Of a stretch of DNA of 64,000 nucleotides, positions 1 to 64,000 are shown one piece after another. Position numbers and translations under genes: made by a program. The notes under the pieces are model-generated. The model had not been told where the DNA came from. It ran no database searches and saw only the letters and a list, made by a program, of their open reading frames with translations. Positions within the stretch are counted from its first letter, which is position 1. Every line of letters starts with the position of its first letter. The DNA comes from a virus. The DNA lies in the IMG/VR virus record IMGVR_UViG_3300017782_004332, positions 1 to 64,000 of that record, one strand, 5' to 3'.

Positions 1-8
1 ACCTATGG

Positions 9-947
9 ATGGCTGTAGGTTTCCTATTCGCAGGTTACGCAGTTATCGCAAATGATTCAGTTCAAACATTGGGCACTTGGATCGCATCAAACAACGACAA
101 ATTCAATTGGAAAGTTATGTGGGGAGCGGCTTCGGCTGTTCTACTTTATACACTCTGGTATGGTTGGTACACTAACGGTGGAGACATCAGTTACGGACGA
201 CTAAACAAAATACCGTTCCAAGAGATACAATGGTACCATGCTATGGCACCAGGACTATTATTAATACTTACAAGGATAGGAGTACCAGTTAGTACTTCTT
301 TTTTAGTATTAAGTGCATTCGCTAGTACATTTGTGCTAGAGAAGATGCTTGTTAAAAGCATGATGGGTTATGCTGTCGCGGCTGTGGCGGCGTATGTTAT
401 TTGGATAGGTGTAACTAAAATCCTAAACGAAGCAAACCCTGTCAAAGAAGAACATAAACGATGGTGGAGAATAGGACAGTGGGTAACCACAGGCTTCCTA
501 TGGTTCACTTGGTTAAGCCACGACATGGCAAACATTGCCGTGTTCCTACCTAGAGAGATACCTTGGGATCTAATGGTTATGATTTCACTTGTGTTTATTA
601 TAGGCTTAGGCTTTATGTTTAGAGAAGGTGGAGGTAAGATACAAAATATTATTATTGAAAAGCACAACACAAGATATGTTCGTAGTGCTACAATAATTGA
701 TGCGGTATACTTTCTTATACTATTGTTCTTTAAAGAACTAAACGATATTCCAATGTCAACAACCTGGGTATTCGTAGGATTACTTTGTGGACGAGAACTT
801 GCTGTGGCAACAATGACAGGCAAGGAAAAGTTTAAAACAGTGTTTCCGTTGATTACCAAAGACTTCATCAAGATGATGATAGGACTAGGTGCTTCAGTAG
901 GCGTAGTGTTAATGATACATTATGTTATTGTACCTAACGGATACTAG
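9..947 (+). CDS. Polytopic membrane protein, PiT/PHO4-like putative phosphate/anion permease (may extend upstream of the window)
   Basis: About 9-10 hydrophobic segments. ANDS and HDMAN motifs resemble the duplicated PiT signature; PVSTS/PMSTT internal repeat. Confidence 0.5.
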   Translation: MAVGFLFAGYAVIANDSVQTLGTWIASNNDKFNWKVMWGAASAVLLYTLWYGWYTNGGDISYGRLNKIPFQEIQWYHAMAPGLLLILTRIGVPVSTSFLVLSAFASTFVLEKMLVKSMMGYAVAAVAAYVIWIGVTKILNEANPVKEEHKRWWRIGQWVTTGFLWFTWLSHDMANIAVFLPREIPWDLMVMISLVFIIGLGFMFREGGGKIQNIIIEKHNTRYVRSATIIDAVYFLILLFFKELNDIPMSTTWVFVGLLCGRELAVATMTGKEKFKTVFPLITKDFIKMMIGLGASVGVVLMIHYVIVPNGY

Positions 948-960
948 AACTACAAGTCAT

Positions 961-993
961 AAAAATAGGGTGCCTTAAGCACCCTATTCTTTT
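961..993. terminator. Bidirectional intrinsic terminator
   Basis: aatagggtgc-cttaa-gcaccctatt hairpin with A/T tails, between convergent genes. Confidence 0.8.
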
Positions 994-1002
994 CTTTAAT
1001 CT

Positions 1003-1488
1003 TTAAATGTTATCTTCTGTAGGTACTATTGATCCATTACCAAATAAATCAACAGCCTTCCAAGCAGAATACTTCTTCCACTTAGGTACTGAAGGCTCAG
1101 CATCATTCATGGCTAATAAAAATACTTTATCAGAAGCAACTTTGGCTTTTTTAATTAACTCTGCATCTTCCTTGTCCTTCATGTTCCAACGATATTGTCT
1201 AATACCTTTGTATAGTAGGTCGTGGATGATAGCCGCTCTTGCTACATCAAATGGTGCTATTGCCCACCACATTGCTCTTGGTACTGATGCTAAATCAGTA
1301 ACAAATCCCTTTGGTACTGTAATAGTTTCTGTTTTGTTAGTTTCTCTTTTTACTTTAATACCAACACCTTTAAGTGCATCGATTTCATCTACAGTTAGAT
1401 CCTGTGTAGTATATGACAGATCTCTACCCAATACCCATTTACGTGGGGGGTTAAACTCTGCCATGATCTTATTATTAAATGTTCCCAT
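1003..1488 (-). CDS. DUF1353 family protein
   Basis: VPKGFVTDLASVP ... AAIIHDLLY motifs. Confidence 0.8.
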   Translation of the reverse strand: MGTFNNKIMAEFNPPRKWVLGRDLSYTTQDLTVDEIDALKGVGIKVKRETNKTETITVPKGFVTDLASVPRAMWWAIAPFDVARAAIIHDLLYKGIRQYRWNMKDKEDAELIKKAKVASDKVFLLAMNDAEPSVPKWKKYSAWKAVDLFGNGSIVPTEDNI

Positions 1489-1567
1489 AATCCTTTTCCC
1501 TCTTGTTAGTAAACCTTTTGTATGAATATTTATTTGTAATTACCATAAATATTGTTAGGAGAGCATA

Positions 1568-1828
1568 ATGAAACGCACTACAAAAAGCATATTACAAGAA
1601 CTAAACGACATGAAGGCTGAACCATTGGTAGAAAACGTGGTTGACAGCCGGGCAGTACATGTTATAGAATCTGCTATAAATGTAATGAAAATGATACGTG
1701 AGAATTTTGATAGTGATACTGCTTCGGATTTAGAAAAACGTTTTATCAATAGCATCAAAAGTGCTGATCCTCAAAAGTTTGCACGTGGAATAAAAAACTA
1801 TAAAAAAGGCAAATATAATGCTGATTGA
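1568..1828 (+). CDS. Hypothetical phage protein
   Basis: ORF with AGGAG RBS and upstream TAAATA. Confidence 0.7.
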   Translation: MKRTTKSILQELNDMKAEPLVENVVDSRAVHVIESAINVMKMIRENFDSDTASDLEKRFINSIKSADPQKFARGIKNYKKGKYNAD

Positions 1829-3056
1829 AGAATTTAATAAGATACAAGAATCTGCCGAAGGCAAAAATACACATATGGAACACGTTGAAGAAGAAATTCT
1901 TAATCGTGGTAAAGAAGGAGCCGAATATGCAATCAAGCAAATGATGATGTTTGCTGATATGCTTAAAGGACGCTCAAACAAAAAATTAAAAATTAGCGTA
2001 AAATGGGACGGTGCTCCCGCAATCATTGCAGGTATTGATCCAGAGAGTGGTAAGTTTTTTGTTGGTACTAAAGGAGTGTTTAATGCTACACCATTGCTAG
2101 GAACTAGTCATGATGAAATTGATAGATTATATGGAAAGTCTGGTGCATTACCCAAATTACATTTAGCATTTGAACATTTAGCCAAAATAGGTATGACAGG
2201 AGTTTTACAAGGTGACTTCTTATTTGACCAAGGAACATTACGTGAAGAAACAATCGATAGTCAAGAGATGCATACTTTTAAACCTCAACTTATCACATAT
2301 GCTGTTCCAGTTGATAGTGATGTTGGAAAGCGTATTGCAAAAGCAAAAATAGGTATAGTATTTCATACAAGATATACAGGCGAAACTTTAGCAACATCAA
2401 AAGCAGAATATGGCATTGAAGTAACAGATTTAAAAAGGCACCCTGATGTATTTTTCGATGATGCGTTGTTTAAAGATTTAACAGGCAGTGTGTTGATGAC
2501 TCGAGATGAAACAGCACAAGCGAAACAAGATTTGGCTGATGCAATGGCCGCTTATAAAGCAGTGCCACTTGTAGTATGGCAAGCAATGGAACAAAATGCA
2601 GAATTTGTTCCAGCATTTAAGATATGGATTAACACAAATATTAGACAAGGCAAACTAGCAGGTGACCCTGGAGAATTTTTGAACGGATTCATTGATTGGT
2701 ACAAACAAAGAATAGAGGCCGAAATAGCAAAACTTAAAAATCAAGATCCTGAAAAACCAGCAGTTAAGAATAGAATGCAAAAAATTAATAACAACTTAAA
2801 CTTTATTAATTCAAACAGAAAAGGCCTATCAAGTATTATTGTATTCATGAATGAGATTACTAATCTAAAAATGCTATTCATCAAAAAGTTAAACAACATT
2901 GAAAGCATAGCACATTTTTACAAAACAACAGATGGCTACGAAGCAGGTTCTCCGGAAGGCTATGTAGCCATCGATCACTTAGGTGGTGCAGTTAAGATAG
3001 TTGACAGATTAGATTTTTCACGCAGAAACTTTACTACTCCTAAGGACTTTAGTTAA
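1818..3056 (+). CDS. DUF6267-like T4-like phage protein
   Basis: KNTHMEHVE, VKWDGAPA, PEGYV and KIVDRLDFS motifs typical of this marine myovirus family. Confidence 0.7.
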   Translation: MLIEEFNKIQESAEGKNTHMEHVEEEILNRGKEGAEYAIKQMMMFADMLKGRSNKKLKISVKWDGAPAIIAGIDPESGKFFVGTKGVFNATPLLGTSHDEIDRLYGKSGALPKLHLAFEHLAKIGMTGVLQGDFLFDQGTLREETIDSQEMHTFKPQLITYAVPVDSDVGKRIAKAKIGIVFHTRYTGETLATSKAEYGIEVTDLKRHPDVFFDDALFKDLTGSVLMTRDETAQAKQDLADAMAAYKAVPLVVWQAMEQNAEFVPAFKIWINTNIRQGKLAGDPGEFLNGFIDWYKQRIEAEIAKLKNQDPEKPAVKNRMQKINNNLNFINSNRKGLSSIIVFMNEITNLKMLFIKKLNNIESIAHFYKTTDGYEAGSPEGYVAIDHLGGAVKIVDRLDFSRRNFTTPKDFS

Positions 3057-3940
3057 TGAGTGAATTTAAATTTATCGATTTTGTTACTGAAGGAAAACTA
3101 GTACGTAACGACACAATGGAACGAATGTCATTTACTGATGTAAGTGATCTTGTTTTATTATACTTTCTTGCACTTCAAACAATGCGTTACTATCCTCAAT
3201 CAAGAAAATTTGTAACAAACTATGCAACTGATGTATTGAAATGGAATGATTGGTCGAGGCATAGGTATAGTGGCAATGACATGTACAATTTACTTACTAT
3301 CGTTGATGGTGATAAGAAGATAGTAGAAAAATTAAAAGATCCAAAGAGTGCATTAATAATGCGTGAACGAACTTATTTCCCTACACTAACTGCCAAACGT
3401 TTATTACGCGACATGGCAAGTGGAAAATTACCTAGCATCGGAGATGCTGGTGATATAATGAAAATTGATTCTTCACTTAAAAATGGAATTACAAGTTACA
3501 GTGTTCTAAGACGTAAGGTATCTAATTACATACGAATGAATAACTTAGAAAGAAAAGACACAGTAACACGTTTAGAAAATGCTCTTAAAGCAAGAGGTCG
3601 TAACAGTGATCTAGTTGACTACTATATTATGTTTATTATGAATTATGATCTCGAAAGTAACAGAGTAAAAGATACTGAACCAACAATTAGTATTCCAGAT
3701 CCAGTTGAAGCAGATGTTAAGGATATTAATATGCTAAGATTACTAGGAGTTCCAACTAAAGATTTACCTTTCGCATACAAGGCATTGAGTATTGTAAGTA
3801 GAGGTCAAGCGTTACCTCCTCGGTTCTCACAAGCGTATAAACCTATTATGCAAATAATAGATGACATAGTTAAGGCAGGTCCTGGGTATGTAAATCTATT
3901 AAAACAAGTACATAATAAAGCAAAAAAGGCTAAAAGATAG
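3056..3940 (+). CDS. Hypothetical phage protein
   Basis: 294-aa ORF translationally coupled to the previous gene. Confidence 0.7.
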   Translation: MSEFKFIDFVTEGKLVRNDTMERMSFTDVSDLVLLYFLALQTMRYYPQSRKFVTNYATDVLKWNDWSRHRYSGNDMYNLLTIVDGDKKIVEKLKDPKSALIMRERTYFPTLTAKRLLRDMASGKLPSIGDAGDIMKIDSSLKNGITSYSVLRRKVSNYIRMNNLERKDTVTRLENALKARGRNSDLVDYYIMFIMNYDLESNRVKDTEPTISIPDPVEADVKDINMLRLLGVPTKDLPFAYKALSIVSRGQALPPRFSQAYKPIMQIIDDIVKAGPGYVNLLKQVHNKAKKAKR

Positions 3941-4040
3941 CCATTTCTCCTAATTTTTCCAAACTTGACTAAATAATATTACGTTGCCCACGGAGCGTGG
4001 GAAACGCCATTTAAGAGACTAAAACTAAAGGAGAAATAAA

Positions 4041-4373
4041 ATGGCTGGAATAACAAAAGTAAATCAAGACGGACGCGATCATGGCGTTCAATACTCAACA
4101 GCACAAATCACAGCAGTTGAAATCGATGCAATCGTATCATTAGCGGCAAAAGACGGCGTTGATGGAGCAGTTGCTCAAATCGTTGGTGAGTTTTCACCAC
4201 TTATGTACAAATCAACAGGTACAGCAGGTAAAATTTTTGCTGTAATTGATGGACATGGTCAAACAGCGGCTTCAATGCAAGTACGCTTACAGAACATGGG
4301 TACTGTAGACGGTGTTGATCTTTCAAGTGCTACTGTTACTGCACGTGACTTAGACGCATTTGATGCATCATAA
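4041..4373 (+). CDS. Small putative virion (head decoration-like) protein
   Basis: Strong RBS, TAAATA upstream, terminator downstream, Ala/Gly/Val-rich. Confidence 0.55.
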   Translation: MAGITKVNQDGRDHGVQYSTAQITAVEIDAIVSLAAKDGVDGAVAQIVGEFSPLMYKSTGTAGKIFAVIDGHGQTAASMQVRLQNMGTVDGVDLSSATVTARDLDAFDAS

Positions 4374-4407
4374 TAGTTAATACTATTACTACTATTAACA
4401 TAGTAGA

Positions 4408-4441
4408 GAAAAGGGCGGACTTTTTTGTTCGCCCTTTTTTT
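4408..4441 (+). terminator. Intrinsic terminator
   Basis: aaaagggcggac...gttcgccctttttt. Confidence 0.8.
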
Positions 4442-4460
4442 ATGACTAAATAATAATACA

Positions 4461-4510
4461 ACGTTCAGGCGACATAGCCCGGAAGTAAGCAACTATGCTG
4501 AAGGAACGCA
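4461..4510 (+). ncRNA. Glutamine riboswitch (glnA RNA motif)
   Basis: CGTTCA-ggc[gacata]gcc-CGGAAGTA-agc[aactat]gct-GAAGGAACGC: P1 CGTTC/GAACG, P2, E-loop and P3 match the glnA motif consensus. Confidence 0.8.
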
Positions 4511-4534
4511 CTTAACTGTAAAAAGGAGAGTGTA

Positions 4535-4726
4535 ATGAACAGATACGATTACCTACTTAAATCATACCGTGAGCAGAAAATGAGAGAACGCAAGGATAAA
4601 ATCCTTATGAAATCTCGTAGTGAAGTAAACGTGTATGGAAATGGTACATCTGGATATACTGTTACTGCTGGACCAAATTCTGGTAAAGTTTTGAAACATA
4701 TATCGATTAACCATGATAACAAGTAA
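4535..4726 (+). CDS. Small basic protein under the glutamine riboswitch (possible GS-inactivating-factor-like)
   Basis: AAGGAG RBS, 63 aa, own terminator. Confidence 0.7.
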   Translation: MNRYDYLLKSYREQKMRERKDKILMKSRSEVNVYGNGTSGYTVTAGPNSGKVLKHISINHDNK

Positions 4727-4737
4727 TAGAAAGTTTA

Positions 4738-4768
4738 ATATAGGCGGCCTTTGTGTCGCCTATTTTTA
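4738..4768 (+). terminator. Intrinsic terminator
   Basis: ataggcggc-cttt-gtgtcgcctat followed by T-run. Confidence 0.75.
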
Positions 4769-4801
4769 TAATTGCACTTTACATACTCCATAAATATAAT
4801 C

Positions 4802-5212
4802 ATGCAGATCACTATAAAAACATTAATAGATATAACCAAAACAGGAGTACGTAGACACGATTCTAAGGATCCTGTTAAGTTGTCACAACAGGCTAATTTT
4901 AATACATTGCAACAAATTATTAATCTTAGAGGTTTGATTGAAGCGAATGCAGACCCAAGTATTGAAACAACTAAACTTAATGGAGAGTTTGGTAGCAAGT
5001 TTAAAGGCGAACATAAAGTTTGGACATACGATTTTACTATTGATAGAGACGAAGTATATAATGACGGTGCCGACGAGTTAGGCTTGTTAAAGGAAGATTT
5101 CGATGGAATACCTGTAGTAGGTGCTCTTACTGAAACTATTAGTAAACCTAGTGTTTTTAACGTAAACGGTAACACCGATAAAAATATTTTAATCCAAGTA
5201 AGTGATAAATAA
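4802..5212 (+). CDS. Hypothetical phage protein (start reassigned to ATG 4802)
   Basis: TAAATA-N5-ATG; begins MQITIKTLIDIT. Confidence 0.7.
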   Translation: MQITIKTLIDITKTGVRRHDSKDPVKLSQQANFNTLQQIINLRGLIEANADPSIETTKLNGEFGSKFKGEHKVWTYDFTIDRDEVYNDGADELGLLKEDFDGIPVVGALTETISKPSVFNVNGNTDKNILIQVSDK

Positions 5213-5303
5213 CTTTATAGGCACACTATAATAAAACATCTAACAAGGCAAAAATTAGGCTCCTGTTAACAATATACCCTGAGCGGGTTTAGGAGAATAT
5301 AAG

Positions 5304-5540
5304 ATGGCTAGTGCCACAGACTTAGAAAAAGAAAATTTAGAAGCACATGTTGATCTATGCCAACAGCGATATGATCAACTCGAGAGACGACTCGGCAATG
5401 TGGAAGAAAAAATGGAATCCATTCACAATGATATGGGCAAGTCACATGCATCACTCGTTAAAGTTATCATAGGAACATCAGGAACAATCGTTGCCGGCCT
5501 ACTTTCTACAATCGTAGTAATACTCATTAACCTTTCTTAA
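5304..5540 (+). CDS. Coiled-coil protein with C-terminal TM helix (holin/hemolysin-like)
   Basis: LEAHVDLC coiled coil followed by a hydrophobic C-terminus. Confidence 0.6.
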   Translation: MASATDLEKENLEAHVDLCQQRYDQLERRLGNVEEKMESIHNDMGKSHASLVKVIIGTSGTIVAGLLSTIVVILINLS

Positions 5541-5554
5541 AACTAAATACTAAC

Positions 5555-5833
5555 ATGTTGTTAGTAGAATTATTTGATGATCTTAAAGAAAAGCAGATCT
5601 GGGGAAGAACTGGTAAAAAACTAGTTCGTAAGTATCGTTGCATGGGCGGTAAACGCCATGGCCGTATTGTATCTAATCCGGCACAATGCTTTGCTCCACC
5701 TAATATTCAACAAAAAATTAGAATGAAAATTACACGTAAGAAACTTGGTAAGCGTATGGCTATGAGAGCAAAACGTACCAAGCGTACGAATCCAGCAAGT
5801 AGAGCATTAAAGTTTTTGAATAAAAGAAAATGA
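5555..5833 (+). CDS. Small basic protein (paralog of 5985..6323)
   Basis: KYRCMGGKRHGRIV..CFAP. Confidence 0.7.
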   Translation: MLLVELFDDLKEKQIWGRTGKKLVRKYRCMGGKRHGRIVSNPAQCFAPPNIQQKIRMKITRKKLGKRMAMRAKRTKRTNPASRALKFLNKRK

Positions 5834-5988
5834 AGATAGTAGAAGTTGTTGACATAAGATATAGTGCATTTGATAAACCAGGAAAACAATTTGTGATTGG
5901 TGATGTGTACGGTAAGAAGAATTTAAAAGTACCACATGCAAAATATGTTGACAAAACAAACAAGCAAAAGAAGTTTTTAAAGAAATGA
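5830..5988 (+). CDS. Small hypothetical protein (52 aa, not in ORF track)
   Basis: MKIVEVVDIR...KKFLKK; ATGA overlaps with both neighbours. Confidence 0.6.
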   Translation: MKIVEVVDIRYSAFDKPGKQFVIGDVYGKKNLKVPHAKYVDKTNKQKKFLKK

Positions 5989-6323
5989 AAATACAAGAAC
6001 TATTAGAAGCAGATACAATTTACAAGCGTGGCGGCGGCAAAGGTGGTACACACAAAGGCCGAGTTCAATCACGCAAGTTTCGTTGTATGAGTGGTCCCCG
6101 TAAAGGACGCATTGTTGCTAATATTAGTACTTGTCATGCACCCGTAAAAGTTGATGCTAAACAGAAGATGACAATTACTAGAGCAAGAGCACCTAAGAAG
6201 GCGGCATGGCATGCAAAAATGACTAAGAAAAGTAGTGCAGTATCAAGAACAGTAGCAGGACTTAATAAACAAAAAGGCGCTCACACTCCAAAACCAATTA
6301 AACGTGCAAAGAAGGCAAGATAA
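5985..6323 (+). CDS. Small basic protein (paralog of 5555..5833)
   Basis: KFRCMSGPRKGRIV..CHAP. Confidence 0.7.
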   Translation: MKIQELLEADTIYKRGGGKGGTHKGRVQSRKFRCMSGPRKGRIVANISTCHAPVKVDAKQKMTITRARAPKKAAWHAKMTKKSSAVSRTVAGLNKQKGAHTPKPIKRAKKAR

Positions 6324-6721
6324 TGAGAATTAGTGAATTAGGAATACCGCTGGCAGTAAGTGCAAAATCGGCACTTAAAAACAAAACTCAATCTAGTACA
6401 AATAATTTAGCAACTGCTACACCAGATCCAAAGGATCAAACAAGTGCTCAAGGAACTGTAGGAACAATACCTGCAACACCTGATCCAAATGACAATACCA
6501 CAAACAAAACTCCACCAATCGGATCAAACACTTCGAACCAAAACACTGCAAAATTTATGCGTGGAACCGAAGTTGATGTACCAAATGCAGATAATCCAAA
6601 TGCACCAGAAAAATATATTGTAAAAGCAGTGCAAGGTGACGAAGTAGAATTAAAACCAAAAACGGCCAAACAAGGTTTGCCAAAAAGTATCAAATTTAGT
6701 AAAAAAGATCTTGCTCAATAG
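6323..6721 (+). CDS. Hypothetical protein
   Basis: Coupled ORF with a low-complexity T/P/N linker. Confidence 0.65.
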   Translation: MRISELGIPLAVSAKSALKNKTQSSTNNLATATPDPKDQTSAQGTVGTIPATPDPNDNTTNKTPPIGSNTSNQNTAKFMRGTEVDVPNADNPNAPEKYIVKAVQGDEVELKPKTAKQGLPKSIKFSKKDLAQ

Positions 6722-6746
6722 CAAGTAGTTTGTTATAATAACTTAT

Positions 6747-7238
6747 ATGAAGCCTGACGTCAAAAAATTAATCGATACGTTTCAAGCGACTTTAGCATCT
6801 GTTAAATTAGATCTTAAAGCCAAAGGATTCGTGCTACCTCAATCTCATGAAGGAGGTATTAAATTCTTGCATGTGTATGTTAAGAAGAATGACAACGGAG
6901 CATACGATATAACCAATCTACATAATCCAAAGATTAGGTATTATAATAACGTATGTGTACATAAACTTGCTATGGCTATAGCAATTAGACTAGGATTAAA
7001 ACAAGAAATATCTAATATAACCAATATATTAGAATTAGACAATCGCTATTGTCATCACCTGCAAAATATACGGATATATAAGTATACAATCAAAAAAGCA
7101 CTTGAAGTGGAAGATAGTATAAAAGTTGATATAGTAACAAGTAGAATGGATCTACACTATGATGCCCTAATACCGCTCAAGGATGAGGTAAATACAATTC
7201 TAAACAGTGCTGAAAAATTGCTGTTTGACAATAAATAA
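6747..7238 (+). CDS. Hypothetical protein
   Basis: ORF in operon context. Confidence 0.65.
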   Translation: MKPDVKKLIDTFQATLASVKLDLKAKGFVLPQSHEGGIKFLHVYVKKNDNGAYDITNLHNPKIRYYNNVCVHKLAMAIAIRLGLKQEISNITNILELDNRYCHHLQNIRIYKYTIKKALEVEDSIKVDIVTSRMDLHYDALIPLKDEVNTILNSAEKLLFDNK

Positions 7239-7252
7239 AGCATATAGGGGAT

Positions 7253-8614
7253 ATGAAAATGAAGACATCGGATTTTATGAACAAAGTCACTGTAGACGGT
7301 TTAAACGCAAAGTTGCGTGAAAATCATGGTATATCAGTAGACGTTGCAAAGTACAGTAAGGCTCAACTAGAGCAATACAGCAAAAAAATTGAGGCTAAAC
7401 TACACAAATTTGAAACTAGTAACAACTTCAATGAAAGTTTAGTTAATGAAAATTATCATAAAACCAAATTAATCCACAAACTTATCGAAACTGCTATCAA
7501 TCAATACTTAGATGATCCCCTTGAAGATGATTTAGATATCGAAATCGAAGATGTTGATGTAACTGATGAAGACGTAGCAAGAGACTTTGCAGAAGACGAA
7601 AAAGAAGAAGAGCCAGAAGCAGACGGAGAAGAGCCAGAAGCAGACGGAGAAGAGCCAAAAGAAAAAGAAACTATGTCATCTATGGCAATGGCCGCTTTGA
7701 GATCTATGATGGACAATCCAGAAAAAATGGCATTGGCACGTAGAGCAATTGATAAAATTAAAGATCATGAAAGTGCCGCTACAATTACTCCACAAGAAGT
7801 AGATGCTATTAGAGGCCCATTAGAAAAATTCTTCTTACCTATTTTAGATAAAGGAATGTCAGGTGTTTCTAGAACTAAACCTGTTATGAAAACATTAGGT
7901 GCCGGAGCATATGAATCAGTTCAAGAAGGAACATACGAAAGTATGCCATCAAAAGCAGACGTAATGAAATGTTGCAAAGAAGGCATGAGCAAAAAAGATA
8001 TTTGTGAAAAATATTCAAACTGTGATCAAGACAAACTAAAAGAAATGTGTGAGTCTTGTATGAAAGAGATGAAAACTATGAAAGAATCAGAAATTAAAGT
8101 TAATAAAAAAGTTATTAAAGAAGGCGAAGAAGATAAAGCGGCATTAGTAATGGCTTCAAAAGATATGGTAGATAAGTTTACTTCATTCTTAGAAGACGTT
8201 GCTGAAATGAGTGCTGAAGGTATGCTTGAACTACAAGATCAAATCAGAGATGAAATGGGTCAAGAACAAGCAGAACAATTTACAAATACAATTGGTCCTG
8301 CTTTAGAAACTACAATCGAAACTTTAAAAACTGCACGTGAAACACTAACAAAAGGTGTTGGCATTATAACAGGCGAAACTGCTCCAGATGATACAATTGG
8401 CGCAGAACCAGATATGCCTGCAGATGACGCAGTTGCAACTGATCCAATTGATCCAGAGGGCGACGACATGGCTCCAGTGGATGATGAATTTGGTGCAAGT
8501 GATGCCGCAGTTGGAGGCGCAGATCCCGAAGGCAGAGAGAAGCGTGAAAGTTATACACCAAAGAAAAAATCAATCGCAGAGTCAACTAGAATTTTTTCAA
8601 CTTTAAGTAAGTAG
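7253..8614 (+). CDS. Acidic prohead core/scaffold-like protein
   Basis: Highly acidic and helical, many LxE/IxE sites, TAAATA upstream. Confidence 0.5.
   Translation: MKMKTSDFMNKVTVDGLNAKLRENHGISVDVAKYSKAQLEQYSKKIEAKLHKFETSNNFNESLVNENYHKTKLIHKLIETAINQYLDDPLEDDLDIEIEDVDVTDEDVARDFAEDEKEEEPEADGEEPEADGEEPKEKETMSSMAMAALRSMMDNPEKMALARRAIDKIKDHESAATITPQEVDAIRGPLEKFFLPILDKGMSGVSRTKPVMKTLGAGAYESVQEGTYESMPSKADVMKCCKEGMSKKDICEKYSNCDQDKLKEMCESCMKEMKTMKESEIKVNKKVIKEGEEDKAALVMASKDMVDKFTSFLEDVAEMSAEGMLELQDQIRDEMGQEQAEQFTNTIGPALETTIETLKTARETLTKGVGIITGETAPDDTIGAEPDMPADDAVATDPIDPEGDDMAPVDDEFGASDAAVGGADPEGREKRESYTPKKKSIAESTRIFSTLSK
7607..7657 (+). repeat. 21-bp tandem repeat (EEPEADG x2 plus partial copy)
   Basis: gaagagccagaagcagacgga twice, then gaagagcca. 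Confidence 0.9.
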
Positions 8615-8623
8615 GAGATACTA

Positions 8624-8968
8624 ATGAGGCTGTTTGAATTTTCAAACAACGCTGTGAGTGATTTGATTATCTTACTTAGAAATCAGATTAAAAGAGCAGA
8701 TTCGACACATTCGTATGCTATGCTTTCTTGGGAAGCAATTAATAACCTTATGACTGATATGGGTCACGGAATATACAAATACGCTGACTTTAAAAATGCC
8801 TATGACACAGTTCCTGCATTAAAGCAAATTGTTAAAAACTTTAATCAAGATGGAATAACGTTAGCCACATCAAAAGAAAGTCCTAAAGAAAAACCTTTAG
8901 ACATCGATGTAAAACCTACAAACACAGTAGATCAGATGGCAAAACGAGCAACAAAACGTCGTTCATAA
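8624..8968 (+). CDS. Hypothetical phage protein
   Basis: AGGAG RBS; ends VDQMAKRA. Confidence 0.7.
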   Translation: MRLFEFSNNAVSDLIILLRNQIKRADSTHSYAMLSWEAINNLMTDMGHGIYKYADFKNAYDTVPALKQIVKNFNQDGITLATSKESPKEKPLDIDVKPTNTVDQMAKRATKRRS

Positions 8969-8969
8969 C

Positions 8970-8999
8970 TTGACATTGCTTAGTCAAGTAGTGTATAAT
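8970..8999 (+). promoter_or_regulatory. Sigma70-type promoter overlapped by an inverted repeat
   Basis: TTGACA-N18-TATAAT; ACTTGAC..GTCAAGT palindrome at 8968-8989. Confidence 0.7.
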
Positions 9000-9027
9000 T
9001 AAACTTACATTGAGAGATTATTAAAAA

Positions 9028-9723
9028 ATGAACAAACTTGCCCCACCACCTTATGTGGAAAAATATGATTACCATAAAGTTAAACAAATTAACTTAGATG
9101 GAAAAAGACTTTACGAAGCACCCGATGGTACTAAAACACCAAGCGTTACAACTATCCTAGGTAAAACGAAGGATATGACGCATTTAAACGCATGGAAAAA
9201 GCGTGTTGGTGAAGCAAACGCACAGCGTATTGTAACCGAAGCCTCTGGTGTTGGTACAGCAATGCACAATAACTTAGAACGATTCCTTATAGGCGAAGAA
9301 CGTAAGCCAGGTAATAACCATGTACATGTTCAAGCAAACAAAATGGCAGATGAAATTATTAACAATGCACTTGTTGATGTAGACGAAATATGGGGAATTG
9401 AACAAGCATTATATTATCCTGAACTGTATTCAGGCACATGCGATGTTGTAGGACAATACAAAGGTCAACCGTGCATTATGGACTTTAAGCAAACTAATAA
9501 GCCTAAGAAAAAAGAATGGGTTGATGATTACTATATGCAGTTAGCCGCATATGCTATGGCTCACAATGCTGTATACGGCACAGACATTAAAGAAGGACAT
9601 ATTTTTATGTGTTCTAGAGAATTACAATATCAGCAATTTGATCTAGTACCTGAAGAATTTGAGCATTGGAGTAACGAATGGTTAAAACGAGTCGAGGACT
9701 ACTACACGAATTATCATAAATAG
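9028..9723 (+). CDS. PD-(D/E)XK exonuclease (Cas4-like/Exo V-like phage exonuclease)
   Basis: PSVTTIL, GTAMH, GTCD, IMDFKQ, YYMQLAAY. Confidence 0.85.
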   Translation: MNKLAPPPYVEKYDYHKVKQINLDGKRLYEAPDGTKTPSVTTILGKTKDMTHLNAWKKRVGEANAQRIVTEASGVGTAMHNNLERFLIGEERKPGNNHVHVQANKMADEIINNALVDVDEIWGIEQALYYPELYSGTCDVVGQYKGQPCIMDFKQTNKPKKKEWVDDYYMQLAAYAMAHNAVYGTDIKEGHIFMCSRELQYQQFDLVPEEFEHWSNEWLKRVEDYYTNYHK

Positions 9724-9741
9724 TATTGAGGAACAAATATT

Positions 9742-11397
9742 ATGGCAGTAGTACAAATATCAAAAATTCAACATCGCAGAGGCCGAGAAGGTTCGTCAAG
9801 TATACCTCAGTTAGCCAGTGCTGAACTTGGATGGGCGATAGATACACAAAAACTTTACATTGGTAATGGAGCAGTAAGTGAAGGTGCTCCAGCAGTAGGT
9901 AATACAGAAATTTTAACTTCTAAGAGTAACATTTTTAATTTACTTGGACAGTATGCATATAATGGTACTACAGAAGCAGTAAAACAAACAGGCGAATTTG
10001 TAAACAGTCCTGTTACACGAACATTACAACAAAGATTAGACGATATTGTTAGTATCAGAAGTTTTGGTGCTAAAGGTGATGGAATTACAGATGATTCTAA
10101 ATCTATTCAACGTGCTATTGACGAACTGTTTATTAATAGTTCAGATAAAACAGATCCTAGAAGTAGAGTTGCATTAAAGATTGATGCAGGAAAATATAAA
10201 ATAACAACAACAATTTATATTCCTCCTTATGCAAATATTATAGGTGATGGTAAAAATAAAACAATTTTAGAATTACATTTAGATCCAGCAGAAGGTGTTC
10301 ACACAGCAAAAAGTATTTTTGAAACTGTTGACAGCAGAAGTACACCAGGATCATATATTAAGTTTGAAAATATTCAAAATGCTACACGACCAAGAAATAT
10401 TAATATTGAAGGTATTTCATTAACTGAAGCAAGTAACATTACTCCACATGCTCCTTTAGTAAGATTAGATAACACTACTGATACAATTATTAGTGATTGT
10501 TTATTCCAGGGGTTATGGAAAAGAGATACAGGATTTGATGTTTCACAAATTGGAATTGATCTACGTGGAGTTGGTGCATTAACTACTGAAAATGTTTTTA
10601 TTGCTAATTGTACATTTAGAGATTTAAGCATTGCTATTAATAGTATCCATGATACACGTACTGTTACACTTGCAGACAATATCTTTGACTTTTTACATGT
10701 AGGTATTGACTTAGGTAGATCCAGTAGTGGATCAGGTGGTCAAAGTTTAGGTCCACAAAACTATATTATTAAAAATAATAAATTTGATAGAATTAATGAT
10801 TTTGGTATTGCAGTTCATAAACCTGTTGCAACGATGAGCCCGGTAGGACATTTGTCAACTGGTAACATTTTCTTAGATGTTGGTAACAATATGAATGGAC
10901 AAGATAATCCACAAACAAGTGTTATTAAATTTGAAGAAACATTGTGTGATTCTGTTGCTGATACTTTTGAAAGAGATGCAATTATCAATCAAACTGCAAA
11001 TATTGAAGCACCATATAAACCTACAGTTGATGGTTTTCATTATACTAAAAGTAGAATAAATGAATATTCTATGGCAGAGTCTGATGCATTTAAAACTTTT
11101 ACAAAGATACCATTTACAGATAAAAAAATTGCTTACATGGACTACAAACTAGTTAAAACATCTGGCAGTGCTACAACACGAGCAGGCAGATTAACTATTA
11201 CAGTCCAAGATACTACAAACATTAATGTTACTGATTCATATAGCCATACAGGTGCTAGTGACGGTAACGTTGAATTTGGTGCAATACTTGATAACTTAGA
11301 TAGTACAGTAGGTAGTGAAACTGTTAAAGTTCAGTTTAAAAACTTAATCGGTAATGGTGCAGGAACATTAACATACGCTCTTAGTTATTTTGCGTAA
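9742..11397 (+). CDS. Virion/baseplate protein with pectate-lyase-like beta-helix
   Basis: QHRRG..ELGWAIDTQKLYIG N-terminus; FGAKGDGITDD beta-helix start. Confidence 0.7.
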   Translation: MAVVQISKIQHRRGREGSSSIPQLASAELGWAIDTQKLYIGNGAVSEGAPAVGNTEILTSKSNIFNLLGQYAYNGTTEAVKQTGEFVNSPVTRTLQQRLDDIVSIRSFGAKGDGITDDSKSIQRAIDELFINSSDKTDPRSRVALKIDAGKYKITTTIYIPPYANIIGDGKNKTILELHLDPAEGVHTAKSIFETVDSRSTPGSYIKFENIQNATRPRNINIEGISLTEASNITPHAPLVRLDNTTDTIISDCLFQGLWKRDTGFDVSQIGIDLRGVGALTTENVFIANCTFRDLSIAINSIHDTRTVTLADNIFDFLHVGIDLGRSSSGSGGQSLGPQNYIIKNNKFDRINDFGIAVHKPVATMSPVGHLSTGNIFLDVGNNMNGQDNPQTSVIKFEETLCDSVADTFERDAIINQTANIEAPYKPTVDGFHYTKSRINEYSMAESDAFKTFTKIPFTDKKIAYMDYKLVKTSGSATTRAGRLTITVQDTTNINVTDSYSHTGASDGNVEFGAILDNLDSTVGSETVKVQFKNLIGNGAGTLTYALSYFA

Positions 11398-11399
11398 TA

Positions 11400-11816
11400 A
11401 TGTTTTTAGACACAACTACCGAACAACGTATTACTCATTGGCGTGAGTTCCGAGAAAATTTAACACAGTCAACTACTCCTTTACAGGATATTGTTGACCT
11501 ATGGAAAACTGCGCCAGTTACAGAACGAAACTTAGATCCTTGGAGTTCTCAACGGTGGCCAACGCCATGGGAACTATTAGAAGAAAACCGGTTTTGTCCC
11601 GTAGCAATACCCCTAATGATGGGTTGGACGGCCAAGTTAAGTACAAGGTTATCCACAAGCGATGTTTTGATAAAATTATATATAGACCATACTGAACAAA
11701 GATACTATAATGTGTGTATGGTTGATAATAACTTATTAAACTATAAACAAGAAGTAGTAAAAATTGAAGACCTACAAGGTACAATGCATTGCCAGTATTC
11801 AACTGATCTTGCATAG
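11400..11816 (+). CDS. Hypothetical protein
   Basis: WPTPWELL motif; operon context. Confidence 0.65.
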   Translation: MFLDTTTEQRITHWREFRENLTQSTTPLQDIVDLWKTAPVTERNLDPWSSQRWPTPWELLEENRFCPVAIPLMMGWTAKLSTRLSTSDVLIKLYIDHTEQRYYNVCMVDNNLLNYKQEVVKIEDLQGTMHCQYSTDLA

Positions 11817-11877
11817 TGATTGTAAATAGTACAAAGAAGAACGAGAATAGAGAAAGAATTTATTGGCAGGAGAAAAC

Positions 11878-14235
11878 ATGAACAAACCCATTATTATCAC
11901 TAAAAGAAACGGCAAAGGCGAAAAATTAAATCTTGATAAGATTCACTTTGTTGTAGAGGAGGCGTGTAAAGATTTAACAGGTGTAAGTGCTTCACAGATC
12001 GAGATGAATGCAGACTTACAATTTGTTGACGGCATGACTACCGAAGACATTCAAAACGTATTAATTAGAAGTGCAAACGATTTAATTAGTTTAGAAAATA
12101 CTAATTATCAATATGCCGCGGCTAGACTACTACTGTATGATCTTCATAAAAAAGTTTATAACCGTTATGAACATAATAGTTTAACTACTATTATTAATAG
12201 AAATATTGAGAGAGGTGTATATGATCCTGCCATAAAAGAAAAATATACACAATCAGAATTAAAGAAACTTAATACTTTTATTAAACATGATCGTAATGAA
12301 GATTTCACTTATGCTGGATTACGTCAAGTAGTAGATAAGTACTTGTGTCAGGATAGAAGTACTGGAGACATTTATGAGACTCCGCAATTTATGTATATGA
12401 TGATTGCGGCAACTTTATTTGCAGACTATCCTAAAGAAACACGTTTAACTTATGTAAAGAAATATTATGACGCGACCTCCCTTTTTAAAATCAACATACC
12501 TACCCCTGTCATGGCTGGAGTTAGGACTCCTATTCGTCAGTTTGCCAGTTGCGTTCTTGTTGATGTGGATGATACTCTTAGTTCTATTTTTAGTAGCAAT
12601 AGTGCGATCGGTTACTACATTGCTCAAAGGGCAGGTATTGGTATCAACTCAGGACGAGTACGAGCAATTAATTCAAAAATCAGAGGTGGAGAAGTAGCAC
12701 ACACAGGTGTGATTCCTTTCCTTAAAGTTTACGAAAGTACAGTACGCAGTTGTACACAAAATGGTGTACGTGGCGGAAGTGCTACTACGCATTTCCCTTT
12801 ATGGCATTATGAAATCGAAGACGTCCTTGTACTAAAGAACAACAAAGGTACAGACGATAACAGAGTACGTAAGTTAGATTATTCAATTCAACTTAACAAA
12901 ACTATGTACGAAAGGCTGTTATCTAATAAAGACATAACTCTTTTCTCGCCACATGATGTTCCAGATTTGTATGAAGCATTTTACGCTGATCAAGATAAGT
13001 TTGCTCAACTATATGCAAAATATGAAAAGGATACATCTATCCGTAAGAAAACTTTAAAAGCAATGGATCTATTTTCTGCGTTACTTAAAGAACGAGCAGA
13101 AACCGGACGTATCTATATTATGAATGTGGATCACTGTAATACACACTCTTCCTTTAAGGATACTGTGTATATGAGTAATCTGTGTCAGGAAATTACATTA
13201 CCAACAAAACCTGTACAGCACATTGATGATGAAAATGGTGAAATTGCTCTTTGTATTCTTTCAGCAATCAATGTTGGTTTAATTAATCACCTAGAAGAAT
13301 TAGAACCGTTATGTGATCTTGCTGTCAGAGCATTAGAAGAAATAATTGATTATCAAGGTTATCCTGTTAAGGCGGCCGAGATTTCAACTAAGGCTAGACG
13401 ATCTCTTGGTGTTGGTTATATTGGACTTGCACATTACCTTGCTAAACATAAGGTTAAATACAGCGACAAAGAAGCATGGAAACTTGTACACGATCTTACT
13501 GAAGCGTTCCAGTACTTCTTATTAAAGTCATCGAACGAATTAGCAAAAGAGAAAGGTCCATGCGAATACTTCCATCGTACAAAATATAGTGACGGTATAT
13601 TACCGATTGACACATATAAAAAAGATATTGATGCGATTGTATCCGTTAAAAAATACAAATATGATTGGGAGAATCTTAGATCATCTATTACCACACACGG
13701 CCTACGGCACTCAACATTGTCCGCACAGATGCCATCAGAAAGCAGTTCCGTTGTGTCAAACGCAACAAACGGTATTGAACCACCTAGAGCATACTTGTCC
13801 GTTAAGAAAAGTAAAAAAGGGCCTCTTAAACAAGTTGTTCCGCAGTATGGTCAACTAAAGAACTTTTATACCCTATTATGGGACATGAAAGGCAACGAAG
13901 GTTATATAAATATCGTGGCTGTAATGCAAAAGTTTTTCGACCAGGCCATTAGTGGAAACTGGAGTTACAATCCATTGCAGTATGAAAACAATGAAGTTCC
14001 TATGAGTGTAATGATGAAGGACTTACTTACTACCTATAAGATGGGTTGGAAAACAAGTTACTATCAAAACACTTATGACTTTAAAGGTGACGATGATAAA
14101 GAAACATCTTTGGAACAAACAAAAGTTGACAATGATGTAAATGGTGTTACAATAACAAGTACAAATGGACACACCAACGGTGAAAGCCAAACAGAAACAG
14201 TAGATGACGAGCATTGCGACGCATGTGCAATTTAG
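11878..14235 (+). CDS. nrdA: Ribonucleotide reductase class Ia alpha subunit with ATP cone
   Basis: ATP cone, PTPVM, QFASC, SNLCQEI, C-terminal CDACAI; RBS favours ATG 11878. Confidence 0.97.
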   Translation: MNKPIIITKRNGKGEKLNLDKIHFVVEEACKDLTGVSASQIEMNADLQFVDGMTTEDIQNVLIRSANDLISLENTNYQYAAARLLLYDLHKKVYNRYEHNSLTTIINRNIERGVYDPAIKEKYTQSELKKLNTFIKHDRNEDFTYAGLRQVVDKYLCQDRSTGDIYETPQFMYMMIAATLFADYPKETRLTYVKKYYDATSLFKINIPTPVMAGVRTPIRQFASCVLVDVDDTLSSIFSSNSAIGYYIAQRAGIGINSGRVRAINSKIRGGEVAHTGVIPFLKVYESTVRSCTQNGVRGGSATTHFPLWHYEIEDVLVLKNNKGTDDNRVRKLDYSIQLNKTMYERLLSNKDITLFSPHDVPDLYEAFYADQDKFAQLYAKYEKDTSIRKKTLKAMDLFSALLKERAETGRIYIMNVDHCNTHSSFKDTVYMSNLCQEITLPTKPVQHIDDENGEIALCILSAINVGLINHLEELEPLCDLAVRALEEIIDYQGYPVKAAEISTKARRSLGVGYIGLAHYLAKHKVKYSDKEAWKLVHDLTEAFQYFLLKSSNELAKEKGPCEYFHRTKYSDGILPIDTYKKDIDAIVSVKKYKYDWENLRSSITTHGLRHSTLSAQMPSESSSVVSNATNGIEPPRAYLSVKKSKKGPLKQVVPQYGQLKNFYTLLWDMKGNEGYINIVAVMQKFFDQAISGNWSYNPLQYENNEVPMSVMMKDLLTTYKMGWKTSYYQNTYDFKGDDDKETSLEQTKVDNDVNGVTITSTNGHTNGESQTETVDDEHCDACAI

Positions 14236-14244
14236 GGGTAGTAA

Positions 14245-15375
14245 ATGAGCAAGAAGGACACACAGAAAAGAATGGTAAAGACAGTATTCAATCGTGAAAA
14301 GGTTGACTTCACAAAGGAACATATGTTTTTTGGAGCAGACCAAAACACACAACGTTATGACGTATTCAAGTATCCAGAATATGACAAACTTAATCAAACA
14401 ATGCTTGGTTATTTTTGGAGACCTGAAGAAGTTAGTTTGCAAAAGGACAGAGGCGACTATGCTGAATTTCGTCCAGAGCAAAAACATATCTTTACAAGTA
14501 ATTTAAAATATCAAACACTGCTCGACAGTGTACAAGGACGTGGTCCTTGTTTAGCATTCTTGCCATACTGTTCTAATCCAGAATTAGAAAGTTGTATTGT
14601 AGCATGGGATTTCTTTGAAACTATTCACAGTCGTTCATATACACACATTGTAAAAAATGTATATGCAAATCCAAGTGAAGTGTTTGACACTATCTTAGAT
14701 GATGAAAAAATTATTGAACGTGCTGAAAGTGTAACAAAAGAATACGATGCATTTAATGAAATTGCAAATCAATATTTTCAACATGGTAAAGGAACACTTT
14801 ACGAAGTTAAAAAATCTTTGTACAAAGCAATGATGACTGTAAACATCTTAGAAGGTTTACGTTTTTATGTTTCATTTGCATGTACATTTGCATTTGGTGA
14901 ATTGAAACTCATGGAAGGATCAGCAAAGATTATTTCGTTGATTGCCCGTGATGAAGCAACACACCTTAACCTATCAACACATATCCTAAAGCATTGGGCA
15001 AAAGGAGACGATGATCCAGACTTTGTAAAAATTGCAAAAGAGTGTGAGGACGAGATCTACGACATGTGGCGTCAATGTGTTGAAGAAGAAAAAAATTGGG
15101 CAGACTACTTGTTTAAAGACGGCAGTATGATCGGACTCAATGCTAATCTACTACATGCTTATGTTGAGTTTATTGCAAACAAAAGACTAAAAGCATTAGG
15201 ATTAAAAACTATTTACGATCGTCCACTAAATCAAAACCCTCTACCATGGACACAACACTGGTTATCTAGTGCTGGACTTCAAGTTGCTCCACAAGAAACT
15301 GAAGTTGAAAGTTATATCGTTGGTGGATTAAAACAAGACATTGAAGAAGATACTTTTAAAGGATTTGAACTATGA
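14245..15375 (+). CDS. nrdB: Ribonucleotide reductase class Ia beta subunit
   Basis: FWRPEE, ETIHSRSY, EGLRFY, RDEATH, APQETE. Confidence 0.97.
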   Translation: MSKKDTQKRMVKTVFNREKVDFTKEHMFFGADQNTQRYDVFKYPEYDKLNQTMLGYFWRPEEVSLQKDRGDYAEFRPEQKHIFTSNLKYQTLLDSVQGRGPCLAFLPYCSNPELESCIVAWDFFETIHSRSYTHIVKNVYANPSEVFDTILDDEKIIERAESVTKEYDAFNEIANQYFQHGKGTLYEVKKSLYKAMMTVNILEGLRFYVSFACTFAFGELKLMEGSAKIISLIARDEATHLNLSTHILKHWAKGDDDPDFVKIAKECEDEIYDMWRQCVEEEKNWADYLFKDGSMIGLNANLLHAYVEFIANKRLKALGLKTIYDRPLNQNPLPWTQHWLSSAGLQVAPQETEVESYIVGGLKQDIEEDTFKGFEL

Positions 15376-15623
15376 TTACTATATACGGAAAACCACAGTG
15401 TCCATTTTGCGACAAAGCAAAAAATCTTTGTGAACAAAGAGGATACAAATATGAATACAAAACATTAGGCAAAGATTATCAAATAGAGGAATTGCTTGAA
15501 ACTTTTCCTGGTGCTAAAACAGTACCACAAATTATTATTAACAGCCAGAAAGTTGGGGGATTTAACGATTTCGAAAATTATCTTGAAGACACAGGCTATA
15601 ACGGAACAGGACACGGACAATAA
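15372..15623 (+). CDS. grx: Glutaredoxin
   Basis: CPFC, TVPQI, GGF. Confidence 0.92.
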   Translation: MITIYGKPQCPFCDKAKNLCEQRGYKYEYKTLGKDYQIEELLETFPGAKTVPQIIINSQKVGGFNDFENYLEDTGYNGTGHGQ

Positions 15624-15934
15624 TGTTATTAGAACAACACTACAAAATTGATGATGTTATTACAATTAAACTTTCATCAGGCGAAGAACTAATAGGCAAA
15701 TTACAGGAAGAAACAGACGATTTTTTTAAAATTAGAATGCCACTCACATTAGTAGCAGGACAACAAGGATTAGGACTTCAACAGTTTTTATTCACAGGCG
15801 ATCCTGAAGGTGCAATTAAAATTAATAAAACTGCCATCACAGTAACAACTAAAACTGTAGATAACTTTGCTAAATTGTACATTGAACGTACAACAGGATT
15901 AGCAACACCTCCTGCAAATCTACAAGTAAAATAA
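15623..15934 (+). CDS. Hypothetical Sm-fold-like phage protein
   Basis: IKLSSGEELIG motif common in T4-like phages. Confidence 0.6.
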   Translation: MLLEQHYKIDDVITIKLSSGEELIGKLQEETDDFFKIRMPLTLVAGQQGLGLQQFLFTGDPEGAIKINKTAITVTTKTVDNFAKLYIERTTGLATPPANLQVK

Positions 15935-15950
15935 TCCGATAAATACTTGT

Positions 15951-16154
15951 ATGCATGAGTTTGTATTCAAGGTAAATGGTAAATTAGTTACAGTTGATTC
16001 TTGGGAGGATATCCCTACAGAATTTGACCATGTAATCAAGTTTGCTCCTACAGTCCCGGAACCACCTCATACTCAAGAACAACACGAAGAAATAGATAAG
16101 TGGAATTCTAGATTACAATCTTTAATGGAGAAAGAACGTGCCGGCAATAACTAG
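15951..16154 (+). CDS. Hypothetical protein
   Basis: TAAATA-N5-ATG; PEPPHT motif. Confidence 0.65.
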   Translation: MHEFVFKVNGKLVTVDSWEDIPTEFDHVIKFAPTVPEPPHTQEQHEEIDKWNSRLQSLMEKERAGNN

Positions 16155-16428
16155 AAAAGGTGATAAAGATGTTACTCATTGTTCTACACCAGTGCGTGAA
16201 GGACACAGTCCAGATGTATATTCTAATGGGATCCCTATTTCAAGACAAGATGATGTAAACAATAGTCATTTACTTCCAGGCGTACCTTGCCCTAGTCATA
16301 GTGCACCTATTACAACAGGATCTACAACAGTTTTTATTAACGGTAAAGGCTGTGGAAGAATAGGTGATGCTGTTACAGGATGTACTTCAGTTGCTGAAGG
16401 ATCCGGAGATTGTTTCGCAGGCGGTTAG
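16138..16428 (+). CDS. PAAR-repeat baseplate spike tip (T4 gp5.4-like)
   Basis: MPAITRKGD, GSTTVFING, RIGD; Cys/His ligands. Confidence 0.88.
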   Translation: MPAITRKGDKDVTHCSTPVREGHSPDVYSNGIPISRQDDVNNSHLLPGVPCPSHSAPITTGSTTVFINGKGCGRIGDAVTGCTSVAEGSGDCFAGG

Positions 16429-16613
16429 GCTCTGCCCCAAGGTATTGGATTACCTTTATCATCAACAACTAAATCACTAGTATCTTTATATTGAGCAACC
16501 ATTATACCTTTACCCTTACCATCTGCAATCCATCTACAAGGTTTAATTTCTCTTTCATTGTGATATCTTGCTAGGTGGTGGGTAATAATACCTCTTGCTT
16601 TTACGCCGGCCAT
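16425..16613 (-). CDS. Small hypothetical protein
   Basis: Part of a minus-strand three-gene cluster. Confidence 0.6.
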   Translation of the reverse strand: MAGVKARGIITHHLARYHNEREIKPCRWIADGKGKGIMVAQYKDTSDLVVDDKGNPIPWGRA

Positions 16614-16756
16614 TATTTTCCTTGTCCTCTATAAAACTTGTGACTACGTTTTTTAGATTTGTTCATTGATGAAAACTTGCAACGTGCTTTGGTTCCTGCC
16701 TGACTTGTTTTCTTAGGTTGTGAAACATGTCCTTCGTATGACTTATGTATTTTCAT
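16613..16756 (-). CDS. Small basic protein ending YRGQGK (47 aa, not in ORF track)
   Basis: MKIHKSYEG...KKRSHKFYRGQGK; overlaps the next start codon. Confidence 0.65.
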   Translation of the reverse strand: MKIHKSYEGHVSQPKKTSQAGTKARCKFSSMNKSKKRSHKFYRGQGK

Positions 16757-16757
16757 A

Positions 16758-17015
16758 TTACCTTCCTAACTTTGCTTTTAATGCTTTTAAGGCCGCTCTT
16801 TTCTTTTCTAGTATTGCCGCCTGTCTTACTTTTCTACCTAGTGGTAATGATTGTATTGTTTCGTATGTTCCACCTTTTTTGGCTGTCCATTCGACTCTAA
16901 CTGATTTACTTTCAGATCCACTTTGGAAAGATCGTACTGCTTTCCGGTAACTCATTTCTTCTTTTGTTACAACGTTATCACCATCATAGAAGGTGTAAGT
17001 TCTCATTTTTGCCAT
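16758..17015 (-). CDS. Small basic hypothetical protein
   Basis: AAGGAG RBS on minus strand. Confidence 0.65.
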   Translation of the reverse strand: MAKMRTYTFYDGDNVVTKEEMSYRKAVRSFQSGSESKSVRVEWTAKKGGTYETIQSLPLGRKVRQAAILEKKRAALKALKAKLGR

Positions 17016-17091
17016 AACTCTCCTTTGGTTAGTTGTTGGGCGTTTTCTTGAGCATTAGTTATCATTTTTTTTTAAAATACGCACTTTATGG

Positions 17092-17122
17092 TTGACAACA
17101 TATGTAAAAGGTGCTATAAATA
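17092..17122 (+). promoter_or_regulatory. Composite sigma70 and late promoter of the tmRNA
   Basis: TTGACA-N17-TATAAA overlapping TATAAATA. Confidence 0.7.
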
Positions 17123-17127
17123 TAAGT

Positions 17128-17585
17128 GTAATTGTTGACAGCATCGTATGTCACAAGAACAGGACCCGGGGGCGGTACCCGGCGCCTCCACCATAAACAC
17201 ATGGAGTTAAAAATGGTAGTAGATTTTAAGGAAAAATGTAGGATTTATTACATGGTAAAAGGCAATTTAGTAGGATTAAGCAAAAAGCAAATTGAAGAAT
17301 CCTACGATAGTTACTTTAAAAGACTCTGGGGAAACCATGAAGCAGTGTACAGAGAACAAGGCTTCGAAGAAAACTATCGTGTGTTTATGATGGGGGCGAA
17401 ATAGGATCGACTGGCTTGTTAAGGGTGAAAGAGATTACCGGTAAGGAACGACCGAGCGTATATGGGGAGACTCATGCTACTGTCCAAAACTATAACTGCA
17501 AACGATAATTTTGCATCTGAAGAGTTACGCCTAGCGGCTTAATTCGACGGGGTTGGCAACTTACCTGGCAACAGAAAAGTTGCGT
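17128..17585 (+). ncRNA. ssrA: Circularly permuted two-piece tmRNA (alphaproteobacterial type)
   Basis: Acceptor piece ends CGCCTCC-A-CCA at 17193. Coding piece starts GGGGGCGAAATAGGATCGAC at 17392, giving a G3:U acceptor pair. Tag ANDNFASEELRLAA* at 17498-17542; CCTGGCAACAGAA tail. Outer ends are approximate. Confidence 0.93.
17213..17404 (+). CDS. 63-aa ORF within the tmRNA intervening segment
   Basis: GGAG RBS 6 nt upstream; open through the whole intervening segment; stop lies 13 nt inside the coding piece. Confidence 0.55.
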   Translation: MVVDFKEKCRIYYMVKGNLVGLSKKQIEESYDSYFKRLWGNHEAVYREQGFEENYRVFMMGAK

Positions 17586-17610
17586 TTTACTAGACGCAAA
17601 GGAGTTTTAC

Positions 17611-18054
17611 ATGCGTACTATCTTTTTAGCAACATTCGTTGCTTTAATTACAACTACTGCTAGTGCTTCAACAACAGTAGTAACAGATCATTACAAAACT
17701 GTAATGAAACAAATTCCATACACGCAGGAAACTTGTCGACTAGTTGATGTTCCTGTATATGGGACTGTAGACTCAGAGCCTACAACAGGTGATATTCTCA
17801 CTGGCGCTATTATTGGTGGCGTTATTGGAAATAACATCAAAGGAGAAAAAAATGGCGGTGCCGCTGGTGCTGTCATTGGTGGATTGCTAGGTGCAAACAA
17901 TAAGAATAAAAAGCAAACTATTGTAGGGTATCGGCAAGAAGAACAGTGTAATACTATCACAGAGTATACACGTTCGACCGAAGAGGTATATGATTACAGT
18001 ACTGTTAGATTTACTGACGGTGGTCGCGAATATACACTGCGATTTAAGAAGTAA
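17611..18054 (+). CDS. Secreted glycine-zipper 2TM protein
   Basis: Signal peptide; GAIIGGVIG...GAVIGGLLG. Confidence 0.8.
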   Translation: MRTIFLATFVALITTTASASTTVVTDHYKTVMKQIPYTQETCRLVDVPVYGTVDSEPTTGDILTGAIIGGVIGNNIKGEKNGGAAGAVIGGLLGANNKNKKQTIVGYRQEEQCNTITEYTRSTEEVYDYSTVRFTDGGREYTLRFKK

Positions 18055-18128
18055 TAAATACCTAGTAGAAGCATACTATAAAACGCCATAGGCAATACAT
18101 ATAAAAACGAGAGAATAGTAAAAAATAC

Positions 18129-18166
18129 GATTAGGGGTGTTGGAAACGGTACCCCTAATCTTTTAT
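18129..18166 (+). terminator. Intrinsic terminator
   Basis: gattaggggt...acccctaatc-tttt. Confidence 0.7.
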
Positions 18167-18198
18167 CTACGGTAAATACAACTAGGAGAACACCATAA

Positions 18199-20868
18199 AT
18201 GTCAGTAAAAGTAATTGATAGTTTTAGACTAGTAGTAGCCAAAAAAGGCGCTTCAAATATAGGATCAGTTGAAGCAGATGCAGATAACGATACACTAACC
18301 ATTGAAGCGGGTACAGGTATTGGATTAACTGTTGATCCAGCAACAGATACCCTTACAATTATCAACGAACAGCAAAGTGAAGCATTACTGGCGGCTAGAA
18401 GTCCTATCTATATTAGAGCAGATGACTCGGCGATTGTACAAGTAGGACCAGGTGAAAACTTTGGTATACTTGGCGCCGGCGTTGCTACTACAGCATCAAA
18501 TGCTGAAGGCGACATTACTGTTACAGTTCCAGCAACACTTTCAAGTTACACAAACGATACAAATTTTATTGCAGGCGATAATCTAGGCGATCGTGCTGAT
18601 GTGGTAATCACAAGTGTCGCTGACAATGATCTATTACAGTATGACACAGCAAGTGGCGAGTGGCAAAACAAATCAATTACAAACGCAGGATTTGCAACAG
18701 TATCAACCACAGGTGTTTACGGTGATTTAACAACAAGACCAAACATTTCTTTCACAGGCGATGTAACAGGCGGCACTGGCGGACAACTAGCAGGTGGTGC
18801 TTCTAATATTGCAATAACACTTGCTAACTCAGGAATCGCGGCAGGAACATACAGTGGATTTACAGTTGATGCTAAAGGTAGAATTACAGCGTTCAACCAA
18901 GCAGATGCAAGTTCGGAAACACTAACAAGCGTTACAAACAGAAATAACTCAACAACAAATTCAATTACAATTGGTGGATTATCAATTGGAACAGCATATT
19001 CATTACCGACTACAATAGGTAGTGACGGAACAGTATTAAAAATACAAAACGGGGTATTACAATTTTTACCTGGAAGTGCTGAAGGAACTTTAAGAATTGT
19101 TGCTGATGATAGTACAGAAAGAACGATTGAATCAGGAGAAGTTTTACAAATAGTTGGTACTGGCCCAGTGTCAACATCAACTGATGCTGAGGGAAAACTT
19201 ACAATTAATTCAACTCCTACTATTGATCAAGTATTAGGGTATGGTTCATCTACAACTAAACATTTAACTACAGGAAATCTTACAGTTGGAAATGTAACAA
19301 TGCCAACTACATTAGGTGCTGACGGAACTGTTCTTAAAGTACAAAATGGTGAGTTAAGATTTATTGCTGGTGGAGAGGATAGTTTTGCTCTTAGAGTATC
19401 AGCAGACGATTCTACAGAAAGATTTATAAATTACGGAGAAGTACTACAATTTGTTGGTAGTGGTGATGTTTCTACATCAACCGATATTGATGGACAGGTT
19501 ACAATTACATCAGCACCAACATTAGATAATGTTCTTGGAAATGGTAATGCATCTACAGAAGCAGTAAACTTCCAAGGTAATGTTACATTAGGTAGCGATA
19601 CTAGTGATAGTATTACTGCTAACGGATTGTTCTTAGGTAGATTTCCATTATCATTAGATGGTCAAACAGCAGGTAACAGTTTATATACTAGACTTGAAGT
19701 CGTAGATCCAACAGCCCTTAGAACAATTACTATACCTGATGCAACAGGTACTATGGCATTTGTTGGTGCTGACCTATCAACATTTACTAATGATTCAAAC
19801 TTTATTACAAATAGTGACAATACATCAGGTAATGCAGGAACTGCAACACTTTTACAAACTGCTAGAAATTTTAGTGTAACTGGATCAGTAACAGCAAGTA
19901 ATGTGTCCTTTAATGGTAGTGGTGATGTTGTACTTAATACTACATTTACAAATAATAATATAAGTCAATTTACAAATGACTCAGGATTTGTTACCGACGG
20001 TCTAACAACAGCAACTCCGGTTAGCACGTTGCCAAACGATGCAAATTACATGAGTAAGTTTTTTATCTCTGCAGATGATAGTACAGCAATACAAGTTAAC
20101 GGCGATGAACAAATTAAAATTTACGGCGGAGGCAATGTTACAACATCAAGTGATGCTGAAGGAAATATTCAAGTTACTTCGTCAAACGATCTAAGCGACT
20201 ATAATAACGATGCAGGATTTAACACACAAAATGATACTATTACACTAACAGGTGATGTTAGTGGTTCTGGTAGAACAACAATCAATACAACATTAAACGT
20301 TGCACTATCAAACGTTGTTCCTGGTACATATAATTTAGTAACAGTTGATACTAAAGGTATTGTTCAAAGTGCAGAACTAAAAACATACATTGAAGCAGGA
20401 ACATTATTAGAACAAGATCTAGCAGGTAGTGTATTTGCTGATGATAGTACTCTAATTATTGATGGCGTAAGTGGTAGAGTGTATACAAGTGTTCTTACAA
20501 TCAACGAGGGTGTACAAGAAAAATTTGCAACTAAATCTAGTGCCACAGGTGTTGTAGCACACGATTGTTCAACTGGACATATTTTTAGACATAGTAGTAT
20601 TAGTGCAGACTTTACAGCAAACTTTACAAATTTAACTTTAGAGCAAGGTTATGCAACAACAATGACTCTAAGTTTAGATCAAGGCAACACAGCATATATG
20701 CCAACAGCAGTACAGATAGGTGGTGTTGCACAAACTATTGTGTGGCAAGGTAATAGTGCACCTAGCGGCACAGACAACGGTGAAGACGTTGTGAGTTTTA
20801 GCATTCTTAGAACTGGTGCATCAGCATACACAGTTTTAGGACAAAGAGTATCATTTGGAGGCGTATAA
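18199..20868 (+). CDS. Tail fiber-like virion protein with ADDS(T) repeats
   Basis: Thr/Gly/Asp-rich; TVDAKGRIT, TGDVSG and repeated ADDST modules. Confidence 0.75.
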   Translation: MSVKVIDSFRLVVAKKGASNIGSVEADADNDTLTIEAGTGIGLTVDPATDTLTIINEQQSEALLAARSPIYIRADDSAIVQVGPGENFGILGAGVATTASNAEGDITVTVPATLSSYTNDTNFIAGDNLGDRADVVITSVADNDLLQYDTASGEWQNKSITNAGFATVSTTGVYGDLTTRPNISFTGDVTGGTGGQLAGGASNIAITLANSGIAAGTYSGFTVDAKGRITAFNQADASSETLTSVTNRNNSTTNSITIGGLSIGTAYSLPTTIGSDGTVLKIQNGVLQFLPGSAEGTLRIVADDSTERTIESGEVLQIVGTGPVSTSTDAEGKLTINSTPTIDQVLGYGSSTTKHLTTGNLTVGNVTMPTTLGADGTVLKVQNGELRFIAGGEDSFALRVSADDSTERFINYGEVLQFVGSGDVSTSTDIDGQVTITSAPTLDNVLGNGNASTEAVNFQGNVTLGSDTSDSITANGLFLGRFPLSLDGQTAGNSLYTRLEVVDPTALRTITIPDATGTMAFVGADLSTFTNDSNFITNSDNTSGNAGTATLLQTARNFSVTGSVTASNVSFNGSGDVVLNTTFTNNNISQFTNDSGFVTDGLTTATPVSTLPNDANYMSKFFISADDSTAIQVNGDEQIKIYGGGNVTTSSDAEGNIQVTSSNDLSDYNNDAGFNTQNDTITLTGDVSGSGRTTINTTLNVALSNVVPGTYNLVTVDTKGIVQSAELKTYIEAGTLLEQDLAGSVFADDSTLIIDGVSGRVYTSVLTINEGVQEKFATKSSATGVVAHDCSTGHIFRHSSISADFTANFTNLTLEQGYATTMTLSLDQGNTAYMPTAVQIGGVAQTIVWQGNSAPSGTDNGEDVVSFSILRTGASAYTVLGQRVSFGGV

Positions 20869-21728
20869 TGCCTTTCGTTAGCAGTTTCACAGGATCATTT
20901 GCAGTAGGAAGAAGAGCCAATGCGTTTGGCAGTACTCCTGATCCCTGGTCACCATCAACAGACATAACAACTGCTTCGTGGGTAGATGCCAGTGACAGTT
21001 CTAATTACACAAGAAGTGGGACATCATTACTGTCAGTCACCGATAAGGCAGGCACATACACAATGACAGTGGGTGGTAATCCTATAACTAACAGCAGTAC
21101 ACAAAACGGTTTGAATGTTTTTGACTTTGATGGCAATGGTGACTATCTACAAAGTACAGATTATCTAGCACAGGTATCAAGTGGCAATCACTGGGCAATA
21201 GGTGTATTTAAATACGATGGATCAAACGCCACAACAGATACATTTTGGAGTGTTGAAACTAATGGTTCGCCAAAAAGAGATTATTCTATTAGTTCTGGTG
21301 CTAGTAACGATACTTGGCCTGGTGAGTTAGATTTGGATGGACTGATTACAAACAGGATCTCATCAACTATAGGAAACAAACAGGATTTCGATTCAGGTAT
21401 CACTATCAGCACATGGACTATTGTTGCTTGTTATTTTAACAAAACTGGTAATTCAATCGGTTGTAGAGTTAATGGTGCTGACAGTTTTACTCCAGTTAAC
21501 GATTATGATAATTCACTTCAAACAAATCAACAACTGAGATTAATGAGAAATAGATCCTCACAAGAACTAGAAGGTCAGTTAGCAGAGTTTTTTGCTGTAG
21601 CAAACATACCAGGCACAGGTGGCACTGACATCAGCACACTACAAAAAGCAGAAGGATATCTTGCTCATAAATGGGGGTTAACGAGCAGTTTGGCAAGCGG
21701 ACATCCTTATAAGAGTTCAGCACCATAA
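20868..21728 (+). CDS. Virion protein, LamG/lectin-like
   Basis: WVDASD, FDFDGNGDYL, EGYLAHKWG..HPYK. Confidence 0.6.
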   Translation: MPFVSSFTGSFAVGRRANAFGSTPDPWSPSTDITTASWVDASDSSNYTRSGTSLLSVTDKAGTYTMTVGGNPITNSSTQNGLNVFDFDGNGDYLQSTDYLAQVSSGNHWAIGVFKYDGSNATTDTFWSVETNGSPKRDYSISSGASNDTWPGELDLDGLITNRISSTIGNKQDFDSGITISTWTIVACYFNKTGNSIGCRVNGADSFTPVNDYDNSLQTNQQLRLMRNRSSQELEGQLAEFFAVANIPGTGGTDISTLQKAEGYLAHKWGLTSSLASGHPYKSSAP

Positions 21729-21761
21729 TAGAATAAATACTCATATAACAAGGAGCAGGGT

Positions 21762-22199
21762 ATGTATGAGTATAAATGTAAAGTATTAAGAGTAGTAGAC
21801 GGTGACACTGTCGATGTGGATATCGACCTAGGATTTGGCATGTGGATGCACAAAGAACGAGTACGTATGATGGGTATTGACACTCCAGAATCAAGAACAC
21901 GTGATAAAGTGGAGAAAGCATTTGGACTGGCATCAAAGGCAAGACTCAAAGAACTATTACCAATCGGATCTATGTCAGTTCTCAAAACAGAAATTGATAG
22001 AAGCGGAGAAGACAAAAAAGGAAAATTCGGAAGAATCCTTGGAGACTTCATCGTTGACGACAAGAGATGCACTGACATACTTATTGAAGAGGGATATGCT
22101 GTAGCATACTTCGGCGGATCCAAAGAAGAAGTTCAAATGAAACACATGGCTAACAGAGAAAAACTCTTAAGAGAAGGTGTAGTTAAACTTCCAAAATAA
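21762..22199 (+). CDS. Thermonuclease (SNase-like) family protein
   Basis: RVVDGDTVD, RMMGIDTPE, KFGRILG. Confidence 0.88.
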   Translation: MYEYKCKVLRVVDGDTVDVDIDLGFGMWMHKERVRMMGIDTPESRTRDKVEKAFGLASKARLKELLPIGSMSVLKTEIDRSGEDKKGKFGRILGDFIVDDKRCTDILIEEGYAVAYFGGSKEEVQMKHMANREKLLREGVVKLPK

Positions 22200-22251
22200 A
22201 TAGTACTACTAAGGCAACTTAGAAGCAAAGGCACATTAAAGGAGCAAAGGC

Positions 22252-22725
22252 ATGAAAACAACTATCCAACCATCTGATCTAGATGTTATTTCCGAAAAAA
22301 ACGAAAATTCGGTAAAATTGGTAAAATCACATATTGACAAAGATGCTGAATTAGTGTATTATAATGGTATTACTGGTATTAATGGTAATACAAATGAAAA
22401 CACATGGAGGCATGAAATGGCAAAAAGTAAAGAGGTACTTGATAACATTAAATCAATCTGTCGTACAACGTGGGGCGATGAGAATGTTTATGAAGGACCA
22501 TCAGGCAAATACAAATGGGAACTAGGCAGAGATACAGGCAATGGTATAATCAATGGAGTTGTTAGAAAATTTATCGCTGAAGATAAAGATGGCAATGAAA
22601 TTTACACAGTTGCAGGTTCTTTCAAGATCAATCATGACGGCGAAGTTACACGTTGGACTGGTCTTCCGAGACGATACCAAAGAGAAGCAAGTGATTTAGT
22701 TAAAGCATTAAACGGCGGCAGTTAA
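22252..22725 (+). CDS. Hypothetical protein with a second in-frame start at 22417
   Basis: AAGGAG before 22252; GGAGG before 22417; internal sigma70 promoter at 22334-22362. Confidence 0.6.
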   Translation: MKTTIQPSDLDVISEKNENSVKLVKSHIDKDAELVYYNGITGINGNTNENTWRHEMAKSKEVLDNIKSICRTTWGDENVYEGPSGKYKWELGRDTGNGIINGVVRKFIAEDKDGNEIYTVAGSFKINHDGEVTRWTGLPRRYQREASDLVKALNGGS

Positions 22726-22938
22726 ATGTTGTTTAGTAATTGGTTTAAGTATATAGATAGAGATACTGCTATCGACATATGGGCAACAAGATTGTCGTCA
22801 GTTGATAAAACTATTAATCTATTACAAAATAAATCATCACAAGATGTGTGGGCATTAAAGTATTGGCAAGATGTTCGCAGAATATTAACACGACAACTGG
22901 ATAATATATGTCAAGTTCGATTGGACGAAAAATATTAA
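22726..22938 (+). CDS. Hypothetical protein
   Basis: Abutting ORF. Confidence 0.55.
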   Translation: MLFSNWFKYIDRDTAIDIWATRLSSVDKTINLLQNKSSQDVWALKYWQDVRRILTRQLDNICQVRLDEKY

Positions 22939-23558
22939 AGAAGGTAAAATATATCTTAATGATATTAGTTGCTCTAATTACAGCATTTACATTAGGATCA
23001 TTTACGCCGAACTCTATGGTTATATCTAACATAGAAGATATTGAACATAGGAAATCAGTTGTGTCAGCACAGAAACTAGGTTTACTAGAACCTAGATTTG
23101 AATATACTGATGATCAAACATTTGTTGAAGCAGTTTACAAATGTATTGATTACCTAAACTACACAACAATGCCTGAAAAAAGAATCCCTAGTGGATTGAT
23201 TGTTGCAATGGCAGGAATTGAAAGTGGTTGGGGAACTAGTAGATTTGCTAATGAGGGAAATGCACTGTTTGGTGTTCGTACATGGAGTCTCGACACTGTA
23301 CCGCATATGAAACCTAAAGCAATACCTGACGCTAACTTTGGTGTTAAGAAATATAAAACTAAATGTCAAAGTGTAAAAGATGTAGTAAGAATTTTAAATT
23401 CTCATCCAGCATATAAAGAGTTTCGAAAAGAACGTGATCGACAGTACAAAGGAAATTTTAGAAATTGGGATACCTTAGTACCGTTAATTGCTCCTTGGAG
23501 TACAACAGAAGAATACGGCGATATAATCTTATCAACTATTAAAAAAAGGGGATTCTAA
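22908..23558 (+). CDS. Glucosaminidase (GH73/Bax-like) with N-terminal anchor
   Basis: AMAGIESGWGTSRFANEGNALFG; LNSHPAY. Confidence 0.85.
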   Translation: MSSSIGRKILKKVKYILMILVALITAFTLGSFTPNSMVISNIEDIEHRKSVVSAQKLGLLEPRFEYTDDQTFVEAVYKCIDYLNYTTMPEKRIPSGLIVAMAGIESGWGTSRFANEGNALFGVRTWSLDTVPHMKPKAIPDANFGVKKYKTKCQSVKDVVRILNSHPAYKEFRKERDRQYKGNFRNWDTLVPLIAPWSTTEEYGDIILSTIKKRGF

Positions 23559-24017
23559 ATGACAATGCATTTAGCACGTGGCCTTACCACGAATAATACA
23601 AAGAAAAGAAAACGTAAGATTACAAAATCCAAATTAGATAAATGGACAGAAGAACTTCGTAAACGTAACAAAGAATTTAAAAAAATGGGTCAACCAAACT
23701 TAACAATGACCATTGCAGAATATATTGATTATGTTCACGGTGAATATAAGCCAAAGACGTCACCGAGAACAGAACTAAAAGACCCGTGGCATTACACACC
23801 ACCGGTTGTACGAGAAACACCTAATTATCCAAGCCTAACATCTAAAGAAAGTTTTGCACCTGCAACCAAAAGACAACACATGCAGTACACAGGTGAACGT
23901 AAACTTGTAGGCATTGCTACATTACACAAAAGTAATATGGTACCAGTTTTTGCGGACGATGACGATAAAGACGGCAAAAAACAAGCAACTGAGATTGCCC
24001 AAATGAGGCGTAATTAA
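23559..24017 (+). CDS. Conserved T4-like phage hypothetical protein
   Basis: YTG..GIATLHKSNMVPV..AQMRR. Confidence 0.7.
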   Translation: MTMHLARGLTTNNTKKRKRKITKSKLDKWTEELRKRNKEFKKMGQPNLTMTIAEYIDYVHGEYKPKTSPRTELKDPWHYTPPVVRETPNYPSLTSKESFAPATKRQHMQYTGERKLVGIATLHKSNMVPVFADDDDKDGKKQATEIAQMRRN

Positions 24018-24042
24018 AGTTGCCAAAATGACAACTTTTAGG

Positions 24043-24073
24043 TTGACAAAACCGGTAAAGATGTTATTATATA
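24043..24073 (+). promoter_or_regulatory. Sigma70-type promoter of the lipoprotein cluster
   Basis: TTGACA...TATTAT. Confidence 0.6.
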
Positions 24074-24104
24074 AAAGTAGGCTAAAACAAAAGGAGAGGC
24101 TAAA

Positions 24105-24596
24105 ATGAAAGGCAAAGTAAAAAACGCAGTAATGGGAGTAATTCTAGCATCCATGCTAGGTGCATGTAGCACAATGACTCAGGTTGCTGAAAGAGATACT
24201 TATGCAGAACCTAAATGGTATGCAAAGTGTCAAGAGATGGGGACAGAAGGTAACTTCTTGTTCTGGTTTGGTACTGATTACGTTTATGCTTGTGGTAAAG
24301 GCGTAAGCACACATGATCAAGCCGCAGTTGCTCAGGCAAAGACTTTCGCACTAAAAGGTGTTGCTGAAAGAATCCATAGTAACATTAAGGCATCTACTAT
24401 AGTAGATATCAAAGACGAAAACAAGAAAACAAGAACATTTGTTGAGCATATTGTTGATAAGACAGCAGTAAGACGTCAACTTGAGTCAGACAAGTACACA
24501 TATATGTATGGTGGTAATTATCACACATTTATAAAGATCAAGATGACTAAAGAAACGTTTGATGCACTAATCAACGAAGCAAAAGCAGGGAACTAA
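24105..24596 (+). CDS. Lipoprotein (LPP20-like)
   Basis: Lipobox LGAC; PKWY. Confidence 0.7.
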   Translation: MKGKVKNAVMGVILASMLGACSTMTQVAERDTYAEPKWYAKCQEMGTEGNFLFWFGTDYVYACGKGVSTHDQAAVAQAKTFALKGVAERIHSNIKASTIVDIKDENKKTRTFVEHIVDKTAVRRQLESDKYTYMYGGNYHTFIKIKMTKETFDALINEAKAGN

Positions 24597-24598
24597 AA

Positions 24599-24970
24599 AT
24601 GAAGTATCTTTATACTGTTTCACTTGTTGTGGCTGTAACATTGTTATCTGCGTGTGGTACAACATCTCACCAGATAACAACAGACACAAAATATCAAAAA
24701 CCATATTGTAATACAGAGCAAACAATTATAACAGATACAGATTCTAACGGTGATGCAGTAAGTTCTAAAACCGTTGTTCAATGCAGTGACAAATCAGATG
24801 GTATGGACCATCCACTTGTTAAAACAGGTGTAGCAAAAGAATGTGGTATATTTTATCATCCAATGAATATAGGAGGTCAAAGTGTTTGGGAACCAGGAAT
24901 GTCATGCTTTATCGGCGATGAAGCAACAGGGTATTGGGTCGTTGTTCCGATGCCTGGTAGTCATTATTAG
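24599..24970 (+). CDS. Lipoprotein
   Basis: Lipobox LSAC. Confidence 0.7.
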   Translation: MKYLYTVSLVVAVTLLSACGTTSHQITTDTKYQKPYCNTEQTIITDTDSNGDAVSSKTVVQCSDKSDGMDHPLVKTGVAKECGIFYHPMNIGGQSVWEPGMSCFIGDEATGYWVVVPMPGSHY

Positions 24971-25370
24971 TGTACTATCATTAGGTGCGTGTTCGGCAGG
25001 TCAAACAGGACCTGTTGCTAAAAATGTTATTGTACATAACAACCATGAACGAATAGAATCATCATGGCAAATGGGTTGGAAGTTATACGAAGACTTAAAA
25101 TGGAACCTTCCCGAAAGCAGTACTAAACTTCATAACAATGCAGTTATGATTGCACTAAGACAAAGTAAAACAGGTGAGTCGGTACAATGGTGGGATGCCA
25201 AATCTAATGCACACGGTTATTCAAAAGTGTATAGAAGTTATCCTGTTAGCGGTGGCTATTGTAGAGATACAGTTACTAATGTAGTATATGAGACCAATAA
25301 CCGATTATGGGACTATGTGGCTTGTACATATAACGAAGCGGCAAGTTGGACAATTACATTAAGAAATTAG
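24918..25370 (+). CDS. Lipoprotein, RT0821/17-kDa surface antigen-like
   Basis: Lipobox LGAC; GESVQW...YCR...AC motif; start uncertain (24882 or 24918). Confidence 0.65.
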   Translation: MKQQGIGSLFRCLVVIISVLSLGACSAGQTGPVAKNVIVHNNHERIESSWQMGWKLYEDLKWNLPESSTKLHNNAVMIALRQSKTGESVQWWDAKSNAHGYSKVYRSYPVSGGYCRDTVTNVVYETNNRLWDYVACTYNEAASWTITLRN

Positions 25371-25430
25371 TTGACAGACAACTAATAACTGTGTATATTT
25401 GTTAATAATATAATAAGGTTAAATATAAAC

Positions 25431-27413
25431 ATGATATTAGGAATTTTAACATTTTTATCTGCTCTTACTATAAGTGCAGTTGCTATATATTATAGTGTAG
25501 CAGGACTTGCCGCAATATTCGCGGCCGCAGTTATTCCCATTATTGTTATGGGTGTAGCATTAGAAGTTGGTAAACTTGTAACCGCAGTATGGTTGCATAG
25601 GTACTGGAGCCAAGCCACGTGGTGGTTAAAAACTTATCTTAGTTTAGCAGTATTCATCCTCATGTTTATTACAAGCATGGGTATCTTTGGTTTCTTATCA
25701 AAAGCACATATTGAACAAACTAGTTTATCACAAGAACAAGTTGCTCTTATTGAAACACTAGACGACAAAGAAACACGTAGTAGTGCAAAGATTGAAAGAT
25801 GGCGTGGCGAACTAGATCGCTTGATGTCTGGTGAAGATGTTCGTGTAGATAGCCTTATTGAAAAAGAAGAAATAGGCTTAGACAAAATTTATGCTCGTAT
25901 TAACAACGAAAAAGATGCTCTTAGAGAAGATGCAAAGTTTAAAGTAGAACAGCAACAAACACGTATCAAACAAGCACAGGATAGACGTGATGCAGAAATT
26001 ACCGCCGCAGAAAAGAAGTTTGAAGGATCATTCGGCGGAACAAAAGCATATGATGATGCAGTTAAAAAAGCAAAGCAAAATGAATTAAGTGTGGCTTCAA
26101 GAGCACAAAAAGAAATACTTGCAGTCAATACAAAACTAGATGAAGACTTATCTAAAGTTGATGTCAAGTATGCAGACGATATTAAAGCAATTAATGATCG
26201 TATTCAAAACCTACGTAATCAAGCAAATACTAAGACAGTAGACATTGATAGTCGTGTAGACGAACTAGAAAGTTTAATTGAAACTGAACAGGTTAAAATA
26301 GATGCAGTCAATGAAGAAAAGTTTGGGTACGAAAAAGAGTATCGTAAACTAGAAGCAGAAGTAGGTCCTATTAAGTATATTGCAGAATTCATATATGGTG
26401 AAGATGCAAATCAAAACTTGTTAGAAGCCGCAGTGCGTTGGGTTATTATCATTATTATATTTGTATTTGATCCACTTGCAGTACTATTGCTTATTGCATC
26501 ACAATACACATTTAACTGGAACAGGATTCAGAAGGGCGGTGTTTTGCCGGGAAAGTTCGATCCCGATCCTAGACCAACATTTACGGATGATGATTGGGAT
26601 CAAGCACACAGAGACAATTATGAATTTGATCGTGCAAAGAAGATAGACGAAAACAAAGGTCCAGAAATAGAAGAACCAAAACAAGAATCAGTGTTGTCAA
26701 AGCATGACACTGATCAATATTTGATATGGCCTGAAGTAGACCCAGATATTAAAAATGTCGAGCCTAAAGAACAAACATTACACGAAATGGCCATGGAAGG
26801 GTTTAGACAAGAGCAACAGGATTACGAACAAGCAGAACTAGACTTCAATAAAGAACCCGACGTCAAAAAAAAACTTCTCAATGAGAGTGACGAAGATTAC
26901 AACAAAAGAATCTGGAAGTTAGAAAACCCTGAGTCTACAATAGACCAACAAAAAAAACTTAAAGATAAAAATCTTATTGTATCGCTACCATGGGACGATG
27001 TAGACAACACTATCCAAGATATGAAAGAAGATGGTGAATGGCCTAAGCAAAAAGTTGACGACTTAGATGCATGGAATGAATGGGTCGAAAAAGCAAATGC
27101 TGAAGCAGAACAGAATCCAGAAGGAAAACCACAACTAACCGAAGTAATAGAACCGAAAGGATTTATTCAAAATGAAGAACAACAAACAGGACTATGGAAT
27201 CAAATCGAAACAAAACGACAAGAACCAAACGACGAAAGTAAAAAACTTGAAATCGATGAACAACAGTATAGGGACGCTAGTCAAAGAAAATTGGAAGAAA
27301 CAATTAAAAGAATCAAACAAGGATCCATTTCAATCGATGACTTCAGTGGTAAGGAAAAGGATAAAATAATTAGTGCAATAGAGAACGAGGAAAAAATTGA
27401 CAAAGAAAATTAA
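25431..27413 (+). CDS. Membrane-anchored coiled-coil protein
   Basis: N-terminal TM helices (YYSVAGL, LEVGK, TSMGIFGFLSKAH), long coiled coil, VFDPLAV TM, acidic tail. Confidence 0.75.
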   Translation: MILGILTFLSALTISAVAIYYSVAGLAAIFAAAVIPIIVMGVALEVGKLVTAVWLHRYWSQATWWLKTYLSLAVFILMFITSMGIFGFLSKAHIEQTSLSQEQVALIETLDDKETRSSAKIERWRGELDRLMSGEDVRVDSLIEKEEIGLDKIYARINNEKDALREDAKFKVEQQQTRIKQAQDRRDAEITAAEKKFEGSFGGTKAYDDAVKKAKQNELSVASRAQKEILAVNTKLDEDLSKVDVKYADDIKAINDRIQNLRNQANTKTVDIDSRVDELESLIETEQVKIDAVNEEKFGYEKEYRKLEAEVGPIKYIAEFIYGEDANQNLLEAAVRWVIIIIIFVFDPLAVLLLIASQYTFNWNRIQKGGVLPGKFDPDPRPTFTDDDWDQAHRDNYEFDRAKKIDENKGPEIEEPKQESVLSKHDTDQYLIWPEVDPDIKNVEPKEQTLHEMAMEGFRQEQQDYEQAELDFNKEPDVKKKLLNESDEDYNKRIWKLENPESTIDQQKKLKDKNLIVSLPWDDVDNTIQDMKEDGEWPKQKVDDLDAWNEWVEKANAEAEQNPEGKPQLTEVIEPKGFIQNEEQQTGLWNQIETKRQEPNDESKKLEIDEQQYRDASQRKLEETIKRIKQGSISIDDFSGKEKDKIISAIENEEKIDKEN

Positions 27414-27801
27414 TCTAATAAGTCCGCCCGATAGGTTACATAATAATAACTTTACATTCAATCTTATTAATACAACGCCCGAAGAACAAGAAGCGGTGAG
27501 CATGTTCTTAGCAAAGAATGACGTCGCTGAAGAAGTTAACGTTTATGTGTATAATAATGAATCCAATCCGAATTGGTTATTAGAAACTGTAGATGGTAAA
27601 AATAATACCTATATTAATCTTGACAACACCGGTGATATTAGTGTAAAATATACTAGTTACATGTTAAGTCAGAGTAACGTTTATTATAATACTAACGATG
27701 ATAATAGTAGTGAGATTTATAGTTTAATTAATCCCAATAGGATTTCATCAGTAACACAATTTTTGGATACGATATATGAGCAAAGAAACAACAACAAATA
27801 A
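27397..27801 (+). CDS. Hypothetical protein
   Basis: ISPPD motif; overlaps both neighbours. Confidence 0.6.
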   Translation: MTKKINLISPPDRLHNNNFTFNLINTTPEEQEAVSMFLAKNDVAEEVNVYVYNNESNPNWLLETVDGKNNTYINLDNTGDISVKYTSYMLSQSNVYYNTNDDNSSEIYSLINPNRISSVTQFLDTIYEQRNNNK

Positions 27802-29050
27802 TAAAAATTACCTCTGTGATTTTTGTGGTAAAAAACGAGATGAAGTACACAAACTTATAGTTGGCAATGGCGCTTCAATTTGTAATGAATGCATTGACCT
27901 TTGCAGTAATATTCTAGCAGAAGAAAAGTCTGTTAGTATTAATAAAGCAAACAAAAACCAAGTTGACTTAACTACTCTTGATCCGCTTACAGTTAAAAAT
28001 ATTCTTGACCAACATGTTATAGGACAAGAAGATGCAAAAATATCTTTAAGTGTAGCAGTAGCACAACACTATAAAAAATTATTCAATCCTAGCACAGATT
28101 TAAAACTAGATAAAACAAATGTAATGTTAATGGGTCCAACTGGGTCAGGCAAGACATTGTTAGCACAAACTATTGCAGACTATCTTGGAGTTCCGTTTGC
28201 TATCTGTGATGCAACAACACTTACAGAAGCAGGATACGTCGGAGACGATGTTGAAAGCATTATAACAAGATTAGTTACTGAGGCCGACGGTAATGTTGAA
28301 CTTGCAGAAAAAGGTATTGTGTTTATTGATGAAATAGATAAAGTTACTAAAAAGCAACAAAACGTGTCAGTTACAAGAGACGTAAGTGGCGAAGGTGTAC
28401 AACAAGGTTTACTTAAAATTATTGAAGGTACCAAAATTAGATTATCCGCGGCAGGTGCAAAACGGAAGAATCCACAAGCAGACGTATTAGATATTGATAC
28501 TAAAAATATGTTGTTTATTGTTGGTGGAGCCTTTATTGGATTAGAAAAAGTTATCGATGATAGATTAAACAAAGGCGGTATTGGATTTGGTGTTGATATT
28601 GTTGACGAAAGTAAAACAGGTGACTTATCATTAGTTGAGCCAGAAGATTTAATCAAATATGGGTTCATTCCAGAGTTTATTGGTCGTTTTGGATTAATTA
28701 CCGACGTAAAAGAGTTGACAGAATCTCAATTAGTTAGTATAATGAAAGAACCTAAAAACGCATTGTATAAACAATACAAATATTTGTTTAAGATTGACAA
28801 TGTAGATTTAGAGATTACTAATGATGCTATGAGTTATATCGCAGAAAAGGCAAAAAAATTGAAGACTAATGCTAGAGGTATAAAAGCAATATTAGAAAAT
28901 ATTTTATTAAAATGGCAGTTTCAATCTACCAGTTTAGTAAAAGACGGCTTAACTGGAATTACAATTAACAAAGAAGCAGTTGATAACCCAGAAAAGGCAA
29001 TAACAGTGTATAATACTAAGAAGAAAGAGGAAAATGGCAAAAAACTTTAA
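27776..29050 (+). CDS. clpX: ATP-dependent Clp protease ATPase ClpX
   Basis: Zn finger CDFC..C..C, GPTGSGKT, IDEIDK, RDVSGEGVQQ, IGF loop. Confidence 0.96.
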   Translation: MSKETTTNNKNYLCDFCGKKRDEVHKLIVGNGASICNECIDLCSNILAEEKSVSINKANKNQVDLTTLDPLTVKNILDQHVIGQEDAKISLSVAVAQHYKKLFNPSTDLKLDKTNVMLMGPTGSGKTLLAQTIADYLGVPFAICDATTLTEAGYVGDDVESIITRLVTEADGNVELAEKGIVFIDEIDKVTKKQQNVSVTRDVSGEGVQQGLLKIIEGTKIRLSAAGAKRKNPQADVLDIDTKNMLFIVGGAFIGLEKVIDDRLNKGGIGFGVDIVDESKTGDLSLVEPEDLIKYGFIPEFIGRFGLITDVKELTESQLVSIMKEPKNALYKQYKYLFKIDNVDLEITNDAMSYIAEKAKKLKTNARGIKAILENILLKWQFQSTSLVKDGLTGITINKEAVDNPEKAITVYNTKKKEENGKKL

Positions 29051-29294
29051 ACCGCGAACAATGGCTAATTCGACAGACGGAATGGGTATGGGTGTAAGAG
29101 TACAAGGTGACTCACCTGCCGATTTTATGAAAGCACTTCGTAAGTTTAAAAGAAAGGTTGCTGATAGTGGAATACTTCAAGATATGAAGGATAAGCAGTA
29201 CTATCAAAAACCATCTGATAAACGTAGAGAGAAAAAGAAGGCGGCACGAATTAGACAATTAAAGGCAATGAAGATACAAGAAAACAAATATTAG
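29034..29294 (+). CDS. rpsU: Ribosomal protein bS21
   Basis: ALRKFKRKV..G...YYQKPSDKRR. Confidence 0.88.
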   Translation: MAKNFKPRTMANSTDGMGMGVRVQGDSPADFMKALRKFKRKVADSGILQDMKDKQYYQKPSDKRREKKKAARIRQLKAMKIQENKY

Positions 29295-29304
29295 AGGCAG
29301 TAAG

Positions 29305-29841
29305 ATGACAACCCATGCGATGATAGACCTTGAAACATTAGGTACTAAACCTAACTGTGTAATACTAACTTTAGGTGCAATTAAATTTAATCCGTTAACA
29401 GCAGATGAACCTAACAACGGAATCTATCAAAAATTTGATATTGATCAACAAGACAAACTAGGTCGCAGTCAAGATGAAAGTACAATTGAATGGTGGGGCA
29501 AACAAGCCAAGAACATTCAAGACGAAGCATTTGGCGAAGACGGCCGTATATCTTTAGAACAGTGTACTAAAGAGTTGAATAAATTTCTCGTCGGAGTTGA
29601 CGTTGTGTGGGCACAGGGACCTGTTTTCGATATTGTTATTTTAGAAAATCTTTACCAACAATTAGGTTTGCCATTGCCATGGAACTTTTGGCAAATAAGG
29701 GATAGTAGAACATTGTTTAGTTTGTTGCCTGAGGATCCACGTAAAGCGATTCGACAAGAGGCACACAACGCACTAGCCGATTGTTATTTTCAAGCCAAGT
29801 GTGTACAGAAAGCATATAGCGATCTTAAGGTAGTAAAATGA
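29305..29841 (+). CDS. DEDDh 3'-5' exonuclease (DexA/Rv2179c-like)
   Basis: MIDLETLG, FDIVIL, RDSRT, HNALADC. Confidence 0.85.
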   Translation: MTTHAMIDLETLGTKPNCVILTLGAIKFNPLTADEPNNGIYQKFDIDQQDKLGRSQDESTIEWWGKQAKNIQDEAFGEDGRISLEQCTKELNKFLVGVDVVWAQGPVFDIVILENLYQQLGLPLPWNFWQIRDSRTLFSLLPEDPRKAIRQEAHNALADCYFQAKCVQKAYSDLKVVK

Positions 29842-30428
29842 TTAGAGAAGATTACTTTGCTACACCAGTATACCAGTTTGATCTAAAATCAGATAATCAA
29901 CCCTTAATAGATTGGGCATACAAAGTAAATGAACAACCTTTAAATTCTAATGGTGGGAAACAAAGTTTCAATACTGCTGACAAAAAGAATGATGCATCAA
30001 TGCAACATACGTTTCCATTACCATTTCAATATTTACAAAACCAAATACAAGACTATATTAATGAAGTTAGTAACGATTTAAATTTTCCTAAATGTGAATT
30101 ACAAAATTATTGGTTGAATGTAAATCCATATGGTGGATCTAATGATGTACATAATCATCCTAATTCTTTGTTGGTTGCAAATTATTATATAAATGCTACA
30201 ACAGATGATATGGGCGATATTGTTATACATAGGCAAGATGATTCACAATATTATACTAGTGCTATACCTAATAAAACAAATATTACACAAAGATCAATAC
30301 ACATTAAACCTTACACAGGATTGTTAGTAGTATTTCCTGGTTGGGTAAAACATTCTGTTACTACTAATTTGAATGAAGAGAATGATAGAATATCACTGTC
30401 AATGAATTACGGAAGGATAAGATTGTGA
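29838..30428 (+). CDS. Putative 2OG-Fe(II) oxygenase (TIGR02466-like)
   Basis: WLNVN, HNHP, FPGWVKHSV, RISLSMN. Confidence 0.82.
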   Translation: MIREDYFATPVYQFDLKSDNQPLIDWAYKVNEQPLNSNGGKQSFNTADKKNDASMQHTFPLPFQYLQNQIQDYINEVSNDLNFPKCELQNYWLNVNPYGGSNDVHNHPNSLLVANYYINATTDDMGDIVIHRQDDSQYYTSAIPNKTNITQRSIHIKPYTGLLVVFPGWVKHSVTTNLNEENDRISLSMNYGRIRL

Positions 30429-31537
30429 GAATCGAACAAGACATTAAACTAGACTACAAAGACGTACTGTTTAAACCAAAGCGTTCTAAATTAGAAAGCA
30501 GACGTGACGTTGACCTAACTCGTACGTTCAAATTCCATCACGGCAACGAATGGACAGGTGTACCAATCATGTCAAGTAACATGGACGGTGTGGGTACATT
30601 TGAGATGGCTAAAGTATTACAAGAACACAAAATGATCACTGTAATGAGAAAGCACTATTCAGTTGATGACTGGAAAGAACAGAGTCAAGGTGTTAAGATG
30701 AAGTACCTTAGTGTTTGTACAGGTACAGGAGTTATTTGGGATAAAGATGCAAAAGACTATGCTACTATGAAAGCAGTATTAGAAATGTATCCAGACATCA
30801 AGTTTATCACAGTTGATGTTGCAAATGCTTATCATGAAAACTATGCAGACTTTATTGCAAGAGTTAGAGATGCATACCCAGACAAAACTATTATTGCAGG
30901 TAACGTTATCTCAGCAGAGATGACAGAAGAACTTATTATCAAAGGTGCTGACATTGTCAAGTGTGGTATTGGTCCAGGATCAGTATGTACTACACGACTA
31001 ATGACAGGTGTTGGTGTACCGCAACTATCAGGCATTATTGAATGTGCTGATGCGGCCAACGGTATTGGTGGACACATTATTGCAGACGGAGGTTGTGTGT
31101 ATCCAGGTGATGTAAGTAAAGCCTTTGGTGCAGGTGCTCACTTTGTTATGCTTGGCGGTATGTTAGCAGGACACAAAGAAGGTGGCGGTAACGTTATTAC
31201 AAAACATACATCAACAGGAGGTGCTCATAAGTTAGACAATGGAACTTATGTTCCGCACTTTGCTGAACAGAGTTTTGTTGAATTCTACGGAATGAGTTCA
31301 GATGCGGCTATGGCAACACATGGTACACGTAAAGATGGATACAGAGGTGCTGAAGGCAAACTTGTTTCTATTCCGTACAAAGGAGAAGTAGAAGGTACAT
31401 TAACAGAAATACTTGGTGGCCTAAGATCTACTTGCACATATATTGGTGCAAAACGCATTAAGGATATGCCAAAGTGTACAACATTTGTAAGATGTACACA
31501 ACAAGTTAACCAAGTATTCAATCAATATAACAGTTAA
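30425..31537 (+). CDS. guaC: GMP reductase
   Basis: MRIEQDIKLDYKDVL, GIGPGSVCTTR, FYGMSS, LRSTCTY. Confidence 0.95.
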   Translation: MRIEQDIKLDYKDVLFKPKRSKLESRRDVDLTRTFKFHHGNEWTGVPIMSSNMDGVGTFEMAKVLQEHKMITVMRKHYSVDDWKEQSQGVKMKYLSVCTGTGVIWDKDAKDYATMKAVLEMYPDIKFITVDVANAYHENYADFIARVRDAYPDKTIIAGNVISAEMTEELIIKGADIVKCGIGPGSVCTTRLMTGVGVPQLSGIIECADAANGIGGHIIADGGCVYPGDVSKAFGAGAHFVMLGGMLAGHKEGGGNVITKHTSTGGAHKLDNGTYVPHFAEQSFVEFYGMSSDAAMATHGTRKDGYRGAEGKLVSIPYKGEVEGTLTEILGGLRSTCTYIGAKRIKDMPKCTTFVRCTQQVNQVFNQYNS

Positions 31538-31550
31538 AGGACACACATAT

Positions 31551-32099
31551 ATGATTAAAGGTTTTAAGATTCCAAAAGTTACATTTAAAGTTAGAACTGG
31601 TGATTCAGTTTTAGATGATGGATGTAGTTTTGAAGAAGGTAACTGGTCTGAAGTAACAACAGACGATTACTTTAAAGGTAAAAGAGTTGTATTATTCAGT
31701 TTGCCGGGTGCATTTACACCAACTTGCACATCAACACAATTACCAAGTTTTGAAGAAAACTACGATAAAATTAAATCAATGGGAATTGATGAGATTTATT
31801 GTTGTTCAGTGAATGACTCATTTGTAATGAATGCATGGGCTGAAATTCTTAAAGTAAAAAATGTAAAAGTTATTCCAGATGGTAGTGGTAACTTTACAAG
31901 ATTTATGGGTATGTTAATTGGAAAAAACCACAGAGGCTTCGGAAACAGAAGTTGGAGATACATGACAGTTATTAATGACGGTGTAGTAGAACAGTGGTGG
32001 CAAGAGCCAGGAATCAATAATGACGGTTCAGATCAAGATCCGTATATTGAAACAACACCCGACAACATGATGACTTACTTACAAACAGCATCTGTTTAA
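31551..32099 (+). CDS. Peroxiredoxin (Prx5 type)
   Basis: LPGAFTPTC, SVNDSFVM, RSWRY. Confidence 0.93.
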   Translation: MIKGFKIPKVTFKVRTGDSVLDDGCSFEEGNWSEVTTDDYFKGKRVVLFSLPGAFTPTCTSTQLPSFEENYDKIKSMGIDEIYCCSVNDSFVMNAWAEILKVKNVKVIPDGSGNFTRFMGMLIGKNHRGFGNRSWRYMTVINDGVVEQWWQEPGINNDGSDQDPYIETTPDNMMTYLQTASV

Positions 32100-32109
32100 T
32101 AGAAATAAG

Positions 32110-32140
32110 AAAAGGGGCAGTTTTCACTGTCCCTTTTTTT
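32110..32140. terminator. Bidirectional terminator
   Basis: aaaaggggcagt-tttc-actgtccctttttt between convergent genes. Confidence 0.8.
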
Positions 32141-32143
32141 GAC

Positions 32144-32335
32144 TTAACGATATAAGTTTTCTGATTGATCAGCAATAACGTGTTTATCGTCATGTTCGAC
32201 ATATCTGTCAAACCATAAACTAAAACCTAGTGCAACAAATCCAATACCAAGTAAAACCCAAAAAAACGGTTCTGTTGTTAACAAATGCCATAGTACTTGC
32301 AATCCGTCCATGTTTGAATAATCTACTTCAGCCAT
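32144..32335 (-). CDS. Small single-TM membrane protein
   Basis: Hydrophobic stretch; coupled to the DUF454 gene. Confidence 0.55.
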   Translation of the reverse strand: MAEVDYSNMDGLQVLWHLLTTEPFFWVLLGIGFVALGFSLWFDRYVEHDDKHVIADQSENLYR

Positions 32336-32742
32336 GCTACTCGTTCGCCTGCTTTGACTCTTCTTGCATGTTCTTCAACTGATCCTGGATATCTCCACGC
32401 CCATATTGCAACACCTAACATAAATGCTCCTGACCATAGGACTGCGTTTACATTACCTGTCGCAAAAAACGTAAATGCCAAAGTTGACGACATTACTATT
32501 ACCATTGCATATTTTCCTTTAGTAGGAAAAACTCTTTTACCTGTCCAGTTAGTTAAAAACTTACCAAACCATGGATGGTTGTATAACCATTTTTCCATCT
32601 TAGGTGAACTCTTTGCAAACGCCCAGGCCGCGATTACTAAGAAGATTGAAAAGGGAATTCCTGGCGTAACAAATCCTATGTAGGCCATACCTACACAGAA
32701 AAAACCAATTGCTTGGTACATATATTTTTTTATTGTATTCAT
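32323..32742 (-). CDS. YbaN/DUF454 inner membrane protein
   Basis: GFVTPGIP..FLVIAAWAFAKSS..WLYNHPWFG. Confidence 0.85.
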   Translation of the reverse strand: MNTIKKYMYQAIGFFCVGMAYIGFVTPGIPFSIFLVIAAWAFAKSSPKMEKWLYNHPWFGKFLTNWTGKRVFPTKGKYAMVIVMSSTLAFTFFATGNVNAVLWSGAFMLGVAIWAWRYPGSVEEHARRVKAGERVAWLK

Positions 32743-33929
32743 AAAATTTTGTGCCTTTCTAACACTACAAGTAATTTATCCACAAGTTCGTCCATCATAG
32801 CGTTAGTGTGATTAGGCGTAGGAGTAAAACGTAGTCTTTCTGTACCTACGTCAACTGTCGGATAGTTAATAGGCTGTACGTATATACCGTCTTTGTACAG
32901 CAAGTCATCGGATATCTGCTTACACTTAACAGCGTCTCCAATCATCACAGGTACTATATGACTAGGATTATCTAGTACAGGAATACCCGCGGATTTAAAT
33001 TTGTCCTTTAATGTAGTTGCTCTATCCATAATTTCATCACGTAGATTTGGATGTTCTTTTACGTATCGAATTGACGCAAGAGCACCTGCACACAATACAG
33101 GACTTAAACTAGTAGTGAATATAAATGCTGGTGCTAATGATCTAATAGCATCTATAAAAGGTGTCTTAGACGCAATATAACCGCCCTGTACACCGAATGC
33201 TTTCGCTAGGGTGCCGTTTACTATATCAACATCTATGTTGTCTCGTTCAGTAACACCCCCGCCATTTTTACCATATAACCCAACTCCATGAACTTCGTCC
33301 AAATAGGTCAATGCATCATACTTCTTACACAGTTTTACAATTTCTTTAATAGGACTTATATCACCATCCATGCTATAAACAGATTCGAACACAACCATTT
33401 TGGTTCCTTTTATCTGTTTTAGTTTTAATTCTAATTCTTGTAAATCATTATGCGACCAAATTACTTTGTTAGCACGACTATGTCTAATACCTTGTATAAT
33501 ACTAGAATGATTTTTACTATCACTAATAAATGTAATATCAGGAATAATTTTAGCAATAGTTTCTAATGTAGTTTCGTTGGCATTGAAAGCACTTGTAAAA
33601 AGTAATGCACTTTCTTTTTTATGCAACTTTGCTATCTCGGCTTCTAATGCTACATGGTAATGAGTTGTCCCAGATATGTTTCTAGTTCCACCACTACCTG
33701 CACCTGCTGTGTCTAATGCTGTTCTCATAGCATCTAAAACAAACTGATGCTGACCCATACCTAAGTAATCGTTCGAACACCAATTTACTATTTTTTTAAT
33801 TGCATATTTTGAATACCAAATAGCATTAGGAAAGTCACCGCAGTCACGCAGGATATCATTAAACACCCTATACTTTCCATCAGATTTAAGTTGATCTATA
33901 ACTTCTTCGAATTTTTTAATATTAATCAT
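32739..33929 (-). CDS. hemA: 5-aminolevulinate synthase (Shemin pathway)
   Basis: WCSNDYLGM, GSGGTRNISGT, LDEVHGVGLYG, GTLAKAFG (PLP Lys), INYPTV. Confidence 0.95.
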   Translation of the reverse strand: MINIKKFEEVIDQLKSDGKYRVFNDILRDCGDFPNAIWYSKYAIKKIVNWCSNDYLGMGQHQFVLDAMRTALDTAGAGSGGTRNISGTTHYHVALEAEIAKLHKKESALLFTSAFNANETTLETIAKIIPDITFISDSKNHSSIIQGIRHSRANKVIWSHNDLQELELKLKQIKGTKMVVFESVYSMDGDISPIKEIVKLCKKYDALTYLDEVHGVGLYGKNGGGVTERDNIDVDIVNGTLAKAFGVQGGYIASKTPFIDAIRSLAPAFIFTTSLSPVLCAGALASIRYVKEHPNLRDEIMDRATTLKDKFKSAGIPVLDNPSHIVPVMIGDAVKCKQISDDLLYKDGIYVQPINYPTVDVGTERLRFTPTPNHTNAMMDELVDKLLVVLERHKIL

Positions 33930-34055
33930 GTTATTCCAATAATATGCGTATATTATATTTAGTATAGTTTTGGAAGAAAAAACTTCAAATTGCTCTTGTA
34001 ATTTTAAAAAAAAGTATTATATTATATATGTACAGTAGAAATGCTGTATAAATAA

Positions 34056-34118
34056 ATGTGTAGGTTGCTTGATAGGACCTGCATATAATAACTTGCTTAA
34101 TAAAGGAGAAAAACAATG
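34056..34118 (+). promoter_or_regulatory. ROSE-like RNA thermometer leader of hsp20
   Basis: CTTGCTT-aata-AAGGAG sequesters the SD with a bulged G; the upstream hairpin carries a second TTGCT/AGGA pairing. Confidence 0.7.
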
Positions 34119-34562
34119 ACAAACAAAACCCTATCAATTTTTAATCAACTAAGACCCGTAACTGTAGGATTCGATCCTGTATTTGATCGTTTTGAACGAA
34201 TGTTCAATGACGATTTCTTTAACGGTCCAAGCAACACAGGATATCCGCCTTACAATATTGTAAGAACAGGTGACTACACCTATGATATCGAAGTTGCGTT
34301 AGCAGGCTTCAGCAAAGAAGATATTGATGTATCATACGAAGATGGTGTGGTATCTATCAAATCTGTTCATGAAGCAAAGGACAAAGAAGAAAAAGAAGGT
34401 ACTATATACAAAGGAATTAGTAAAAGATCGTTTACTAAAGCGTTTCAAATTTCTGATGATGTAGAAGTTAAAGGTGCCGAGTTGAAAGATGGCTTGCTTA
34501 GAATCTGTTTGGAAAGAATTATTCCAGAGAGTAAAAAACCAAGAACTATCGAAATTAAGTAA
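34116..34562 (+). CDS. Small heat shock protein Hsp20 (IbpA-like)
   Basis: YPPYNI, VALAGF, KGISKRSF, LKDGLL. Confidence 0.95.
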   Translation: MTNKTLSIFNQLRPVTVGFDPVFDRFERMFNDDFFNGPSNTGYPPYNIVRTGDYTYDIEVALAGFSKEDIDVSYEDGVVSIKSVHEAKDKEEKEGTIYKGISKRSFTKAFQISDDVEVKGAELKDGLLRICLERIIPESKKPRTIEIK

Positions 34563-34569
34563 AACATTT

Positions 34570-34600
34570 ATTGGGGGATAGTTTGGTGCTTTCCCCCAAT
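34570..34600 (+). terminator. Hairpin/terminator after hsp20
   Basis: attggggga...tcccccaat. Confidence 0.6.
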
Positions 34601-34665
34601 ATTACCTATTGCATTATTTTTATAAAGGTGCTATAATACTTAAATACTATTGAGAGGAATATATA

Positions 34666-34974
34666 ATGACACAAGAATCTACAGCAACAGTAACTAAAGA
34701 AAAAATTGCTGATAAAATTAACGAGCCTGGTTTATATAAGGTTGTATTTTTTAACGACGATTTAACTCCTATGGACTTTGTTGTACAAGTGTTAATGACA
34801 ATCTTTAAGCATTCAGAATCAACCGCAAATAAAATTACACAAGAAGTTCATTCTAAAGGTGAAGGCATTGCCGGTATATTCACATACGAGATTGCTGAAC
34901 AGAAGGGTGTAGAAACTACTGTCCTAGCAAGAGAACAAGGATTTCCGCTCGCAATTAAGGTCGAGCCTGAATAA
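34666..34974 (+). CDS. clpS: Clp protease adaptor ClpS
   Basis: YKVVFFNDDLTPMDFV, VHSKG, EIAEQK, FPL. Confidence 0.93.
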   Translation: MTQESTATVTKEKIADKINEPGLYKVVFFNDDLTPMDFVVQVLMTIFKHSESTANKITQEVHSKGEGIAGIFTYEIAEQKGVETTVLAREQGFPLAIKVEPE

Positions 34975-34991
34975 TAAGTTTAAATAGTAGT

Positions 34992-35534
34992 ATGACTACT
35001 ATAAAAGAACTAACTTGGGAACATCACAAAAACGCTGAGCGTCAACAATTTGTAAAAGTTCTAATGAGCGGATCGATTGATCCTAAACTCTATGCAACTT
35101 TCCTTTTTAATCAACATCCATGCTATAACATACTAGAAGCGATTGCTACTGGTCACGGGTTACTTGATGGAATATTCGAAGTAAAACGTGCAACTAAAAT
35201 TCATGAAGACTTTTTAGAACTATGGCCGGACGAATCTAAACCTAAATTACTTAAATGTACAGATGAATACATGGAACACATTAAAAGTATCATGGATGAT
35301 CAAGATAAAATTATGGCACATGTATATGTGAGACATATGGGCGATCTAAGTGGCGGACAGATGATTCGTAAAAAGATTCCTGGCAAAGGTACTATGTACG
35401 ACTTTGATGGTGATATTCCAACAATGAAAGATAAAATTAGAGCAAAGTTAAATGATAGTATGGCCGAAGAAGCCAAGTTATGTTTTGAATTTGCAACTAA
35501 CACATTTAAAGAACTAATGGAGATTGAAATTTAA
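34992..35534 (+). CDS. Heme oxygenase (HemO-like)
   Basis: EHHKNAE proximal His; HVYVRHMGDLSGGQ. Confidence 0.92.
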   Translation: MTTIKELTWEHHKNAERQQFVKVLMSGSIDPKLYATFLFNQHPCYNILEAIATGHGLLDGIFEVKRATKIHEDFLELWPDESKPKLLKCTDEYMEHIKSIMDDQDKIMAHVYVRHMGDLSGGQMIRKKIPGKGTMYDFDGDIPTMKDKIRAKLNDSMAEEAKLCFEFATNTFKELMEIEI

Positions 35535-36231
35535 AATGAGTGCTATCTGGGATAAATTGATTTCATGCAAAGATGAAATTATTGATATATTTGATGAACA
35601 TTGCGGCGAAGTTGAAGAACCCGGAATGCAACAATTTAATCAACCTGAAAATGGTTGGATTAATAGAGTGTGGTCGAACACTGATATACGTAGAGCACAT
35701 ATCGATGTTGTTGATGCTAGAGATACAAAAGGCCTATGGATGATGCATGTTTGTTGTTTTCCAGTGTTTAACAATGACGGACCTATATATGGATTTGATG
35801 TGATTGCTGGTAAAAATAAAATGACCGGAGCATTTCATGATTTTAGTGCAAGTAGTGGTGGTGAAGATCATCCTCTAGTAGATTGGTATCAAGATGCTGT
35901 GAAAGATTTTATTCCGAGTAAACGCCGCGAATTGCCTGAGTGGGCTCAGAATATTTTTAGTCCAAGTATGATTGCCGCAGGTAATGTTAGTAGCGAAGAA
36001 GAAGCGTCTGCTATTATTGAACTTGCTACAAACAATTTAAGAGTATACTTTGAAAGTATCAGTGATTACACAGGGCAAGGTATGGTTGATATTACTAAAG
36101 GCGCACAAAACTATTATTGTCATAACCAGCAACAGAACCCACATACACCACGTACTATGAAGTCGTTAGGACTTAACGAGCAAGATGTTATAACATTTTG
36201 CACAGATGCATTGTTTCCTAAAGTGGACTAA
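35524..36231 (+). CDS. Ferredoxin-dependent bilin reductase (PcyA/PcyX-like)
   Basis: RRAHI, MMHV, PIYGFDVIAG, AFHDFS, RELPEWA, QQQNPHT. Confidence 0.88.
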   Translation: MKFKMSAIWDKLISCKDEIIDIFDEHCGEVEEPGMQQFNQPENGWINRVWSNTDIRRAHIDVVDARDTKGLWMMHVCCFPVFNNDGPIYGFDVIAGKNKMTGAFHDFSASSGGEDHPLVDWYQDAVKDFIPSKRRELPEWAQNIFSPSMIAAGNVSSEEEASAIIELATNNLRVYFESISDYTGQGMVDITKGAQNYYCHNQQQNPHTPRTMKSLGLNEQDVITFCTDALFPKVD

Positions 36232-36239
36232 ATACTGTC

Positions 36240-37778
36240 ATGAGAGCATTAGAATTCACACGATTACTTGAAGAGCCTATGGCTCCTGGAGACATGGAAC
36301 GAGTAAGAAGCAGTAAGCCAGTCGATCCTAAACTTGACCAAGCACTGTCTGACGTACAAACTGCTATTGAAAACGATCCTAGTCTTTTACAAAAATTCAA
36401 ACAAATTGTTATTAATACTAAACAAAAAGCACAACAATTATTAAAAAATAGTAATCAAGGCGATCCTAATACTAAAACTGAAATTGAATCAGTCGAAGTT
36501 ATTGAAGACGCTCAGGCACATACAGCCGCTAGTGATTATAGTGATGCTATAAAAGGTATCATAGCCACTCTAGCAAATCAAGGTCAACCTACACAAAACC
36601 TTCAGGACGAATTACTAAAGCAGATCAATGCACTTGTACAATCAGAAAAAGCAATTTCTTTTCAGCAAGGCGACGAACAAGGCGAAGCAAGAGGCAAAGC
36701 AAACTCAGATAAAGTTTTAAAACAATTAAGTAGTGAGATTAGATTACTTGCACAAAAAGTATCAGGTTTTGTAGATTTAGATCCAACAGTAAAGTATAAC
36801 AGTAAAGATAAAAAGAAACATGCAAATGCACAAAAAGCCACAGAAGAATTAGGAAGTGGATTGTATCAATTGTTTTTTAATAAAGTGTTTTTGCAGAATG
36901 AACTAACTGAACAAGAAGTAGTAAATTTTGTCAAAGATTGTGTTGCTGGTAACGTTTTAGATATGCCTAAAATGATTAATTCAAAAAATGGAGTTATTGA
37001 TAACTTTGTTAAAATGCACAAAAAAGTATACGATTCTGTAGTAGAAGATTTAGTTAATTTTAAAGGTGCTGGTACAACTGGCGGTGCATTAGGACCTGCA
37101 GAAATATTATTAAGTGCTATCGGTTCTCCAGTTGAAACAGGTACTGGAGGCGTAAAAGGTGACCTTGCTGTAAAAATGCCCGACGGAACTATTTTGGGTG
37201 TTGAAGTAAAAGCAGGTAACGAAAGCAAAGGCTCAGGTGCTAGATTAAATGGTACAGAAGTCAATGATGGTAAAGGTGCATTAAGTCACTTTAAAAAATT
37301 ATACAAAGATCTAGGATTAGAAGTAAGTTCTTATTCTATTAGTCCTAAGTTTTTAATACCACTTAACCAGCAATTATCCAAATTTGATAATACAAAATTA
37401 AATCAATATGTTGTAGGAGTGTTGAACGCATTAGTTAATAACTACGACGAAGTGTTAAAATTCAAAGACAACAAAACAGATGCTGGCCAAAAAATAAAAG
37501 AATTAATTGATAATACAATTCAACCAGGAAATGAAAATGGTCCAATTGTATTTGAAGCATTTAGAGATCTAATAACATATGTTCAACTAGTAAGTTACAA
37601 GATATCAGACGGTGTTGCAACTATTATGACTGTTGATACTTTACATCGTTCGTTTAGTATTACAGATAGTCCAGAAGAATTTATAGATCAAATTGGTAAA
37701 AGACATGTAGTTGCAAAAAACCTTTCTATTACACCAGATCCACAAACGGCATCATTTCATTTTAGATCATCCAAATAA
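36240..37778 (+). CDS. Putative virion-associated protein with PD-(D/E)XK-like motif
   Basis: GPAEILL..KGDL...VEVKAG; MRALEF N-terminus. Confidence 0.5.
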   Translation: MRALEFTRLLEEPMAPGDMERVRSSKPVDPKLDQALSDVQTAIENDPSLLQKFKQIVINTKQKAQQLLKNSNQGDPNTKTEIESVEVIEDAQAHTAASDYSDAIKGIIATLANQGQPTQNLQDELLKQINALVQSEKAISFQQGDEQGEARGKANSDKVLKQLSSEIRLLAQKVSGFVDLDPTVKYNSKDKKKHANAQKATEELGSGLYQLFFNKVFLQNELTEQEVVNFVKDCVAGNVLDMPKMINSKNGVIDNFVKMHKKVYDSVVEDLVNFKGAGTTGGALGPAEILLSAIGSPVETGTGGVKGDLAVKMPDGTILGVEVKAGNESKGSGARLNGTEVNDGKGALSHFKKLYKDLGLEVSSYSISPKFLIPLNQQLSKFDNTKLNQYVVGVLNALVNNYDEVLKFKDNKTDAGQKIKELIDNTIQPGNENGPIVFEAFRDLITYVQLVSYKISDGVATIMTVDTLHRSFSITDSPEEFIDQIGKRHVVAKNLSITPDPQTASFHFRSSK

Positions 37779-37859
37779 AAGGTTGACTTTTACATTTAAT
37801 TTCCATATAATATATACATATTGCGGAGTACCAGTCCGGTGCCACGAATAGGAGACAAA

Positions 37860-38429
37860 ATGAATAGAATAGAACATAAAACAAAAGACGGCGATAGTAT
37901 TGTAATTTTTGACGATTTGTTTGATTACTCTACTAGAATGCTTTGGTTTCAGGCTATCTATAATAGTAGTTTAACATTTGGAATTTCGTATGACAGTCAA
38001 TTGTCAGATATGAAAAGTGTTAGCGGGTTAGGTAATCATTGGCCCAAATACGAATGGGACAATTACGGACTAGATAGACACAAAAATTGGCCTGAAGTAC
38101 AAAAAGAATTGGGTGATAGACAATGGAAAAGAACATGGTTGAATGTTGCTACAGGTAAAGAACTGTTTAGATTTCATGCAGATCATAATTTAAATAATGC
38201 AAAAAGTATTTTGTATTATCCAAATCTTAAATGGGACACTGATTGGGATGGTCAAACATTGTTTAAAAGTCGAGATGGAAAAACTTACGAATACTGTATA
38301 GATTATGTTCCAGGAAGACTTGTGGTATTTGACAGCATTATACCACATAAAGCCACTCATGCTAATCACGAGGCACCCGGCCTTAGAATGATTATTAATG
38401 CTGTATTTTACAAAGAAGAGAAAAAGTAA
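37860..38429 (+). CDS. 2OG-Fe(II) oxygenase
   Basis: FHAD, W..DWDGQT, PGRLVVFDSIIPH, R; start moved to ATG 37860 after AGGAG. Confidence 0.8.
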   Translation: MNRIEHKTKDGDSIVIFDDLFDYSTRMLWFQAIYNSSLTFGISYDSQLSDMKSVSGLGNHWPKYEWDNYGLDRHKNWPEVQKELGDRQWKRTWLNVATGKELFRFHADHNLNNAKSILYYPNLKWDTDWDGQTLFKSRDGKTYEYCIDYVPGRLVVFDSIIPHKATHANHEAPGLRMIINAVFYKEEKK

Positions 38430-38447
38430 CTTTACGAAAGGACTAAA

Positions 38448-38654
38448 ATGACATATAACAGACAAGCAATGATTGAAGCAATGATTAAACATGCTGAAGG
38501 TCATATCGCAAAACACAAAATGAACGTCGAAGTATATTTGGAAAGAGCCGCAGGTGTTGGTGAACATCCAGACATTTTGGAAGCAGTTGAAAAAGAATTG
38601 AACATTGTAGCAGAATATGATGATCAAATTGAAATGCTCAAAAAATATTTTTAA
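38448..38654 (+). CDS. Conserved marine phage hypothetical protein
   Basis: GVGEHPDI..E motif. Confidence 0.7.
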   Translation: MTYNRQAMIEAMIKHAEGHIAKHKMNVEVYLERAAGVGEHPDILEAVEKELNIVAEYDDQIEMLKKYF

Positions 38655-38692
38655 CTTGACAATCTGTATAAAGATGCTATTATAATAGACAT

Positions 38693-38769
38693 CTGCTCGT
38701 AGTTCAGCCGGATAGAACATCAGTTTGCGGAACTGGAGGTCGGAGGTTCGAGTCCTCCCGAGCAGGCCA
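38693..38769 (+). tRNA. tRNA-Arg(GCG)
   Basis: Acceptor ctgctcg/cgagcag, anticodon arm tcagt-TT GCG GA-actgg, TTCG T-loop, CCA encoded; TTGACA promoter at 38656. Confidence 0.9.
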
Positions 38770-38778
38770 AAAAATATT

Positions 38779-39003
38779 ATGACAGAATTTACAAAAGGAA
38801 TTGGAACCATATTTAAAACAAGTAGCCTAGCACTTGCAATAGTATATACATTTGGTCATATATTAATTGCTATGACTGTTATTAGTGTTATGACAGATGC
38901 TAGTCTATTTGAAGCAGGCACAGTAGCATTAGTAGAACCTGCGATTAACGGTGTTTGGTTTTATGTACTACATAAAATATGGTTCATTTATAACAACAAA
39001 TAG
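38779..39003 (+). CDS. DUF2061-like small membrane protein
   Basis: ALVEPAINGVWFYVLHKIW; real start is after the tRNA. Confidence 0.7.
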   Translation: MTEFTKGIGTIFKTSSLALAIVYTFGHILIAMTVISVMTDASLFEAGTVALVEPAINGVWFYVLHKIWFIYNNK

Positions 39004-39077
39004 GTCCCTTCGTCTATCGGTTAGGACAGCGGTTTTTCATACCGCAAAGAGGAGTTCGATTCTCCTAGGGACTACCA
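39003..39077 (+). tRNA. tRNA-Glu(TTC)
   Basis: ggtccct/agggact; gcggt-TT TTC AT-accgc; CCA. Confidence 0.92.
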
Positions 39078-39142
39078 AATATTTGAGTCAGAAAGACTTG
39101 ACAACAAACATATTATGAATATATAATATTATACATCAAGAC

Positions 39143-39194
39143 GCTACAAAGGTTTTGTTGTAACTTGCTTAACAAAGGAGAAGAAACGTTTATG
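39143..39194 (+). promoter_or_regulatory. ROSE-like RNA thermometer leader of groES
   Basis: CTTGCTT-aaca-AAGGAG, near-identical to the hsp20 leader. Confidence 0.7.
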
Positions 39195-39485
39195 AAAGTA
39201 AATCCAATTAGAGATAGAATACTAGTAAAACCTATCGACGCAGAAACAAAAACTGCATCTGGTCTAGTTATACCCGATACTGCAACTGAAAAACCAAACC
39301 GAGGTATGGTTGTTGCATTAGGAACCGGTAAGGTTGCTGAAAACGGAACTATTGTTCCAATGGTTTTAAAACAAGGCGATACCGTACTATACGGAAAGTT
39401 CGCAGGTAATGAAGTAAAAATTGACGGTGATAACCATCTTGTATTAAATGAAGATGATGTTATGGCTGTTGTAGAAGGAGTATAA
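39192..39485 (+). CDS. groES: Co-chaperonin GroES
   Basis: PIRDRILV, KTASGLVIPDTA.EKP, GKFAG.EV; start at ATG 39192. Confidence 0.95.
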   Translation: MKVNPIRDRILVKPIDAETKTASGLVIPDTATEKPNRGMVVALGTGKVAENGTIVPMVLKQGDTVLYGKFAGNEVKIDGDNHLVLNEDDVMAVVEGV

Positions 39486-41111
<1,626 letters not shown>

Positions 41112-41129
41112 TCAAAGCATTACCGGATT

Positions 41130-41155
41130 AAGGGGGAGCAATCCCCCTTTTTTTG
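41130..41155 (+). terminator. Intrinsic terminator
   Basis: aaggggga-gcaa-tccccctttttt. Confidence 0.88.
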
Positions 41156-41220
41156 TGGCCGAATCAAGCAGTTATCTTATTAAATACTTTTGGCTAAATA
41201 ATAGTACATAAGGACATAAC

Positions 41221-42990
41221 ATGGCAGATAACTACATTACAAATTATAACGGTTCTATTACCGCATTAAGCGATAATATTGATGTTAACGGAAAATCAAT
41301 ACAAGGTGCTGAAGTAAACATCAGAACAAACGCTTCCAACGGTGACGTTAACATTGATGCTAACGGCACAGGTAATGTTGTACTTTCCGGATTGAAATTT
41401 CCCAATACTGATGGTAATCCCAATGATGTATTAATTACAGATAGTTTTGGAAATTTAAGTTTTGCTCCACCATCAGCAGGTGGTGCAAGTGGTAGTTATT
41501 ATTGGCAAGTTGCCGCAGATGATTCAACAGAAATTAGAGTCCTTTCAGATAACACAATTAAATTTATTGGTGGTACTGGGTTAACTTCTGCATCTGATGC
41601 ACAAGGTAATATTACATTTAATCAAGTATCAAATGACTTTTCATTAACAGGAGAAGCAACTGCTTCCGCTGTATCATATGATGGTACAGGTAACGTAGCG
41701 TTGTCAGTAACACTTGATCATAATGCATTAGATACTGAATACTTAAGATTAGACGGAACAACACAACCGGCAGGAGCATTGAACTTTAATGGACAAAATG
41801 TTACAAATGCTGGAGCAATTACAGCAACAAGTTTTACAGGACCACTTACAGGAAACACAACAGGGTATCACACAGGTGACGTAAAAGGTAGTGTTGTTGC
41901 AGATGACAGTACACTTATTGTCGATGCTGTAGGCGGCGGTGTTCCTTTTACAAGAATATTAAATAAACCAACCGATGTTGCAGGTTATGGAATTACAGAT
42001 GCACTTGCACTTTCAAGTTTAAGTGTTGGAGCAGATGCTTCAGCAAGTGGCAGTGGTGGAATTGCATTTAATGATGGAACAGGTGTTTTCACTTACACTC
42101 CACCAGACTTTACGCCTTATCTAACTGCTGAAACAGATACACTAGATAATGTAACTGGCAGAGGTGCTACAACAACAAACGATATTACAGTTGGAACAAT
42201 TACAACAACAGGTACTAATGCAATTACAACTGCTGATTTAACAATTTCCGGAACTACAATTAGAGGAACTACTTCAAATTCAAATATTGAAATTGATCCT
42301 TCTGGAACTGGTGTTGTAGATATTAAGTCTGGTATTACTATGCCAGATGCGTCTAACTTTACTATTGGTACAGGAAATACTATTGCAGGCGCAGGAGCCA
42401 ATGTATTAGATGTTGCTTCACAAACATTAACACTAAAAGCAAATACATTTACAGTTAAAAACTTTGCCGATGATAATACGTTGTTGAGTGCAAACAATGG
42501 TGGTAATGTTCACTTATACTATAACAATGTAGCAAAACTAAACACTAGTGCAGATGGTGTTGCTGTTACAGGTGAACTAGAAGTTTCAACAAATTTAAAT
42601 GTTACAGGAGACATAGGTAGTGCTAACCTAACAAATGGTAGAATTACTTTTGCTACAACAAATGGTGTTCTTACAGACAATCCAAAACTAACTTGGAATG
42701 GTGCAACACTTGATGTTAATGGTACAGTTGATGCAACTACTGTTGAGACAGAAGGATTAACGATTACACAAAACGATATTAGTGGTACACGTTCAAATGA
42801 AAACTTAACTATCGCCGCTAATGGTACAGGAAAAGTACAAATTGATGATCCTATGGTAGTTGGTGCAACACTAGAAACAACAATTGGTTCAGATGGCGCG
42901 GCGGCTGGATTGCCGGCGGCACCAGAACGATATTTAAAAATTAACGTTAATGGAGCAGATTATAAAATTCCATTATACTTAATATCATAG
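41221..42990 (+). CDS. Tail fiber-like virion protein
   Basis: ADDST modules shared with 18199..20868; NGTG repeats; YLKINVNG..KIPLY C-terminus. Confidence 0.72.
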   Translation: MADNYITNYNGSITALSDNIDVNGKSIQGAEVNIRTNASNGDVNIDANGTGNVVLSGLKFPNTDGNPNDVLITDSFGNLSFAPPSAGGASGSYYWQVAADDSTEIRVLSDNTIKFIGGTGLTSASDAQGNITFNQVSNDFSLTGEATASAVSYDGTGNVALSVTLDHNALDTEYLRLDGTTQPAGALNFNGQNVTNAGAITATSFTGPLTGNTTGYHTGDVKGSVVADDSTLIVDAVGGGVPFTRILNKPTDVAGYGITDALALSSLSVGADASASGSGGIAFNDGTGVFTYTPPDFTPYLTAETDTLDNVTGRGATTTNDITVGTITTTGTNAITTADLTISGTTIRGTTSNSNIEIDPSGTGVVDIKSGITMPDASNFTIGTGNTIAGAGANVLDVASQTLTLKANTFTVKNFADDNTLLSANNGGNVHLYYNNVAKLNTSADGVAVTGELEVSTNLNVTGDIGSANLTNGRITFATTNGVLTDNPKLTWNGATLDVNGTVDATTVETEGLTITQNDISGTRSNENLTIAANGTGKVQIDDPMVVGATLETTIGSDGAAAGLPAAPERYLKINVNGADYKIPLYLIS

Positions 42991-42998
42991 GATAGATA

Positions 42999-43463
42999 AT
43001 GACAGACTTTATACAAAATATTAATTTAAGTTGGGATAGCACAGAAACTAATCCTGTACTAGCAGGCGACCTTGACACGAATAACAATAACATCACAAGT
43101 TCAAATAATGCTAATATTAATATTGTTCCTAATGGAGCAGGTCAACTAATCCTTGATACTGTTAAAGTAGTAGGTAATACTATTAGTACAGTTAACGGAC
43201 AACCATTAACATTTAGTAATAACGTAACATTCTCAGGAACAGTAGAAACAGCAGGTGCAGGTACTCCTGTGCTAGAAAGTAGTACTGATATAGAACTTGA
43301 TGCAACTAATAGAGTTATTATTAAAAACTCACCTTTTAAATTAACTTCGTATACTACAACTGCAAGAAACGCTCTTTCAGCACAAAACGGTGATATGATT
43401 TATAATTCTACTACAAATAAGTTTCAAGGATATGCAAACGGTTCTTGGGTCGACTTACATTAA
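42999..43463 (+). CDS. Virion structural protein
   Basis: LAGDLDTN; GDMIYNSTTNKFQGY..W. Confidence 0.65.
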   Translation: MTDFIQNINLSWDSTETNPVLAGDLDTNNNNITSSNNANINIVPNGAGQLILDTVKVVGNTISTVNGQPLTFSNNVTFSGTVETAGAGTPVLESSTDIELDATNRVIIKNSPFKLTSYTTTARNALSAQNGDMIYNSTTNKFQGYANGSWVDLH

Positions 43464-43474
43464 GGTAGGATATA

Positions 43475-45538
43475 ATGGCTGATAACAGGTATTACGAATT
43501 AGCAACACACAACGAAGCACAATTTGATGAATTGTTTCTAGAGATAACAGGAACAGCATCAAGCCCAGATACAATTCCAGATAGAGCAGTTGAAAACACA
43601 GAATACTTTCAACATAGTCCTGTGCGTGGAGAATTTTTACTTACTGACGATGAAGCAGAAAATTTAAAAACAGATGCAAGAATAAAATACATTCAACTAT
43701 CACCAGACAAGTATCCTGATATTTTTAACGCAACTGAAGATGACCTTCGTGCAGACGTTACAGGTAATGAATATGAAAGATATAGTTTTTCTGTTAAGAA
43801 CTATCAGTTCTGGGCAAATAGTGGGGCGATATCAAGTGCATTTGGTACAGGCGCGGCAGATCTTAATCATGCATCAAATCAACTTTATAGAATGGGTCAA
43901 CAAAGAAACCCATGGATTGTAAGTGGTACTAGTAGTACAACTGCTATCTCAGATACTATTACACAACGAGGTGCAGGAGAAGATATAGATATTATTTGTG
44001 CTGATAACGGAACATGGATTGGCCATGTTGAATTTATTAATACAGGTGTTACTAATGCTGTTAATCCAGATGATTACACAGGCGGTAATGTTTTACCCGG
44101 CAACGGATATTGTGATGTATTAGATGTTATTTTAGATGGACCTTATTATATAGATCCAGATTGGTTTAACGCTGATGCGGCGACTAGATTAACCACACGT
44201 TGGGACGGAACAACAGTGCCTGTAGAAAGTGTTGCTAGAACATGGTGGGGAAACAGTTCTCAACGTTCTGCCGCATTTGCTAGTGCAGGAACAGTAACAA
44301 TAAGTTCATTTTACACAAGAGATGGTGTACATGGATCTAACACAACACATCCAACAGGTGCCGCGGCTACACACGGAACTCAGTGTGCAAGTTTGATATA
44401 CGGTCGTACACACGGTTGGGCATACAACGCAAACAAATGGCATTTAAATTTATACGGCGCTAGTAACGCAGGGTCAATTGAGCGTGGGTTTGATATTCAA
44501 AAGATTTTCCATGAAAACAAACCTAACAATTCAAGATACGGAACTAAAGATCCAACTATAAGTTCAAACAGTTGGGGATATAGAGCAGACAAGTCAGGAA
44601 CACATTATTATTTTCGTGATAGCGGAGCAGTAAGTTATCCTGGATCAGTTGACGAACCAGAATTTTTAAAGTATATGGGTATAGATGGAGATGGTGGTCG
44701 TTGGAAATCAGAATTTTATGATAATAGTTTAACTCAGGCTGGAGAAGAATTAGTAAACAGTGGAGTTATTTTTGTAGTGGCGGCTGGCAACAGTGGACAG
44801 ATGCAAGTTAATCCAAGCCATCCTAATTACGATAATAGAATTGCTAACAATAATACTGATAGTTTTTACAATACCACTTACAGTAGTTTTGGTTATAGTG
44901 TTACAGGGTCTACAAATAGAAGAGGTTTCCCACAACACATTGGTAAATCAGTAAGTCAAAGTTCACAAGGTGATACAGTAAACTTTCCTGCTATTAACGT
45001 AGGAGCACTAGATGATTCATTTCAAACTGGTCCATTAGAACGTAAAGTTAATTATAGTGATATGGGGAATGCTATTGACTTATACGCACCTGCAGACGGA
45101 ACACTTGCGGCGGCAGTAGGAACATATGGAACTGATGTTGCACGTCATGATGATACTTACACAGATCTATCAACAACAGATTGTCGTGATACACGCTTTA
45201 GTGGTACTTCAGCGGCATGTCCAGTTGCGGCAGGATTTTTAGCAACTATCTTACAATACAATAGAGGTTGGACTTATACTGATGTACGAAATTGGATTAC
45301 AACTAATGTTCAAGGTGTTGACAGCACCAACGAATTTTATGTAGGCACAGAAGATACTACAGCCGAAAGCGCCGGTTGGGCTGATCGCAACAAACCACAA
45401 AATAGTGCAGATGATGTACGAGTTCTTTATCTAGCACCTTTTACAATTTCAACACCCGACCCACAAACAAACCCTACTGTTTCAATTGGTAATGGATTAA
45501 CGTTCAGTAAAGGTCTAGTTCTTAAAAGACGTGTGTAG
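43475..45538 (+). CDS. Subtilisin-like serine peptidase (S8)
   Basis: D (ADNG), H (HGTQCAS), N (AAGNS), S (FSGTSAACP). Confidence 0.88.
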   Translation: MADNRYYELATHNEAQFDELFLEITGTASSPDTIPDRAVENTEYFQHSPVRGEFLLTDDEAENLKTDARIKYIQLSPDKYPDIFNATEDDLRADVTGNEYERYSFSVKNYQFWANSGAISSAFGTGAADLNHASNQLYRMGQQRNPWIVSGTSSTTAISDTITQRGAGEDIDIICADNGTWIGHVEFINTGVTNAVNPDDYTGGNVLPGNGYCDVLDVILDGPYYIDPDWFNADAATRLTTRWDGTTVPVESVARTWWGNSSQRSAAFASAGTVTISSFYTRDGVHGSNTTHPTGAAATHGTQCASLIYGRTHGWAYNANKWHLNLYGASNAGSIERGFDIQKIFHENKPNNSRYGTKDPTISSNSWGYRADKSGTHYYFRDSGAVSYPGSVDEPEFLKYMGIDGDGGRWKSEFYDNSLTQAGEELVNSGVIFVVAAGNSGQMQVNPSHPNYDNRIANNNTDSFYNTTYSSFGYSVTGSTNRRGFPQHIGKSVSQSSQGDTVNFPAINVGALDDSFQTGPLERKVNYSDMGNAIDLYAPADGTLAAAVGTYGTDVARHDDTYTDLSTTDCRDTRFSGTSAACPVAAGFLATILQYNRGWTYTDVRNWITTNVQGVDSTNEFYVGTEDTTAESAGWADRNKPQNSADDVRVLYLAPFTISTPDPQTNPTVSIGNGLTFSKGLVLKRRV

Positions 45539-45585
45539 TTTATAATAGTAGCATAAATACTTTTGAGCGAAACAGAGGGTATATT

Positions 45586-45864
45586 ATGGATTTTTTAACG
45601 TTTATCGGTGAAGTTGGTTTTCCTATAGCAGGAGCAATCGCCGCAGGCGTATTTGTTTTCACAACATTAAAATTTATTCTAGCAAGTGTAACAGGATCTG
45701 TACAAGGTCTTAAAAATATTATCAATGCACTAGACAATCGTGTGCAAACAATGAATAATGATCTAATTAAAATTGATGCCCTACTATCTCATGTAGTTGG
45801 GGTTAAACCTAACATAGAAAGATTAGCCGCGAACGAAGGCAAGGAAGATGCAAGGAGAGATTAA
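45586..45864 (+). CDS. Small membrane protein, GFPI family (paralog of 46246..46566)
   Basis: GFPIAG TM segment followed by LDNRV..MNND coiled coil. Confidence 0.7.
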   Translation: MDFLTFIGEVGFPIAGAIAAGVFVFTTLKFILASVTGSVQGLKNIINALDNRVQTMNNDLIKIDALLSHVVGVKPNIERLAANEGKEDARRD

Positions 45865-46047
45865 ATGATTTGGATGGACTACCTCGTAGAAAGTTTCCCA
45901 GACGGAAGTTTCACAGTTAAAGGTGATTGGCCACAAGAAGTAATGGGCAAACAAAAAGATGGTGCCGACAAAGGTTATGCATTATATAAACCAGGTGACA
46001 AGTTTGTTGTTGACAACAACGGTATTTTAAGGAAAGTAAACGCATGA
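45865..46047 (+). CDS. Small hypothetical protein
   Basis: AGGAG RBS; abutting ORF. Confidence 0.55.
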   Translation: MIWMDYLVESFPDGSFTVKGDWPQEVMGKQKDGADKGYALYKPGDKFVVDNNGILRKVNA

Positions 46048-46244
46048 AGAATTTTTATAGAACAGTAACAGGCCATAAACCAACTGACGATTTTTTGCAA
46101 AGACAAGGTATCTGGTACGATAGCGATATGATTAAATCAGTTCTTATTGGTTTAGCAATAGGAGTTGCACTTGGATTCATTTGGGGATTTGGTGTAGGTG
46201 CTCCAGACTTTAGTGGACTCGTATCCACAGGAATAACAGGATAG
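46044..46244 (+). CDS. Small TM protein
   Basis: Gly-rich hydrophobic helix. Confidence 0.55.
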   Translation: MKNFYRTVTGHKPTDDFLQRQGIWYDSDMIKSVLIGLAIGVALGFIWGFGVGAPDFSGLVSTGITG

Positions 46245-46245
46245 T

Positions 46246-46566
46246 ATGACATCAGAGTTAGCGGCGGCAATAAAAGACTTTGGCTTTCCTATTGTTGCGG
46301 CAATGGGTTTAGGTTACTTTGTCTACTATGTTTGGCAATGGGTAACACTACAAGTTAAACCTGTTCTAAGTGATGCTAGTGCAACACTTATTAAATTAGT
46401 AGATCGTATTCGTATGCTAGACAACGATATGATTAGACTAAACACAAAATTATCTATGATACTTGAATACTATCAGAAAAAAGGTATGGAACCTGATAAG
46501 GATCTAGAAAAAGTTATTACAAAATATCAATCTCAAAGTAATACACTTAAACAAGATAAAAAATAA
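46246..46566 (+). CDS. Small membrane protein, GFPI family
   Basis: GFPIVAA TM segment followed by LVDRI..LDND. Confidence 0.7.
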   Translation: MTSELAAAIKDFGFPIVAAMGLGYFVYYVWQWVTLQVKPVLSDASATLIKLVDRIRMLDNDMIRLNTKLSMILEYYQKKGMEPDKDLEKVITKYQSQSNTLKQDKK

Positions 46567-48612
46567 TTATTTGGTTGTTGCTATAAAGACGCCGTTCCAG
46601 TCTTTAGGTAAGTCTTGTGTTTTCTGATATTTACAACGTTCAATCCACATATCATAATAAGCATCCATTTGTCCATCAAATTGTCCTTTAAGGTCTTTAC
46701 ACATTTTAATAGCAATATCAAAACGTTGATCTTTATATTCTTTGTGCATATGATCGTGTAGTTCTTTTGCCTTAGCATGATCTTTTATAACAATATCTAA
46801 TACTGTCCATATACCTATTCCTACACTCTTGCCTTTAACAGCAAGATCATCTACTTTTAAGTAGAAGAAATCATTCTTAGTTGCTTTATAAGTTGTTTCA
46901 CCTACTAATAGCAAACATCCGTATTCTTTACACTTGCTTTCAATTCTTGCGGCTGTGCTGACGGCATCACCAAGTACATCGTAGGAGTGTCTTGCTGTCG
47001 ACCCCATTTCTCCAAGGTAACCAAGTCCGGAGTTAATACCCGCTCCCATACCGATGGCTGGCCTTCCTTCTGCTGTAATTTTTTCATTAAACTTCTCCAC
47101 TGCTCGTAGCATATTCAATCCAGTGCGGACTGCACTCTTAGGATGATCTGGATCATCAAGTGGTGCACCATGTACATGCATACTTGCATCTCCTATATAC
47201 TTAATTATCATTCCGTTTTCGTTTAAAACAGGTAAAGTAATAGCGTCCATATATGAGTTCATAAGTGTTGTCAATCCTTTTACATCATCTCCAAAACTTT
47301 CACCCAAAGGAGTAAAGCCTCTCAGATCACTGAAGCAGATTGAAATTTCTTTCTTCATGCCTTCTTTGATCAGTGCAGGATTTTCTTGTAGCATACGCAC
47401 AACTGTTGGTGATGCATATCCTGCGAACTGTTTCTTAATTGCTTGTTTTTCAAAGAACTCTTTGGAAAATCGATTGAACACAGAATGGAAACCAACAATA
47501 GTAGTTACTAGTACTATCCAACTCCAATCCCATAACTGTAGATGCCCTATAAACGCTGTATAAGCACCGTACACAGGCGCTATGATTACTGTAAGCATAG
47601 TAGTACCAACGACCCAGTAAGGCGCTTTAAACGCTATTATAATTAGAATAAGACCTATAATAGTAGCAGTTATATACTCTAAAAACGTAGCATAATCAAA
47701 ACGTACAATAGTATCCCCATTAATGATAGTTTGGAGACTTGTGCCTATAAGTTCGTGTGCATATCGTTCTCCGTTTGGAGTAGCAATAATACTGCCTATA
47801 CCTTCTGCTGTAGTTCCAATAATAACTGTTTTGCCTGCAAATTGTGTGTAATCTTGTTCTGTTATACTGTAGGTAGGAAACTGCTTGTTCCAACGTAGCC
47901 ATATCTGTCCATTTGCATCTGTTTTGATTGTGGCGTACTTTGGAATACGCATTGCAGTAATACCGCCTTCTTGCGTTTTAACTTGATAACTTGGATCTCC
48001 AACAGCAACTCTGATGGCTTCAATTGCTATAGCAGGATATGTTTCGTTGCCTACACGTACAATAAGTGGCATTCTACGTACAACCCCGTCTATCTCTGAA
48101 CCTGTGTTTAAAACTCCAACACCGTCTGCATTTAATCCTAATAATTCTATTGGTCCTAACATGCCAGGCCATTCAAACAACCATGGCATAGGATCGCCTA
48201 TCTTAGCAACACCTCGTGGTACAGAATTCTTGTTTGCATTTCGCGAACCTACTTGTCCTATGACTACAGCATTACCTACTAATGCTTGAGCAAGTTCCAT
48301 GTCACCACCAAGTCTATCTTCCTCTGAAAATAATATAGGCAGTACAATTACTCCTGCACCTGACTCACGTAACTTCCATATAACATCAGCGAGTACTGAA
48401 CGTTTCCAAGGCCATTGCCCATACTGCTCGATCGCTTTTTCGTCTATCTCAAGTATGGCGATATCTTCGCTAACAACTGGAGTATCGTATTGTTGAACAA
48501 CATCAAATGCTTTTAGTCTCAATAGTTGCTTAACATAAGGATCTGAAAATCCGTATATTGTAAGAAATGCTAAAGTAATCAGGGCGGTTGCCCAGTGGGT
48601 TACATATTTCAT
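46567..48612 (-). CDS. CHASE2-domain class III adenylate/guanylate cyclase
   Basis: IDE..YGQWPW.R CHASE2, three TM helices, FSDLRGFT, KYIGDA, GEMG..YDVLGDAVSTAARIE; start at 48612 or 48618. Confidence 0.92.
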   Translation of the reverse strand: MKYVTHWATALITLAFLTIYGFSDPYVKQLLRLKAFDVVQQYDTPVVSEDIAILEIDEKAIEQYGQWPWKRSVLADVIWKLRESGAGVIVLPILFSEEDRLGGDMELAQALVGNAVVIGQVGSRNANKNSVPRGVAKIGDPMPWLFEWPGMLGPIELLGLNADGVGVLNTGSEIDGVVRRMPLIVRVGNETYPAIAIEAIRVAVGDPSYQVKTQEGGITAMRIPKYATIKTDANGQIWLRWNKQFPTYSITEQDYTQFAGKTVIIGTTAEGIGSIIATPNGERYAHELIGTSLQTIINGDTIVRFDYATFLEYITATIIGLILIIIAFKAPYWVVGTTMLTVIIAPVYGAYTAFIGHLQLWDWSWIVLVTTIVGFHSVFNRFSKEFFEKQAIKKQFAGYASPTVVRMLQENPALIKEGMKKEISICFSDLRGFTPLGESFGDDVKGLTTLMNSYMDAITLPVLNENGMIIKYIGDASMHVHGAPLDDPDHPKSAVRTGLNMLRAVEKFNEKITAEGRPAIGMGAGINSGLGYLGEMGSTARHSYDVLGDAVSTAARIESKCKEYGCLLLVGETTYKATKNDFFYLKVDDLAVKGKSVGIGIWTVLDIVIKDHAKAKELHDHMHKEYKDQRFDIAIKMCKDLKGQFDGQMDAYYDMWIERCKYQKTQDLPKDWNGVFIATTK

Positions 48613-48631
48613 ACTCATATTTACCTAGTCA

Positions 48632-48682
48632 GACCGTCAAATTTCCAACATTCTTGTTGTACAAATTATTTCGACCGTCAAA
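48632..48682. repeat. GACCGTCAAA direct repeat in the divergent intergenic region
   Basis: Copies at 48632-48641 and 48673-48682. Confidence 0.7.
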
Positions 48683-48739
48683 ATTTTGTACCAGCATTAT
48701 TTGTGGGGTGGCGTTGGTAAATACGTATGGAGGGCAATA

Positions 48740-49210
48740 ATGCGTAATAACATAACATTTAGAGTAGTACCACTAATCGGACTATTAATCGTTACTTTAA
48801 CAGCAAATTCTGTTGCTAGTGAACTAGTACATGAATTCAAGAATCCTTCCTTCTCAGGACAGGGTTATAGTAACCATGTCTTGTCAATAGAACAATTACA
48901 ATTCCAACGTAAAAAAGAAGCACAGGAAAAGGCAGAGGCAGATGCGGCCAAGGCTAAGCGTGAAGCAGAAAGCACTACACTAGCAAAGTTCTTGAACAAT
49001 GTGGAATCTCGAATTTATGCTCAACTCTCTAAACAGTTAGTAGATAATATGTTTACTGACGATGGAGACACATCAGGCACTGCTGAGATTGAAGGTGCAA
49101 CAATTTATTGGGTCAAAGATACTACCTCGGATACTATTACTGTAACAATTACAAATGAAGACGGTACTACCACAGAGATAGTTGTTCCATTAAGCGGATT
49201 TGGATTTTAA
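48740..49210 (+). CDS. csgF: Curli assembly protein CsgF-like
   Basis: Signal peptide, then SELVHEFKNPSFSG; ESRIYAQLS; T.I.VP C-terminus. Confidence 0.8.
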   Translation: MRNNITFRVVPLIGLLIVTLTANSVASELVHEFKNPSFSGQGYSNHVLSIEQLQFQRKKEAQEKAEADAAKAKREAESTTLAKFLNNVESRIYAQLSKQLVDNMFTDDGDTSGTAEIEGATIYWVKDTTSDTITVTITNEDGTTTEIVVPLSGFGF

Positions 49211-49214
49211 GAAA

Positions 49215-50249
49215 ATGAGTAAGATATTGGGTCTGTTTGTGTTATTAACACTACTAGGTGGCTGTGCGACTACTATGCCCGATTCTATGGTCAAAGATCC
49301 ACAAGCGGCAAGAAGTCCTATTGCAAGTATTTTAAAAACAACACCTGAGTTAGACGGACCATTAATCACTATAGCACTTTATAGTTTTACAGATAAAACA
49401 GGACAACGTAAGCCTAGTCAAAATTTTAGTCAATTAAGTTCAGCAGTTACACAAGGTGCTGAAGTTTGGGTCATTGACGCACTACAAAAAGTAGGTAATG
49501 GAACTTACTTTACAGTTTTAGAAAGAATAGGATTAGATAATTTAGTAAAAGAAAGGCAATTAATTAGATCAACAAGGGAGATATATGAAGGCAAGAAAGG
49601 GCAGAATAAATTAAAACCAATGAAGTTTGCAGGTTTAATTTTAGAAGGCGGTGTTGTTGGTTATGACTCGAACATAACCAGTGGTGGCACAGGAGCAAGA
49701 TACTTTGGTATCGGTGCTAACACACAATATCGTACTGACAAAGTTACAGTTGCAATAAGAATTGTGAGTGTACAAACTGGAGAAGTATTATTAAGTGTAG
49801 CCACTGAAAAAACAATCGCCAGTTATTCGTCCGGAGCGGATGTATTTAGGTTTCTTGATTTAGGGACAAAAGCATTAGAAATTGAGGCTGGTGCGGCAAT
49901 CAATGAACCGACCAATTATGCTGTGAGGTCCGCTATTGAAGCGGCTATAGTTGAATTGGTGAAAAATGGAGAAATAAAAGGTCTTTGGAAGTTTAAAGGA
50001 AAAGTGTACAAAGAAAAAGTTGTAGAGGTGCCGAACCAACACAATGAAGTCAAAGTAGATACTCCTTTACCAAACCTCCGCCCACTGCCAGACGTTGAGG
50101 CGTTTAAAAAGTGGCCGGGTCAGACTTTGTATTGTTCAGAGGATAATCTGTGTATACCATCAGATGTTGCTGTGATGCAGTTCAAGTATGAAAGACTGAG
50201 ACAAGAAAACAAAGAAAACAAAGATAGCGAGGATAATAATGATGAATAA
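49215..50249 (+). CDS. csgG: Curli secretion channel CsgG/HfaB lipoprotein
   Basis: Lipobox LGGC; FTDKTGQRK, SSAVTQGA, LERIGLDNL.KERQLIR, GGTGARYFGIG, NEP. Confidence 0.92.
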   Translation: MSKILGLFVLLTLLGGCATTMPDSMVKDPQAARSPIASILKTTPELDGPLITIALYSFTDKTGQRKPSQNFSQLSSAVTQGAEVWVIDALQKVGNGTYFTVLERIGLDNLVKERQLIRSTREIYEGKKGQNKLKPMKFAGLILEGGVVGYDSNITSGGTGARYFGIGANTQYRTDKVTVAIRIVSVQTGEVLLSVATEKTIASYSSGADVFRFLDLGTKALEIEAGAAINEPTNYAVRSAIEAAIVELVKNGEIKGLWKFKGKVYKEKVVEVPNQHNEVKVDTPLPNLRPLPDVEAFKKWPGQTLYCSEDNLCIPSDVAVMQFKYERLRQENKENKDSEDNNDE

Positions 50250-50946
50250 ATCATTTGCAATAAGAAATATCCTTTTTGTGGCTATGTTAATCTTTATTTC
50301 ACCGGTGCAGGCGAATGACATTTACATTCAACAGTCAGGTGACAATTTGGATTTAGATATATCACAAGACGGACAAAACAACGTAATCGGTACATCACAA
50401 ACTGGTGTGACTCTTACCGGTAACGCCATGACGTTTAACATTGACCAAATTGGTGGTGCTAACGTTGTATCAGCAATAGTTAAAGGTGTAACTTACACAG
50501 GTAATATTGATCTTACTGGTGACAGTAATGATGTAGCATTACTCTGTGATAGTGCAGGAGCAGGAAACTGTGATACTGTAAGTTTGAGTATTGACATAAC
50601 TGGTTCAAGTGCAGATATTAATGTAAGTGTAGGTGAAGCGGCAGACGCAGAAACCTTCACTGGTACAATAGATATCACAAGTGGTGCATCTGAAACAGTT
50701 ACACTAACAGTAGACGGTAAAAGTGCAATAGCAGATATTGACATTTCAAACAGTTTAGGTAGTGCAGGTAATACAGCAGTGATTGACATTAATGATGATG
50801 GCGATGTCAACGGACACACTTTAACACACAGTCATACAGGAGATGGCGGATTGATTAATATTACGCAGAGCGGGTTATACGATAATATAATTAATCTTAC
50901 AACCAGTGGTGACAGTGCTGATATCGACATAACGCAGGACGATTAA
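50239..50946 (+). CDS. Secreted curlin-like repeat protein
   Basis: Signal peptide; NDIYIQQSGD, SQDGQNN, DQIGGAN, ITQSG..N. Confidence 0.72.
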   Translation: MMNKSFAIRNILFVAMLIFISPVQANDIYIQQSGDNLDLDISQDGQNNVIGTSQTGVTLTGNAMTFNIDQIGGANVVSAIVKGVTYTGNIDLTGDSNDVALLCDSAGAGNCDTVSLSIDITGSSADINVSVGEAADAETFTGTIDITSGASETVTLTVDGKSAIADIDISNSLGSAGNTAVIDINDDGDVNGHTLTHSHTGDGGLINITQSGLYDNIINLTTSGDSADIDITQDD

Positions 50947-50947
50947 C

Positions 50948-52054
50948 ATGCTAAAACATGTTCTCATACATACCGTCCTCTTATTTGGTTTTTCATTCCC
51001 TGCCCTTGCGACTATTGGCGATGTTATCCAACAAGAAGGTAACGCTGTCATTGAACGTGAGGCAGGAGAAATAGTTACAAGCCAAAAAGATACTGATGTG
51101 TTTAGTATGGACACAGTATTAACACAGCAAGGAGCAACTTCTATTCAATTTATAGACGATACAAGAGTTGACGTTACTCCGCATAGTAAATTAGTAATAG
51201 ACGATTTTGTTTATGATCCTAATTCTAAAACAGGTGCTCTGTCGTTAAAAGCATCTTTAGGAACTGTTAGATACGCAAGTGGACAAATAGCAAAAAATTC
51301 AAGACAAAATGTCAAGATAAAAACACCAACAGCAGTGATTGGTGTTAGAGGAACAGATTTTACCATGACCGTCGATGAGACTGGTAGTACTATGGTAATC
51401 CTACTGCCCAGTTGTACAACAAATGGGATATGTATAGTAGGAGAAATTTCAGTGGAGTCAGACGTGGGTATAGTAATACTCAATCAGGCCTTCCAAGTTA
51501 CTTCTGTTGACACTCCTAAGAGTGCTCCACTGAAACCCTTATTGTTAGATCCAACTAATTTGATCATTAATAATATGTTGATTATACGCAAACCTGTGTA
51601 TGACGATGAACAACAAGAATATGAAAGAGTTAGAAAGTTAGGCGACTTCTTAGGCGTTGACTTTTTATCCTTTGATGAACTTAATACAAACTACTTTGCA
51701 GAAAGTGAAAAAGGTCTTTGGATGACCGATTTAGACATAGACTTCTTAGGTCATAACTTTCTTGCAAACGTATTAGATCAAATTAATCAAGCATTAGCAA
51801 GACTTATGCGTGGAGCATTAGACTCAAGACAAAAGGGTATACAGTTAGGTAAAGATCCAGAAACAGGAATAGAATTGTATGATCAAAACCCAGACTGGGT
51901 ATTAAGACGTGATGACGGATTAGGAAACTTTTATGAATTACGTTTAGATCAACAGTATGGTTATAATATTAATATGCAACAGAACGATTTTGAATACAGA
52001 GACTACCAACTTGGAGATGGACAAAATGAAATTGACATTGTCCAAACACAATAA
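50948..52054 (+). CDS. Secreted FecR-domain protein
   Basis: Signal peptide; F.DDT.V..S.L.ID.F.Y; KTPTAVIGVRGTDF. Confidence 0.85.
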   Translation: MLKHVLIHTVLLFGFSFPALATIGDVIQQEGNAVIEREAGEIVTSQKDTDVFSMDTVLTQQGATSIQFIDDTRVDVTPHSKLVIDDFVYDPNSKTGALSLKASLGTVRYASGQIAKNSRQNVKIKTPTAVIGVRGTDFTMTVDETGSTMVILLPSCTTNGICIVGEISVESDVGIVILNQAFQVTSVDTPKSAPLKPLLLDPTNLIINNMLIIRKPVYDDEQQEYERVRKLGDFLGVDFLSFDELNTNYFAESEKGLWMTDLDIDFLGHNFLANVLDQINQALARLMRGALDSRQKGIQLGKDPETGIELYDQNPDWVLRRDDGLGNFYELRLDQQYGYNINMQQNDFEYRDYQLGDGQNEIDIVQTQ

Positions 52055-53517
52055 TGTTTGAGAGATTTATTATAAGATTGGCACTTGTATTATTTGTACT
52101 TATGGTGATGTTAGCATCTAAACCTGTACAGGCTAATGACGCATTTATATATTATAAAAATAGTGGTACCTATGCTACTACAAGCCAGTACAACAACTTA
52201 AAAACAGAACTTGAAGATGCAGGCTTTACTGTTTCAAGTAGCACAAGTGGTACTGTAAGTTCAAGTGATGTGTCAGGTCAGGACCTTGTGATTGATATCA
52301 CAGGTGGTTCAAACTGTGGTAGTACTTGTAAATCAGTGTATGACAGTTATGTTAGTGGTGGTGGTAAATTAGTTATAGTAGGAACCTACGGAGCAACCAA
52401 CAGAAATAGCAGTATAGAAGCACTGATCGAAACTAAGATGAGTGTAGGAAGTTTCACTTTAGGTGGAGGTTGTAGTACTTGTTATAGTTCAGTTGCTGTA
52501 GGAAATTACGCTTCAACAGGTGTAGCAGGTGAGAATGTTTTACCAGGTACAGACCACTATATGTACAGCGTATCTGGTGGTACCGCAATGGCTAATAACT
52601 CCACCAGTAGTTCTAATATAAGAATGTGGCACAAATGGGACTATGGTAGTAATGGTGGAAGTGTAGCAGTTACTTTTGGTTATGGACAATTTCTTTCAAC
52701 TCACACGTATGCAAGTAATATGAATGACTTCTTGTATCGAGCAATGCAAGAAGAAGGATTAATTACAACAGCGTCTTATACTTCAAGCATCAGTAACGCA
52801 CAGACCACACAAATGACAACATCAAGAGGTGTAACACACAATGGTAATGGAATATACATTAATCAAGTAGGCAACAGTAATTCACTTACTATTGTACAAG
52901 ACGGCAATGATAACTTAATAGCAGGTGTTGGTAGTACAACAAACAGTTTAGTTGATGCAGATATTACAGGAAATAACAACACTACTACACTAAAACAAAA
53001 AGGTAACAACAATGTTATGTTGTTTGATATTACAGGCGATTCTAATACGACAACTGTTGATCAAGGTAGTACATCAGGTGCAGATGATAATAGAGTTGAG
53101 TTTGATATTAATGGCGACACTAATACAACAAGTATAACACAAAATCATAACAACGGTATAGGAACTAATGGACACTTCTTTGCATTAGATTTAGATGGTG
53201 ACAACAACAATGTTTTAGCAAGTCAACTCAATGACGGAGATAAAAAAGCATTCCTAAGTGTACAAGGTGATGATAACGACATTGATCTAATACAACAAGG
53301 TGCAGGTTCGCACTATGCAGAAATTGCTGTTGGCAGTGATCAAACTGTTGACATTACACAAGACGGCAGTGGACAACATAACACTTCAGTGTCTATGTCA
53401 GGGTTTAGTGCAACACTTGACCTTGATCAATCTGGTTCAACAAATCAAACATATTCAATAAACCAATCTTGTATAAATGCAAATGGTTGTGGTACAACTA
53501 CTGTAACACAACAATAA
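52054..53517 (+). CDS. Secreted protein with N-terminal globular domain and C-terminal curlin repeats
   Basis: Many Q-x-G-x-x-N repeats (NQVGNSN, VQDGNDN, KQKGNNN, QGDDN, QDGSGQHN). Confidence 0.75.
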   Translation: MFERFIIRLALVLFVLMVMLASKPVQANDAFIYYKNSGTYATTSQYNNLKTELEDAGFTVSSSTSGTVSSSDVSGQDLVIDITGGSNCGSTCKSVYDSYVSGGGKLVIVGTYGATNRNSSIEALIETKMSVGSFTLGGGCSTCYSSVAVGNYASTGVAGENVLPGTDHYMYSVSGGTAMANNSTSSSNIRMWHKWDYGSNGGSVAVTFGYGQFLSTHTYASNMNDFLYRAMQEEGLITTASYTSSISNAQTTQMTTSRGVTHNGNGIYINQVGNSNSLTIVQDGNDNLIAGVGSTTNSLVDADITGNNNTTTLKQKGNNNVMLFDITGDSNTTTVDQGSTSGADDNRVEFDINGDTNTTSITQNHNNGIGTNGHFFALDLDGDNNNVLASQLNDGDKKAFLSVQGDDNDIDLIQQGAGSHYAEIAVGSDQTVDITQDGSGQHNTSVSMSGFSATLDLDQSGSTNQTYSINQSCINANGCGTTTVTQQ

Positions 53518-53527
53518 TAAATACGTT

Positions 53528-53947
53528 ATGAACAAGAGTAGGTGGCAACGTTTTAAAGAATGGTGGACCATTGATCATGTAGTTGATCTTTGTGTTGATG
53601 CATTGCTTTTAATATGGGAAGTAGTTTCAAGTCCTATTCTTATTGTTGTTAGAATTATTAGACACTTTATAGGTGATTGGTTTGTTGGCGGACTTAAACG
53701 TATTGCCCGAGCAATAGTTCATTGGTTTGCACGTAAGAGAGCATACCGCAAAGAACACGGACACGGAATATTTAGAACCTATTGGTACCTAATACTAACA
53801 AGTCCTTTTATAGCATTTTTCCTTTTTATTTTTCTTGCAATGATAACAGGTATTGCACAAGACCTTCCTGAAATGTTAGAACTGCTAATACGTGGTTGTG
53901 ATTCTTTACAGCCTGCCGCAGAACAATATTGGTGCAATATTAACTAA
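53528..53947 (+). CDS. Membrane protein
   Basis: Two hydrophobic segments. Confidence 0.6.
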   Translation: MNKSRWQRFKEWWTIDHVVDLCVDALLLIWEVVSSPILIVVRIIRHFIGDWFVGGLKRIARAIVHWFARKRAYRKEHGHGIFRTYWYLILTSPFIAFFLFIFLAMITGIAQDLPEMLELLIRGCDSLQPAAEQYWCNIN

Positions 53948-53979
53948 ATATATTTGTTACAAGAGAAGGGCGAGGGTAA

Positions 53980-54462
53980 TTGATTGATCCAATATCAGCG
54001 GTCATGGCCGCAACATCAGCCTTCAGCACAGTCAAGAAGTTTGTAAGTGCTGGACAAGAGTTTGAACAAGTAGCAGGCCAACTTGGCAAATGGTACACAG
54101 CAGTCAGTGACTTCCGCCACGCACAACAAGAACAAAAGAAACCACCCTTATTCAAAAAATTATTTGCCGCAGGTAGTGTAGAAGAAGAAGCACTACAACT
54201 CCTAATACACGAAAAGAAAATCATGGAGCAAGAAAAAGAACTTGCGGTGTTGCTGAACCTACGTTTCGGATACGGGACAATGGAAGAACTCAAAGAGATG
54301 CGTCGAAAGATTAGAACCCAGCGTGAACGCACCATATACAGACAAGCACAACGAAAGAAAGCATTCATTGAAGCAGTGTCAATTGCCGTATTGTTAGGTG
54401 TACTTGTTGTTGCTGTAGGTATTATGTTTTGGTTTATAGGAAAGGCGAAAGGTTTATTTTAA
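53980..54462 (+). CDS. Hypothetical protein with C-terminal TM
   Basis: MIDPIS..; SVEEEAL; TM tail. Confidence 0.65.
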   Translation: MIDPISAVMAATSAFSTVKKFVSAGQEFEQVAGQLGKWYTAVSDFRHAQQEQKKPPLFKKLFAAGSVEEEALQLLIHEKKIMEQEKELAVLLNLRFGYGTMEELKEMRRKIRTQRERTIYRQAQRKKAFIEAVSIAVLLGVLVVAVGIMFWFIGKAKGLF

Positions 54463-54762
54463 TTGAGATATGTTTATGAGAACTATGTTTTTGTAAATGA
54501 TAACAACAAAGGTATACTTTACAAAGACAACACATTGGTGTTCATGGGAAATGCCTGGACTGGCATAAACATATTCTTAAATTCTACAAACCATGCTCAA
54601 GAAGTCCGAGACATGTTTAAATCACAATTAGATCAACGAGAGCAAATTAGATTCAAAGCAGAATCTAAAAAACCCAAAGACCCTGATCCTATACAACGAC
54701 CAGAGCCAAAGAAAGATCCAGTGTTAAGGCGTTCAAGGAATGACCGGAGACTTGTTAGGTGA
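54463..54762 (+). CDS. Hypothetical protein
   Basis: Abutting ORF. Confidence 0.5.
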   Translation: MRYVYENYVFVNDNNKGILYKDNTLVFMGNAWTGINIFLNSTNHAQEVRDMFKSQLDQREQIRFKAESKKPKDPDPIQRPEPKKDPVLRRSRNDRRLVR

Positions 54763-54977
54763 TACACGCATTTATGTTAGTAGTATTGATTGGTGGAGAC
54801 TTACAACCAGCACCTATGTATTTTAGAAGTATTGATGTTTGTCAATACTATGCTAAACGCATACCAAGACAGTATGGAAACTATTCACACAGTAGTTTAG
54901 TACCTTCTGAACACAGAGTTACAGCATATTGTAAGCCTGTAAAAGTCCAGGACGGACCTAACATATACGATCATTAA
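54759..54977 (+). CDS. Hypothetical protein
   Basis: YFRSIDVC..AYCKP. Confidence 0.6.
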   Translation: MIHAFMLVVLIGGDLQPAPMYFRSIDVCQYYAKRIPRQYGNYSHSSLVPSEHRVTAYCKPVKVQDGPNIYDH

Positions 54978-55006
54978 GATGGTAAATACAAAACAAAGGA
55001 GTTGTT

Positions 55007-55228
55007 ATGGAAAAAGTAATTAATATCAAAGAAAATGCTCGTGTAGAAGACGAGGATTATGTAAAGTCAAAAGAAGAACGCAAAGCAGTTGAGGCTAATA
55101 AGGCTCCAGCAGTTGAAAAAGGCGTTGACCCTTCAATTGAATATACAGATGAAAATAGAGAAGAAGTAAATGATTCTGATCTAGAAAAACCTGTTCACGC
55201 AGTTGCTACAAGTAAAAATAGAAAATAA
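55007..55228 (+). CDS. Small acidic protein
   Basis: AAGGAG RBS, TAAATA upstream. Confidence 0.6.
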   Translation: MEKVINIKENARVEDEDYVKSKEERKAVEANKAPAVEKGVDPSIEYTDENREEVNDSDLEKPVHAVATSKNRK

Positions 55229-55557
55229 TAGGTTGTGATATGCAGGCTTTGGTCTACAGTCTGCAACAACCAAAATTCCCTATCACTTTCAATAATATTA
55301 TATTTCTTCTTAATATAAGTTTTAGAAAAATCTATATTCCAGTGTGCAATATGATCTATTATTCCTAGCATTAGTGCAATCTGAAAATCTACAAAAAAAG
55401 CACTTATTACAAATGTTAATAATGAATGATGTAGATAATGTATTTGTGCTCGTGGATTAAAATAGAATTGCTTAACCGATCCTGTTACAAAATATCTTTG
55501 TAATGCTAAGTCGGCTATTGTGTGTTTGATACAGTACCAGAAGAAAAGTTCCATCAA
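55195..55557 (-). CDS. DUF3307 membrane protein
   Basis: KHTIAD..LQ, H..H.ID..K, DQSLH. Confidence 0.8.
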   Translation of the reverse strand: MMELFFWYCIKHTIADLALQRYFVTGSVKQFYFNPRAQIHYLHHSLLTFVISAFFVDFQIALMLGIIDHIAHWNIDFSKTYIKKKYNIIESDREFWLLQTVDQSLHITTYYFLFLLVATA

Positions 55558-55703
55558 CAGTAATTACCCTCGCTCGTTGGGGACATTGTTATTTACTGGT
55601 TTTGGAAAAATAATAAACACGTAGTTTAAAAAAGTGGTTGACCTTTGAGTAGAGTTGTGTTACTATATAAACATAGTTAGGAATTAGACAAGAGGAGTAT
55701 TCC

Positions 55704-55967
55704 ATGGCTTACTGGACTCACACTAAAAATCCAATCGGCGCATTTACGGAAAAAGATGTAGGAAACATCTTTGAGTATTCTGTGAATGACGATCAGTTTA
55801 ATATCGACATGCCCCACAAAATATGGGTAGGCGGATTAGTGAATGACTCCGGTTTTAGATATGGCCAAGTTAAAAAAACTGTGGCGTATATCGTTACCGA
55901 CGAAGACGATTATGGATTGCCAGTTGTTCAAAAATGGCAAATTAAAAATCAGCGGGAGTATAGTTAA
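55704..55967 (+). CDS. Hypothetical early protein
   Basis: GAGGAG RBS and TTGACC promoter. Confidence 0.65.
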   Translation: MAYWTHTKNPIGAFTEKDVGNIFEYSVNDDQFNIDMPHKIWVGGLVNDSGFRYGQVKKTVAYIVTDEDDYGLPVVQKWQIKNQREYS

Positions 55968-55974
55968 TATCTTA

Positions 55975-56051
55975 CTGCCCGTAGAACAACTGGATAGTTC
56001 ATCAGTCTTCTAAACTGAGGGTTGCAGGTTCGAATCCTGCCGGGCAGGCCA
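55975..56051 (+). tRNA. tRNA-Arg(TCT)
   Basis: ctgcccg/cgggcag; tcagt-CT TCT AA-actga; CCA. Confidence 0.93.
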
Positions 56052-56224
56052 ATTCGTAGCACAGAAGTGCTACATTTAAGGAAAGATCTGGGGATCCGTG
56101 AGCGTTGTTTGTATGGGACTCCGTGTTCATAATGAGCCAGATCATCAAGTAGGCGGGTTGGGGGCTGTACTTGGAATAATTAAAAGTTGACAAATGACTA
56201 AATATACGTATATAATTAATTGTT

Positions 56225-56788
56225 ATGCCTAAATATGATAATTGGAATAGTTCTGACGCAGTAGATAGATCGTTACTTGATAACGACATATACTACCTAA
56301 GCGGAGAAATTACTAACGAAAACGTTGGTGAATGTATCAAATGGATTCTTAGTGCAAATTTAGTTAAGAAACCAAAGAGAACCTTAGAACTTTATATTAA
56401 CACAACCGGCGGAGATCTATATGAGATGTTTGCTTTAATTGATGTAATGAAAAACAGTTATCACAATATAAGCACAGTAGGTGTTGGTGCTGTTATGAGT
56501 GCCGGATTTATGATTTTTGCAAGTGGTACAAAAGGATATCGTTGGATTGGTAAGAACACAGGTATTATGAATCATCAACATTCAGACACAATGGAATCTA
56601 AAATGCATGACATGAAAGCACAGATGAAAGAAAATAATAATTGCGAACAAAGATGTATGCAAATTCTTAAAGATGCAACTGGAATGAGTGTCCAGGAAGT
56701 TAACAGTAAATTTATTAAAAATCCTAGTGATCAATATTACACAGCCAAACAATTGGTTGACCTAGGTATAGCAGACGATATATTATAG
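56225..56788 (+). CDS. ClpP-like protease (divergent)
   Basis: YINTTGG, MSAG (Ser), MNHQ (His), DQY (Asp), GIAD. Confidence 0.85.
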   Translation: MPKYDNWNSSDAVDRSLLDNDIYYLSGEITNENVGECIKWILSANLVKKPKRTLELYINTTGGDLYEMFALIDVMKNSYHNISTVGVGAVMSAGFMIFASGTKGYRWIGKNTGIMNHQHSDTMESKMHDMKAQMKENNNCEQRCMQILKDATGMSVQEVNSKFIKNPSDQYYTAKQLVDLGIADDIL

Positions 56789-56795
56789 AGGTAAC

Positions 56796-57284
56796 ATGAA
56801 AAAATTTAAAGACAATGTAGACGACTTTTTTAAATGGGTCAAAGGCACAGAACTTGTAGAACTAGACGACATTGATGTAGCAGAAGATCCGGTAAGGCCT
56901 GAACTAACACTAGGATTTAGAATCACGCATGGACGTAAGATTTTTGGGCTAAAGTACGAAAACGAAATTGAAGCAATCGTTTGTACGGCGGCCTGTCCTG
57001 AAGTTCCATTTACTGTAAGAGAAATGGATTACATGTCACAGGCGGCAAATCAGGGTGCTGAAAGAGGTCAAATTCTTGTTGCATACACAGTATGGTCACG
57101 TAAGCGTGGTGCAGGTAAAGAAATTATTAAAAAGTTAGGCGAATATGCAGATACTCAAAACTTTGAGAGACTAGTTACATTATCACCATTAACACCTATG
57201 GCTACCCACTTTCATATCAAGAATGGAGCCAAGCAAGTAAACATTAACGACGAAACTCAAAATTTCGAATATAAGTTAAATTAA
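56796..57284 (+). CDS. Conserved marine phage protein, GNAT-like fold
   Basis: EDPVRP, YTVWS..GAG, TLSPLTPMA..FH..NGA. Confidence 0.6.
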   Translation: MKKFKDNVDDFFKWVKGTELVELDDIDVAEDPVRPELTLGFRITHGRKIFGLKYENEIEAIVCTAACPEVPFTVREMDYMSQAANQGAERGQILVAYTVWSRKRGAGKEIIKKLGEYADTQNFERLVTLSPLTPMATHFHIKNGAKQVNINDETQNFEYKLN

Positions 57285-57305
57285 ATACATTGATAGGAGA
57301 AAAAA

Positions 57306-57740
57306 ATGCCAGTTAGATCATTTGCATGTGAAGAATGCGAGATGGAATGGGATCAACTCGTTGGTATAAATGAGACCATTGATGTTTGTCCGAACTGTGG
57401 TTCTAGTAAAGTAGAAAAACAAATCACAGGAGCACCTGTTCTTAGAAAGGGTGAAGAATCTTGGAATGCAAGAAAAGGTAAATGGGAAACTTCTAAAGCA
57501 GTAACTGATAGACATTCTACACAGATGGATGTCGGGTATAGACCAATTGAAGAATCTAGAGTAAAAGAATTTGATAATGTTTATCCAACTGCCGTATATG
57601 GTGAATATGAAGATAGAGTAAGTGTATTACAAAAAGTTGATTACGATCCTAAAGAAATTAAAGATAAAACAAAAGAGTGGGAAAAGAAAATGGAAGGAAA
57701 GGGAGCGACTGTTGGTGTTATTAAACCTAAGTCAAAATAA
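57306..57740 (+). CDS. FmdB-type zinc ribbon protein
   Basis: MP...CEEC...CPNCGS. Confidence 0.75.
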   Translation: MPVRSFACEECEMEWDQLVGINETIDVCPNCGSSKVEKQITGAPVLRKGEESWNARKGKWETSKAVTDRHSTQMDVGYRPIEESRVKEFDNVYPTAVYGEYEDRVSVLQKVDYDPKEIKDKTKEWEKKMEGKGATVGVIKPKSK

Positions 57741-57745
57741 CTGCC

Positions 57746-58450
57746 ATGTATCTTTCAGAAATCCAACAACCGATTAGTCGAGAAGAAATTGAAATTGCAC
57801 TAGAACCATTTCTTATATTTTTAAGTAGTGGTGATCAACCTCTTAAAAGAAAACACATTGCTAAAAAATTAGAACAAACACTAAAACAATTTGGTGTTGA
57901 TACTGTAAAAGTTATCGCAAGTAAAAATGTAGATAGTGGCGACATGAATATGAACGCCGCATATGACCCGTATGATGACGAAGATGGGTTTGATCCTTTT
58001 ACTATTGATTTAATTTTTAGTGAACAAGATACAGAACTAGAGTTTACTAAAGAAGGAATAGTAAACATTAAAGATAGAATAATTGATGCATTAGAACATG
58101 AAATGATTCATATGCGTCAATATAGATCAAGAAGGTTTGTTCGTCAACGTGAGTATAAGACAAAAGATAAAGAACCTGATGTTAAACGTGCTAAGGAATA
58201 TCTTGGCAACGATGACGAGATTGAAGCATTTGCAAAAAATATTTCAACAGAACTTTTAAGAAAAAGAAATAAAGAAGATGCAATGAATCTTTTACGTAGT
58301 GTAAAAGACACTGCCGGTTTAAAAGACGAACTAGGTTATCTTCTTTCACCTAACCTGTTAGGTTACCTTGCAGTGTGGGGATTTAATACATCACATCCTG
58401 TGATAAAAAAAATGTTAAAAAAAGTATACAATAACATAGAAAACAGTTGA
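57746..58450 (+). CDS. HEXXH zinc metallopeptidase-like protein
   Basis: LEHEMIHMRQ ... Y....EIEAFA. Confidence 0.65.
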   Translation: MYLSEIQQPISREEIEIALEPFLIFLSSGDQPLKRKHIAKKLEQTLKQFGVDTVKVIASKNVDSGDMNMNAAYDPYDDEDGFDPFTIDLIFSEQDTELEFTKEGIVNIKDRIIDALEHEMIHMRQYRSRRFVRQREYKTKDKEPDVKRAKEYLGNDDEIEAFAKNISTELLRKRNKEDAMNLLRSVKDTAGLKDELGYLLSPNLLGYLAVWGFNTSHPVIKKMLKKVYNNIENS

Positions 58451-58495
58451 CAAAGTTACCATTCGGTAGTATTATAAGGTATAGTTAGAAACACA

Positions 58496-58581
58496 GCGGG
58501 CGTGGTGGAATAGGTAGACACACAAGACTTAAAATCTTGAGACCACAGGTCGTGCGAGTTCGAGTCTCGCCGCCCGCACCA
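58496..58581 (+). tRNA. tRNA-Leu(TAA)
   Basis: gcgggcg/cgcccgc; caaga-CT TAA AA-tcttg; long variable arm; CCA; promoter at 58447-58475. Confidence 0.94.
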
Positions 58582-58681
58582 AAAGAGGAATGAGTATAAA
58601 CATGGTTAAGCCTGTAACCTCTATAAAATTAAGACACAGGTAGGAAACGGTGGCCGCCTTCATAGAAAGGGCCACGCCTAA

Positions 58682-58755
58682 GCCGGGATGGTGTAGTGGC
58701 AACATGATGGTCTCCAAAACCACAGACTGAGGTTCGATTCCTTGTTCCGGTGCCA
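58682..58755 (+). tRNA. tRNA-Trp(CCA)
   Basis: gccggga/ttccggt; tggt-CT CCA AA-acca; CCA. Confidence 0.88.
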
Positions 58756-58771
58756 ATTAATAGGATTATAT

Positions 58772-58942
58772 ATGTGGGAAATATGGTGCAAAGCAATAGG
58801 AGAAAAAGCATATGAAGATAACAATCGCTCTGACAGAGTTGCAATTATACGCAGTTGCTGGGTGTTGCTACACATTCTTACTTGCCTTGCTATTATCTTA
58901 AATGCAATAGCAAATCACGGCTGGGGATTATTAGGCCTATAA
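58772..58942 (+). CDS. Small membrane protein
   Basis: MWEIWCKAIGEK..DRVA; AGGA RBS. Confidence 0.6.
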   Translation: MWEIWCKAIGEKAYEDNNRSDRVAIIRSCWVLLHILTCLAIILNAIANHGWGLLGL

Positions 58943-58955
58943 CAAGGAGATAAAG

Positions 58956-59114
58956 ATGAAAAGCACAAAAAGTGAAGCAGACCAAAAAGCAATTGATGAA
59001 TGGTTAGCAAAAGGAAATAAGATTACTGTCTATCCTAAGTTTCAACGTACTGCTAATACTGATGTAAAATATGCGTGGGGACGAAAGAAGAAGAAGAAAG
59101 AAGAAAAGAAATAA
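58956..59114 (+). CDS. Small basic protein (52 aa, not in ORF track), SutA-like motif
   Basis: AAGGAG RBS; AIDEWLAKGNKITV. Confidence 0.6.
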   Translation: MKSTKSEADQKAIDEWLAKGNKITVYPKFQRTANTDVKYAWGRKKKKKEEKK

Positions 59115-59120
59115 TATAGT

Positions 59121-59196
59121 AGGCCTGTAGTTCAGTGGTTAGAACCAACCGCTCATAACGGTTTTGTCGTCGGTTCGAATCCGGCCGGGCCTACCA
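59121..59196 (+). tRNA. tRNA with CAT anticodon (Ile2-like rather than initiator Met)
   Basis: aggcctg/cgggcct paired at position 1; aaccg-CT CAT AA-cggtt; lacks the GGG/CCC initiator stem. Confidence 0.88.
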
Positions 59197-59218
59197 ACTT
59201 ACTTGAAAGGTAAAGATA

Positions 59219-59455
59219 TTGGGAAGAGTTTTTATTGAAGAAGCAATGCAAAGAACAGGCATTAATAGAACGGATCTAGTCGGAGTGCTTACATACTTAA
59301 TTAGAACTAAACAAGCAACCAGCCAAGGCGATGCAATAAACAAACTTGAATCAGGAGAGTTTGACGGTGTTAACTTAAAAGAAAAATTAATTGAATACTA
59401 TCAAGTTAAACTATCTGATTTAGAAGATAATGAAGAAGAGGTTGACAAAACTTAA
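59219..59455 (+). CDS. Hypothetical protein
   Basis: ORF with TTG start. Confidence 0.5.
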   Translation: MGRVFIEEAMQRTGINRTDLVGVLTYLIRTKQATSQGDAINKLESGEFDGVNLKEKLIEYYQVKLSDLEDNEEEVDKT

Positions 59456-59493
59456 ATTGATGCTATTATATATTAATAATAGAGGAGTAGAAA

Positions 59494-59664
59494 ATGTCAA
59501 CATTAAACGAACAAGCAGAGACCCTAGCACGTATGTCAACAGATGAACGTGATAATTTTGTAGAAAGCATTGTAACTAGATATCCTAATCTAGCAGACGA
59601 ACTAATGAGTTCGATCGGATATGCACTACTAGAACAAGACATAGGAGAAGACAATGAAATTTGA
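59494..59664 (+). CDS. Small acidic protein (56 aa, not in ORF track)
   Basis: GAGGAG RBS and TTGACA promoter at 59442; begins MSTLNEQAETL. Confidence 0.65.
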   Translation: MSTLNEQAETLARMSTDERDNFVESIVTRYPNLADELMSSIGYALLEQDIGEDNEI

Positions 59665-59938
59665 TGAAATAAAATTTAAAGAAACTGATGTTCCTAACGG
59701 CATTCAAGCAATGTTGAACTTTGGTGTTTATGACCTGAGTATAGTACAGAGTGACTTCTCTTATGGTGGTAAGCAAGGTCTATATGAGATCGCAGTGTTT
59801 GAAGGCAATGATCAAAAAGAATTAGCGGGTATTACTGAAAAAGGTGATACAGTTAAAGGCTTCTTAACTGAAGGCGAAGTAGAAGCAATTATTAAAAAAA
59901 TGCATCTAGTGACTGGTACGGATCCAGCAAATGGGTGA
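59654..59938 (+). CDS. Hypothetical phage protein
   Basis: SYGGKQGLYEIAV motif. Confidence 0.7.
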   Translation: MKFDEIKFKETDVPNGIQAMLNFGVYDLSIVQSDFSYGGKQGLYEIAVFEGNDQKELAGITEKGDTVKGFLTEGEVEAIIKKMHLVTGTDPANG

Positions 59939-60122
59939 GTATCCTAAAAAAACTGGTCCAAACAGTTGGATAGTACAAGTTCGCGAGAACGGTAAAACGA
60001 AAGAACTTTACCTAGAATTTCCTGAAGGTTGTATTGATCAAGTTGGTTGGGACATCGGAGACACGCTTATGTGGGAAGAATTAAGCAACGGTGATTGGTC
60101 ATTAACAAAGAAGGTTGAATAA
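59931..60122 (+). CDS. AbrB/MazE-like small protein
   Basis: LEFP...QVGWDIGDTL.W. Confidence 0.65.
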   Translation: MGEYPKKTGPNSWIVQVRENGKTKELYLEFPEGCIDQVGWDIGDTLMWEELSNGDWSLTKKVE

Positions 60123-60130
60123 ATATCTAT

Positions 60131-60373
60131 ATGAAACTAGTATTTAAAACACCATCAGGCCCTGTCGAAGCACAAGGTGAATTTACAAAAAGATACAAGG
60201 TTGTATCTAATAATTCTACTAGTGCATCAGACATTACACAGTTCTGGACTTGGTTGAAATACGAGTTACCACACTTAGATCAAAATAAAACCCAACGTGT
60301 GTTTGGAGCATCTTTGTTAGATTTTAACAAGATAAATGCACAATGGAAAGATAAATTCACTTTTGAGTCATAA
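60131..60373 (+). CDS. Hypothetical protein
   Basis: TAAATA-N5-ATG. Confidence 0.55.
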   Translation: MKLVFKTPSGPVEAQGEFTKRYKVVSNNSTSASDITQFWTWLKYELPHLDQNKTQRVFGASLLDFNKINAQWKDKFTFES

Positions 60374-60447
60374 ACCACATTCGAACCGGTTGCTTTTCTT
60401 CACAAAGATATATATAATTTGTAAAGTATATTCAATGGAGATTATTA

Positions 60448-61722
60448 ATGGCATTACCAAAAGGCCCTAGAAAAAAGAAACCTATAGTTAGACGCACCAA
60501 AGGTAACGAACCATCGTACGATGGTGTTGAACAACTAACTGGTAAAGCATACGGTAGTTTTAGATCGGCATGCCAGGACCATTATCGTATGGAATTTAAA
60601 ACTTCAGATTACAAACAATGGACTATAGATTATCTAGAGAATATTGAATACGGAAAATACAAAGACGTTATTAGTATTGTAAAAAAGAATCCAGATAATA
60701 ATTTTAGTTCGACACTTGGCGGTCTTTGTAGAATGCGTTTAAAGGGTGTTGCTGATTACAACGAAGAGTATGATACCTATTGGCAGTCATTGCCTGGTAC
60801 TAGTGGTTTTGTAAAACCAATGAGTGCGTTTATTCAACGACAGATAGAAGAATTAAAAGAAAAAGGCAATGCCATTGTTGAAATTAAGCAACAAGAAAAA
60901 AAGAAAGAAGAAGAAAAGCCAAAAAAATATATTCCAACTATACAAGAAAGAATACAAATGGCAATCCCAGCAATGACTGATCAATTTGAAGATGCTATTG
61001 ACGAGTTTGCAATGCAAAGCAGATTAGACTTTAAAGATATTAAACCTTTAACAATATTCCGTCAGCGTGATGTTAAACAACCACATGCAAAGATTATTGC
61101 AGAAATATACGAACCTGCACTAGCAGAAATGCGAGAACTGTTAAATCCGCCTGTATTAAAAACAGAACATGATAAAGATTTTCATCAACAATTAAAAGAT
61201 GGTTATTCACATTACGATAAAAAACAAATTAAAAAGTTATATGAATTTTATTCTTCAATAATTACTGCCTGTGATGGTATCATTGCAGAACGTAAGGCTA
61301 GCCGTAAACCACGTAAATTGAGTGTTAAGGCCCCAGAAAAAGTAGTAGCCAAATTGAAATATAAAGTTAGTGACGCAACATATGGAGCAAGTATCGAACC
61401 ACATAAATTCATTATGGCAAATATGTTGGTAATTTTTAATTGCAAAAATAGGAAATTGGGCGTATACTATACTAATAATGAAGATCCATTGGGCCAAAAA
61501 AGAGACGGTACTGGTCTTTATTTGAAAGGACAAACTATCCAACGATTTGATGAAAAGACATCGGTATGGAAAGTGTTACGTAAACCACAAATACAACTTG
61601 AGGAAATGCGTAATTTAAATACAAGACGTAAATTTGAAAACTGGTGGAGTACTGTTAAAACTACTGAGACTAAGATGAATGGCAGAATTAACCCAGAAAC
61701 AATATTGATAGGAGTATATTGA
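60448..61722 (+). CDS. Conserved T4-like phage hypothetical protein
   Basis: K.LRKP..L; NGRIN.ETIL C-terminus. Confidence 0.7.
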
Positions 61723-62315
61723 TGAGTAACCTAGTACCTATGGTGGTTGAAAAATCACATGACGGAGAAAGAGCCTATGACATTTTTAGTCGTTTGCTTA
61801 AAGATCGTATCGTTTTTTTAAACGGTCCGGTGCATGACGGTGTAGCACATAGTTTAACTGCACAACTAATTTTATTAGAATCAGATAGTGGAACAAAACC
61901 GATCCACTTTTATATTAATTCACCGGGTGGTGTAGTAAGCAGTGGTATGGCAATTTATGATACAATGCAATATATCAAGTCTCCTGTTTATACATATGTT
62001 ATGGGTCAAGCGGCATCAATGGGATCTTTACTTGCTCAGGCAGGTGATCCAGGACACAGGTATATGTTGCCACATGCAAGACACATGATTCACCAACCAA
62101 GCGGTGGTGCTAGTGGTCAAGCAACTGATATTCAAATTCATGCAGAAGAAATTATCAAACTTAAAAAAGAATTAACAGAAATATATGTTAAGCATAATTC
62201 AAAAGAAAAAACATTTGATGATTTAAGTAATGATATGGAACGTGATAAGTTTATGACTGCCTCAGAAGCACTTGAATACGGACTTATTGATGAAATCTTT
62301 GAAAGGAGAGACTGA
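61722..62315 (+). CDS. clpP: ATP-dependent Clp protease proteolytic subunit
   Basis: [36 protein letters not shown]. Confidence 0.96.
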
Positions 62316-62497
62316 TGAAAGACGGACCTATGTTTGAACATATCAACAGAAGCACAGAAGGTATGATCAAAGCAGAATATATTACATACACTGTGAAGGA
62401 CGGACAACTTATAAAGGAAACTTCTATTAGACAGTTTCAAAAAAGTGGAGACTATCATGATAGTTTTCTAAGTGATCCATTGGTAGAGGTAAAATAA
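62315..62497 (+). CDS. Hypothetical protein
   Basis: AAGGAG RBS; coupled ORF. Confidence 0.6.
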   Translation: MKDGPMFEHINRSTEGMIKAEYITYTVKDGQLIKETSIRQFQKSGDYHDSFLSDPLVEVK

Positions 62498-62658
62498 TGG
62501 AACCAGTAGATCCTAGCAAGAAACATTTTTATATTAGTTTAGTAAAGAGTGCGTTACGTATCCTAGGATGTGTAGCAGTTTTGTTAGGTGGAGGTATTAT
62601 ATACCTAGCAAGTGCATTTTTACTTGCTGAACTGTTGGGTATTGCAGAGGAATTGTAA
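62497..62658 (+). CDS. Small 2-TM protein (53 aa, not in ORF track)
   Basis: MEPVDPSKKHFYISLVKS..AELLGIAEEL; overlaps both neighbours. Confidence 0.65.
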   Translation: MEPVDPSKKHFYISLVKSALRILGCVAVLLGGGIIYLASAFLLAELLGIAEEL

Positions 62659-63767
62659 TGCCTGTAGCAACCTTTGATAAACCAATCGACAATATTAGGG
62701 TCTCGCAATTAGATATTAAGAAGGGAGAGTTTCCTGGTGACTGGGTCAAGGGCGGTCCTATACAAGATTTCAGCAGTATTGGTATCGACGATCGTGCTAG
62801 TAAGATATCGTTAACTGTTATCGACGATACTGTTATTGTTGATACTGTGAAAACAAAAACATTACTAGGCGATATTGATTTTACAGGTAATGTAAATTTT
62901 AAAAAAAATGTATTTGTTGCTGGCAAACTCGAAGTTGACGAATTAATTACAAAGCAGTTAATGGCGGACGAACATACCGAAAGACAGTATGTTGAATTTA
63001 GCCACAAGAATAAACGCAAAACAAGTGTCGGAACAGGATTTATTTGGACACATCCTAAGCAATACACAAAGCAATTTGTATATCTAAATAAACCTGACAG
63101 ATTTTACAGCACAGAACCATTAGAATTACATAAAGATAAGTCATATATGATAGGACAACAAGATGTATTATCACAAAGTACACTTGGTGCTAGTGTAGTT
63201 AAAAGTAGTTTACAACAGGTAGGACAACTTAAAAATCTTAAAGTAAGTGGACGAGTTGAAATTGGGGAATACATATTTTATGATCCTAATTTAGATAGAA
63301 TAGGGTTTGGTACAGACAAGCCTGCAGGCGATCTTGCTATTCTTAATTTTGAATATGATACAAATTTTGTTATTGATGCTGATGAAGGACTTATTAAACT
63401 AGGTGCTTATAATAATAAAAGTGTTGGGTTAATTACAGATGACCAAGTACGATTAACTATTGATCCCAAAGGTAACTTAACCGTAGGACAAGAAGGTAAC
63501 AATGATGCTGTTCATCACATTTACGGAAAAGTAGGAATTGGCATTAAAAACCCGCAACATAGTATGGATGTTGTTGGAAATATAAAGTTTCAAAACAGGG
63601 TGTTTACTGTTGCTGATCGCCCACCTTTAAAAGGTAGATGGAATAAAGGCGACACTGTGTGGAACAAAAATCCTAAAGAAGATGCACCAGTTGGATGGAT
63701 TTGTACTGTTGGTGGAAACCCAGGACAATGGAACAGTTTCGGTTTTATCGGCAAACCTAACAATTAA
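62658..63767 (+). CDS. Virion structural/tail-associated protein
   Basis: SSLQQVGQL, KVGIG, GD.VWN..P..GWIC...G.PG.W. Confidence 0.6.
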   Translation: MPVATFDKPIDNIRVSQLDIKKGEFPGDWVKGGPIQDFSSIGIDDRASKISLTVIDDTVIVDTVKTKTLLGDIDFTGNVNFKKNVFVAGKLEVDELITKQLMADEHTERQYVEFSHKNKRKTSVGTGFIWTHPKQYTKQFVYLNKPDRFYSTEPLELHKDKSYMIGQQDVLSQSTLGASVVKSSLQQVGQLKNLKVSGRVEIGEYIFYDPNLDRIGFGTDKPAGDLAILNFEYDTNFVIDADEGLIKLGAYNNKSVGLITDDQVRLTIDPKGNLTVGQEGNNDAVHHIYGKVGIGIKNPQHSMDVVGNIKFQNRVFTVADRPPLKGRWNKGDTVWNKNPKEDAPVGWICTVGGNPGQWNSFGFIGKPNN

Positions 63768-63808
63768 CCATATACCTAATTTCTTAAATCAAAACAATAA
63801 ATATTGGT

Positions 63809-64000
63809 ATGAAGAACATTATTTTTTTAAAGAAAGAGATTCCTAATCGCATCAGGAAACAAGTAGAATATTGGAACCTGTTTGCGAAGTTAGCACCAAT
63901 AGCATTTGTTGTTGGAGGGTTCTTTTTCTATGAGTTTAACTTTTGCTCGTTACAAACACTATTGTTTGTAGGCGCCGGGATGTTTACTGTCACGGCAGTT
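63809..64000 (+). CDS. Partial membrane protein (runs off window)
   Basis: TAAATA-N5-ATG; open to the window end. Confidence 0.55.
   Translation, partial: MKNIIFLKKEIPNRIRKQVEYWNLFAKLAPIAFVVGGFFFYEFNFCSLQTLLFVGAGMFTVTAV

Follow-up and report, generated by a model that had tools for sequence, protein, structure and literature searches.

Does the spacer of a permuted tmRNA gene in a phage genome hold a working protein gene and, if so, how might one transcript act both as its messenger and as the precursor of a stable RNA? The two-piece tmRNA encoded by a permuted gene is known from Caulobacter (Keiler, Shapiro and Williams 2000, as cited in PMC9004378), and the spacers of such genes have been treated as disposable linkers, which annotation pipelines skip or cover with spurious ORFs called through the acceptor piece. 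The locus studied here lies in a stretch of 64,000 nucleotides (the window; positions 1 to 64,000 of the IMG/VR virus record IMGVR_UViG_3300017782_004332) and has a long spacer with an ORF that runs into the coding piece (Table 1).

Table 1. Features of the tmRNA locus, in window coordinates.
Feature	Position	Strand	Basis or detail
Promoter-like region	17092..17122	+	TTGACA 17092-17097, 17-nt spacer, TATAAA 17115-17120; read from the sequence
tmRNA acceptor piece (5' strand of P2, T-arm, 3' acceptor strand, CCA)	17128..17193	+	RF04321 match starts at 17128
Closing stem, 5' arm (13 bp + 4 bp), holds GGAG	17192..17208	+	MFE fold
Intervening segment (spacer), 198 nt, not in mature tmRNA	17194..17391	+	Unaligned insertion in both Rfam models
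Shine-Dalgarno GGAG, 6 nt 5' of the ATG; 4/4 bases paired in the folded precursor	17203..17206	+	Sequence and fold
63-codon gene (P0001), DSYFKRLW family	17213..17404	+	ORF list, homology, selection
Closing stem, 3' arm, also codes N54-M59 (NYRVFM)	17372..17389	+	MFE fold
Predicted RNase P cleavage site, 5' end of coding piece, within codon 60 (ATG 17390-17392)	17391..17392	+	Rfam alignment and ORF frame
tmRNA coding piece, starts GGGGGCG	17392..17586	+	Rfam, ARAGORN
3'-terminal hairpin and T-run, terminator-like	17568..17590	+	Within the 3' end of the alpha_tmRNA model

An alpha-type permuted tmRNA gene in a marine phage

The source record (104,925 bp, ~30% complete according to CheckV) has a GC content of ~36%, carries nearly all of its genes on one strand, and codes for six tRNAs, a class I ribonucleotide reductase, a GroEL-type chaperonin, and tail and virion proteins. 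It belongs to a large uncultured marine phage and not to an alphaproteobacterium, so that the tmRNA gene, which the first-pass annotation had taken for a bacterial ssrA, is phage-encoded. No SmpB gene was found in the 105-kb record, and the SmpB partner of the phage tmRNA is presumed to be that of the host. Elsewhere in the window are a glutamine riboswitch aptamer at 4460-4512 (Rfam RF01739, 49.3 bits), an element known from Melnitz-like and pelagimyophage genomes (PMC9004378), and genes for a CHASE2 and class III nucleotide cyclase membrane protein, the GroEL-type chaperonin and a subtilase (46567-48618 (- strand), 39489-41111 and 43475-45538, respectively).

Two Rfam models matched the locus over their full length at about twice their curated cut-offs: alpha_tmRNA (RF01849) at 17088-17586 with 114.2 bits versus a cut-off of 50 (model positions 1-355), and tmRNA_permuted (RF04321) at 17128-17542 with 104.4 bits versus 47 (model positions 1-213). 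ARAGORN also called a permuted tmRNA, with the tag ANDNFASEELRLAA*, which ends in LAA and whose reading frame spans 17498-17542. The acceptor piece, with the T-arm and an encoded CCA, comes first and is followed by the coding piece, which begins with the 5' acceptor strand. At its end the acceptor piece reads ...CCUCCACCA, with the CCA closing at 17193, and the T-arm and ...CGCCUCCACCA match the Rfam consensus with high posterior probability. In the acceptor stem, GGGGGCG pairs with CGCCUCC to give the G3-U pair of alanine identity. The gene is an intact, alpha-type permuted two-piece tmRNA. The first-pass annotation had proposed a permuted two-piece tmRNA from the letters alone, and its placing of the CCA end at 17193 and of the coding-piece start at 17392, with about 198 nt between, was borne out by both Rfam and ARAGORN.

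The TATAAA of the promoter-like region overlaps a T4-late-type TATAAATA (17115-17122). Our consensus promoter scan missed this region because its -10 hexamer has a final A, and the same TTGAC...TATAAAT layout occurs 5' of the acceptor piece in L011, L017, L118 and other loci. Judged from these motifs, the region would function as a promoter. By analogy with the known maturation of two-piece tmRNAs, cleavage would fall at 17391/17392.

The spacer is closed by a stem of 13 bp (17192-17204/17377-17389), which take in the CA of the CCA, followed after a 1-nt bulge by a 4-bp extension in the window locus (17205-17208/17372-17375). The two 10-mers proposed earlier as the arms of an extended stem, complementary at 9 of 10 positions, are thus part of a longer helix. 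Across 80 distinct phage spacers, the 13 pairs were paired in 84-100% of cases, with 3-6 pair types at positions 6-12. When partners were slid by 1-2 columns as a control, pairing was 0-40% at most positions, the exceptions being A/T-rich positions 3-5 (~1.0) and positions 5-8 at a shift of 2 (0.7-0.85). In L002, where the protein has A in place of V, the stem shows the compensatory replacement of A-U by G-C. Covariation was confined to the stem arms, with none in the spacer interior. On these comparisons, the closing stem is a selected RNA element.

The spacer gene and its protein family

The GGAG-led ORF starts at the ATG at 17213 and stops at the TAG at 17402-17404, nucleotides 11-13 of the coding piece, which belongs to the conserved tmRNA sequence GAAAUAGG; another ATG in the same frame, at 17201, would make a protein of 67 aa. 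Shuffling the spacer interior with the stem arms held fixed yielded an ATG-initiated ORF of at least 63 codons in 70 of 20,000 trials. The public gene call at this locus, P0002 (90 aa, TTG start; window 17132-17404), runs through the acceptor piece into the real gene, and is an annotation artefact that masks both the tmRNA and the true start.

A word-indexed protein search with P0001 returned nine relatives. With tblastn, relatives were confirmed at 253 loci in viral contigs and 174 in metagenome contigs, and an exhaustive profile search gave 182 clusters at 50% identity, all of 47-107 aa and none fused to another protein. The family core reads KEa.R..W.vKG, then YDSYFKRLWGN.E, then GFEeAy, and K16, R37, W39 and F51 are invariant in the alignment. 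Most members have strong AGGAGG ribosome-binding sites, and the majority of family loci lie outside any tmRNA. Among the close relatives of P0001 (P0003, with 90% identity, and P0006-P0010), P0006, P0008 and P0009 show unexplained C-termini. In L101 (2900-3611, - strand), two diverged DSYFKRLW paralogues stand in tandem 1.4-1.9 kb upstream of a tmRNA.

No significant match to the P0001 family was found in Pfam, PHROGs, PDB sequence profiles or the ESM Atlas, nor was there any tblastn match in 50,697 deposited phage genomes. AlphaFold2 modelled P0001 as three helices (pLDDT 81.6), and Foldseek found no significant match for this model in PDB and BFVD (best E ~3). Neighbouring genes vary among loci and give no functional clue: DNA polymerase and MazG in L024, ribonucleotide reductase and endolysin in L057, and ribonucleotide reductase in the window. 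P0001 is, according to the searches and the predicted structure, a stand-alone, three-helix member of a widespread marine-phage family. A homing endonuclease or other mobile insertion was considered for the spacer and rejected, since P0001 has no Pfam or PHROG match and Rfam shows no intron in the spacer.

Some relatives lie, like P0001, inside tmRNA spacers, with amino acid identities to the window protein of 68% (L002/L143/L202), 61% (L106), 58% (L118) and 52% (L147, and L005/L204). In a maximum-likelihood tree, the window, L202 (with L002/L143), L106 and L147 form a clade (support 100/90), whose sister (99/95) is L203/L003, while L204 sits on a long branch elsewhere; this placement implies that the family gene went into the spacer once or twice. 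In L003, L004 and L203 the gene directly precedes the tmRNA and runs into the 5' end of the acceptor piece, and since no promoter is visible between them, the tmRNA seems to be processed from the 3' end of the mRNA. The copy in L003 (3004-3440) ends in the 5' part of the acceptor piece and is 14 nt from an upstream 227-aa gene.

The spacer-located copies have diverged to saturation at synonymous sites (pS 0.68-1.0) and much less at nonsynonymous ones (pN 0.24-0.43; pN/pS 0.29-0.57), and dN/dS among them, a rough estimate given a dS near saturation, was 0.16-0.27 where computable. Homologues of the ORF, some of them inside other tmRNA spacers (L002/L143, L005, L106, L147), and purifying selection, with a dN/dS of ~0.2 among the spacer-located members, were what the first-pass annotation had suggested looking for. 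The decisive evidence is that homologues number hundreds: by these sequence comparisons the spacer ORF is a real, conserved gene under selection.

Starts differ among the spacer-located copies. In L005, L106 and L147, the start ATG lies within the stem and has no Shine-Dalgarno sequence. The spacer ORF of L118 (434-635) has no in-frame ATG, and at the position of the window's ATG it has ATA (Ile), 8 nt after GAGGA; an out-of-frame ATG there starts a 3-codon mini-ORF. P0025 is a second diverged sequence with an L118-like layout. A non-AUG start or decay is possible in the L118 lineage.

ORF-bearing spacers in other phage tmRNAs

A scan for the motif at the junction of spacer and coding piece, in which the 8 spacer nt before the junction and the 9 coding-piece nt after it were fixed, returned 120 viral loci, nearly all of them true tmRNAs; these phage loci are mutually related, and the counts that follow are therefore not of independent events. 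Both pieces could be mapped in 113 phage tmRNAs, whose spacers measured 18-464 nt. All 28 distinct spacers of at least 140 nt had one forward frame at least 80% open. The reverse strand reached this in 9 of the 28, and the mean for shuffles was 0.52. The ORFs of at least 30 aa, in spacers of at least 100 nt, make up about 20 mutually unrelated families that include membrane peptides, Cys-rich and basic mini-proteins and one HNH-like nuclease, and the other families seen in several loci had dN/dS values of 0.05-0.48. In families other than DSYFKRLW, start codons occur 7-23 nt from the beginning of the spacer, and stops from -17 to +42 relative to the start of the coding piece. Ten of the ORF-bearing tmRNAs exceeded both Rfam cut-offs with full-length matches.

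Cellular alpha-type tmRNAs found with the same motif scan (Bartonella, Rhizobium, Neorhizobium, Sneathiella and Rhodospirillales) had spacers of 29-69 nt and no ORFs. Two metagenome-assembled genomes, one assigned to Methanobacteriota (L364) and the other to Rhodobiaceae (L329), contain tmRNAs of the phage type whose spacers, 260 and 184 nt long, bear ORFs, and have a flanking GC of 0.42 and 0.34, respectively; both are probably misbinned phage contigs.

The precursor as a probable messenger, and alternative readings

The sole promoter-like element on the strand of the ORF is that 5' of the acceptor piece. No second promoter could be read in the acceptor piece, where a TTGACA at 17135-17140 has no -10 partner, and a separate promoter for the ORF was rejected because the 19 nt between CCA and ATG are too few to hold one. 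The earlier suggestion that the precursor doubles as an mRNA is upheld by this arrangement and by the conserved, selected ORF, and further by the same gene recurring in four diverged spacers and by the ~20 unrelated ORF families in the same slot. From this comparative evidence, a single transcript would very probably serve as messenger first and then as stable-RNA precursor. We infer co-transcription, the order of translation before processing, and the processing sites, and consider that this is probably an alpha-type two-piece tmRNA gene of a phage in which the excised spacer is an expression slot for a small gene, translated before the RNA folds and is cut.

The transcript would extend from the promoter-like region to the hairpin near 17590 and include both tmRNA pieces with the 63-codon gene between them. 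GGAG and the start codon would emerge ~170 nt before the 3' arm of the stem, allowing ribosomes to load during transcription. A ribosome would then read past the 3' arm, continue 13 nt into the coding piece and halt at the TAG of GAAAUAGG. Upon its departure the 13+4-bp stem and the acceptor stem would fold and hide GGAG, and RNase P and 3' trimming would free both tmRNA pieces. With the start near the 5' arm and the stop near the 3' arm, initiation would need a free 5' arm, and a terminating ribosome would sit over the RNase P site as well as the 3' arm. The RNA sequence sets the last ~7 residues of P0001. Pairing of a 5' leader with the 3' RCCA is reported to slow bacterial RNase P (PMC9433436) and could here lengthen the time available for translation. 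That GGAG is base-paired in the MFE fold can equally be read as a sign of weak translation.

The first-pass annotation went further and proposed a feedback loop, in which RNase P, by cutting at 17391/17392, strips the stop codon and turns the excised spacer into a non-stop mRNA whose product is tmRNA-tagged and degraded, so that maturation tunes the protein level. The geometry is right, as the cut falls in codon 60 and would leave a message that ends after codon 59 and lacks the TAG, which lies 11-13 nt into the coding piece. The LAA at the end of the tag is, in addition, what usually marks a protein for degradation. However, the arrangement is not conserved: DSYFKRLW genes in spacers stop before, at or after the cut, namely at -1 (TGA before GGGG; L106, L147), +13 (TAG; window, L002, L118) or +28 (TGA; L005). 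All three frames are used across the ORF families, about equally in the better-supported ones (several loci or at least 45 aa; hand tally). Although 13 of the 23 family-by-stop-position combinations are in frame B (stop at +13), we did not accept this raw count as a bias towards the coding piece, since it is inflated by short ORFs and by the openness of that frame through the conserved stem. The conserved RNA itself supplies two stops, the TGA in UUAUGAU-GGGG and the TAG in GAAAUAGG, third-frame ORFs carry their own, and the position of the stop follows from the frame in which the gene landed. Moreover, an excised spacer would retain the 13+4-bp stem over GGAG, and fresh initiation on it should be poor. 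We regard such a loop as improbable; more likely, non-stop products are hazardous and translating first keeps them from arising. The stop would be lost on maturation in about half of the family-by-stop-position combinations and in about two in five of the better-supported families (hand tally), which poses the question of how non-stop products are avoided or used during infection.

Could P0001 instead be a functional partner of the phage tmRNA, acting in trans-translation or on SmpB, RNase P or the precursor, with its placement reflecting co-regulation? A tmRNA was present in the fetched flank of 35 of 176 family loci, a rate far above that for a random phage gene, mostly with the family gene upstream and co-oriented (about four exceptions) and at distances from in-spacer to 2.6 kb. 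The three layouts (inside the spacer, running into the acceptor piece from its 5' side as in L003/L004/L203, and as a near upstream neighbour) are, moreover, scattered over several clades of the family tree. Against this, whole-record searches weakened any obligatory linkage: gene and tmRNA are 27 kb apart on opposite strands in G001 (183 kb, the only record at least 90% complete) and 36 kb apart in G005, and at 89 family loci whose downstream sequence extends for 1.4 kb or more, no tmRNA is present there. The slot, holding as it does ~20 unrelated ORFs that include membrane peptides and an HNH nuclease, is not specific to this protein, and an eroding ancestral synteny would suffice to explain the linkage. 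A dedicated partnership hence seems unlikely. Less probable still is that the ORF is a captured relic, no longer expressed and kept open by recency or by constraint at the RNA level. The sequestered GGAG and the L118 lineage without an in-frame ATG would fit a relic, but copies at 52-68% amino acid identity with saturated synonymous sites have kept the invariant residues and the open frame, covariation is found in the stem arms alone and not in the interior, and no other copy of the family that might serve as a back-up was found in the 105 kb of the phage record (~30% of the genome by the CheckV estimate).

Returning to the spacer as an expression slot translated before processing, an extended version would make the locus a timed, self-limiting device: each transcript would allow brief translation of the spacer gene before the stem closes, ribosomes caught by the RNase P cut would be rescued and their product tagged by the nascent tmRNA, cargo and tmRNA output would be coupled one-to-one, and the DSYFKRLW cargo might act on trans-translation or precursor processing. 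We consider this extension improbable.

In its piece order, T-arm, CCA, acceptor G-U pair, LAA tag and a stem that extends the acceptor stem, the gene is like the permuted tmRNAs of alphaproteobacteria (RF01849, RF04321), but unlike these it is phage-encoded and has a 198-nt spacer with a selected gene, compared to the 29-69 nt and no ORF of the cellular spacers sampled. It shares with the tmRNAs of OM43 phage Melnitz and pelagimyophages (PMC9004378) a marine phage origin, an alpha-type ssrA with its own promoter, phage tRNAs and a glutamine riboswitch; the available part of that source describes no protein gene in the spacer. Inserts have been reported in other tmRNA genes (PMC11915505, in which the word ORF is absent): permuted spacers are known to contain a tRNA-Ala gene or a repetitive element, and the T-loop of standard tmRNA can be interrupted by group I introns, some of which encode homing endonucleases. 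The window locus resembles these in having extra genetic cargo in a part of the tmRNA gene lost from the mature RNA, but its cargo is an ordinary small protein gene, independent of splicing, whose 3' end overlaps the mature RNA. No description of a protein gene in a tmRNA spacer was found in the searchable literature.

Dual-function RNAs and genes co-transcribed with stable RNAs include SgrS/SgrT, RNAIII/hld and the small ORFs of the T4 tRNA cluster. As in these, a peptide and a functional RNA would here come from a single transcript; unlike in these, the coding part is absent from the mature RNA, and translation and folding would compete for one stem. A precursor that doubles as an mRNA would, if confirmed, be a compact case of kinetic coupling between translation and RNA folding and, should phages routinely house genes in the spacer, small phage proteins of a whole class would be escaping notice.

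Three further loci show what such slots can contain and, possibly, how they are filled. The longest spacer, of 464 nt (L157, 1999-2391, - strand), has an ORF of 131 aa, whose HNH motif scores 21.4 bits, exactly the Pfam cut-off, and may hold a free-standing homing nuclease lodged in the tmRNA spacer. In L038 (3775-3868), a 96-nt spacer without an ORF has a T-arm-like GGTTCAAGTCCAACC, possibly a tRNA-like fragment, although ARAGORN calls no tRNA there. In L137 (7938-9440), two tandem permuted tmRNA genes, with coding pieces at 8274 and 9252, flank a 137-aa gene that by eye resembles the gene downstream of the tmRNA in the window (17611-18054); if such a tandem lost its first coding piece and its second acceptor piece, the gene would end up in a spacer, which is a possible route of capture.

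Follow-up and report, generated by a model that had tools for sequence, protein, structure and literature searches.

Organization of the locus

The window, which comprises the first 64,000 nucleotides of the 104.9-kb record of a marine T4-like phage (IMG/VR record IMGVR_UViG_3300017782_004332), carries a tightly packed csgF-csgG-curlin-FecR-curlin operon (48740–53517) whose gene junctions are overlaps of 1–11 nt or gaps of 1 nt, and, divergent from it on the minus strand, a gene for a CHASE2/class III cyclase (46567–48618). A preliminary description of this DNA had proposed these six genes, their domains and their coupling, and both the gene identities and the arrangement as an operon divergent from the cyclase are borne out by Pfam and by the junction spacing. 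The block is larger than first described, as two small paralogs with transmembrane (TM) and coiled-coil segments are also members:

45586–45864, plus strand: small protein A, 92 aa (phrog_18771, 4.5e-30)
46246–46566, plus strand: small protein B, 106 aa (phrog_18771, 4.3e-28)
46567–48618, minus strand: membrane sensor cyclase, 683 aa (Pfam CHASE2 3.4e-42, Guanylate_cyc 1.7e-16)
48619–48739, no strand: divergent intergenic region with direct repeat, GGTAAATA and Shine-Dalgarno GGAGG
48740–49210, plus strand: CsgF, 156 aa (Pfam CsgF 3.3e-17; phrog_35372, 3e-55)
49200–50249, plus strand: CsgG, 349 aa (Pfam CsgG 1.7e-50)
50239–50946, plus strand: curlin-like P4, 235 aa (via orthologs matching Curlin_rpt)
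50948–52054, plus strand: exported FecR-fold protein, 368 aa (Pfam FecR 1.2e-9)
52054–53517, plus strand: curlin-repeat protein P6, 487 aa (Pfam Curlin_rpt 6.7e-10)

The intergenic region holds a direct repeat of GACCGTCAAA (48632–48641 and 48673–48682), exact copies of which occur nowhere else in the window, and, on the csgF side, GGTAAATA (48716–48723), which lies 16 nt upstream of the ATG at 48740, and the Shine-Dalgarno sequence (48729–48733). These elements are kept in L003 and L004, two IMG/VR relatives with the window's gene arrangement, although the flanks diverge. ATG 48740 is the most likely csgF start on sequence grounds; a start at TTG 48686 is disfavoured, given that GGAGG precedes the ATG and that homologs are 150–170 aa long. 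Late promoters of the TAAATA type, a motif counted 53 times within the window, had been proposed for both directions. On the csgF side, GGTAAATA is conserved in the two relatives and its position is typical of other genes in the window. The cyclase-side TAAATA (48623–48618, minus strand) overlaps the cyclase ATG and so cannot credibly serve that start as a promoter.

Small protein A, a conserved cluster member on the upstream side, combines a single TM segment at its N-terminus with a coiled coil after it and aligns with genes ahead of csgF in phage Melnitz and in podophage-type loci. It is probably one of the genes labelled 'HK' in Wittmers 2022; a Pfam search of it returned no kinase domain, even at E <= 1. 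Its paralog B (55% identity to Melnitz gp98) stands directly before csgF in relatives, whereas here the inverted cyclase intervenes.

Distribution among phages

The locus is an intact but rearranged member of the published pelagiphage/methylophage "viral type VIII secretion (curli)" region, and its gene set, already known from SAR11 and OM43 phages, is not new. FecR and adenylate cyclase are explicitly described in pelagiphage curli regions by Wittmers 2022 (PMC9599517), and the viral curli region is also covered by Zaragoza-Solas 2020 (PMC7029224) and by Buchholz 2022 on Melnitz (PMC9004378); the CHASE2 domain is mentioned in none of the three. The published labels, 'iron regulator' for the FecR protein and 'histidine kinases' for the small upstream genes, were reproduced neither by structure match nor by Pfam. 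All six genes of the locus are found in Melnitz and in HTVC008M (KC465899 7562–13807), and the published regions share with the window the order csgF, csgG, curlin, FecR, curlin, the cyclase family, the two small upstream genes and a T4-like (Kyanoviridae-type) context. They differ from it in the cyclase, which in the window is inverted and has moved to the 5' side, where it separates small gene B from csgF. This arrangement recurs in just two IMG/VR relatives (L003/L083 and L004/L084), and the sole lineage-specific feature is that the cyclase is inverted and placed upstream.

The co-occurrence of cyclase, FecR and csgFG, for which a synteny survey had been suggested, was upheld in all 63 informative myophage-type loci, that is, IMG/VR loci with enough flank (30/30 seeded with FecR and 33/33 with the cyclase), despite rearrangements that leave the cyclase in four placements: collinear on either side of the block, divergent upstream of it or convergent downstream. 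Podophage-type clusters keep csgF-csgG-curlin-FecR, nearly all without a CHASE2 cyclase, and CHASE2 was found nowhere in five podophage-type records (one 99% complete), which points to a role of FecR that is independent of the phage cyclase. The cyclase and the second curlin are usually gained or lost jointly, as likewise stated in PMC9599517.

The secretion channel and its predicted substrates

CsgF has a signal peptide and the mature N-terminus SELVHEFKNPSFSG. CsgG is an outer-membrane lipoprotein channel (lipobox LLGGC) that matches E. coli CsgG at 3.3e-52 over residues 10–284 and extends ~65–75 aa at its C-terminus past the aligning region. P4 carries a signal peptide, ends in IDITQDD and cross-matches the P6 repeats, and we regard it as a candidate fibre subunit of the CsgA/B kind. 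Curlin_rpt is matched by 26 of its 42 orthologs, at 4.4e-7 in the best case; the copy in the window falls below threshold and has no Pfam match. P6 consists of a signal peptide, an N-terminal alpha/beta domain (about 28–235), for which weak flavodoxin/ThuA/IFT52-N-like matches were the strongest, and ~18 regular strands (266–459) that AF2 models as a regular strand-turn-strand array (pLDDT 67), with TVTQQ at the end. No CsgE, CsgC or CsgD was found, the search for CsgE and CsgC covering the entire 104.9-kb record.

The FecR-fold protein and the cyclase

The FecR-fold protein (AF2 model, pLDDT 82) comprises a signal peptide, an N-terminal FecR/PupR-like beta domain (22–215), a low-confidence helical linker and a C-terminal unit of six beta strands (300–368) with the final residues IDIVQTQ. 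Its model resembles the PupR CCSSD (6ovk, Z 15.0; 4m0n, Z 13.9), and residues 20–116 resemble the MpIBP RIN (5ix9, Z 8.2), the domain that retains an RTX adhesin in the periplasm by obstructing its passage through an outer-membrane pore (PMC5550230). A curlin-type terminal motif is present in 157 of 160 FecR homologs and 163 of 235 curlins, against 20 of 1861 background ORFs. Apart from the tail, no resemblance of the C-terminal unit to curlins emerges from profile comparison (hhalign probability 1%; Curlin_rpt in 1/53). That FecR ends in the same motif as the curlins speaks against an obligate FecR-cyclase relay.

The cyclase, which shares 70% identity with its Melnitz counterpart and 46% with that of HTVC008M, has hydrophobic segments at 6–24, 312–330, 340–358 and 362–380, and is thus organized as one TM segment, a periplasmic CHASE2 domain, three TM segments, a cytoplasmic class III nucleotide cyclase and a tail of ~80 aa. 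The conservation of the periplasmic CHASE2 domain implies an extracytoplasmic input. Solved adenylate cyclases are matched at 1e-20, and the catalytic core is intact, with no substitution of D431, K473, D477 or R558 in any of 95 homologs. D547 and S554 form a co-varying active-site pair (D/S in 61 of these homologs, S/N in 26, T/N in 7 and D/N in 1); since serine replaces the canonical transition-state asparagine in the window's cyclase, its level of activity is uncertain. The absence of CsgE and of a Crp-like effector, noted earlier for the window, extends to the whole record, in which no cNMP-binding domain was found. Three Pelagibacter genomes (1.4–1.5 Mb) likewise yielded neither a cNMP-binding domain nor a class III cyclase, so that the cyclase output has no visible reader in either.

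Bacterial FecR-CHASE2 neighbourhoods

The link drawn earlier between CHASE2 cyclases, FecR-like proteins and outer-membrane partners in bacteria is real. Among 70 loci of cellular relatives of the FecR N-domain, a CHASE2 protein lies <=3 kb away in 25, which span several phyla and include Pelagibacter (CHASE2-SpoIIE with two FecR genes); 20 of these 25 have a cyclase output and 12 are divergent, like the phage. A Slam-like outer-membrane translocon adjoins the relatives in 49/70 loci, the Slam-like TPR/beta-barrel gene being <=100 bp from FecR in 45/70, and all three components are present in 23/70; the phage gave 0 Slam-like matches. The published record agrees: the same CHASE2/FecR/beta-barrel set is reported in a Campylobacterota cAMP cluster (PMC9239204), an operon of LysM-FecR and a CHASE2 kinase in Burkholderia (PMC5192318), and the CyaD1-SMc02177 and NsrA clusters in S. 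meliloti (PMC5498481, PMC13001267), where an outer-membrane beta-barrel protein mediates CHASE2 cyclase signalling (PMC13001267).

Proposed mechanism and alternatives

The bacterial relatives suggest, by analogy, that the FecR-fold protein and the CHASE2 cyclase form an envelope sensor pair, and we tentatively read the locus as a whole as a curli pore combined with such a pair, a reading to which we give slightly less than an even chance. During infection, the phage would supply a CsgG/CsgF outer-membrane channel to a host without curli genes; the Sec-exported P4 and P6 would most likely pass through it and assemble on the cell surface. The exported FecR-fold protein and the adenylate cyclase would act as a sensor pair of the bacterially widespread kind, with CsgG/F substituting for the Slam-like translocon. 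The folded N-domain of FecR may stay in the periplasm while its curlin-ended C-terminal unit engages the channel or the fibre, and CHASE2 may sense that state and set the cytoplasmic synthesis of a cNMP, probably cAMP. Secretion through CsgG, the FecR-CHASE2 contact, the direction of signalling, the nucleotide product and any downstream effect are what we infer. Of the signalling claim made earlier, the association stands on invariant co-occurrence and on the bacterial neighbourhoods. The podophage FecR without CHASE2, the lack of a visible cNMP reader and the overlap of the cyclase-side TAAATA with the start codon weigh against an obligate relay. Against the mechanism as a whole also count the active-site serine, the dissimilarity of the FecR C-terminal unit to curlins beyond the tail, and the lack of clumping among Melnitz-infected cells (PMC9004378).

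Those podophage-type clusters, in which FecR accompanies csgF-csgG-curlin, also favour a doubtful but serious account in which FecR has a structural or assembly role in the curli machine and sends no signal to the cyclase. It could plug or anchor the CsgG channel in the periplasm, nucleate the fibre or stand in for CsgE/CsgC, and the cyclase and second curlin would be a separable add-on that has its own input. The curlin-type terminus of the FecR homologs, the likeness of the N-terminal part to a pore-blocking retention domain, the lack of CsgE and CsgC in the record, and the joint gain or loss of cyclase and second curlin (PMC9599517) are all in keeping with this account. It leaves unexplained why FecR and CHASE2 relatives adjoin in many curli-less bacteria and why the cyclase stays beside the block through four rearrangements; a structural and a signalling FecR are, moreover, mutually compatible.

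We consider it improbable that CsgG/CsgF is a repurposed, fibre-less pore, gated for small-molecule uptake or release or for lysis timing (Buchholz 2022; Zaragoza-Solas 2020), with the CHASE2 cyclase sensing the state of the envelope. The missing CsgE, the CsgG extension, the two TM/coiled-coil proteins of holin-like size always upstream of csgF, and the observation that Melnitz-infected cultures showed no clumping (Buchholz 2022; PMC9004378) fit such a pore. Yet PMC9004378 and PMC7029224 assumed csgA/B to be missing, whereas the operon has two conserved, secreted curlin-repeat proteins, superfluous for a bare pore, and the model of P6 is a regular strand-turn-strand array. Very unlikely, finally, is a host-takeover or counter-defence cyclase whose product targets host physiology with no part for the curli genes, and whose place beside them reflects late expression in common or the hypervariability of the island rather than a joint function. 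The region does lie in a variable island, bounded by the replication and structural modules (PMC7029224), the cyclase here forms its own transcription unit on the opposite strand, and the specificity-position variants (D/S versus S or T/N) could mean different products, but the cyclase adjoins the block in every informative locus, its CHASE2 domain implies extracytoplasmic input, and canonical cNMP receptors were not found in the likely host clade (the three Pelagibacter genomes).

Comparison with known systems

Canonical enterobacterial curli (csgBAC/csgDEFG) and the reduced alphaproteobacterial operons have in common with the phage locus the CsgG lipoprotein channel, CsgF and secreted curlin-repeat proteins. 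The phage differs in the lack of detectable CsgE, CsgC and CsgD, in its additional FecR-fold protein, CHASE2 cyclase and pair of small TM proteins, in having a curlin with a fused globular domain, and in being a lytic phage whose likely hosts are without curli genes. With the FecR/PupR anti-sigma regulators of cell-surface signalling, the phage protein shares the Pfam FecR domain and the fold of the periplasmic juxtamembrane subdomain; the regulators have a cytoplasmic anti-sigma domain and a TM segment where it has a cleavable signal peptide, and its context is another one, with no tie to iron found. The bacterial CHASE2/FecR/Slam-like clusters have a homologous FecR N-domain (about 30–40% identity over residues ~20–215), a homologous CHASE2-3TM-cyclase that adjoins FecR, often divergently, and, like the phage, an outer-membrane channel gene in the block. 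Where those clusters have the Slam-like gene, however, the phage has CsgG/CsgF and curlins, and its FecR protein, unlike theirs, carries a C-terminal unit of its own with a curlin-type tail.

Gene Content and Genomic Setting

The block described here is real and intact; it belongs, with slight rearrangement, to a phage gene block that is already known, and its gene set has been published and is not new. The curli cluster of pelagimyophages was described by Zaragoza-Solas 2020 (PMC7029224), Buchholz 2022 proposed that the curli cluster of Melnitz provides a pore that functions in lysis (PMC9004378), and Wittmers 2022 described a region of podo- and myophages that contains CsgA/B-like repeats as well as FecR, an adenylate cyclase, and a "histidine kinase", and in which one or two "histidine kinase" genes precede csgF and a second curlin and the adenylate cyclase are frequent in myophages (PMC9599517). 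The latter study also documented ocean-wide distribution and expression, with viral curli proteins at all 65 surveyed ocean stations and amounting to ~0.1% of assembled viral proteins, and argued that selection acts on the entire multi-gene block (PMC9599517). CHASE2 is not mentioned in the main text of any of these three papers.

The window (~36% GC, with nearly all genes on one strand) belongs to a viral record of 104.9 kb and carries phage-typical genes, among them ribonucleotide reductase, GroEL, tail fibre-like proteins, six tRNAs, and a two-piece tmRNA; among isolates, it is closest to the OM43 methylophage Melnitz and the SAR11 myophage HTVC008M, which both belong to the Kyanoviridae. 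The permuted tmRNA gene lies at 17097–17633 and specifies the tag peptide ANDNFASEELRLAA (ARAGORN); an ssrA is annotated at a comparable place in Melnitz, and a glutamine riboswitch reportedly controls it (PMC9004378). A gene for a subtilase-family (Peptidase_S8) protein of 687 aa (phrog_9158) lies a short way upstream of the block, at 43475–45538. The features of the block are as follows:

45586–45864, plus strand: small gene A, one TM segment and a coiled coil, phrog_18771, paralogous to B
46246–46566, plus strand: small gene B, one TM segment and a coiled coil, phrog_18771, paralogous to A
46567–48618, minus strand: cyclase, 683 aa, CHASE2 and class III domains
48740–53517, plus strand: csgF, csgG, P4, FecR, and P6, in that order
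50239–50946, plus strand: P4, curlin-like protein, 235 aa
50948–52054, plus strand: exported FecR-fold protein, 368 aa
52054–53517, plus strand: P6, second curlin-repeat protein, 487 aa

Pfam recovered every gene but P4 that the preliminary description had named, each where it had been placed: the CHASE2/class III cyclase on the minus strand, and CsgF, CsgG, the FecR domain, and Curlin_rpt on the plus strand, with csgF and csgG adjacent (3.3e-17 and 1.7e-50, respectively). The tight packing that it had reported is likewise borne out, the junctions overlapping or almost touching. Its gene span needs two amendments, in that the ATG at 48740, which stands behind a GGAGG, is the most likely start of csgF, in place of the TTG at 48686, and in that the block is larger than claimed, the two phrog_18771 genes being added at its upstream end. 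Relative to the pelagiphage region of Wittmers 2022, the window has csgF, csgG, the curlin, FecR, the second curlin, and the cyclase, but the cyclase is inverted and lies upstream. Small paralogs of ~90–116 aa precede csgF in both myophage and podophage relatives, and the positions of genes A and B thus place the inverted cyclase between the second small gene and csgF. These phrog_18771 proteins, which occupy the "histidine kinase" position, contain no kinase domain detectable by Pfam. The idea that the podophage "histidine kinase" carries CHASE2 was rejected, as the genes so named encode ~90–116-aa TM/coiled-coil proteins, and the ~620–1020-aa genes 3' of the podophage FecR gene gave no Pfam match.

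All five proteins encoded from csgF to P6 have signal-peptide-like N-termini and are predicted to be exported. The gene that follows csgG and precedes the FecR-domain gene is of the curlin-repeat type: P4 orthologs match Curlin_rpt in 26 of 42 cases, the window copy itself having no Pfam match. P6 matches Curlin_rpt at 6.7e-10, and its structural model consists of regular strand pairs. An N-terminal alpha/beta domain of P6 (52135–52760, residues ~28–235) occurs in a subset of relatives only and gave weak flavodoxin-, ThuA-, and IFT52-N-like fold matches, none at E <= 0.001; relatives encode second curlins of 140 to 507 aa.

Conservation of the Block among Phages

Seeding with the window FecR protein or cyclase gave 160 IMG/VR loci for the synteny survey, a sample biased to close relatives. 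The cyclase was present in 30/30 FecR-seeded loci with room on both sides, and FecR together with CsgG in all 33 cyclase-seeded loci with 6 kb upstream, so the co-occurrence on which the preliminary description depended holds in this sample. The cyclase is found downstream and collinear in the majority of loci, and otherwise upstream and collinear, upstream and divergent (the window and two relatives), or downstream and convergent; that its adjacency to the block survives such rearrangement argues for a functional tie. Podophage-type clusters, reached by a separate scan seeded with a distant FecR representative, hold the small genes, csgF, csgG, curlin, and FecR, with a CHASE2 cyclase in one exception, and no CHASE2 domain was found anywhere in five podophage-type records, one of them estimated to be 99% complete. 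The presence of FecR and curli genes without CHASE2 in these clusters indicates that FecR has a closer link with the curli genes than with the cyclase.

Ten "MAG" contigs with the full cassette (L162–L171) were considered as cellular sources and rejected; the flanks of 6/10 match other genes of the window phage, and the contigs are best read as binned phage DNA. In one Alphaproteobacteria MAG contig (L169, JAYNYG010000058.1), which may be either phage or cellular, a curlin-repeat gene is followed by a FecR gene of the full-length type (40% identity); no CsgG, CsgF, or cyclase was found there, and GroEL was the only other match to the window.

The CHASE2 Cyclase

The CHASE2 domain of the cyclase (Pfam 3.4e-42, residues 19–321) is preceded by one hydrophobic segment and followed by three, which predicts the same TM-CHASE2-3TM-cytoplasmic output layout as in CHASE2 sensor proteins. 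The catalytic part aligns to solved class III adenylate cyclases, and among 95 distinct phage homologs the metal-binding Asp residues D431 and D477 are invariant (95/95), as are the substrate Lys K473 and the transition-state Arg R558. In contrast to canonical class III adenylate cyclases, the position of the transition-state Asn is held by Ser in the window protein and in 61/95 homologs. The second specificity position, 547, is D in the window and D, S, or T in 62, 26, and 7 of the homologs, and the two positions co-vary, with D+S in 61 (the window included), S or T+N in 33, and D+N in a single case, a pattern suggestive of two active-site configurations that are each maintained, and not of decay. 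Canonical cyclase chemistry is nonetheless not assured by the Pfam match, since the Ser variant is non-canonical, which makes both the activity and its product uncertain.

The FecR-Fold Protein

The Pfam FecR match (1.2e-9) is limited to residues 56–150, and conservation in cellular relatives covers residues ~20–215 only, the remainder being specific to the phage family. The AF2 model (pLDDT 82) consists of a confident N-terminal beta domain, directly preceded by the signal-peptide-like helix (residues 2–14), a poorly defined helical linker, and a confident six-strand C-terminal unit. The modeled N-domain superposes on the periplasmic domain of the anti-sigma regulator PupR (6ovk; Z 15.0, rmsd 2.5, 133 residues), and its first ~95 residues match the RIN of the RTX adhesin MpIBP (Z 8.2), a periplasmic domain that prevents complete passage of MpIBP through its outer-membrane pore (PMC5550230). 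The FecR domain fold is thus shared with FecR-type anti-sigma factors, but the phage protein has neither a cytoplasmic anti-sigma domain nor a TM anchor and is therefore not a FecR regulator; nothing ties it to iron.

At the C-terminus, 157/160 FecR homologs carry the motif hydrophobic-x-hydrophobic-x-Q followed by one to three final residues, a tail that is also present in 163/235 curlin-like proteins versus 20/1861 other ORFs. That the FecR C-terminus is itself a curlin repeat was not supported (hhalign probability 1%; Pfam Curlin_rpt in 1/53), only the terminal motif being common to both, and the C-terminal unit gave no usable match in an Atlas search and none in a search of PDB sequences. 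Prediction of a complex between the CHASE2 periplasmic domain (residues 28–310) and mature FecR (22–368), with alignments of 53 rows each, returned a score of 0.00 and gives no verdict.

Promoters and the Intergenic Region

Late-type TAAATA promoters had been proposed in both directions, and the two sides fare differently. On the csgF side, GGTAAATA lies 16 nt upstream of the ATG, is kept in two relatives with the same divergent layout, and stands at a distance from the start codon typical of other window genes; this conservation and spacing make a late-type promoter for the csgF operon plausible. On the cyclase side, TAAATA overlaps the cyclase start codon and hence cannot serve that start. 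The canonical T4 late promoter TATAAATA was dismissed, with three copies in the window, fewer than expected by chance, and none at the locus, and scans of the locus for sigma-70-like promoters and terminators were at or below shuffled expectation. The cyclase–csgF intergenic region also contains two copies (48632–48641 and 48673–48682) of a direct repeat, GACCGTCAAA, conserved as ACCGTCA(A/G)A; an exact GACCGTCAAA is found nowhere else in the window, and both copies are kept in two relatives while the flanking bases have diverged, which marks the repeat as a candidate regulatory site.

Bacterial Parallels

Searching species-representative genomes with a FecR alignment yielded 70 cellular loci and about ten phage-like MAG-binned contigs. 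A CHASE2 protein is encoded in 26/70 cellular loci, less than 3 kb from the FecR gene in 25, with a cyclase output in 20 and a divergent arrangement like that of the window in 12. A third conserved gene, of the Slam type (surface lipoprotein assembly modifier; TPR plus beta-barrel), is present in 49/70 loci, and in 45 it is no more than 100 bp away from FecR; Slam-like, FecR, and CHASE2 genes are all present in 23. An HMM built from 8 cellular Slam-like members matched none of the window ORFs and nothing in 240 phage loci. One locus from an uncultured bacterium (L231, 1187–3079), a single case, encodes a 630-aa protein with an N-terminal CsgG-domain match (3.2e-8) fused to a Slam-like TPR/beta-barrel body, and this gene adjoins FecR and CHASE2 genes.

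Published clusters agree with these neighborhoods: Campylobacterota have clusters of a CHASE2 cyclase, a FecR-domain protein, a TPR protein, and a phosphodiesterase (PMC9239204), a Burkholderia operon combines LysM-FecR with a CHASE2 kinase (PMC5192318), and CHASE2 cyclases of S. meliloti adjoin a FecR-domain gene (PMC5498481), with an outer-membrane beta-barrel protein mediating their response (PMC13001267). The link between CHASE2, FecR, and the outer membrane in bacteria, which the preliminary description gave as background, is therefore sound.

Three Pelagibacter genomes have one operon with a CHASE2-SpoIIE phosphatase and two FecR-domain genes; in Pelagibacter sp. HIMB1506 and HIMB1485 (L199, 4449–13697; L228, 1235–10487), it comprises CHASE2-SpoIIE (PP2C), two Slam-like genes, and two FecR genes. 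On the host side, this SAR11 operon corresponds to the phage FecR/CHASE2 pair but has another output. The three genomes, from a candidate host clade, contain no cNMP-binding domain, class III cyclase, or CsgG.

A Possible Trans-Envelope Role

Trans-envelope signaling through FecR and the CHASE2 cyclase is a reasonable reading of the block, to which the bacterial neighborhoods lend indirect support. Signaling cannot be the whole story of FecR, and the signal output has no visible reader: the preliminary description saw no Crp-like effector in the window, and no cNMP-binding domain was found in the 104.9-kb record, itself a fragment.

A hybrid scheme, which we regard as rather improbable, starts from a bacterial surface-sensing triad of outer-membrane translocon, exported FecR-fold protein, and CHASE2 sensor, in which the Slam-type translocon would have been swapped for CsgG/F. 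FecR would span the channel, its folded N-domain held in the periplasm like an RTX-adhesin plug and its curlin-type C-terminus joining the fibre outside the cell, and a pull or load on the fibre, as might arise from cell contact or a superinfecting phage, would be passed on to the CHASE2 cyclase. In those podophages that lack the cyclase, the same FecR protein might signal to a CHASE2-PP2C phosphatase of the host.

Should the block make infected cells sticky, or let the phage sense the cell surface and switch its programme, then aggregation, carbon export, and phage competition would be affected. CHASE2 is moreover widespread as a sensor domain, and its input is not well understood; a compact phage version with defined partners could be a tractable model.

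Comparison with Known Systems

The phage CsgG has an LLGGC lipobox that aligns with that of E. coli CsgG (3.3e-52, residues 10–284), the register of the constriction loop being uncertain. Past the E. coli-aligned region, it carries a charged, Cys-containing C-terminal extension (50025–50249, residues ~276–349), and CsgG proteins in relatives come in two sizes, ~265–285 aa or ~340–355 aa. The predicted mature N-terminus of CsgF contains FKNPSFSG, which presumably resembles the E. coli CsgF motif of the N-terminal peptide that inserts into CsgG; CsgF had no match among PDB sequences at E <= 1. The preliminary description saw no CsgE in the window, and neither CsgE (PF10627) nor CsgC (PF10610) was matched in the 104.9-kb fragment. 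Set against the canonical curli T8SS, the block thus shows no CsgE gating factor or CsgC chaperone but has the CsgG channel, CsgF, and curlin-repeat subunits. With the bacterial CHASE2/FecR/Slam-like module it shares a FecR N-domain homolog beside CHASE2, but not the Slam-like protein, and it looks like the bacterial triad with a curli channel replacing the Slam-like translocon.
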